Source: an uncultured delta proteobacterium (GTDB taxonomy: Bacteria; Myxococcota_A; Polyangia; Polyangiales; Polyangiaceae). Taken from it: a stretch of 32,000 nt of DNA. Position 1 is the first letter of the stretch; every line of letters begins with the position of its first letter. The DNA lies in NCBI GenBank assembly GCA_963781505.1, contig CAWAHB010000038.1, positions 17,388-49,387 of the forward strand, in the 5' to 3' direction. The notes beneath the pieces are model-generated. The model ran no database searches and was not told where the DNA came from. It saw nothing but the letters and a program-made list of their open reading frames with translations. A program made the position numbers and the translations under genes. Below are positions 1-32,000 of the stretch, one piece after another.

Positions 1-226
1 CGCCAGGATCACGCTCGTGATGCCGACGCCCAAGCGTCCAGCCGGTCTTCGCGCCGACGTAGAGATTCGTGAGACACAGCACTCCACCGAGGAGCATGCC
101 GGTCAGCGCCGAGCGAATCGTGAGCTGAGGCATGTCGCCGCGGAACACGTTCTCGAGCCACCAGCGATCTTTCTTTTCGAGAGACCAAGTGCGGACTTCT
201 TCTTCGCTGAGCTGCTTGATGGCCAT
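1..226 (-). CDS. OPT-superfamily oligopeptide transporter, N-terminal fragment (gene runs off the window start); one apparent indel
   Basis: Not in the ORF track because it has no stop in the window. The reverse strand from ATG at 226-224 reads MAIKQLSEEEVRTWSLEKKDRWWLENVFRGDMPQLTIRSALTGMLLGGVLCLTNLYVGAKTGWTLG, an OPT-type N-terminus plus first TM helix. After that the frame reads RRHHERDPG. Dropping one base of the CCC run at 29-31 gives GVGITSVILA instead. Confidence 0.55.
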   Translation of the reverse strand, partial: MAIKQLSEEEVRTWSLEKKDRWWLENVFRGDMPQLTIRSALTGMLLGGVLCLTNLYVGAKTGWTLGRRHHERDPG

Positions 227-363
227 TCGCGCGCGCCCCTTCGACCCCGGAGATTGGCTCTCATTTCAGATCCGCGGCGGCCGGTCAACGCTTGATTTGA
301 ACGGCCACCCGACCGCGGGGATCGCAGGTATGTCACTGTCGACGTGAGGCAGCCGACGCGTGC

Positions 364-744
364 TCAGCGATTGATTTGATGCAGCCCGCTCAAGCGACAA
401 AACGAGCGGAGCGCGACCAGCGATTCTTTCGCCAGGTCCTCGAAGCGAAGTGCGAACTGGTCGCGGTCCCGTCGAACGACGACGGCGCGTGCTTCTACGG
501 CGTAGCCAACGGGAAGCTCGAAATCGAGATCCACCGCTTCCCCGAGAGCGAGCTCGAGCTCGGTCTGAAGGATGATCCCGCCGCCCGACACGTTGATCCC
601 GCGCGCAGGACGCTCGGCGTCCGCGGTTTCGACGAGCACCGGCCGTTCGAGCAGAGCACGACGGAACGCACGTCGATCCGGCTTCTGAGTGATCAACGGC
701 TCAGAGCTCGTGCTGGGCTCCGACATGTCCTGCTTCAGAGGCAT
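364..744 (-). CDS. PilZ domain protein (c-di-GMP receptor family)
   Basis: ORF 364..846(-). PilZ signatures are present: RRAFRR (RxxxR) and NVSGGG (N/DxSxxG), then VDLDFELP...FALRFEDL. Codons 745-846 have low third-position GC unlike the rest of the ORF, so ATG at 744 (MPLKQD) or 726 is preferred over 846. The start is uncertain. Confidence 0.7.
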   Translation of the reverse strand: MPLKQDMSEPSTSSEPLITQKPDRRAFRRALLERPVLVETADAERPARGINVSGGGIILQTELELALGEAVDLDFELPVGYAVEARAVVVRRDRDQFALRFEDLAKESLVALRSFCRLSGLHQINR

Positions 745-893
745 TTCACGTACCAACAGCGTGCCTTCCAACGATTTCAGCGAGTTGAGCCATTTGACAT
801 GCAGCTCAGCTATGAAAACGTTGCGGGAAAGCCCCACCTTACGCATCGCGCTGCCATGTAGGACAAGGTGCGCGCGCGGCCGGGTGATTCAGC

Positions 894-1328
894 TCACTTG
901 TGCTTCCGAACGGTCTTCTTCTTCTTCGGGCTGCTGCTTTGCTTGAGCCATGCGCGAAGCGGCTTCCAGTAACGCTCGTGCCACCCCTTGTCGATCGCCT
1001 TGGCCTGATCGTCGGGCACACCGTGCTGGGTGAATGTGAGCTTGGTCTGTCCCGTGCCGGCGGGCGCGAGCTCGAAGCAGGCAATGGACCACGCGCCTTG
1101 GGGCCAGTTCTTTCCACGCCACGCTTGGACGATGCGTGCACCCTTCACCAGCTCCACGTTCACACCGCTGATGTAGCCGCCGTGACAAGAGATGCTGCCA
1201 CCGACTTTGGCATCGATCTTGGCGGGCGCTTTCGTGAAAGCGCTGTGGTGTTTCGAGTCCATGAGCGCGCGGTAGATCACCGCGGGTTTGGCATCGAAGC
1301 TGACGGTCTGACGGATCTCCTTGGCCAT
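894..1328 (-). CDS. SRPBCC superfamily protein, AHSA1 (activator of Hsp90 ATPase homolog 1-like) domain
   Basis: Inner start of ORF 894..1442(-). ATG at 1328 is preceded by GAGGAGGG. MAKEIRQTVSFDAKPAVIYRALMDSKHHSAFTKAPAKIDAKVGG...RIVQAWRGKNWPQGAWS...LTFTQHGVPDD...GWHERYWKPLRAWL matches the AHSA1/SRPBCC pattern. The tail is Lys-rich. Confidence 0.85.
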   Translation of the reverse strand: MAKEIRQTVSFDAKPAVIYRALMDSKHHSAFTKAPAKIDAKVGGSISCHGGYISGVNVELVKGARIVQAWRGKNWPQGAWSIACFELAPAGTGQTKLTFTQHGVPDDQAKAIDKGWHERYWKPLRAWLKQSSSPKKKKTVRKHK

Positions 1329-1444
1329 CGGTCCCTCCTCGCGTGCGCGAGGGCCGGCGTATATCAGGAGCGCGTCCCGGGATCCATCCAGCCTCGCCCG
1401 AGATCGCGGAAACCCCGGGCGAAACCCCCAAGGCTGTGGCATAC

Positions 1445-1798
1445 ATGGCCGAAATGACCCGCCGCGACAACGAGCGCTATCAGGTATGGATCCCGGTCAA
1501 AGTGGACCAATTGAAGGAGGGTCTGGCGATCACTCACGACGCCAGCAGCCACGGCGCGCTCATGCTCACCGCCAGCACGTTGGAGGCGGGTTCCACGGTC
1601 GAGGTGGCTCTCAAGTTTCCGGGCGAGCCCGTTCCGCGGCGCGTCAAGGGACGAGTGGTGCGCGTCGAGTCGAATCCGGAGGATCCGAACGGACTCTGGC
1701 CGCATCGCATGGCGGTCGAGTTCGAGGAAGAAGTTCCGGACATCGAGTGGGTGCTCGGTGCCTCGGCGCTTCCCGAGCGTCGCGGCGAGAAGCGATAG
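1445..1798 (+). CDS. PilZ domain protein
   Basis: Inner ATG of ORF 1343..1798(+). MAEMTRRDNERYQVWIPVKV... carries RRDNER (RxxxR) and DASSHG (DxSxxG). It is divergent from the SRPBCC gene. Confidence 0.8.
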   Translation: MAEMTRRDNERYQVWIPVKVDQLKEGLAITHDASSHGALMLTASTLEAGSTVEVALKFPGEPVPRRVKGRVVRVESNPEDPNGLWPHRMAVEFEEEVPDIEWVLGASALPERRGEKR

Positions 1799-1801
1799 CC
1801 G

Positions 1802-4029
1802 CTACGCCGCGTTGCTGCGTTCGATGGCTTCGATGAGTGCCGCGGCGGTGAACGGTTTCTGGAGAAAGTCCGAGCGTTTCTTGCTCTGCATTTTCTCGGC
1901 AATGTCTTCCTCGGTATAGCCGCTGCAGAGAACTACGCGAACGTCGCGACGGATCTTCACGAGCTCGTCGAGCACTTCGCCGCCCGTCATGTCCTTCATC
2001 GTCATGTCGAGAAGCACCACGTCGATGTTGCTCGAGTGCTGGCTGTAGCTTTCGATCGCCGCCTTGCCGCCACCTGCAGTGATGACGATGTATCCAAACT
2101 CTTCGAGCAGGCGACTGGTCACGTCGAGCACGATGGGCTCGTCGTCGACAACCAAGATTGTGGCGCCTCCGATGGAACGTTTGGGCATCGGCGGGACACT
2201 ACTGACCGTCGCCACGGCACGGGCGGCTACGGGTATATGGATGCGGAACGTCGTTCCGCGGCCTTTTCGGTGTCGAGCTCCACGGCCCCGCGGTGACTTC
2301 GCACGATGCCGAGGCTGGCTGCGAGGCCGAGGCCACGTCCTTTCGTCTTGGTGGTGAAAAACGGATCGAATACCCGCGAGCGAGTTGCCTCGTCCATGCC
2401 CGAGCCCGTGTCCGAGACTTCGACGAACGCGTAGTCGCCCTCCGGAAGACCTTCGTCGACGTAGGCACAGGCCAGATCTTTTCGAGACAGCCGACGCATG
2501 CCCGTGGAAAGCCGAATCGTTCCTCTCGAGTCTCCAATCGCATCCGAGGCGTTCAGGATCAGGTTCATCACCACTTGTTGAAGCTGCGCGGGGTCGCCTT
2601 CGATGAGCGGAAGCTCTGGCGCAAACTCGTACTGGAGGTGAGCGCGCTTGCTCACGACGGTCGCGAGCAGCTCCGCCATCTCGCGCACGAGCGAGGACAG
2701 CTCGACGGGAACCGCCGTCACCCGTCCGCGGCCGGAGTAGGTGAGCATCTGCCGCGTGATGTCGGCCGCGCGTTGTGCAGCCGTTTCCAAGGCGGCAATG
2801 CTGTCGGCGATCTCGGCGTTCGGGGGCAGCTTTTGTTTGACCCAAGTCGCGTTGCCCAGGATGGCGGCGAGGAGGTTGTTGAAATCGTGAGCGATCCCTC
2901 CGGCGAGGAGGCCAAGGCTTTCGAGCTTCTGGGCGTGGCGCATCTGCTCTTCCAGAGCCCGGAGCCGGCGCTCGGCGGCCTTGCGAGCCGTGATCTCCAG
3001 AAAGGTCACGACGGCGCCTGTCACTGCGCCACTCTCCAAATCGATGACGGGCACCGCGGTGAATATCGCCCAGCTGAGCTCTCCATCGGGTCTTCGCACA
3101 CCGATGGTATGCGGCGGCTGGGGCTGTCCGGTCACCAGCGCACGCGACACTGGATAGTGATCCGCTTTGCAGGGCGTTCCGTCCTCGTGAATGGTCTCGG
3201 CTTCGAAATCGGCGGTGAACTTCTGGGTGAGCTCGTCGAATCCCAGTCCGAGGACGCGACATGCCTCGGGGTTGGCGTGGTCGATCGAGCCATCCGCTTT
3301 CACGTGGACGACGCCACCGGGCATCGCCTCGAGGATGCGCCGATTGAGCTCCAGGGATTCTTGCAGTGCCAGTTGGGTTTTGTGCAGGTCGGTGACGTCG
3401 ACGCTGATCCCGCGGGTCACGTCCCCGTGCGCCGTGGCGGACATCAGAATGTGTCGAATTTCTCCCCGGTGGGTTCGCAGCTTGACCGACATCATCGGCA
3501 CGACTCCGGCGGCCAGACCTCGGTGGAGCTCCTCGCGCTGACCCAGATCCTCCCAATGCGGCAGCATGCTCTGCCCGATCATGGCCGAGGGAGATTCGTA
3601 GCCCGCGAGCCGTGCGAGGGCTGGGTTGGCGTAGCGAACCGTTCCGTCTCGTTGCACCTCGAAGATCCCGATGGGGCCGCTTTCCAGAAGGGCCGCATAA
3701 CGCTCTGCGAACGTGAGAAATTCGTCACGCAGTCGCGAGGCAACCGCTTTCTCGGCAACTGTCAGCCGGAGGCCGAGCTCTGCCGCATCGAACGGCAGAG
3801 CCAGGAACGTCGTCCGCCCCCGATGCCAGTGCGTCGCCCAAAGCGCTCGGCTCGAAGAGGGCCAACACCCAGCGGCCGCGGATTTCCTTCAGAGCCAAAA
3901 GGTCGTCACGACCACGGCCACGTCACAGTCCGGCCCGGTGCAAAGCCGGTGACCTCGGGGGGAAATCGCGGCCGACAGCGCCTTTCGGACCTCGGGATCG
4001 GCTGCGTGAATGCTGAAGTCGAGGGGCAT
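1802..4029 (-). pseudogene. hybrid sensor histidine kinase/response regulator (REC-like, PAS, PAS, HisKA, HATPase_c, REC), interrupted by three frame changes as sequenced
   Basis: Four minus-strand frame segments join into one architecture. (1) 4029 to ~3905: MPLDFSIHAADPEVRKALSAAISPRGHRLCTGPDCDVAVVV. (2) ~3905-3806: DLLALKEIRGRWVLALFEPSALGDALASGADDV. (3) ~3804-2268: LALPFDAAELGLRL, two PAS domains, the H-box GGIAHDFNNLL, DTGSGM and GRGLGL, ending GAVELDTEK. (4) 2263-1802: GRGTTFRIHIP...ATILVVDDEP, a complete receiver. The last junction lies in the T4 run at 2264-2267. The ORF track shows the pieces as 3889..4101(-), 2227..3657(-) and the 3' part of 1802..3556(-). Confidence 0.8.
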
Positions 4030-4231
4030 GCGTCGAGCCGGCCATCCTAGGACGCCGCTCTCGCCGGGCGAGCCGTTTTTCGAAAACCTCGAAGATCTCA
4101 CCCAAATTCGAGGACCGGGCGCCAGCGTCGAGATCCTTCGGGAGGGTCACCCGTAGCTAGACCCGGTAGTTAGGTTTTTTTCGGTGGGCGGTGCCGCTCG
4201 GGCGCCACGCCGGTTCACTCGGAGGCTGGCA

Positions 4232-5689
4232 ATGAAGAAGCTCCTTCTTGCGTTGGGTTTGGTTTGTTTGGCGACAGGTTGTGGTGCGGGCGCGGCGACC
4301 AAGGCGCCCGCCATGGCGAATCGAGACGCGGGAAAACCCGCGAGCGACAAGCCGGCGGCGCAAGAAGTGGCGGCGGACGCCGAGGATGACGAGGCTCCGA
4401 AGGTCGGCCCCTGGATCGGCGCGGCTACGCCGAGTCGATTCGTCCTCGCGAGCTCCGGCGAGCAGCGGGCGGCGATTTGGGTCGATGTACCCAAGTCGGG
4501 TCAGAAGGTTCACGTTCCGACATCCCTGACTCTGGTGATCGATACGTCGGGTTCGATGCGCGGCGAGAAGATCGAGCACGCACGGGAAGCAGCGCGCGAG
4601 CTCGTGGAAAAACTCGACGATGGCGACGTCGTTAGCGTGTACACGTTTTCGGACAACGCTCAGATGCGCATTGCTCCCACCGAGCTCGACGGGACGAGCC
4701 GGCGCCGGATTGGCAACCTGATCGAAGAGCTCGACGCCCACGGCGGCACGAATCTGTTCGACGGCTTGAATCAAGCGGGTGCGCAAATCTGGCAGGCCGA
4801 CAGCACCCACCCCGTGCGACGCATGGTGCTGATCTCCGACGGCAAAGCCACGGTCGGCCCCACGGACGTGGCCAGCTTCGAGCGCCTGGCGGAAACGGGC
4901 TTTGGTAGCGGAGTCCAGATCACCGCCATCGGCGTCGGTCTCGACTACGACGAGCTCACGCTCAATTCCCTCGCGGTGCGCTCGAGCGGTCGTTTGCACC
5001 ACGTCGAGCACGCCGACGACCTCGCGCGCGTCGTCCAAAAGGAAATGGACCTCATCGATGGAACGATGGCCACCGAGGCCTTCGTGGAAATCGTCGCAGC
5101 GCCTGGTGTGCGTCTGCTCGGTGCCGACGGCGTGCTCGCCAACTGGCGCGAGGCCGGCAAGCTCAGCGTGCCCGTGGGTGCGCTGTTCGGAGGTCAGACG
5201 CGAGAGCTCACCGTGCGTTTCTTGCTCGACGAGCGTCGCGAGCAAACCCGAACCCTCTTGAGCGCGCGACTGGTGTTCAAGGATCCCCACAATGGCGGCG
5301 TCGAGCGCGTACAAGAAGCACTGGTGCAAAGCACCGTGACCGGAGACGAGGCCCTGCTTCAGACCGCCCAGAACGTGCGTGCTCAGAACATCGTCGCCAC
5401 CCAGCATGCAGCAGAGTTCGCGGTGCGAGCCACCGCCCAGCTGAACGCGGGTGACTTCCGAGCCGCCGAACGCGAGCTCGCTCGGGCCGAATCGGAGCTC
5501 AAGAAGAGCGCCGACCGGTCGAAGAACAAGACCGACAAGCGTCGCGCTCTCGCCCAGGTCGAGCGTGTGCAGAAGGCTCGACGCTCGGTTGCTGCTTCGG
5601 CAGCTGCCCCGGCACCCGCCAGGGCCAAGGCGAGCCGTGCCCGCGCTCTGGATACGAACGAAGCGGCCATGAAGCTCCAGGGCTTCTAG
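4232..5689 (+). CDS. von Willebrand factor type A (VWA) domain lipoprotein with C-terminal coiled-coil/basic tail
   Basis: Inner ATG of ORF 4184..5689(+), preceded by GGAGG at 4221-4225. The signal and lipobox are MKKLLLALGLVCLATGC. The MIDAS motif is LVIDTSGSM (DxSxS), followed by GGTNLFDGL and LISDGKATVG. Confidence 0.85.
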   Translation: MKKLLLALGLVCLATGCGAGAATKAPAMANRDAGKPASDKPAAQEVAADAEDDEAPKVGPWIGAATPSRFVLASSGEQRAAIWVDVPKSGQKVHVPTSLTLVIDTSGSMRGEKIEHAREAARELVEKLDDGDVVSVYTFSDNAQMRIAPTELDGTSRRRIGNLIEELDAHGGTNLFDGLNQAGAQIWQADSTHPVRRMVLISDGKATVGPTDVASFERLAETGFGSGVQITAIGVGLDYDELTLNSLAVRSSGRLHHVEHADDLARVVQKEMDLIDGTMATEAFVEIVAAPGVRLLGADGVLANWREAGKLSVPVGALFGGQTRELTVRFLLDERREQTRTLLSARLVFKDPHNGGVERVQEALVQSTVTGDEALLQTAQNVRAQNIVATQHAAEFAVRATAQLNAGDFRAAERELARAESELKKSADRSKNKTDKRRALAQVERVQKARRSVAASAAAPAPARAKASRARALDTNEAAMKLQGF

Positions 5690-5778
5690 AGCAACGCGAG
5701 CACGCCACACGCCGGTCCGGCACGCACTGCCGGTCCGGCGTTCGTGCGTCCGGGCTCTTCGTGGGATAGAGACTGGCC

Positions 5779-6964
5779 ATGCCGCGCTCGCTGATGGTTC
5801 CGCTGGCTCTGGGATTGGTCGTGCTCGGTTCCGGCTGTGCCGTTCTTCGCTCCCTCGCCGGTAAGAACACCCTCGATCTCGAAGGCGCCGACGTGCGCTC
5901 GATGGGCGTGGACATCCGCAAGGAACAGAAAACCATCTGTCCTCGCGAGCGGGTTCAAATGGCGGTGTTCGCCGACGTGGTCTTCCCCGGTGAAGCTCAG
6001 GTGAAGAAGGTCGAGACCTGGCGGGGCAACGAAAACCGAAACGGCAAGCTCGACTTTTCCGAGTTCGCCTTCCACAGCGACCAGGGGCAGTTCGACGATG
6101 CTGGGTTCTTTGCGCCGAATCACGACTTGCTCGCGACCGTCGGAAAAGAATTCGAGATCAAGAGCGTCTTCCGCCGTCGCCCGGACAAGTTCTCCTTCTC
6201 GACCACGTACAAGCCCGACTATCGCTGTATTCACGAAGCGGGTGAGTCCGGGCGAGGCGGCAGCGAGGGGCAGTCGGGGCAAGCCGGGACCACGGGCGAC
6301 AGCGGCCAATCCGGATCGTCCACCTCCGCCGGCGGCCAGGGTGGTGACGGGCGCCCGGGAGCGTCGGGAGGCAACGGCGGTCAGGGCAGCGCCGGTCCGA
6401 AAATCGTTGCCTACGTCACGTTCGTGAAGACCGCATTTTACGACAAGCTCGTTGCAGTACGGATTGAAGGAGCTGGCAGCGACTTCTTACTCGCTCATCC
6501 CGAAGGCTCGCTCGTCATCCTGGCGACCGGTGGACCGGGGGGAGGTGGGGGCGATGGCGGACGCGGTGGAGACGGCGGCTCCGGTGGCAGCGGCAACCCA
6601 CCCGGCAACGGAGGAACCGGCGCCCAGGGCGGCAACGGGGGCAACGGGGGCAGCGGCGGTCCCGGCGGAATCGGTGGAGCTCGTGATCGACGAGAACTTT
6701 CCCGACCTGGCCCAGCTCGTGAAGGTCAGTGTTGCCGGTGGATCCGCGGGTCCGCCGGGGCGGGCGGGCGGTGGAGGCAGCGCGGGTCGCGGTGGGAGCG
6801 CCCTCGGAACGAGCTCCGGTGCGGGCGGGGACGGAGCCGCCGGGAATGCGGGCGCTGACGGAGCTGCGGGGACGCCCGGCCCGGCGGGTCAGACGTCCCA
6901 GAGCCGAGCCGCCGTTGCCGATCGCTTTTCGGGGTACGCCGGCGTCACGGTGCTCACGCCATGA
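5779..6964 (+). CDS. Gly-rich (collagen-like G-X-Y tracts) lipoprotein; one frame change near 6661-6672
   Basis: ORF 5779..6858(+) starts MPRSLMVPLALGLVVLGSGC (lipobox). After GGSGGPGG it turns into R-rich nonsense. The next frame (3' part of ORF 6452..6964) continues sensibly: SVELVIDENFPDLAQLVKVSVAGGSAGPPGRAGGGGS...GYAGVTVLTP. The stop TGA at 6962-6964 overlaps the next ATG as ATGA. G-X-Y tracts lie at 6241-6402 and ~6529-6669. Confidence 0.65.
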
Positions 6965-8236
6965 GCCTCTCGCGCCGACACTTCCTGGCCGGCGCGAGCG
7001 CTCTCGTCGTCGCGTGCGAGCGGCAGCGCGAGCCGGAAACGCCGCTGGCCCATCTGTACGGACAGGACTGGGTCCACGGTGCCTACTCGCACTACGCAAC
7101 AGCCTACGCGAGCGTGGAAACCGACGCGGAGAAGCGGAGCTTCGATTCGTACAAGGTGCTCGCGCAAAAAGGCATCACGGCCCTCGACGGGCTGCAATCG
7201 CGCGAGGTGCCGTTCTACGTCCGCGTTGCCCCCGATGCGGGAAGCTTCCGCGTCGAGCGCGACGTCCCGGAGCGGTTGACTTTCAGTGCGGACATGACCC
7301 AGAGCGATCGCGACCTTGCCACCGCGGCTTGGAAGATCGCCCGCGAGCACTTGCACACCGATTACGAAGAAATTCACCGCCTCGATTGGGCGCTCACCGG
7401 GCTCTTGACCGAGCTCAGTCGCGTTCGAAACGCAATCGATCAGGGCCTCATGGAAGAGTTTCGCATCTGTCGTCAGCTCGGACGCTTGAGTGCGGGAGGC
7501 GAGTTACCGTTCCGCCTGCCATTTCAGGTCACGCGCGCGGATTACGAAAATGTTCTGCGCTTGGTGCTCGAGCGGCTCGAGAACGACCGCGAGCGGCTGC
7601 GACAGAGCGAGGCCGCGATGATCGCGGTCGGCCTCACGGCGCGCGCCACGGATGCCGGCTCCGCGAGTCTGGCTGCGAACGTCCGCAAGGTACTCGTCGC
7701 CGTCGTTCGCGACGCGGATGCCAACGAGAAAGCCCGATCCCTCGAGTACCCGAGCGCCGACCACGACGCGATTGTAGCCCGCGCAAAACAGCTGGAAGCG
7801 CGCATCGTGGCGAGTGCGGAGTACAGAGCCTGGCTCGCCGCGGAGCAGGAGAAAGAGGACGTCCTCGGAAAATTGCTGACGGTTCTCGACAGCGTGACGG
7901 GCCTTCCAACCTCGAGCGTGTACCGCCAAGTGATGCGGGTGTGGCGGGGAGGGGGCGACTACCTCGCGTATCTCGAGATTGCGGTCGGACTCGTGCCCTC
8001 GGGTACCGGTCTCCACGGCGTGCTCGAACAAGCCACGCACACGACCAAGCGTTGTCGGGAGGCGGTCCGAAGCACGGAGCGTGCTCGGGCCCTGATCGCT
8101 TCGCTGGACAAGCCGGAGGCAAGCCCGGGTCGCCGAGGTCGAAGCCACTGTGGTGAACGTCGGCACGCGCCGGGCACGAAAGCAGCTCGATCGGCAGCTC
8201 GCTTTCTTCGAAAGCAAAGAGGAGCTCGAGGGGTGA
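6961..8236 (+). CDS. Tat-signal lipoprotein, function unknown; one frame change near 8116-8122
   Basis: ORF 6961..8334(+) starts MSLSRRHFLAGASALVVAC, a twin-arginine motif plus lipobox. After ...ASLDKPE the called frame becomes R-rich. Removing one G of GG at 8118-8119 gives QARVAEVEATVVNVGTRRARKQLDRQLAFFESKEELEG, with its stop at 8234-8236. Confidence 0.6.
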
Positions 8237-8345
8237 AGCGCGAGCTCGGCAGAGCCCCCTCGGGACCGCGCCGTTGCCGGAAGTTCCGCCGCGCTGAGCG
8301 AACCCTTTGTCGGTGGACGGGCTCTCACCGATGAAGGAGCTCGTC

Positions 8346-8537
8346 ATGCAAAACGAAGCAACCTGGGATCGGATCCTCCGGATCGCCCTGGGCATCGGCC
8401 TCTTGTCGCTGATGTTCGTCGGACCCAAGACCGGCTGGGCCATCGAACGCGACAATCGGGAAACGGGAGTAACCCTTTTGCCGCGCTGGCCGGCCGTCGC
8501 GTCCGGCAATTCGAAAAGATACTACGCTCGGCTACCC
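8346..8537 (+). CDS. DUF2892-like small membrane segment, in frame with the downstream methyltransferase as sequenced
   Basis: ATG at 8346 is preceded by GAAGGAG at 8333-8339. MQNEATWDRILRIALGIGLLSLMFVGPKTGW resembles the DUF2892/YgaP-like N-terminus. The second half (IERDNRETGVTLLPRWPAVASGNSKR) is atypical. No stop separates it from the ATG at 8538. Confidence 0.4.
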
Positions 8538-9132
8538 ATGGCCCACGCTCACCGCCATCGCTTCTCGTTCGACAAGGTCGAAAAGCTCGACGACGAGTCG
8601 CGGCGGCGTCGCCAGCCCATCGCTCCCGTGATCGACGCGCTCGCCCTCGACAGCGACGACGTGGTCATCGATCTGGGAGCCGGTACCGGGTACTTCGCCC
8701 TGCCGATCGCAGCGCGACTCGGCCCGGGCGGCAGCGTGATCGCTCTGGACGTCGAGCCGCGCATGCTGGACCTGCTCTGCCAGCGTGCGGCGGAGCGCGG
8801 CCTCGCCGATCGCATCCGCCGGCTCGAGGTCGTCTCTCAGGGCGCGCTCCCGGTCGCCGACGCGTCCGCCACGCGGGCGCTCGTCGCCAACGTCCATCAC
8901 GAGCTCGACGATCCGCGCGTCGTGCTGGCCGAGCTTCATCGTGCCCTCCGCCCGCAAGGGCGCATCGTCGTCGTCGACTGGCAGCCGAGCGGAACCACCG
9001 AGATCGGACCGCGGCCGCGAGCACCGCATCCCAGCCGACCGCGTGGAGACGCGACTTCGCGGACGCAGGATTTCCGACTGCGAATCGATCGCGGCCTACG
9101 ACGACTTCTACTTGCTCTCGGCTCGGCGCTAA
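8538..9132 (+). CDS. class I SAM-dependent methyltransferase; frame change near 9006-9020 and possibly a compensating pair at ~9050-9075
   Basis: MAHAHRHRFSFDKVEKLDDESRRRRQP...VVIDLGAGTGYFALPIAARLGPGGSVIALDVEPRML carries SAM-binding motif I. After VVVDWQPSGTTEIGP the sensible continuation, REHRIPADRVE...DCESIAAYDDFYLLSARR, is in the frame of ORF 8785..9132, with its stop at 9130-9132. Confidence 0.75.
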
Positions 9133-9177
9133 ATCACAGTCACGATTCTCGCTCGTGCTCGTGCTCTGACCGCTGAT

Positions 9178-9333
9178 TTAGAAGATCCGCCACCAGAACG
9201 AGACGAAGAGCACCGCCAAAATCACGGCGATGAAGAGCCAAATCATCTCGTTCCTCGATGCGCCGAGCTTGCCCTTCGGTGGGATCCCACTCGGCGGCAC
9301 CAGGTCCAGATCGTGATCGACTTTGGCTGCCAT
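9178..9333 (-). CDS. small single-pass membrane protein (51 aa), unknown function
   Basis: Inner ATG of ORF 9178..9363(-), with AAAGGAG 6 nt upstream. The sequence is MAAKVDHDLDLVPPSGIPPKGKLGASRNEMIWLFIAVILAVLFVSFWWRIF, with a clear C-terminal TM helix. Confidence 0.55.
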   Translation of the reverse strand: MAAKVDHDLDLVPPSGIPPKGKLGASRNEMIWLFIAVILAVLFVSFWWRIF

Positions 9334-9474
9334 GGGAGCTCCTTTCGTGCTCGGGAGCTGCATGAGGCATGCCGCGGAGCGCCGTCATTTGCGGCGGTCG
9401 GACGGGGCGAAATGGCCGTGGCGCCGGCCGGGTGTTGCGGAACGCCTCGTCAGCCCCGATTGCGGCGCCCACGG

Positions 9475-10687
9475 TCACGGCGCCGCCGCGTCCGCGTCGA
9501 GCATGCCGTCGGTCGCGAGTCGAAGAAGCTGCCGTATCCGTGCGTGCGCTGCTGCCAGCGGAAGTGATCGAACAGCTGGAGCACGGTCGCGGTGCGCTGG
9601 CCGGCATCTCTTGAGGGATGCCGTCGGCCCTGATCGAGATAGCAGCGGATGAACAGGCTCTTCTCGTTGGACGGCAGGGCGTCGACGTTCGCGACGTACG
9701 CCTTCCACTTCGTCGGGCTCCATCACGTACTGCTCCACGTTGGAGACGTAGAACGCCGACACGGGCAGGTCGCGGCTTGCGAAGCTCCTTGCCGACGCCT
9801 GGAGCGCATGGTCGCCCGCGAAGTCACCGACCACCGGGATGACGCGATTTTGCGCGCTCGAGATCCCGCACCGACGCGAAACGCCGGTCGGCTCGCCAAA
9901 AATCCGAGCTGTTCGACCGCGCGGATTCTTGGCGCCGAGGAGCTCGCGAAGCTCGGGTAGTCCCGGAAGTTCTTTCCGTGCAGCTCGAAGCGAAGATCGA
10001 GCTGCTTGTCGAAGAAGGCGTGGTGGGTCTCCTCGAGCGTCTGCTCGGTCCTTGCTCGAAAGCGGGATCTGGAAGTCGCGCTCGATGCGCGAGACCAGAG
10101 CGCCGCGTGGATTTCGTCGATAGAGCTTCGGTGTCGGGCGCCGATTTCTTGACGAAGGCGAGCACTTCGTCGATGTCGGCGCGCGGTGCCCGGGCTCCGC
10201 TTCTGCGCGACGGGCGGCCAAGAGCAGCCGCGAGGAATCGCGCGCGGGTGTCGGCTTCCTCGAAGATCGATTTGTACAGCGAGCTGCTCGAGAGCGTTGC
10301 CTCGACGGATGTCGACGATGAACGCGAGCTTGGGCTCGAGCAGCGCGATGTAGGTGAAGTTCTGTTCGGGCCCGACTCCGATGTATGCGCCGCCCGGGCG
10401 GCGTGCCGCGCAAGCCGTCGGCCACCTGCAGGTAGCTGGTCTCGTTGGAGATGTAGTTGTCGCTGAAGAAGTAGCGATCGGGCTCGGATAGCTCGCGAAA
10501 CAGCCGGGCGAGCTCCGACGCGGGAAGCGACAAGGAAGGCGCGGACGGTCTCCGGGGTGTGCTCGCGCTCGGCGCCGGCGCGGCGCTCACTGGGGCACCG
10601 ACCGTCTCAGCGGGCGGAGGTGCGACCTTCTTGTCGCAGGCCACGAGCGAAAGGAGACCAGCCAGACGAATTTCTGCCCCAGCTCAT
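9475..10687 (-). pseudogene. conserved hypothetical lipoprotein gene broken by roughly 8-11 frame changes
   Basis: Protein-like segments alternate between all three minus-strand frames. In order they are: (M)SWG, RLAGLLSLVACDKK...ELSEPDRYFFSDNYISNETSYLQVADGL, GAYIGVGPEQNFTYIALLEPKLAFIVDIRR, LYKSIFEEADTRARFLAAALGRP...DIDEVLAFVKKSAPDTEAL, YRRNPRGALVSRIERDFQIPLS, ETHHAFFDKQLDLRFELHGKNF, NRVIPVVGDFAGDHAL...SAFYVSNVEQYVMEP, KWKAYVANVDALPSNEKSLFIRCYLDQG and LATDGMLDADAAAP-stop. The ORF track shows only 9475..10644(-) and 9824..10165(-). I cannot name the family with confidence. Confidence 0.6.
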
Positions 10688-10794
10688 CCGGTGTCCGTCC
10701 ACGATTGGGAAACGCTCCCCCAAGCTAGCGGATTCCGTAGGGAATGCGGGGCCGGAACCTCGGGCAAGCGCCGGGTGTCACAATCGAGGTGACG

Positions 10795-11664
10795 ATGTCC
10801 GCCGCCCAGCCCCTTTCTCCCGCGCTGGTGGTGTCGGTGATGCTCCACGTGCTCGTCGCGACCGCGGCGCTCACCGTCGGAGCCCATCACCGGGGGCCGC
10901 TGGTGGATCCCGACCGGGGAGCCTCGTGGCAGGGCGACACCTTCGAGGTCGACGAGCTGCTCAAGACACCCGCAACGAGCGCTCCGGCTGCGGCCGAGCC
11001 AAAAGCCATCGGCAAGACCGAGTCCGAGCCGCAAGTCGCGGCTCCGGTCGAGCCCAAAGCAGAGCCAAAACCGAAACCCGATCCGGGACCCAAGCCGGAA
11101 GCCCAACGACAAGCCGATCCAAAGCCCGAACCGGCAGCTGGGCCCCCTTCGGCAAGTCGTCCGAGCGCCGGCGATGGACAAAGCGACAGTCCTCGGGGTG
11201 GCAGTCCCGGCGTCGCGCCGGGCGTCGCCAATCTCGCCAAGGCCTTCACTCGCGCGATCACGGCGGCCACTCACCGCGACGCGATTTGGGACGAGCTGCC
11301 CCTCGGCAAAGTTGGAAGCTTCGCCGTCGTGGTGACATTGGGTGACGACGGAAGCATCACCGAGAGCGAGCTCGAGCACCGCAAGGACGTTGCCGAGCAT
11401 CTGGTACGCATGGTGGACCGAACACTCTTGATGCTGAAGGCGGGTCGCTTTGCGCTCAGTCGCGAGGGTTCCGATAGCGGCTCAGAGAGCTTTCAGATCG
11501 ATGTCGTGCTCTCCGCGGGGACTCCCGACGAGTACGCGGAAAATCCCCACGACTCCTCCAACATGGGTTTCGATCCTCCGCTTCCCGACAAGCCCGGTCG
11601 TGCCTACTTCGACCACGCCTCGGGTCGGCACTTCGAGGCGAAGGTCACGCTTCTCCCGCGCTGA
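10795..11664 (+). CDS. TonB-like protein (N-terminal TM anchor, Pro/Lys/Glu-rich spacer, C-terminal globular domain)
   Basis: Inner ATG of ORF 10744..11664(+), preceded by GAGGTGA. The TM helix is LSPALVVSVMLHVLVATAALTV and the spacer is EPKAEPKPKPDPGPKPEAQRQADPKPEP. I did not recognise the C-terminal domain beyond the general TonB-like layout. Confidence 0.55.
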   Translation: MSAAQPLSPALVVSVMLHVLVATAALTVGAHHRGPLVDPDRGASWQGDTFEVDELLKTPATSAPAAAEPKAIGKTESEPQVAAPVEPKAEPKPKPDPGPKPEAQRQADPKPEPAAGPPSASRPSAGDGQSDSPRGGSPGVAPGVANLAKAFTRAITAATHRDAIWDELPLGKVGSFAVVVTLGDDGSITESELEHRKDVAEHLVRMVDRTLLMLKAGRFALSREGSDSGSESFQIDVVLSAGTPDEYAENPHDSSNMGFDPPLPDKPGRAYFDHASGRHFEAKVTLLPR

Positions 11665-13774
11665 GGAGCGACGCCTTGGCGCCCGCAGCGCGGCTGAGGA
11701 GCGGGCTCGGCTCGAACAAGGTGAGCCCGGAGGCTTCGTGCCAGCGCCGAAGCGTCGTCGCGACCGACTCGGCTCCCACACCGTCCGCCCACTTCAGCGG
11801 ACCGCCCCGATAGGGCGGAAAGCCCATGCCGAGCACCGCAGCGACGTCGACGTCGCTCGGGCGAAGGACGATGCCCTCCTCGATGGCGCGACAGGCTTCG
11901 TTCACCACTCCGAACAGCAGGAGTTGGGGGATCTCGTCGTCATCGATCTCGACCGCGGTCGGATTTCCGGCGAGCTCCCGTGCCTTCGAGACGAAGTTCG
12001 AGAGAGTGGGATCTTCCGATGCCTGCTTGCCATCGTACCGATAATGACCCGCGCCAGATTTTTCTCCCAGCCGACCCGCCTCCACTAGTAGGCGGCGGAG
12101 CTGGGAGCGATACCCGCGGCCCGGATACGCGGCGTCGAGGATGCCTCCCGCTTTCACGCCCACGTCGACTCCGGCGAGATCACTCATGCGACAAGGACCC
12201 ATCGGCATTCCAAAAGCATGTACGGCGCGATCGATTCGATAAGGATCGACGCCGCGGTCCATCAACCAACCGGTGATCTGCGAGTAGGGCATGAAGATGC
12301 GATTCACGAGAAAGCCGGTGCACGTCTGGACCGTGACCGGGGTCTTTCTCATGCGCTTTGCCAGGGCCAGCGTATCGGCGATCGCCTGGGGGGAAGTTTC
12401 TTTCGTGCGGACGATCTCGAGGAGCTTCATGACGTGCGCGGGGCTGAAAAAGTGAGTGCCGAGCACCCGCTCGGGGGCGCCAGCCGCTTGGGCGACGACG
12501 TGAATGTCGATGGTGCTGGTGTTGGTTGCGAGCCAGGCGTCGGGCCGCGTCACCCTCGCTAGATCGGAAAAGATCCGACACTTGAGCTCAACGTCTTCGG
12601 TGGCCGCTTCGATCACGAAGTCCACCTGATCGAACTTCGCGTAGTCCGTCTGGGTGCTGAATCGAGCCAAAAGCTCCTGAGCGCGGGCGGCCGTGAGTCG
12701 GCCCTTGTCGACATTTCGCTCGATGTTCTTTTTCACTCGAGCTTCCGCGGCCGAGGCCTGGTCGACGCTCGCTTCGGTCAGCCGCACCTCGATACCCGCA
12801 TCGATGAGTGCGGTCGCGATGCCGGAGCCCATCGTTCCGCCACCGATCACGGCCACTCGTTCGATCTCGTTGGGGGTCCTCTCGCTCGCGCCCGGGACCT
12901 TGGCGGCCGCGCGTTCGGCGAAGAACAAATGAATCATGCCCCGCGCGCTGTCCGTGAGGAGCAGTGCCTGAAAGAGCGCCCGCTCTTTTTCGATGCCAGC
13001 CTCGGCACCGTGCTCGAGTCCCCAACCGATCGCATCCAGGCAGTCGAAGGGATGGGTGACGTTCCGATGCTTCTTTTCGGCGGCGAGTCGAGCTTCGCCC
13101 AGGATCCGGAGCGCCTCGTCCAACGGTTCGAGGGCGTCGGTTCGCTCGAGAGTCTTTCGTCGAGGGCGCTTCGTGTCGGCGATCTCCAGCGCCACCTCGC
13201 GCGCTTTCGCCACCGCATCGGTGGCGATCTCGTCGAGGATCCCGAGGGACCGCGCTTCCGCCGCCTTCGCTTGACGGCTGGACATCATGAGCTCGGTGGC
13301 CGCACGGACGCCGGTGACTCGGGGCAGGCGCTGGGTGCCGCCCGCTCCGGGAATCAAGCCGAGCAAGAGCTCCGGAAGCCCCACCCGAGCGCGCTCGGAG
13401 CCGACCCGCGCGTGACAGCCCAGGGCGAGCTCGAGGCCGCCTCCGAGAGCAAAGCCGTCGATCGCTGCCACCGTGGGCTTGTCGGAGCTTTCCAGTCGCC
13501 CGATGACGTCCGGTAGGCGGGTCGCGTCTTCCCGCGGCACGCCGTCGCTGATGCGCTTGAGCCGATTCACGTCGGCGCCCGCAACGAAATTTCCTCCAGC
13601 ACCCGTCAGCACGACGGCGCGTACGCTCGCGTCGCTCGTTGCCTCGTCGAGCCGTTGTGCAAGTCCTCGGAGCACTGCCGCCGACAACGCGTTCACGGGA
13701 GGATTGTCGACCGTGATGATGGCGACGCCGTCCATCACGTCGTAGCGGACTCGGCTCTCGGGATCGTCTTGCAT
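11645..13774 (-). CDS. fatty-acid oxidation multifunctional enzyme, FadB/FadJ type (enoyl-CoA hydratase plus 3-hydroxyacyl-CoA dehydrogenase)
   Basis: 3' part of ORF 11645..15130(-), starting at ATG 13774 (MQDDPESRVRYDVMDGVAIITVDNPPVNAL). The crotonase fold is supported by GAGGNFVAGADV and GFALGGGLELALGCH. A Rossmann motif VAVIGGGTMGSGIA and the 3HCDH C-terminal domains follow. It is 709 aa and intact. It overlaps the TonB-like gene end convergently by 20 nt. Confidence 0.9.
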   Translation of the reverse strand: MQDDPESRVRYDVMDGVAIITVDNPPVNALSAAVLRGLAQRLDEATSDASVRAVVLTGAGGNFVAGADVNRLKRISDGVPREDATRLPDVIGRLESSDKPTVAAIDGFALGGGLELALGCHARVGSERARVGLPELLLGLIPGAGGTQRLPRVTGVRAATELMMSSRQAKAAEARSLGILDEIATDAVAKAREVALEIADTKRPRRKTLERTDALEPLDEALRILGEARLAAEKKHRNVTHPFDCLDAIGWGLEHGAEAGIEKERALFQALLLTDSARGMIHLFFAERAAAKVPGASERTPNEIERVAVIGGGTMGSGIATALIDAGIEVRLTEASVDQASAAEARVKKNIERNVDKGRLTAARAQELLARFSTQTDYAKFDQVDFVIEAATEDVELKCRIFSDLARVTRPDAWLATNTSTIDIHVVAQAAGAPERVLGTHFFSPAHVMKLLEIVRTKETSPQAIADTLALAKRMRKTPVTVQTCTGFLVNRIFMPYSQITGWLMDRGVDPYRIDRAVHAFGMPMGPCRMSDLAGVDVGVKAGGILDAAYPGRGYRSQLRRLLVEAGRLGEKSGAGHYRYDGKQASEDPTLSNFVSKARELAGNPTAVEIDDDEIPQLLLFGVVNEACRAIEEGIVLRPSDVDVAAVLGMGFPPYRGGPLKWADGVGAESVATTLRRWHEASGLTLFEPSPLLSRAAGAKASLLSAGEA

Positions 13775-13828
13775 GACGCCCGGGACTTTCGCACACAGAT
13801 GGAAGCGCGTGCTACCCTCCGCCCGCGG

Positions 13829-15118
13829 ATGCTGCGCATCTTCTTCGCGCTCGCGCTCGTGATGGGCATGTCCGGCTGTCGCGATGGCGCATCCAAGTCG
13901 GAAGCCCCGGCCGTTCCGGAGGATGCCTCCTTGCCCCGGGTCACGCTCGTGGCGAAGAACGAAGCCGGCGTTCCGCTGCACTCGACGCCGGGTCAGACCG
14001 CCGTCTCGGCGCGCCTCCCCGATGGGACCGAGGTCCTCGTGATCGAGAAGAGCTCCGACAAACACTGGCTGCACGTTCGAAAGCCGGGCGGAGCCAGTGG
14101 TTGGTGCACCGAGCGCTACGTCGCCGGGTCCTCGAGGCCGGTCGCGCCGGCGGCGCGCCTCCCCGATGCCTCCCCATGGGCCTCGCGAGCAGCCTGTGAA
14201 GCCGCGCTCTCGAAAAAGAAGCCTCGCCCGGCCGGCAGCGTCCGGCTCGCGACCTGGAACATCCGCTGGTTTCCCGATGGCAAGCCCGGCAAAGGTCGCT
14301 CGAACGAGGACGGGACGGACATCGACTGGCTCGCTTGCGCGATCGCCTGGCTCGACGTGGACGCCATCGCGCTGCAGGAAATCAAGACCAACGAGCACGC
14401 GGGGCAGCGCTCCCGCGCCCTCCTCACCTCGCTCTCTCGCGCGAGCGGCGGCAAATGGCGACTCGAAACCGATGAGTGCGAAAACCGGGACGGCCAGCAC
14501 GTCGCCCTCCTGATCGACGAAAAGAAGCTCGTCGAAAAATCCGTCGGCCAGCTCGCATCTCTGAATCCGAATGGGCAGGCTTGCAAAAATCAGCTGCGAC
14601 CCGGTCTGGGCGCGTATCTGACCTCGAAGGGAGGGCTCGACTTCCACTTCGTGTCCGTCCACGCCAAGAGCGGCAGTGAGCGGCGATCCTTCGACCTGAG
14701 ACAGCGCAGCTTGCGAGGCATCGCTGCGGCGCGAAGCGAGCTTCTCGCGCGAGTGGCCGACTCCGACGTGGTGATCGCGGGTGACTTCAACACCATGGGT
14801 TGCTCGAAGTGCTCGGTGCCGGTGAGCTCGGCCGAAGAAATCTCCGGCATGGATCGGGCGCTGTCCGATCTGCCGACCCCATTTCGTCGAGTCCCCACCG
14901 ACGGTGCCTGCACCGAACGAAGCTCCCACGGTGAGGCACTCCTCGACCATTTCGTGGTGAGTCGGTCGATGGCGGAGCTCGAACCCAGCGTCCGCGCGGT
15001 GGTGGCCGGCATCTGTCGCGAGGCAGCTTGCGGCGCGCCGCGAGAGCTCCCTGCCGAAGCCCGGCTGAGCGATCATTGCCCGGTGGTGCTCGAGATCCCG
15101 GACCGCGATCTCGATTGA
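13829..15118 (+). CDS. lipoprotein with SH3b-like domain and endonuclease/exonuclease/phosphatase (EEP) domain
   Basis: Inner start of ORF 13655..15118(+). MLRIFFALALVMGMSGC carries a lipobox; an alternative ATG lies at 13799. The SH3b-like part is TLVAKNEAGVPLHSTPG...WLHVRKPGGASGWCTERYV. EEP hallmarks are LATWNIRWF, AIALQEI, HFVSVHAKSG, VIAGDFN and LSDHCPVV. Confidence 0.8.
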   Translation: MLRIFFALALVMGMSGCRDGASKSEAPAVPEDASLPRVTLVAKNEAGVPLHSTPGQTAVSARLPDGTEVLVIEKSSDKHWLHVRKPGGASGWCTERYVAGSSRPVAPAARLPDASPWASRAACEAALSKKKPRPAGSVRLATWNIRWFPDGKPGKGRSNEDGTDIDWLACAIAWLDVDAIALQEIKTNEHAGQRSRALLTSLSRASGGKWRLETDECENRDGQHVALLIDEKKLVEKSVGQLASLNPNGQACKNQLRPGLGAYLTSKGGLDFHFVSVHAKSGSERRSFDLRQRSLRGIAAARSELLARVADSDVVIAGDFNTMGCSKCSVPVSSAEEISGMDRALSDLPTPFRRVPTDGACTERSSHGEALLDHFVVSRSMAELEPSVRAVVAGICREAACGAPRELPAEARLSDHCPVVLEIPDRDLD

Positions 15119-15160
15119 CATTCTCGGCACTTGCCCGGGTTTTGGGCTATCCTGATCGGG

Positions 15161-16438
15161 ATGCGTGGCCCGTGGGTGGTTTCGAGCGTGCTGCTCTTTT
15201 CAGCGCTCTTGTTCCATTCCTGCAAGGTGTACGACTCGTCGCTCCTCGACGGACAAGGCGACAAGCCGGTCCCCAAAGAGCTCTGGGGTAGTGGCGTCGG
15301 CTGGTGGTCCAAGCAGCGAAGCGACGGTTGCATCAGCGCGGGAGTGCCGACGCCCGAGCAACGCCCGTCCGCCACCGGTTCCAACGAAATCCCACCGATC
15401 TATCTGGCTGTGCGAGACATGGCCCTCGGCTCTCTCGACCGGAACGGCGATCCGACCGACGAGGCATGGAAGGATCTCGGATTCGATCTCGATGGGCTGT
15501 GCACGGGCTCGGACACTTGCCCGGACAGCACCGATCCTCAGCCGTGCCAACCCGTCGTTCCCGCTGCGGACGGCCGGTATTGTCGCGACAACACCTTTGG
15601 CCGCCTCGAGGACGAGGCCGTCGCAGTCCAAGGGCTCGGCAAGGAGTTCGGGCTCTCCAACGACGGGTTCAACTGCGCTCTGTGCAAAGGCGATTACAAC
15701 TTCCTCATCCGGATCAGCGGGTGGAACGGTGAGCCGAACGACAACAACGTTCGACTCGATCTCTACCCATCCCCCGGTCTGGAAACCCCGCAGACCTCGT
15801 GGCAATGCGATCTCAATTCCGCAATCGGTGCCTGGAAGACCAACCCGTGCTGGAAGCGTGGCGACAAATTCACGGTAGAGGTCGGCTCGTACGACGGGGA
15901 CATCCAACCGGGCCAGCCGCTGCCCAACGCCAAGATCAACGATCCCACCGGTTACGTGAGAGACGGATACATCATCGCGCAGCTCCCGGCGGACGCGTTG
16001 TTCTGGTTTCCGGGCGACTCCGCCGCCCGAGCCTACCCGCTCAAGATCCAGCGCGGAGTCATCGCAGCCAAGCTCGTCGACAACGGCGATGGAACGTATT
16101 CGGTGGATGACGGCACCATCGCCGGGCGTGCGAAGAAGGACGACTTGATATCTGCGTTCGAGGACTTGGGTCTGTGCGACGGCCACCCGCTCTACACGCT
16201 GATGAAGAGCTCGGTTGGCTTCGCCACCGATTCCCTCGCCAACGGCACGAATTCCGCCGAGGCGACCTGCGACGCGATGGGCCTCGGGATTGGGTTTCGC
16301 GCCGATGCGGCGTCGTTTTCCGAAACTCCCCTCCCCGTGACTCCGCTTCCCGGATGCCCGGCGGGAACCGATGGCGGCACGGGCGGCAGCTCCGGCGCCG
16401 GAGGCAGCTCCGGCTCGTCCGGTGACAGCGGATTGTAG
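15161..16438 (+). CDS. secreted/lipoprotein Cys-rich protein, unknown function, Gly/Ser-rich C-terminus
   Basis: Inner ATG of ORF 15131..16438(+). The signal is MRGPWVVSSVLLFSALLFHSC. It has about 15 Cys residues. The coding-like composition holds for 425 aa without interruption. No family recognised. Confidence 0.7.
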   Translation: MRGPWVVSSVLLFSALLFHSCKVYDSSLLDGQGDKPVPKELWGSGVGWWSKQRSDGCISAGVPTPEQRPSATGSNEIPPIYLAVRDMALGSLDRNGDPTDEAWKDLGFDLDGLCTGSDTCPDSTDPQPCQPVVPAADGRYCRDNTFGRLEDEAVAVQGLGKEFGLSNDGFNCALCKGDYNFLIRISGWNGEPNDNNVRLDLYPSPGLETPQTSWQCDLNSAIGAWKTNPCWKRGDKFTVEVGSYDGDIQPGQPLPNAKINDPTGYVRDGYIIAQLPADALFWFPGDSAARAYPLKIQRGVIAAKLVDNGDGTYSVDDGTIAGRAKKDDLISAFEDLGLCDGHPLYTLMKSSVGFATDSLANGTNSAEATCDAMGLGIGFRADAASFSETPLPVTPLPGCPAGTDGGTGGSSGAGGSSGSSGDSGL

Positions 16439-16479
16439 ATCCGCAGGCTGAATCAGCCCCGGTTCCGGTTCGGGCTCGG

Positions 16480-16917
16480 ATGACTACAATCCCCGCCGTG
16501 CCCAAGAACCATCATCTCGTCAAGAGCGAGCCGAGCATCTACTGCTTCGCCGATCTCGTGCGCGACAAGAAGACGGCGTGGGATGGAGTGCGCAACGCAG
16601 CAGCGCGCAACAATCTCCGCGCGATGAAGAAAGACGATCTGGTCCTCTACTATCACACGGGTGACGAACGGCAGGTGGTCGGCATCGCGCGCGTCGTCAA
16701 AACCGCGTATCCCGATCCCACGGCGGACGACGGGGATTGGTCGGCGGTGGATCTCGCGCCGGTCGAGGCATTGCCCCGCTCCGTGACCCTGGCCCAGATC
16801 AAATCGGATCCGAAGCTCCGAGCTCTTCCTTTGATTCGCATGGGACGACTGAGCGTGATGCCAGTCTCCGCTGCGGAATTTCGACACATCGCGCAGTTGG
16901 GCGGCAAAAAGAAGTGA
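16480..16917 (+). CDS. EVE domain (PUA-like) protein
   Basis: ORF 16480..16917(+). HHLVKSEPSIYCFADLVRDKKTAWDGVRNAAARNNLRAMKKDDLVLYYHTG...GIARVVKTAYPDPT...LSVMPVSAAEF matches the EVE/thymocyte-nuclear-protein-1-like pattern. The stop TGA overlaps the next ATG as TGATG at 16915-16919. Confidence 0.85.
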   Translation: MTTIPAVPKNHHLVKSEPSIYCFADLVRDKKTAWDGVRNAAARNNLRAMKKDDLVLYYHTGDERQVVGIARVVKTAYPDPTADDGDWSAVDLAPVEALPRSVTLAQIKSDPKLRALPLIRMGRLSVMPVSAAEFRHIAQLGGKKK

Positions 16918-18587
16918 TGCGCTCCATCGCCGCAGTCGCCCTGGTCCTCTTCACACTCTTGTCGGCAGGCCGCGCCCTGGGCGAGCCCCCCGAGGACTGC
17001 AAGAGTCCCCGCGCCGCCGTGAATTCCGTGTTCGGCTGGCAAGAGCCGGAGCACTTCAACCCCGCCAAAGCGATGCACTGCCTCGATCGCGCGGGCCGAA
17101 GCGCGAGCGAGCTTCGACAAAGCGCCCAGCGCATCAAGGCCGTTTACGAGGCACGCGCGCTCAAGCTCGATGAATCCCGCTTCAGTACCGAGTCCGGTTG
17201 GGTGAATCCCGAGACCGGCAAGCGTGCGTTCGCAGTGCACCGCAGCATTCCGGGCGTTCAAATCGAGAGACAGGCGGACGGCGAGTGGCGGTGGTCCCGA
17301 GCTTCCCTCGATCGCGTGGACGAGTTGTTCGAAGACTCGCTCGGCGAGCGCAGTGGCTGGATCATCGAGAAGTTGCCGGGCTGGGCTCACTTGCGCGCGT
17401 TCGGCGTGGAGCTCTGGCAGGCGGTCGCTCTGCTGCTGATCCTGCTCGTAGCGTGGGTGGTTCGCGGCGTGATCCGTGCGCTGGTCAAGGTGCGCCTTTC
17501 GAAGTTCGCCGAACGACGCGGCGCCCACCTGACCGCGCAGATCGCTCAGGTGTTTGCGACTCCGGGTGCTTCACTTCTGCTCGCGTTGATGCTGCGCTTG
17601 GTGTACCCGAGCTTGGGCCTTCCCCTGGCTGCGGCGCTACTCGTCAGCGCCGCCGTGAGTGCGCTCGTCGTGTTCGCGTTGGTGGTGGCCATTTACCGCC
17701 TGGTCGACGTGTTCGCGACACACCTCGGCGAGCGTGCTGCTCTGACCGAGTCGAAGCTCGACGACCAATTCGTGCCGCTCTTCCGTAAGGCCACGAAAGT
17801 GCTGATCGTGATCGCGGGCGTGCTGGTGATGCTCCAGAACCTGAACGTGAACGTGATGTCACTGGTCGCCGGGCTCGGCATCGGCGGCTTGGCCGTGGCA
17901 CTCGCGGCCAAGGACAGCATCGCGAACCTCTTCGGCAGCATCATGATCTTCACCGACCGCCCGTTCACCATCGGTGATTGGGTCAAAGTGGAGGAAGTCG
18001 AAGGCAAAATCGAGGCGGTGGGCTTCCGATCGACACGCATTCGCACCCTCGCCGACACGATCGTGACGATGCCCAACGCCCGCTTCATGGAAGCGAAAAT
18101 CGAGAATTTCAGCGAGCGAGAGGCCCGGCGAGTGACCACGGTCCTCGGGCTGACCTACGACACTCCGCGAGACCGCCTACAAGCCTTCGTCGAAGGCATT
18201 CGCGCCATCATCCGCGCCAACCCCCTCACCCGGAAGGACAAGTACGAAGTGCACTTCTCCGGCTTCGGCGCGAGCGCGTTGGAGATTTACGTTCACTTCT
18301 ACGTCCGAGTCCCCACCTGGTCGGAAGAGCTGCGCGAACGCCACAACGTGTTCTCCGAAGTGTTGCGCTTGGCACAAGCACTCGGAGTGTCCTTCGCGTT
18401 TCCCACGCAGACGCTCCACGTCGAATCGTTGGCCGCACCCGGAGCTTCGCCCCCCGAGCGTTCCGCAAAGGCTCACTCCGATCTCGCCGAGGTGGTGCGC
18501 AGTTTCGGGCCCGACGGGAGTGTTGCGCGTCCAGAAGCAGAGCTGATCACCGAGGGCTTCCCGCCAACGCAGGAACCGTTGGCCTGA
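16917..18587 (+). CDS. mechanosensitive ion channel family protein (MscS-like) with N-terminal periplasmic domain
   Basis: Inner ATG of ORF 16737..18587(+). The signal is MRSIAAVALVLFTLLSAGRALG, followed by several TM helices. The MscS core is GLGIGGLAVALAAKDSIANLFGSIMIFTDRPFTIGDWVKVEEVEGKIEAVGFRSTRIRTLADTIVTMPN. The gene is intact. Confidence 0.9.
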   Translation: MRSIAAVALVLFTLLSAGRALGEPPEDCKSPRAAVNSVFGWQEPEHFNPAKAMHCLDRAGRSASELRQSAQRIKAVYEARALKLDESRFSTESGWVNPETGKRAFAVHRSIPGVQIERQADGEWRWSRASLDRVDELFEDSLGERSGWIIEKLPGWAHLRAFGVELWQAVALLLILLVAWVVRGVIRALVKVRLSKFAERRGAHLTAQIAQVFATPGASLLLALMLRLVYPSLGLPLAAALLVSAAVSALVVFALVVAIYRLVDVFATHLGERAALTESKLDDQFVPLFRKATKVLIVIAGVLVMLQNLNVNVMSLVAGLGIGGLAVALAAKDSIANLFGSIMIFTDRPFTIGDWVKVEEVEGKIEAVGFRSTRIRTLADTIVTMPNARFMEAKIENFSEREARRVTTVLGLTYDTPRDRLQAFVEGIRAIIRANPLTRKDKYEVHFSGFGASALEIYVHFYVRVPTWSEELRERHNVFSEVLRLAQALGVSFAFPTQTLHVESLAAPGASPPERSAKAHSDLAEVVRSFGPDGSVARPEAELITEGFPPTQEPLA

Positions 18588-18590
18588 CGA

Positions 18591-18806
18591 TCACTCGTCC
18601 TTGTCGCTCTTCTTCTTCGCGGGATCTCGAGCTTCGTGGATCTCCATCAGCGTGCCGAGCGCCTCGATCTCGCGCTTGGTTTGAATTTCGCGTTGCCGGA
18701 GCGTTTTGATTTCGGCTTCGAGCTTGCGCTGCTCCGCTTCGAGCTCGCGCAGCCCATCCTTCAATCGATCACGTTCGGCACGGAGCACGTCGACTTCGAG
18801 AGGCAC
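18591..18806 (-). CDS. small coiled-coil protein (71 aa), unknown function
   Basis: ORF 18591..18806(-), GTG start. VPLEVDVLRAERDRLKDGLRELEAEQRKLEAEIKTLRQREIQTKREIEALGTLMEIHEARDPAKKKSDKDE shows heptad-like charged repeats and high third-position GC. No obvious RBS. It is convergent with the MscS gene across a 3-nt gap. Confidence 0.5.
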   Translation of the reverse strand: MPLEVDVLRAERDRLKDGLRELEAEQRKLEAEIKTLRQREIQTKREIEALGTLMEIHEARDPAKKKSDKDE

Positions 18807-18948
18807 GGGCTCTAACTACCAGAGGATCGCCGAGGGCTAGAGCGCAAAACGTGAGAGGGGGCGCTTCCCCTCCATTTCGACCCTGGCCGAGTCCCGTGAC
18901 TGAAACGTGACGCCACGGCCGCGGGTCTGACGGACGCGTGTCGGCGCG

Positions 18949-18967
18949 TGTGGGAAATTGTGGCAGG
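18949..18967 (+). repeat. pair of TGTGG-core 9-mers 10 nt apart (weak DnaA-box-like)
   Basis: TGTGGGAAA (18949-18957) has 2 mismatches to TGTGGATAA. TGTGGCAGG (18959-18967) has 4 mismatches. Both share the orientation of the 19156-19187 triplet. Confidence 0.3.
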
Positions 18968-19040
18968 GCGGCAATCAATGCAAGTTCTTGCCATTCAACT
19001 CAATTGGCAATCACGTATTCAATCAAACAAACTAATCAAA

Positions 19041-19049
19041 TGATATAAA
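19041..19049 (+). promoter_or_regulatory. candidate extended -10 promoter element (TGaTATAAA) in the AT-rich tract
   Basis: TG at 19041-19042 and TATAAA at 19044-19049 fit the extended -10 pattern TGnTATAAT in 8 of 9 positions. There is no convincing -35. This rests on pattern match only. Confidence 0.25.
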
Positions 19050-19155
19050 AGGTGAGTCGCTGAATGGGGCTCAGGGTGGCGTCTGCATAAAAACTCAATA
19101 AAAACAATAGTTTCAAGAGATGCGCGAGCTCCGCATCTACGCGTCCGGGAAAGCT

Positions 19156-19187
19156 TGTGGATTAGTTGTGGGGCAACTTGTGGATAA
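19156..19187 (+). repeat. three phased TTGTGG-core repeats, including one perfect DnaA-box 9-mer
   Basis: The three 9-mers are TGTGGATTA (19156-19164, 1 mismatch), TGTGGGGCA (19167-19175, 3 mismatches) and TGTGGATAA (19179-19187). The third is an exact reverse complement of the TTATCCACA consensus. Start-to-start spacing is 11 and 12 nt, all in one orientation. The 12-mers CTTGTGGATTAG and CTTGTGGATAAG differ at one base. Confidence 0.45.
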
Positions 19188-19188
19188 G

Positions 19189-19213
19189 AAAATCGCATCT
19201 GGCAGCGATTTTT
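19189..19213 (+). terminator. weak hairpin plus T-run (possible small terminator or bidirectional hairpin)
   Basis: AAAATCGC (19189-19196) pairs with GCGATTTT (19205-19212) around an 8-nt loop, followed by T at 19213. The stem is AT-rich and symmetric, so strand and function are uncertain. Confidence 0.3.
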
Positions 19214-19259
19214 AGTTGCATAGAAGCTCGACCTCGACCATATATCGACCTCGGAAGTT

Positions 19260-21196
19260 CGCGGCACATCTGCCAGCGAGCGACCGATTCGTTGAGATTT
19301 TCAGGAGCGCCGTGCGCGCTGCTCGGTCTGTGGGTCGCAAGCCCACGGCAGGGTGGCCGTCACCGCCGGTCGAGTCGGGTGACCCGTCAAGGTCGCCAGG
19401 GTTGGCCGAGTGAAAAAGGCGCGAGGGTCGTTTTCCCATCTCCCGCCTCTTTCAAGAATGCGGGGGGCCAAATGGGAACGCCCCGGTCTGGCGGAAGTTA
19501 GCGCCTCCGCCCGGGCTTCCTGGAATTTCGAAGGCACCCTGGCTTTCACGAACACCTCACCCATTCGCGTGGGCGGTGGAACTGAAGGTCTCGGCTGGCC
19601 GGCTCGACGCCTGGATCCCTTCAGGTCCAGCCCGGGAGCAGGTTAGCGACAACGGGTGCACGGAGAATGGCCGAGTTGGCCTCTTGCGCCGCAGCGCGCA
19701 TGTGCTGACTCACTGTTCTTCGGCCGGCACGGCAGGCACCTTCGGGGTGCCAGTCGGGGTTTCTCGAGAGAGAGGTCTCGGCGTCGTGCCGCTCGCAGCC
19801 CGCACGGCTTCGGTCAGCGGGCGGCGGAGCGAGTGAAAGCTCAATCCGTGCGAGGAGTCATCGCTTGTTGGTGTGCTCGGGCTCGCGTTGAAAAGGTTGC
19901 AGAATTCGGTGAGCAGCGTCTGGCTCAAGAAGCGAACCTCGGTTGCGGCTGAGGTGAGCAGACGGGGTCTAGCTCTGCGCGACTAATACCCGCGCCAGGG
20001 CGAAAGGAATGCTGAGAGCTACACCACTTCGGGAAGTCTCCGGAGTGGGAACGTAGCGAAGGGCCTGAGAAGGGTCCCTCATCGGAGGAAGGCGCTTCGG
20101 GTCGCTTACAGCCGTCGGAAGTCACGCTCTATGGCGGTGCGGCGATCTCGATCGTTCGAGTCGAGTTGGCAGAGATGCTGGCAGAGCTTGGGCGGTGACA
20201 GAAGCGTCAGAGGCAAAGGCGCCAAGCGGCGAATCGAGGCAGAAAACGCTCGACTCGACGTGAAGGTGGTCAGCCGAAGCGAGCGATTGCGGCGTGAACC
20301 GCATCGTTCATCGACCCACACGGGGGAAACCCCGCAAGCGGGAATCGGTAGCCGCGCGAAGCACCGGGTGCTCATCTTTGAAATGTAGGATTGCAAACGT
20401 CGGCCGGACGTATCTCTGGCCATGGCTGCTCGTCACCGAAAGGTACGAATCCAGACCGTGGTCTAGCTCGACCAGAACCGAGGCATCGTTGACGCGATGT
20501 CGTGGAAGATCAGTAGAGCGAATGGGTACGCGAAGCTCTTTATCTCGCGTGAACAACCGGGTGAAGAGCATCGACTTGCGAAGAAACCCTTCGTGAGCTC
20601 AAGGTACGACAAAGGCGTTCTGGGTCGTGAGCAGTGTCGTTCTTAATCCGTTCGGCACCAGCGCGGTCCCTGATCGCATGGGTCAATGCGGTTTCGACCG
20701 GTCATACGCGCAAGCGGGTGGTCAGTCGGGATTCGAGCAGCCGGTGATGGGAGCCTGAGGTCTCATCGACGGTGTCCGTGCGACGACAGAGAACGTCAGA
20801 GGCTGGGTAATCGTTTGGTGAAGGCTCCTCCAGTTGAAGAAACGCGGGGGGTCAGCATCCGTGGTGTTGTCGGAAGGCAGCCACGCCGAGGTCCCTGTGG
20901 GCGCGAGCCGGCAGAAAACCAATGGACGGTGCATCAACGAAACTCTACGCCGAAGCTAGTAAGGGCTAACGACCCTACTACTGCGCCAGGCCAAGTCAGC
21001 GCGAAACTGTGCGGGCCTGGAATTGCGGAGCCTACATTGAGGCGATGATGCCATGACGACCGCTTGCAAGCGGCGTGGTGGCGGCTGGTGATAGCAAAAG
21101 CTGAAACATGCTCGGGGAGTGTTCCTCCCACCACCAGCAATCAAAATCGTGACTTCCCAAGGCCGATCCGGGTGACCGGGTCGGCCTTGTTTTTTT
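19260..21196 (+). ncRNA. candidate large structured non-coding RNA region (unclassified); the 5' boundary is not defined
   Basis: No ORF longer than ~120 codons exists in any frame. GC is about 53-63% by hand counts. The region contains many GC-rich hairpins, including a CGGGG-GAAA-CCCCG hairpin, plus a nested three-helix domain at 20153-20260. It ends at a canonical plus-strand intrinsic terminator. No match to any RNA family I can recognise by eye. Confidence 0.3.
21159..21196 (+). terminator. Rho-independent terminator, plus strand
   Basis: A 13-bp stem pairs AAGGCCGATCCGG (21159-21171) with CCGGGTCGGCCTT (21176-21188), with one T-G wobble. The loop is a GTGA tetraloop. It is followed by G and then seven T (21190-21196). 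On the minus strand no T-run follows the hairpin, so it is plus-oriented. Confidence 0.8.
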
Positions 21197-21265
21197 GTCT
21201 CGCGAAGCGAAGGACCTGCCACATGCTCAGACGGCAAAGGCCAGACCGAGGCGGCTGATCCGCCC

Positions 21266-21771
21266 TCAGTGCACAGTCTGCTCCTCCAAGCAGTCGACCT
21301 TGCCCGCGGCGCGGTTCGGGCTTCGAAGGCAGACGCTGTACGCTCGGGCGCGTCGCTTGCCGATCTCGGACGTGGTCACCTGCTCGTACCGCGACATGAG
21401 CTCGACGGACTCGTCGATCTCCCCCACGTGGTCGAGGGCGACAGCAACGTGGAACAGCGACACGTCGCGGCATAGGATGGCGTAGACCCGACGAAACGCG
21501 TCCAGGGCGTCGGGCCAGCGCTTTTCCTGAAGGGCGCGGAGCGCGTCGGCCTGGATGCGCTTGGCCTCTTCGAGCTGTGATGGGTCCTCGCTCTTTTTGC
21601 AGTCCGAGGTCGGAGCTGGAACCTTCGGGGAAGGGGGCGTCCCTCTGGTTGGATGTTTTTCGGTAGCCACGGGAATTTGGACGACGGGGCCCGTCGGCTG
21701 GGGGAAGGAGCCGATCCGCAGCCCACGAGCATCAGCACCCAGAGGAAATCCACTCGACGCCGCTTTGTCAT
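21266..21771 (-). CDS. TPR-like lipoprotein; one frame change near 21711-21718
   Basis: ATG at 21771 gives MTKRRRVDFLWVLMLVGCGS (lipobox), in the frame of ORF 21376..21852(-). The sensible continuation is in the frame of ORF 21266..21802(-): GSFPQPTGPVVQIPVATEKH...CKKSEDPSQLEEAKRIQADALRALQEKRWPDALDAFRRVYAIL. The ATG overlaps the kinase stop as ATGA at 21768-21771. Confidence 0.6.
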
Positions 21772-23375
21772 GCCACCGCCACGGTCGTGGCTTCCACGGC
21801 ACCGGGAGCGCGAGACCGCGAAGGATGACAAGCTCGCCAACTTTTCCACCACTCCTCTGCGGAAGCGGCGGGCCAGGGATGCCCGGCGGTCAGCTCGGCA
21901 AGTCGAGCCTCGAGGGCACTGGCGCTCGCGGGTCGATCGGAGGGCTCCTTGGCCAGGCAGGCGAGAATCGTGCGCTCGAGCTCATCGGGTAGGTCTTCGC
22001 CACGACGGATCGAGGGTCGCTCGGGCGGGGTGTGCAGGTGATGAGCGCACACCTCCATGATCGTCTTGCCTGCGAAGACCGGGCCTCCCGTGAGCAAGAA
22101 GTATCCGACGCCGCCGAGGCCATACAGATCCGCACGGCCGTCGAGGCTGTCGGGTGAAACGATCATCTCGGGCGCCAGGTACGCCGGAGTGCCGGTGATC
22201 GTGTCCGCTCGAGTCACCGTGGCGTCGGCCGGAGCTTCGAGTTGTTTCACCAACCCGAAGTCCACCACCTTGACCACGTCGAAGATCCCACCGCGCTCGC
22301 AGAGCAGGATGTTCGCGGGCTTCACGTCTCGGTGGATCAGGCCCACGTGGTGCGCCTCGCCGAGAGCTCCCGCCACCTGACGCAAGATGTGGATGACGCG
22401 CTCGGGGGGTTGGGGGCCGTCGGCGTCAACGAGGTCCTCCAGGGACAGGCCGTCGACGTACTCCATCGCATAATAAAAGACGCCGCTCGTGGTGCGCCCA
22501 TAGTCGTAGACCGCGATCGTGTTCGGATGGGTGAGGAGGCTCGTGAGCTGCACTTCGCGCTCGAATCGAGCGAGGCTCGCCGTGCCGGCGCGGTCGGGCG
22601 GCAAAAGCTTCACTGCGGTCGGGCGTCGGAGCATTGCGTGCTGCGCGAGGTACACCGCCCCCATTCCGCCTTCGCCGAGCTTCTCGCCGAGAGTGTACTG
22701 TCCGAGTCGGAGCGCCTGCTCGACCTGGCGCTGCAGGCCATACACGACCCGAGAGGTGGCGTTCGTCACGCCGGCGATGACGATGCCCCACATCACACAA
22801 CCGAAAATCACGATGCCGGGCGTGAGTGGGTAGGGGAGGGACGAGCTTCGTGTCGTATAGACAGCGAGCGCGCCGAGCGAGAGCGTGGCAAGGAGCGCAA
22901 TCGTGGTGGTGCGACGAGGTGGGCTCGGAACCAGTGCTGCGCGCAGGCCGAGCGAGAGCAGCGTCGCCAAGACAGCGATGAGCTCGGCGGCGTAGCCGAG
23001 GGGGACCGTGGCGACGGCTATGTGGGCCATGAGCACCGTTCCGAGCGCGAATCCCGTATCCAGGAAGCGAAGGGTCGGCAGGGAAAATCGACGGCGCCGG
23101 AGTACGAGCCAGAGGCCTCCGCTGACCACGCCGGCGCCGACGTTGAGCAATTTTGCCGGATGGAGGTGAGTGGAGATGAGCATCTCCGGGACGAAGATCG
23201 CGACCAGCACGAACCCCGCGACGTAGAGCCACACCGACACCACGAGCATCAAGCGGGCGAAAACCGCGAGCCGTTCCTGGAGGAGGTCCGTCGATTCCGT
23301 GCTCGAACTGGGGCTCCCCAGGGCATGAGCCACCGTCATGCCGTCGAGGAGCGATGGATCGCGCGGGTCGGCCAT
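21768..23375 (-). CDS. Ser/Thr protein kinase with N-terminal polytopic membrane domain
   Basis: 3' part of ORF 21768..24467(-), from ATG 23375 (MADPRDPSLLDG). About 6-7 predicted TM helices precede the Hanks kinase motifs: GEGGMGAVYLAQH, AVKLL, HRDVKPANILL, DFGLVK and GTPAYLAPE. It is 535 aa and intact. Confidence 0.85.
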   Translation of the reverse strand: MADPRDPSLLDGMTVAHALGSPSSSTESTDLLQERLAVFARLMLVVSVWLYVAGFVLVAIFVPEMLISTHLHPAKLLNVGAGVVSGGLWLVLRRRRFSLPTLRFLDTGFALGTVLMAHIAVATVPLGYAAELIAVLATLLSLGLRAALVPSPPRRTTTIALLATLSLGALAVYTTRSSSLPYPLTPGIVIFGCVMWGIVIAGVTNATSRVVYGLQRQVEQALRLGQYTLGEKLGEGGMGAVYLAQHAMLRRPTAVKLLPPDRAGTASLARFEREVQLTSLLTHPNTIAVYDYGRTTSGVFYYAMEYVDGLSLEDLVDADGPQPPERVIHILRQVAGALGEAHHVGLIHRDVKPANILLCERGGIFDVVKVVDFGLVKQLEAPADATVTRADTITGTPAYLAPEMIVSPDSLDGRADLYGLGGVGYFLLTGGPVFAGKTIMEVCAHHLHTPPERPSIRRGEDLPDELERTILACLAKEPSDRPASASALEARLAELTAGHPWPAASAEEWWKSWRACHPSRSRAPGAVEATTVAVA

Positions 23376-23445
23376 CGAACGCCGAATACTCGTGCGAGGG
23401 CCCGCGCGATGGCAAGCGCTCAGCGCGAGGCGCGGGAAAGGCCGC

Positions 23446-24467
23446 TCAGGGTGCGTCGGGCGGAGGAGGCAGCACGACCACGCAACCCGACGGCGTCGCG
23501 CTGGCGGTGTAGGAGTTCTGCGCTGGGTAGGCGTAGCCGAACAGGATGCACATCTCGTTGTCGCCGATGCCCTCGTGCGATCGCCTTGTTGAAGGTGTTC
23601 TTCCACGTGCAGCCGAACCGGACCCCGTAGCCCTGAGAAATGTCCACTGGCGGGTCGTAGCTCTGGATGTCGGTGTACTCGTCGTAGCCTTCGATCATCG
23701 AGCCAGTGCTCGCCGTCGCGCGGTCCGCCGAAGTACGTGACCTCGAAGCGGGTGCCGAGGGCATGCATGTGGGGCATGGCATCGACGATGTGCATCGGTT
23801 CGTACATGGTGCACTCGGCGCTCTCGGTGTGCTCGCTGAGCGGCGGGATCTCGAACTTGTCGAGCGTCCAGGCGAACGGCCCGACCTCGTCGACCAAGTC
23901 TTCTTCCGGAATCGTGTACCAGTGGTACTCGGGGCGGACGGTCACTTTCTTCTGAGACACGTTGAGATAGTGCATGCGGGCCACGATCTCGTAGCCATCC
24001 TTGACCCGGTACGCGTAGCCCGGGGGAAAGCGATGCCACTCGGTGCCGATGAGCTGGGTCGATGAACCGAAGAGCACGGCTCCACCGTGGAAGATGTCGC
24101 CGGCCTCGCCACCGAACACGCCGGGGTTGTCTTCCGGCGGGCACGGGCGGATGCCTTCACCGGTCTTCTTGCGCGTGGTGACGTTGCCGTGATGCATGCC
24201 TTCGCTGGTGGTCACCGAACCGGCAGCCACGAAGTGCGATGGTCCCGTGAGCTCGAGCGGGAAGATGTAGCAAGGCAGGAGCTCTTCCCCCGGCTCCATC
24301 GTGATGCTGGGGATTTGGATTGAGAAGCCTCCCACGGTGTTCTCGGGAGCCTCCTGGGGAGGAGTGAATCCGTGAGGACCTGGGTCGCTCGACTCGTCGG
24401 TCGAGCTTCCACAGCCGGCCAGTGCCAGGCAGACAAGCGCACCGATGGAGGCGTGGCTCGAGCCCAT
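23446..24467 (-). CDS. lipoprotein resembling copper type II ascorbate-dependent monooxygenases (PHM/DBH-like); two frame changes
   Basis: ATG at 24467 gives MGSSHASIGALVCLALAGCGSS (lipobox). His motifs GMHHGNV and MPHMHALGTRF are present. After GEHWL the frame shifts (~23693-23708) to SMIEGYDEYTDIQSYDPPVDISQGYGVRFGCTWKNTFNKAIA. It shifts again at the CCC run 23570-23572 to GIGDNEMCILFGYAYPAQNSYTASATPSGCVVVLPPPPDAP, with its stop at 23446-23448. The HH, HxH and EMC spacing is the PHM/DBH copper-site pattern. Confidence 0.7.
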
Positions 24468-24512
24468 GAGGTTAGGGTACCGACGGGCGGGGCCCAGTCA
24501 ACTTACGCCCTC

Positions 24513-26099
24513 CTAAAAGCGAGCAACTGCGCCCAGCGACAGGACGTTGGCGTGCTGGGTGATCTTGCCGCCGTTCACCGCGTGATAGCTGCGAAACCCG
24601 GATTCCGGGGGCGAGCCGGCGATGGCGCGAAGCTTTCCGTTGCCCCCGTTGTCGAGGCCCGCGTTCCAGATGTGCTGGTAGCCGAATTCCAGATCGACCC
24701 GTTGCACGCGAAACACGACTCCCCCGCCAAAACCGCCGCGGAGAGCCGGAACGCCGGTCACGCTCAGGTACTCGTCGTCGACGGCAGACGACTCGATCCA
24801 GGTGCCAGCGCGCAGGCCCAACAGGTTCCTCATCGCGTTCCACTGACCGCCGAGTCGGGCGCCAAACGAATCTTTCCAGCCGGTCGGGCGATCCGCGTTG
24901 ACGGGCACGGTACCGGGAAGGCCGAGCACGTTGATGCTTTCGTGGAAGCGGATCTCGGCGACGTTGCCCGCGCTGTTGTTCGCCCAGGAGAGGTCCAGCT
25001 CGGCGTCGTAGAGATCGTCGCGGAGCGGATCACGACTCGGGTGGGGATCCTTGCGGTAGTGCTCGGTCTCGAGCGGCGTGGGTGCACCCCGGGGAACGTG
25101 CCAGCGCGCTCCGATGCGCGCTTCCATGGGAATGGCGAGGGTGATCTTGGCGGCGTTCTTCCCGACCTGGTCCTCGCTCCGCGTGATGTCGGCGCAACCC
25201 GAGGACGGATCGTCCGCGGTCTGCCCGGAGTACGCGCACACTTCGCGTTTGGCTCCCTGCGCCGTGTAGTACGGCGCCAGCACCGTCAGGTCGCCCTTCG
25301 CCTTGATCTTGTCGCTGTAGCGATACCAAGCGGCCAGATCGATGTTGTCGGTTGCCTCCATCAGCGCGCTCACCACGAAGCCCGGCACGAACAGGTCCTT
25401 CGCCTTGATCTCGCTGCGCGTGTCCTGCAAGAGATCGTCCTTGTCGTTGGGCGGGGCCTGCACGTTGCTCATCGACATCGAGCGAACTTCCAGAATCGCC
25501 AGGCCCGCCACGAAGCCCGCTCCTACGTGGAACTTCGGCGTGATCGAGTAGCCCACTGCCAGCGTGGGAAACAGGATCGTGCCCTTGGTTTTGATCGACA
25601 GGTAGCGTTGCGGCGCGGGGATCGGCTGGCGATCTTTGACGGGTACGAGGTCGGGCCACTCGAGCATGCCGTAGGACGAAGGCGGTACGACGGTGAGACC
25701 GATGCCGAGGCTATCCGAAGCACGCCACGTGAATCCGATGTTCGGAATCAGGTTCGGCTGTCCGGAGTTTTTGTTGCAGGTCTCGGGATAAGTGACGCCC
25801 TGCGAGGTGAGGCCCTGGGTCGGACCGATCTCTTCGCCGTTGGGGCCCCGCCGCTCGTAACAGATCTTCTGGATCGGAAGATTCATCCCGAGCTGAAAGC
25901 CGGTCGGCTGTCGGGCGAGCGCTGCGGGATTGTAGAAGCCGGCGATGGGATCGGTGGCTGTCGCGAGCCATGCGCCACCCCGGGACATTTGGGCCGTGCC
26001 GTTGTCCGCGAACTCCAGAGCGCTCGTCGCCTGCGCTCGCAGAGCGACCCCGAGCGTTCCGAGGGCCAAGAGACCCGCCACTCTGCGTACGCGTTTCAC
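24513..26099 (-). CDS. outer-membrane transport beta-barrel, OmpP1/FadL/TodX family-like
   Basis: ORF 24513..26099(-), GTG start. The signal is MKRVRRVAGLLALGTLGVALRAQA. The N-terminal FADNGTAQMSRGGAWLATATDPIAGFYNPAAL is typical of FadL-like proteins. The sequence has alternating beta-strand character and a C-terminal Phe. It is intact at 528 aa. Confidence 0.8.
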   Translation of the reverse strand: MKRVRRVAGLLALGTLGVALRAQATSALEFADNGTAQMSRGGAWLATATDPIAGFYNPAALARQPTGFQLGMNLPIQKICYERRGPNGEEIGPTQGLTSQGVTYPETCNKNSGQPNLIPNIGFTWRASDSLGIGLTVVPPSSYGMLEWPDLVPVKDRQPIPAPQRYLSIKTKGTILFPTLAVGYSITPKFHVGAGFVAGLAILEVRSMSMSNVQAPPNDKDDLLQDTRSEIKAKDLFVPGFVVSALMEATDNIDLAAWYRYSDKIKAKGDLTVLAPYYTAQGAKREVCAYSGQTADDPSSGCADITRSEDQVGKNAAKITLAIPMEARIGARWHVPRGAPTPLETEHYRKDPHPSRDPLRDDLYDAELDLSWANNSAGNVAEIRFHESINVLGLPGTVPVNADRPTGWKDSFGARLGGQWNAMRNLLGLRAGTWIESSAVDDEYLSVTGVPALRGGFGGGVVFRVQRVDLEFGYQHIWNAGLDNGGNGKLRAIAGSPPESGFRSYHAVNGGKITQHANVLSLGAVARF

Positions 26100-26144
26100 C
26101 GTTTTTCCCGCCGCCGCCTAAAAGAGCAAGGGGCGGGCAAAAAA

Positions 26145-26540
26145 TCAACGAAAACCGGGAGTTTTGCGCCGGCCAGGGCCTTTGGGGCCTCGTCGCTCGG
26201 TGGTTTGCCCCAAGAGCTCGCCTTTCGGACCGACGTGATACTCGTGCCGCTCGGTCCTTCGCCGAGCTCGGGGACGCGCTTGGCCGAGGTAGCTCAGCGG
26301 GTCGGCTCGGCTCTCGGGCGCTGGTCCGGACGAGATCCGCTCGAGCAACGTGCCCGCTTCGAGGTCGAGCTCGAGGCGCTGTTCCCACACGGTGCCAGGT
26401 CCCGCGTCGATCCGCTCGATGCGTGCGCTCGGATGTTCGCTCGCCGTAATCCAACTCTGTCCGACGAGAACGCGCCAAAAGATCTTGCGCGTGCCGCGGG
26501 TGACCACGGTCTCCGATTCGAACAGCTCTATCGTATGCAC
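26145..26540 (-). CDS. hypothetical protein (131 aa), basic C-terminus
   Basis: ORF 26145..26540(-). ATG lies 1 nt after the upstream stop. Third-position GC is high throughout. No family recognised. Confidence 0.55.
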   Translation of the reverse strand: MHTIELFESETVVTRGTRKIFWRVLVGQSWITASEHPSARIERIDAGPGTVWEQRLELDLEAGTLLERISSGPAPESRADPLSYLGQARPRARRRTERHEYHVGPKGELLGQTTERRGPKGPGRRKTPGFR

Positions 26541-26541
26541 A

Positions 26542-27723
26542 TCACTTGGGCAGCGGTGCGAAGCCCGGCTTGTTGGGCGGAGGAACGATTTCGTCTTCCT
26601 TCTCTTTGTCGGGAGGAGGCGGAGGATTCGTCGTGTCCGGTTTCTTCGGCTGTGCCTTGTCGGGCTTCTTGCCGGGCTCCTCGGTCGTCTCCGACGGATT
26701 TTCGTCCATGCTCACATCGGCCGCAGCAGCGCCGAAATGGGGAGTGGCGTTCGGATCGCATCCCGGACCGAAGCCACCCGCGTCGAAGTCGAGCTCTGCG
26801 CTTCCCTTGCGCTCGTCCCCCTCGGTCGTCGTGTGGATCACTTCGACTTTGAGCCGGCGGGCTCCCGCTCGCGCCGGGGAGCAGTACGACAAGAGGTAGT
26901 AGCGCTCCATCATCGACTGGACCTTCGTCGCCGCGTCGTCGAGCACCGGACCGATGCCGCCTAGGGACGGAGCCCACATCACGCCGTCCTTGCCGATGGC
27001 GTCGATCTCGAAGCTCTTTTCGTCTCCGATGCCGATGGCGATCACCTGCTGGCTCGTTGCGTCGACCGCGCCGGTCATCTGGTCGTCCGTGGCACGGGCG
27101 GCGCGATCCGGACCGGCGGTCATGACCACCAGCGTCCCCACGCGGATGGGCTTCTTCTCCGTCATCAGGCGGGCGCCGAGCTCCTTGATGCCCTCGATCA
27201 CCGCGCCGTTGAGGTTGCGCGAGGTATCTGCGGCCTTGAAGCTGTCGAGCTCCGGGATCTCGCTCGGTCCGGCTTCACCCTTGGGATAGTCGCCAATCAG
27301 GTGGAGCGTGGGACTGCCGTCGAAGGCATACACCGTCACGCTCTGGGATTTACGTGTGAGGGCGACGAAGTTGGCGACCGCCCGGCTGATGGCGTGCTTC
27401 TGGTTGTCCTCGGCGGAGCTCAAATCCAAAAGCAGGAGAACGCGGTGGAGAGCCGCCACCTCGCGAGAGAGGAGCACCTGCTTGGTTTCATCCGGCGAGA
27501 TCAGTTGACCGTTCTCGTAGATGTTGAAGTTCTGCTCCGTGAGGTCGGTGACCGGCTCCTGACCGTCACTCACCTTGAGGTAGACCGCGACGTTGCTGGG
27601 CTTTTGCACCGAGCTGGAAACGGGATCGACTTGGAGCCGCTTGAAGAAGGCACAGCCTCCGAGCACGAGCGAAGCCAAGAACGCGAATACGACGAAGCGC
27701 AGGGGCGCCATGGGCCGATTCAT
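26542..27723 (-). CDS. VWA-like lipoprotein with Pro/Lys-rich C-terminal tail
   Basis: Inner ATG of ORF 26542..27777(-). MNRPMAPLRFVVFAFLASLVLGGC carries a lipobox. The VWA-like core is VLLLLDLSSAEDN (partial MIDAS)...VTVYAFDGSP...NLNGAVIEGI...LVVMTAGPD. The tail is KKPDKAQPKKPDTTNPPPPPDKEKEDEIVPPPNKP. Confidence 0.75.
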   Translation of the reverse strand: MNRPMAPLRFVVFAFLASLVLGGCAFFKRLQVDPVSSSVQKPSNVAVYLKVSDGQEPVTDLTEQNFNIYENGQLISPDETKQVLLSREVAALHRVLLLLDLSSAEDNQKHAISRAVANFVALTRKSQSVTVYAFDGSPTLHLIGDYPKGEAGPSEIPELDSFKAADTSRNLNGAVIEGIKELGARLMTEKKPIRVGTLVVMTAGPDRAARATDDQMTGAVDATSQQVIAIGIGDEKSFEIDAIGKDGVMWAPSLGGIGPVLDDAATKVQSMMERYYLLSYCSPARAGARRLKVEVIHTTTEGDERKGSAELDFDAGGFGPGCDPNATPHFGAAAADVSMDENPSETTEEPGKKPDKAQPKKPDTTNPPPPPDKEKEDEIVPPPNKPGFAPLPK

Positions 27724-27767
27724 GCCATGGCGCCGCCCCGAGGGGTACTCTTCCGGGAATAAGTCTC

Positions 27768-28229
27768 TCATTCCCATGTCGTCCGCCCCTCGCGAGCGGC
27801 GCTCAGCATGTCGCTCATGCCGTGGCAGAGCTTCGGGAGATCGGCCTCCTGGAACAGCCGGACTTCCACGATCTCCATGGGGTTGTCGGGTGGGCGCTGG
27901 GGCTCATCGACTGTCGCTCGAACGACGATCGTCACCGCGTGGAACCGCGCGTCGCGGTCGGGACGCGAGTAGACGCCTGCGAGCTCGCCCAGCTCCACGT
28001 CATCGACCCCCGCTTCCTCCCGGAGCTCGCGAACGATTGCTGCGTTCAAGGTTTCGCCCCACTCCAGGGTGCCGCCGGGTAGCGCCCATTCTCCAGTGTC
28101 GCTTCGGCGCACCAAGAGCCAGCGACCGTCCCGGGTGCGCGCCGCCGCAGCGATGCCGACCACGGGGCGTCGAAGCACGTGCCGCGCCACTTCCTTGACG
28201 ATTGTCCACAGACCTCGCGGGATCCTCAC
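27768..28229 (-). CDS. NUDIX hydrolase
   Basis: 3' part of ORF 27768..29339(-). The Nudix box is GGTLEWGETLNAAIVRELREEAGV. The start is uncertain, either GTG at 28229 or GTG at 28190. The upstream part of the long ORF is a shadow frame of the plus-strand transpeptidase gene. Confidence 0.8.
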   Translation of the reverse strand: MRIPRGLWTIVKEVARHVLRRPVVGIAAAARTRDGRWLLVRRSDTGEWALPGGTLEWGETLNAAIVRELREEAGVDDVELGELAGVYSRPDRDARFHAVTIVVRATVDEPQRPPDNPMEIVEVRLFQEADLPKLCHGMSDMLSAAREGRTTWE

Positions 28230-28319
28230 CGCGCGGGAGACTCCTCGAAATCCCGGCCGATGAAAATGGCCTCGGGCCTGTCGAGCGCAGAGCGCGGGAA
28301 ACTGTGCTACCGGGGCGCC

Positions 28320-29868
28320 ATGGCCTGGCTCCGAGCCGCGACAGCGTCGCTCGTGATGCTCCTCGGCGTGGCGGGGTGCTTCCAGCGCCGGGAACCGCCC
28401 GGAGCGCGCTCCACGCCAGAACCGTCGAGCACCGTCGTGGGAGGAGCGGGCAGCGCCGGGCCCCTCGATAGCGCTACCCCGGTGACAACCGCCCCGGCCA
28501 AGGACGTGCTGGGAACCCCCGCGGACAATCTTCCCTTCGTCCCGGACGGAACGAAGCTCGCGAGCATCGCTTGGCGGAACTGGGTGTACACGGACACCGG
28601 TCCGACTCGAACCCGCTACGGCTATCTGCGCGCGGGTGCGATCGTGGAGGCACGGGGTCCGGCGATCGTCAACGACGGCTGCAACGGTGGCTGGTATCGC
28701 GTCAATCCCCGGGGCTTCGTGTGCGTCGGCAAGGGCGCGACTCGCGACCTCGAAGATCCCACCGTGATTGCTTCGAGCGTCCGTCCGGTACGCGGGCAAG
28801 GTCTGCCGTACGTCTACGCAATGGCAGGCGAGGTTCCGCCGCTTCTTTATTTCCGGTTGCCCTCGAAAGAGGAGATGAAGACCGTCGAGGGCGACGTTGC
28901 CGGACGCTCTCGGATGTATCGCGAGCAGGCCGCGTCCAACGGCTTGAAGGACGTGCTCGGCGATCCGGGTCCGCCGCCGGATTTTCTCGATACGAAGAAG
29001 CCTCTCGTGCAGCCCTACGGCGTTAAGAAGCGTCTCCATTTCTCGGTGCATGCCGGTCGCGCCGCGATGGACTCGGGCTTCGCGATCCAGCGGGTGTTCG
29101 AATGGGAGGGACGCTGGTTCGGGCTCACGACGGAGCTCGACATCATTGCCCTCGATCGCACCAAGGTCGTGCGTCCGAGCAAGTTCCACGGCATCGAGCT
29201 CGGGGAGGGAGAGAGTCTGCCGGTAGCGTTCATCGAGACGCATTTTGCTCAGAAGTACAAGCTGACGGCGCAAGACCAGCTGTCGGCTGCGGGCAGCTTC
29301 CAGCACCGCGAAGCGATCAAGCTGACCGGCAAGACCCATGGAGCGGTTCTGGGAGACCCGCGATGGCGACTACGTGGCGCAGGAAGGTTCGCGTCTAATC
29401 CACCCGCGGGATTCGTTCCCGAGCTTTGCCACCGGAACCCGAAAGTGGATCGACATCTCGATCCGCGAGCAATCGCTGGTCGCGTATGTCGGAACGAAGC
29501 CGGTGTACGTCACGCTGGTCAGCACGGGTCGCGGAGGGTTGGGCGATCCGGAAAAAGCCCAAGCCACCATCCGCGGCACGTTCATGATCTACACCAAGCA
29601 CGTGAGCGCCACGATGGACGGCACCGAGGACAAGGCCGACTCCTACGCGCTTCTCGACGTGCCCTTCGTCCAATATTTCCACAAGGGCTTCGCTCTTCAC
29701 GGAACGTACTGGCACGACGAGTTCGGCAAAGTGAGGAGTCATGGTTGCGTGAACCTCGCACCCGTCGACGCAGCGTGGCTCTTCGAGTGGACCGATCCTC
29801 CCGTGCCCGGCGACTGGCATTCCGTGATCAACAAGGAGCGCGGTACGGTCGTGCTCGTGCGTCCGTGA
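28320..29868 (+). CDS. L,D-transpeptidase (YkuD domain) lipoprotein; one frame change at the CCC run 29335-29337
   Basis: ATG at 28320 gives MAWLRAATASLVMLLGVAGC (lipobox); an alternative ATG lies at 28260. The frame of ORF 28179..30224 is sensible up to ...REAIKLTGKT. The sequence then continues in ORF 29338..29868 as MERFWETRDGDYV...ISIREQSLVAYVGTKPVYVTLVSTG...HGTYWHDEFGKVRSHGCVNLAPVDAAWLFEW, the YkuD active-site motif. Removing one C restores a single ORF. Confidence 0.8.
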
Positions 29869-30224
29869 GCGCGTCGGACGACCGCGCCCGGGTGGTCATC
29901 CAACGAGCTCTGGAAAAGAGCGACGGGACCCTGAGGGCGGCCGCCCTCTGCCAGGCCGGAAGGCTCAGCGTCTACGTGGCAGGGGACGAATCGAAGGAGC
30001 TCGCTCCACGCGGGACGGGAAAGCTCCTGGAGCTCCTCATGGAGGCTGCGACCCGCGCCCAGTCGGGCGTGCTGTCGTTTCGGGATCCGGACGGCAGAAG
30101 CAGCGGTCGCGTGCTCGTGGAACCCGTCAGTGGTGACGTCGTGCTGGTCGCGATAGCGAACGAGGAGCGAGCGGCTCGCATCCGGATGCGCCGCGCTGCG
30201 CTGGCCTTGCGAGACCTCTACTGA
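29865..30224 (+). CDS. small protein, possibly roadblock/LC7 (MglB-like) fold
   Basis: GTG at 29865 overlaps the transpeptidase stop as GTGA. The 119-aa product reads VSASDDRARVVIQRALEKSDGTLRAAALCQAGRLSVYVAGDESKE...GRVLVEPVSGDVVLVAIANEERAARIRMRRAALALRDLY. The fold assignment rests on general pattern only. Confidence 0.45.
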   Translation: MSASDDRARVVIQRALEKSDGTLRAAALCQAGRLSVYVAGDESKELAPRGTGKLLELLMEAATRAQSGVLSFRDPDGRSSGRVLVEPVSGDVVLVAIANEERAARIRMRRAALALRDLY

Positions 30225-31872
30225 GGGAGAAGATTTCTCGGTCCGCAAACGCCTCGAACTCGACCGGAGGTGCTTGGGTGGATAGCTCGACCTTCGCGCG
30301 GATCTCGACGCCGGCCTGGGACGCGAGATCGCCAATTGGGACCGTGGCTTCCCCCACGACCGGTGGGGGCGCCGCGGTCGGCTCGGAATGGTTGACCTTG
30401 CCGCCCAGGGCGCGCACGCGGAGCGCCAGTTTCTGCTTCGCTTCGTTCGAAGAATTGAAGACACAAGCCTCGACGGACTTCTCGGTCACCCGTAGGTTGC
30501 AGGTCTTCACGTCGCCGAGGGCGCGCAAGATGCGATCGAGAAAGGGTGCCTCGTCTTCGCGCAAAGCTTCCTTGAGCTTCAGCGTCGCCTCCTTGGCTCG
30601 CGGGTCGCCGAGATAGGCGAGCATCATCGCGCCGTGGAGCCGCACCGGTCGGTGGTTGGCGTTCAGGAGGTCAGCGAGAAGGTTCGTGGGAGCGGCACCG
30701 TCACCCGTGGGACCGATCGTGCCCGGTCGCGGACGGTCGATATCGAATGTAGAGCCTCGCGCCTCGACGCTCCACTTGATGGCTTGACCTGCGGTGAGCG
30801 GCCCCTCGAAGTACACCGCGCGGTTGGCGACCGGGTAGCGCTTGGAAGACGGCGGCGGGTCTTGCTCGAAGAAGTTCAGCATCATGCTGAGCTCACGGAT
30901 CTCCTGATCGGAGTTGTTGACCGCGGCAACCTCGACCTCCATCCGGTTTTTTACGGGGCCCGCGATGACCTTTTTGGAAATGACGACCACGCCCAGCTCG
31001 TCGATTGGCTCCCGCCAGAGCGGGGAATCGGCTCGGCGGCAGGAGCAATGACCGTGCACGGCGAGATTTTCTTTCGCGGGAGGAGTGCCGGTGGGTGCGG
31101 ACTTTTGGGAATCCGCGGGAGGTGGCGGGGCAGGAGCAGTGACGTTGGCCGGCTCGAGATCGTCGTCGGGAGCTCGCTCGCGCGCCGCGCGATCGGCGAC
31201 GGCCGTGGGGCGGTCGCCGGGAGTCAGTAGCCAGCGTGCCGTGAGCACGGCGCCAAGCAGACACGCGGTCAGGGAAATGACGACGGCGGCGGTCGTGCGA
31301 GGCCAGAGTCCTTCGAAGGTCGGGATCCGGAACGGCTTCGGTGCGGGCCGGGGTGGCGTTGGCAGTCGGATCAGATTCGGTACGTGGTGGGCGAGGTCGA
31401 CGGCGAACGCTTCGCGTGCCGCATCGCCCATCAAGCCGCGGGCGCCGATCTGGCGATCGGCGAGGACTCCGATGACGAGAATCGAAAACGCTGCGAGCAC
31501 CGCGACACTGATGGCCAAGCCAGCGCCGGCATGGGGGGCGACGCGGGGAACCGTCAGCGACGCCACCATCGCCGTCACGACCGCCAGCGCGGCTGCGCCA
31601 ATCCAGATCACCAAGCGCTGCTTGAACGCTTCGTGGCGGTGCTCGTTTTCGCCTGTCGAAAATCCGACGAGCACCATGCGGCTGTGAGGCGTGAGCGCGG
31701 GATGGAAGGCGAGAAAGAGCTGATCGCCCTCGACTCGCGCCGCCTCGACCTTGTCCCAGGGCACGGTGATGCGCGTGCCCATCGTGAGGGCCGCCGGGGC
31801 GTAGCCTTCGGAGAACGCACCTACGCCGAGATAGATCACGACCAGGCCGTGGGGCGTGCACTCGAGCTCCAC
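30127..31872 (-). CDS. membrane protein, unknown function (TM helices plus Pro-rich linker plus C-terminal soluble domain)
   Basis: ORF 30127..31872(-), GTG start, intact at 581 aa. TM segments include LVIWIGAAALAVVTAMVASL, LAISVAVLAAFSILVIGVLA and AAVVISLTACLLGAVLTA. The start is uncertain because protein-like sequence continues upstream to an in-frame TGA at 31957-31959. The last ~33 codons overlap the roadblock-like gene convergently. Confidence 0.6.
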   Translation of the reverse strand: MELECTPHGLVVIYLGVGAFSEGYAPAALTMGTRITVPWDKVEAARVEGDQLFLAFHPALTPHSRMVLVGFSTGENEHRHEAFKQRLVIWIGAAALAVVTAMVASLTVPRVAPHAGAGLAISVAVLAAFSILVIGVLADRQIGARGLMGDAAREAFAVDLAHHVPNLIRLPTPPRPAPKPFRIPTFEGLWPRTTAAVVISLTACLLGAVLTARWLLTPGDRPTAVADRAARERAPDDDLEPANVTAPAPPPPADSQKSAPTGTPPAKENLAVHGHCSCRRADSPLWREPIDELGVVVISKKVIAGPVKNRMEVEVAAVNNSDQEIRELSMMLNFFEQDPPPSSKRYPVANRAVYFEGPLTAGQAIKWSVEARGSTFDIDRPRPGTIGPTGDGAAPTNLLADLLNANHRPVRLHGAMMLAYLGDPRAKEATLKLKEALREDEAPFLDRILRALGDVKTCNLRVTEKSVEACVFNSSNEAKQKLALRVRALGGKVNHSEPTAAPPPVVGEATVPIGDLASQAGVEIRAKVELSTQAPPVEFEAFADREIFSLSRGLARPAQRGASGCEPLAPRSLSRPARRHH

Positions 31873-32000
31873 GGCGCCGATCGCGTTGCTGCGCTCGGCA
31901 GCGACGGCGGTGGCGCGAACTTTCAGGACGTCCTCCTCGAGGGCGGCGAGCCTAGCTCAGGGGGTGAGAGCCCGCCTGTCGCGTCCCAGCAGCTGGAGGG

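Follow-up and report, generated by a model that had tools for sequence, protein, structure and literature searches.

To our knowledge, the largest structured noncoding RNAs of Bacteria outside rRNA measure about 600 to 800 nt (OLE, GOLLD, and ROOL). The genes oapA, oapB, and oapC adjoin OLE, and GOLLD (~800 nt) and ROOL (~580 nt) are found in a prophage or tRNA context, being typically tied to phages or tRNA genes. All three RNAs have been long-running puzzles and have lately revealed unexpected RNA architectures (PMC12286853). OLE acts in the form of a ribonucleoprotein and, in addition, assembles into homo-oligomers (PMC12054373, PMC12286853); GOLLD and ROOL make kissing contacts via conserved loops and form RNA-only cages (PMC12286853).

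Here, we analyzed a 32,000-nt stretch of DNA (the window) from an uncultured member of the Myxococcota. We conclude, with a probability of roughly 85%, that its positions 19250 to 21196 (plus strand) are a stand-alone gene for a single, highly structured noncoding RNA of ~1,947 nt, of a family that is neither contained in Rfam 15 nor described in any paper that we found. Like OLE (ornate, large, extremophilic; ~600 nt, Bacillota), this would be a stand-alone, highly conserved, and intricately structured noncoding RNA whose biochemical function is unknown and whose own sequence exceeds its surroundings in conservation. However, it matches OLE in neither sequence nor structure, is about three times longer, and comes from a different phylum (Myxococcota); oapA/B/C-type partners are not in its neighborhood, which instead holds EVE, MscS, coiled-coil, and FadL genes. 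With GOLLD and ROOL it shares the discovery of a large ornate noncoding RNA by comparative genomics as well as a conserved loop-loop complementarity. In contrast to these two, it has no Rfam match, is ~1,950 nt long, chromosomal, and syntenic, and lies near no phage genes or tRNAs; no match to it was obtained in viral contigs or, by blastn, in plasmids, phages, or E. coli genomes.

The 16S and 23S rRNAs resemble the present RNA in size class, in having several helix-closed domains, an excess of G over C and of A over T, a GC content below the genome average, and GNRA/UNCG tetraloops, and in breaking metagenome assemblies. Unlike rRNA, the element matches no SSU or LSU model, is an isolated single gene without tRNA or 5S partners, and is far less conserved (62 to 71% identity). 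Group II introns and RNase P RNA likewise have a multidomain architecture, conserved junctions, and tetraloops, but neither a domain V nor an RNase P core was matched, and, unlike group II introns, the element has no flanking exons and no intron-encoded protein but its own predicted promoter and terminator. The features of the predicted RNA are as follows.

19250..21196, plus strand: RNA gene of ~1,947 nt, 61% GC, G over C and A over T, supported by full-length nhmmer matches and covariation
19272..19872, plus strand: domain 1, ~600 nt, with an 18-bp closing helix (helix 3, 19272-19292 with 19853-19872)
19619..19624, plus strand: loop CUUCAG of domain 1, candidate kissing partner of the domain 4 loop
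19873..20371, plus strand: domain 2, ~500 nt, closed by 19873-19879 with 20365-20371; helices 24-40
20372..20397, plus strand: highly conserved junction, helices 2 and 41, with a predicted pairing between 20388-20394 and the 5′ end (19264-19271)
20398..20610, plus strand: domain 3, helices 42-49, with five compensatory pairs in the closing helix
20614..20797, plus strand: domain 4, helices 50-56, with a closing helix that is 100% paired and has four compensatory pairs
20755..20760, plus strand: loop CUGAGG of domain 4, candidate kissing partner of the domain 1 loop
20799..21033, plus strand: domain 5, helices 57-65, with an invariant AAGGCUCCUCCA / GGGGGGUCAG hairpin at 20821-20855
21051-21081 and 21084-21138, plus strand: two 3′ hairpin elements, helices 66-69, including the invariant AUGCUCGGGGC...CGCCCACCA
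21158..21196, plus strand: intrinsic terminator, a 14-bp stem (21158-21189) with a GUGA loop, then U7

The gene lies within an interval (18807 to 21265) in which open frames are shorter than in any other 2.46-kb stretch of the window. Its longest stop-free run was 140 codons, the minimum of 119 sliding 2,459-nt windows (median, 491), and stop trinucleotides were about twice as frequent as elsewhere (53.7 versus 28.3 per kb). The original prediction had called this interval free of ORFs, which was borne out: no ORF of at least 150 aa was found between 18710 and 21266, and the longest start-to-stop ORF within the interval comprised 120 aa. Its gene boundaries (18806 and 21266) matched the called genes, the plus-strand terminator that it had noticed is real (the T7 in the DNA directly follows the stem), and its ~28% GC at 18991-19050 was exactly 28.3%; only its flank GC of 67 to 70% was slightly too high, as the computed value was 65% (versus 61.3% in the RNA body). 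Codon-position GC periodicity was absent from ~18850 to 21260, and GC3 greatly exceeded GC2 on both flanks of that segment.

Homologs were collected with nhmmer. Full-length matches were obtained in 10 other organisms, represented by Myxococcota metagenome bins and contigs (L005, L006, L007, L009, L011, L012, L014, L016, L018, and L019), and partial matches at L004, L010, L015, L017, L020, L024, and L025. The original prediction, which had guessed correctly at a myxobacterial source, had made its reading depend on conserved homologous loci with covarying base pairs. Alignment established conservation across the full ~1.95 kb, from end to end, in at least 10 other Myxococcota-type organisms, mostly in synteny. 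One copy of the RNA was present per locus. In most carriers, the order was an EVE-domain gene, MscS, a small coiled-coil gene, the RNA, and a FadL-like gene; GGDEF/EAL genes and a kinase were further neighbors. The MscS proteins of the carriers are only 55 to 71% identical, and RNA identity was 62 to 71% between organisms whose MscS genes are 60 to 64% identical at the nucleotide level. No cultured organism was among the carriers found. The phylogenetic range appears narrow; at distant MscS loci (Polyangiaceae, Vulgatibacter, and Labilithrix bins), synteny was lost and the RNA was missing locally.

Downstream of the terminator, both the window and the homologs have a convergent gene, usually of the FadL/TodX type, and a riboswitch, leader, or other cis-regulatory RNA was rejected on this ground. 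The RNA has no co-oriented gene behind it and overlaps no gene, which rules out both a leader and an antisense RNA.

The structure was tested on an alignment of only 13 sequences from related organisms, with slid pairing partners and 500 shuffles as controls. It comprises 538 predicted base pairs in 70 helices. Paired nucleotides occupied 93.3% of 6,501 cells, compared to 39 to 43% with slid partners; the structure was drawn from the same alignment, and this percentage is therefore inflated. Compensatory changes on both sides were found in 258 of the 538 pairs, compared to 59 to 80 with slid partners and 120 in shuffled alignments, and none of the 500 shuffles reached the real number (the unfiltered set had 335 compensatory pairs out of 625). 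The covariation score was 0.335, against ~0.08 in the controls, and 752 of the 1,956 alignment columns were at least 90% conserved. Covarying base pairs are thus plentiful, and the substitutions preserve about 540 predicted pairs in about 70 helices, arranged in five helix-closed domains, the 3′ hairpins, and the terminator. G·U occupied 1,045 cells and A·C only 112 (about nine to one), an excess that identifies the plus strand as the RNA strand. The plus-strand terminator itself covaries; its stem (helix 70) was 100% paired in all homologs and had six compensatory pairs. Of the criteria for a structured noncoding RNA gene, compensatory substitutions beyond the controls and the absence of a coding signal (see below) were both fulfilled.

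The closing helix of domain 1 carried compensatory changes in seven pairs, and most helices of domain 2 (24-40) had several. The single-sequence fold of domain 1 (z = −4.8; the z-scores reported were −4.8 and −2.4) reproduced many consensus helices. GNRA and UNCG tetraloops made up about 7 of 35 hairpin loops. A search for internal domain duplication gave only short, chance-level repeats, apart from the DnaA-box repeat described below. When unpaired columns were searched for extra pseudoknots, a single plausible long-range contact emerged, joining the loops of domains 1 and 4. These were 93.5% paired, compared to 17 to 61% in slid controls, with two compensatory pairs; 22 of 500 shuffles equalled the real score. 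We regard this kissing contact as a candidate only, with moderate support from the alignment. Such a pair of conserved, complementary loops might act intramolecularly or intermolecularly and is only a hint of oligomeric assembly. Helices 1-2, which would bring 20388-20394 and 21042-45 to the extreme 5′ end, are invariant; since the pairs of 19264-19271 with 20388-20394 do not vary, this pairing is predicted without support from covariation.

The ends of the RNA were inferred from conservation, which begins at the promoter region and ends at the U-tract. The 5′ end was predicted to within a few nucleotides, and the 3′ end was placed at the terminator U-tract. Strong conservation starts ~8 nt downstream of the promoter-like element described below, and contig L015 starts 5 nt ahead of GGAAGUUCGCGG, a conserved block near the predicted RNA start. 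Several metagenome and Logan contigs terminate within the element, and contigs from SRR28338165 and SRR28338167 are wholly confined to it. Together with the conserved promoter-like elements and the covarying terminator, the confined contigs are indirect evidence only for a discrete transcription unit.

As helices 1-2 lack covariation support and the kissing loop has only moderate support, the case for one molecule with one fold rests mainly on the domain-closing helices and on there being one predicted promoter and one terminator. The locus could instead consist of several independent RNAs or of cis-regulatory structures, or encode a precursor that is cut into several stable pieces. Such a division would agree with the separate closing helix of every one of the five domains, with the unproven state of the invariant 5′-to-3′ closing helices, and with the contigs that stop inside the element. 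We nevertheless consider it improbable: there is a single conserved promoter-like region and a single terminator, no internal terminators were found within the RNA gene, and all full-length homologs keep the five domains in unchanged order (divergent ones miss some peripheral hairpins). In addition, the inter-domain junctions rank among the most conserved segments, and the candidate contact between domains 1 and 4 spans 1.1 kb.

The single-RNA reading leaves the question of whether the molecule belongs to a known family. The original prediction had suspected that it does not, and Rfam 15 agreed. Its 4,227 covariance models include SSU and LSU rRNA, RNase P, tmRNA, SRP, and 6S, as well as group I and II introns, OLE, GOLLD, ROOL, raiA, and HEARO; none matched anywhere in the window at the gathering score. 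At E ≤ 10, the region returned only L31-leader (22.8 bits versus 33.3) and Prion_pknot (17.9 versus 39), and five homolog loci returned nothing meaningful at E ≤ 5. ARAGORN detected no tRNA and no tmRNA in the window. A very divergent rRNA fragment, group II intron, RNase P, OLE, GOLLD, or ROOL would explain the size, multidomain architecture, purine richness, and tetraloop types, which resemble those of such RNAs. It is nonetheless very improbable given these Rfam results, the element's own predicted promoter and terminator, the lack of exons or an intron-encoded protein, and the absence of the partner genes of ornate RNAs nearby. A group II intron was rejected individually, as there was no Intron_gpII match and no reverse-transcriptase ORF and the element has its own putative promoter and terminator.

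The DNA upstream of the RNA contains the following elements.

18975..19150, no strand assigned: AT-rich island with repeated AATCAA-type motifs (GC 28% at 18991-19050, 43% over 18975-19150)
19156..19187, minus strand: three phased TGTGG-type repeats (TGTGGATTA, TGTGGGGCA, TGTGGATAA), ~65 to 95 nt upstream of the predicted RNA start
19189..19212, no strand assigned: 8-nt palindrome AAAATCGC-N8-GCGATTTT, abutting the −35-like element
19216..19244, plus strand: promoter-like element (TTGCAT, 17 nt, CATATA), with TTGC and CAT(A/T)(A/T)A conserved at fixed spacing

We infer from its conservation that the element at 19216-19244 may act as a promoter; it fails a strict sigma-70 consensus scan. The palindrome may be an operator to which a dimeric regulator binds; its AAAATC...GATTTT is kept wherever a homolog includes upstream DNA. 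The AT-rich island lies between the divergent gene for the 71-aa coiled-coil protein and the RNA promoter; its AATCAA-type motifs are partly kept in L005 and L006, and it likely contains shared regulatory or UP-like DNA, with a role that is not established. TGTGGATAA, read on the minus strand as TTATCCACA, matches the DnaA-box consensus perfectly and is the only site in 32 kb to do so. Counted from the conserved GGAAGUUCGCGG block, it occupies −74 (about −70 relative to the predicted start) in all close homologs for which upstream DNA is available; the most divergent homolog has TGTGGACAA instead, and TGTGGATTA, at −97, is present in most homologs.

One perfect and one or two imperfect DnaA boxes, phased at 11 to 12 bp, conserved across homologs, and placed beside an island of 28 to 43% GC, could also mean that the locus is a DNA-level site (an origin of replication, a cluster of boxes that titrates DnaA, or a set of iterons) whose RNA-like features are incidental; the boxes are fewer than in typical origins and have a promoter-proximal spacing. 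They span ~35 bp, however, and lie upstream of the 1.95-kb body, which shows base-pair covariation and strand-specific G·U, a pattern that DNA sites do not yield. No dnaA or dnaN was present within 10 kb, gene orientation does not diverge here, and no consistent GC-skew switch was observed (L007 and L009, left +0.028 versus right +0.004 to +0.012; flank skews were rated alike on both sides in L007, L009, and L014, and the window differs weakly). We therefore give such a site very little credence, and a replication origin was rejected as the explanation of the 2-kb element for want of a GC-skew switch and of dnaA/dnaN nearby. What survives of the origin or iteron alternative in the original prediction is the DnaA-box-like repeat, now placed in the upstream control region of the RNA.

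The RNA sequence is noncoding. Lag-3 substitution periodicity was absent in the RNA and present in the neighboring MscS gene. None of the 10 longest internal ORFs had a Pfam match at E ≤ 0.1 (only one was reported, with E = 0.27), and no positionally conserved small ORF, as in a dual-function RNA, was found. The only database entries for proteins that matched a translated stop-free frame were 21 spurious ORF calls, without names or domains, on the element itself. A decayed protein gene, IS element, or foreign-element remnant, which the original prediction had kept as an alternative and which the GC content below that of the flanks and the many short R/S/G-rich ORFs might suggest, has next to no chance: neither the Pfam nor the translated-frame comparison recovered a decayed gene or IS, the substitutions lack codon periodicity, the element is syntenic and full length across organisms with flanking proteins 55 to 71% identical, and no integrase, transposase, or repeats were found in the flanks. 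Homologs, covariation, and the lack of a decayed gene thus support a large structured RNA locus, the main reading of the original prediction.

For the proposed gene, we infer that transcription would start from the conserved TTGC-N17-CATWAA at ~19216-19244, for which there are no transcript data, that the DnaA-box-like repeat and the palindromic operator just upstream may control it, and that the transcript would end at the intrinsic terminator. Expression of the RNA, the position of its 5′ end, and any cleavage into smaller pieces are likewise inferences. The RNA is presumed to act in trans as a folded molecule, perhaps with a tertiary fold that is compact, resembles that of rRNA, and contains many GNRA and UNCG loops, and with the candidate contact between domains 1 and 4. 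The sequence points to no specific function, so that any mode of action is inference only. A role as the core of a ribonucleoprotein particle is a serious possibility, held at somewhat less than even confidence; catalysis as a ribozyme is unlikely, and self-assembly into a complex of RNA alone, as with OLE, ROOL, or GOLLD, is a little more doubtful still. Some other mode of action makes up the remainder.

If our reading is true, an RNA of 1.95 kb with ~70 helices would fall into the size and complexity class of 16S rRNA and would be the largest structured bacterial RNA outside the ribosome. Since such structural complexity is found, among well-understood bacterial RNAs, mainly in ribozymes and the ribosome, the present RNA is a strong candidate for a new RNA-based machine. 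More tentatively, and as a conjecture that we would not yet favor, it may be the founding member of a new rRNA-sized class (more than twice the length of the longest known nonribosomal structured bacterial noncoding RNA) that either is catalytic or builds the core of a hitherto unknown large assembly (ribonucleoprotein or RNA only) in Myxococcota, with expression perhaps tied through DnaA to the replication cycle. Apart from this conjecture, the locus would also show that rRNA-sized RNA genes can still hide unannotated in metagenome-assembled genomes as "empty" intergenic gaps.

The segment at 18807-21265 had been described in the original prediction as ORF free and lower in GC content than its surroundings, and both claims held. 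No ORF of at least 150 aa was present in 18710-21266, and the longest start-to-stop ORF inside 18807-21265 measured 120 aa. Across all six frames, no stop-free run exceeded 140 codons, the lowest maximum among 119 sliding windows of equal size (median, 491), and stop trinucleotides were twofold denser than elsewhere (53.7 versus 28.3 per kb). The GC content was 28.3% at 18991-19050 and 61.3% in the main body, compared to 65% in the flanks. Codon-position GC was flat from about 18850 to 21260; in both flanking genes, GC3 far exceeded GC2. The segment contains a putative giant structured noncoding RNA gene, termed the element here, and its features are listed below.

Features of the locus (positions in the window)
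Start at 16917: MscS-type channel (556 aa), identical to database protein P0001; its start abuts the stop of the upstream EVE-domain gene
18591-18806, minus strand: coiled-coil gene, 71 aa
18975-19150: AT-rich island separating the RNA gene from the divergent coiled-coil gene, 28% GC at 18991-19050
19156-19187: three phased TGTGG-type repeats, two being imperfect copies of the DnaA box
19179-19187, minus strand: perfect DnaA box (TTATCCACA), last of the three repeats and the only one in 32 kb
19189-19196 and 19205-19212: palindrome, AAAATCGC, 8 nt, GCGATTTT
19216-19221 and 19239-19244: promoter-like element, TTGCAT, 17 nt, CATATA
About 19250 to 21196, plus strand: putative RNA, ~1,947 nt
5' segment of the RNA: predicted partners at 20388-20394 and 21042-21045
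19272-19872, plus strand: domain 1
19873-20371, plus strand: domain 2
Between domains 2 and 3, plus strand: conserved junction
20398-20610, plus strand: domain 3
20614-20797, plus strand: domain 4
20799-21033, plus strand: domain 5
21051-21138, plus strand: two 3' hairpin elements
21158-21196, plus strand: terminator, 14-bp stem and seven T's
Other side of the segment, both minus strand: 178-aa ORF, then Ser/Thr kinase

Relatives of the MscS protein (55 to 75% identity) were found in metagenome bins labeled Myxococcales or Polyangiaceae. Their contigs repeat the gene order FadJ-like, Exo_endo_phos, unknown, EVE-domain, MscS and small coiled-coil gene, each followed by a gene-free gap of 2.3 to 2.9 kb. 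In the comparison with related genomes that the original prediction had proposed, these gaps were homologous to the window along their whole length. The closest relative with available DNA (L004; MscS 67% identical) was ~95% identical over the first 300 nt, and four further loci (L005, L006, L007, and L009) aligned end to end. Conservation sets in ~100 nt before position 19250 and breaks off sharply at the terminator T-tract. Scanning metagenomes with the invariant 22-mer GGAAGTTCGCGGCACATCYGCC yielded eleven additional loci, and a profile search placed the element at full length in ten organisms other than the source of the window and partially in seven further contigs, with one copy in every locus. 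More distant MscS loci (Polyangiaceae, Vulgatibacter, and Labilithrix bins) had lost synteny and carried no copy nearby.

RNAalifold was run on A4, an alignment of 13 element sequences that all derive from related uncultured organisms, and predicted 625 pairs, 335 of them with compensatory double changes. Helices with more than 17% nonstandard cells were discarded, and 538 pairs in 70 helices were retained for counting; A4 served both to derive the structure and to count its pairs. In this structure, 93.3% of the cells were paired, compared to 39 to 43% when partners were slid by 1 to 3 columns and 84.8% after shuffling, with covariation scores of 0.335, ~0.08, and 0.193, respectively. Changes on both sides affected 258 of the 538 pairs (slid, 59 to 80; shuffled, ~120), a number that none of the 500 shuffles reached. 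G·U cells outnumbered A·C cells (1,045 versus 112), and therefore the plus strand is the RNA strand. The plus-strand terminator, which the original prediction had recognized, agrees with this orientation; pairing in its stem was complete (100%), and six of the pairs were compensatory. Folded as a single sequence, domain 1 (z = -4.8) recovered many consensus helices, and domains 3 to 5 gave a z of -2.4. A site acting as DNA, e.g., an origin, was rejected as the explanation for the element: it cannot yield such a pair pattern, and the flanks of the long loci showed no consistent GC-skew switch.

A decayed gene was likewise sought. None of the ten longest internal ORFs had a Pfam match at an E value of ≤0.1, and a translated-frame database search returned only 21 unnamed, domain-less ORF calls, all on the same element. 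Among 11 full-length sequences, the autocorrelation of variable columns decayed smoothly without peaks at lags 3 and 6, while the MscS gene of the same organisms gave clear peaks at both. No small ORF kept both start and length across homologs, and stop-free frames vary by organism. On the minus strand, one frame spanning the 3' domain and the terminator (A4 columns 1783 to 2160; window ~20854-21200) is open for ~115 to 125 codons in 9 of 11 homologs and broken in the window, and the unnamed hypothetical proteins P0134 to P0154 were called from other minus-strand frames. Such calls are annotation artifacts over the RNA gene. Together, these results show that the element is single copy, syntenic, and noncoding (~1.95 kb) and that a very large secondary structure on the plus strand has been maintained during its evolution.

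Each domain has a closing helix with compensatory changes. The 35 hairpin loops include several GNRA or UNCG tetraloops, and conservation reaches at least 90% in 752 of 1,956 columns, among them single-stranded junctions and hairpins that do not vary at all, e.g., AAGGCUCCUCCA/GGGGGGUCAG. Since the pairs of the 5' segment are invariant, this pairing is unproven, and closure of the whole molecule is not firmly supported. A search of unpaired columns identified 6-bp complementarity between loop CUUCAG of domain 1 (19619-19624) and loop CUGAGG of domain 4 (20755-20760), which is kept in all full-length sequences, with both sides changed in the two most divergent ones. It was 93.5% paired, and 22 of 500 shuffles were equally good; a kissing loop thus has moderate, not firm, support. 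Divergent homologs lack some of the peripheral hairpins or have them in expanded form, much as expansion segments vary.

Every close homolog possessing upstream DNA conserves the upstream elements with fixed spacing, and the DnaA box reads TGTGGACAA in the most divergent homolog. This conservation of the box, its imperfect copies, and the palindrome suggests that DnaA or another regulator may control the RNA. The promoter-like element failed a strict sigma-70 scan, and the promoter is therefore inferred from conservation. Contig L015 begins 5 nt ahead of the conserved GGAAGUUCGCGG, the expected place of the start site. AATCAA/TCAA motifs recur in the AT-rich island, with partial conservation in L005 and L006. 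At about -150, other homologs have short inverted repeats that are AT rich (e.g., TGTAATTACA).

The coiled-coil gene is divergent from the RNA gene in most loci, and a convergent FadL/TodX-type outer-membrane protein gene is usually the downstream neighbor; in some loci, GGDEF/EAL genes separate the element from the coiled-coil gene. These neighbors (EVE-domain, MscS, coiled-coil, and FadL-like) may reflect only inherited gene order within one clade and so were not counted as functional evidence. The coiled-coil protein (63 to 73 aa, K/R/E rich), which has no confident Pfam family, is conserved in homologs directly after MscS. Mechanical ORF calling overextended MscS (16737-18587; 616 aa) and gave a 1,161-aa ORF (11645-15130) whose counterpart in relatives is a FadJ-like enzyme of 700 aa. 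Short tandem repeats directly follow the terminator in L006 [(CGTACT)n; ~9170-9500] and L005 (CGCGTTCCC; ~14330-14400); the window lacks them. The ends of many contigs from metagenomes and Logan (L004, L010, L015, L017, L020, L024, and L025) fall within the RNA or at its edges. One and the same spurious ORF of the element occurs in five Logan contigs of <2 kb, and the two fetched (SRR28338165 and SRR28338167) lie wholly within the element. Such ends could be assembly breaks in sequence common to co-occurring strains, as with rRNA, or transcript-derived contigs.

Covariation, homologs, and the absence of coding signal thus support the predicted structured RNA locus: an rRNA-sized RNA gene is well supported and apparently undescribed. 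The element resembles rRNA in size class, domain organization, and composition; model score, context, and rate of evolution all argue against that identity. As the initial failure to match rRNA, tRNA, or tmRNA had implied, no Rfam 15 family matched the window or five homologs at any threshold tried. Plasmids, phages, E. coli genomes, and viral contigs likewise showed no similar sequence. The OLE, GOLLD, and ROOL RNAs measure about 600 to 800 nt (the element, ~1,950 nt). They are known as "ornate" large bacterial ncRNAs (PMC12286853, PMC12054373). These closest known RNAs are likewise stand-alone, highly structured, and of unknown function but differ in sequence, size, host phylum, and gene context. 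Because there was neither an Rfam 15 match nor a description of such an RNA from myxobacteria in open-access literature, we rate the element, within that scope and with its function unknown, as a new class of RNA.

The sequence itself identifies no function, and we ranked possibilities by analogy to the small number of RNAs that are similarly complex. The core of a ribonucleoprotein particle ranks first (about 45%); a ribozyme appears unlikely, an RNA-only homo-oligomeric assembly somewhat more so, and something else takes the remainder. In the organism, the element would be one transcript from its own promoter to its own terminator, as inferred without expression data, and proteins binding the DnaA-box-like repeats and palindrome would regulate its transcription. 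Since the gene that follows lies in convergent orientation and the RNA gene has no overlapping neighbor, the RNA is presumed to act in trans.
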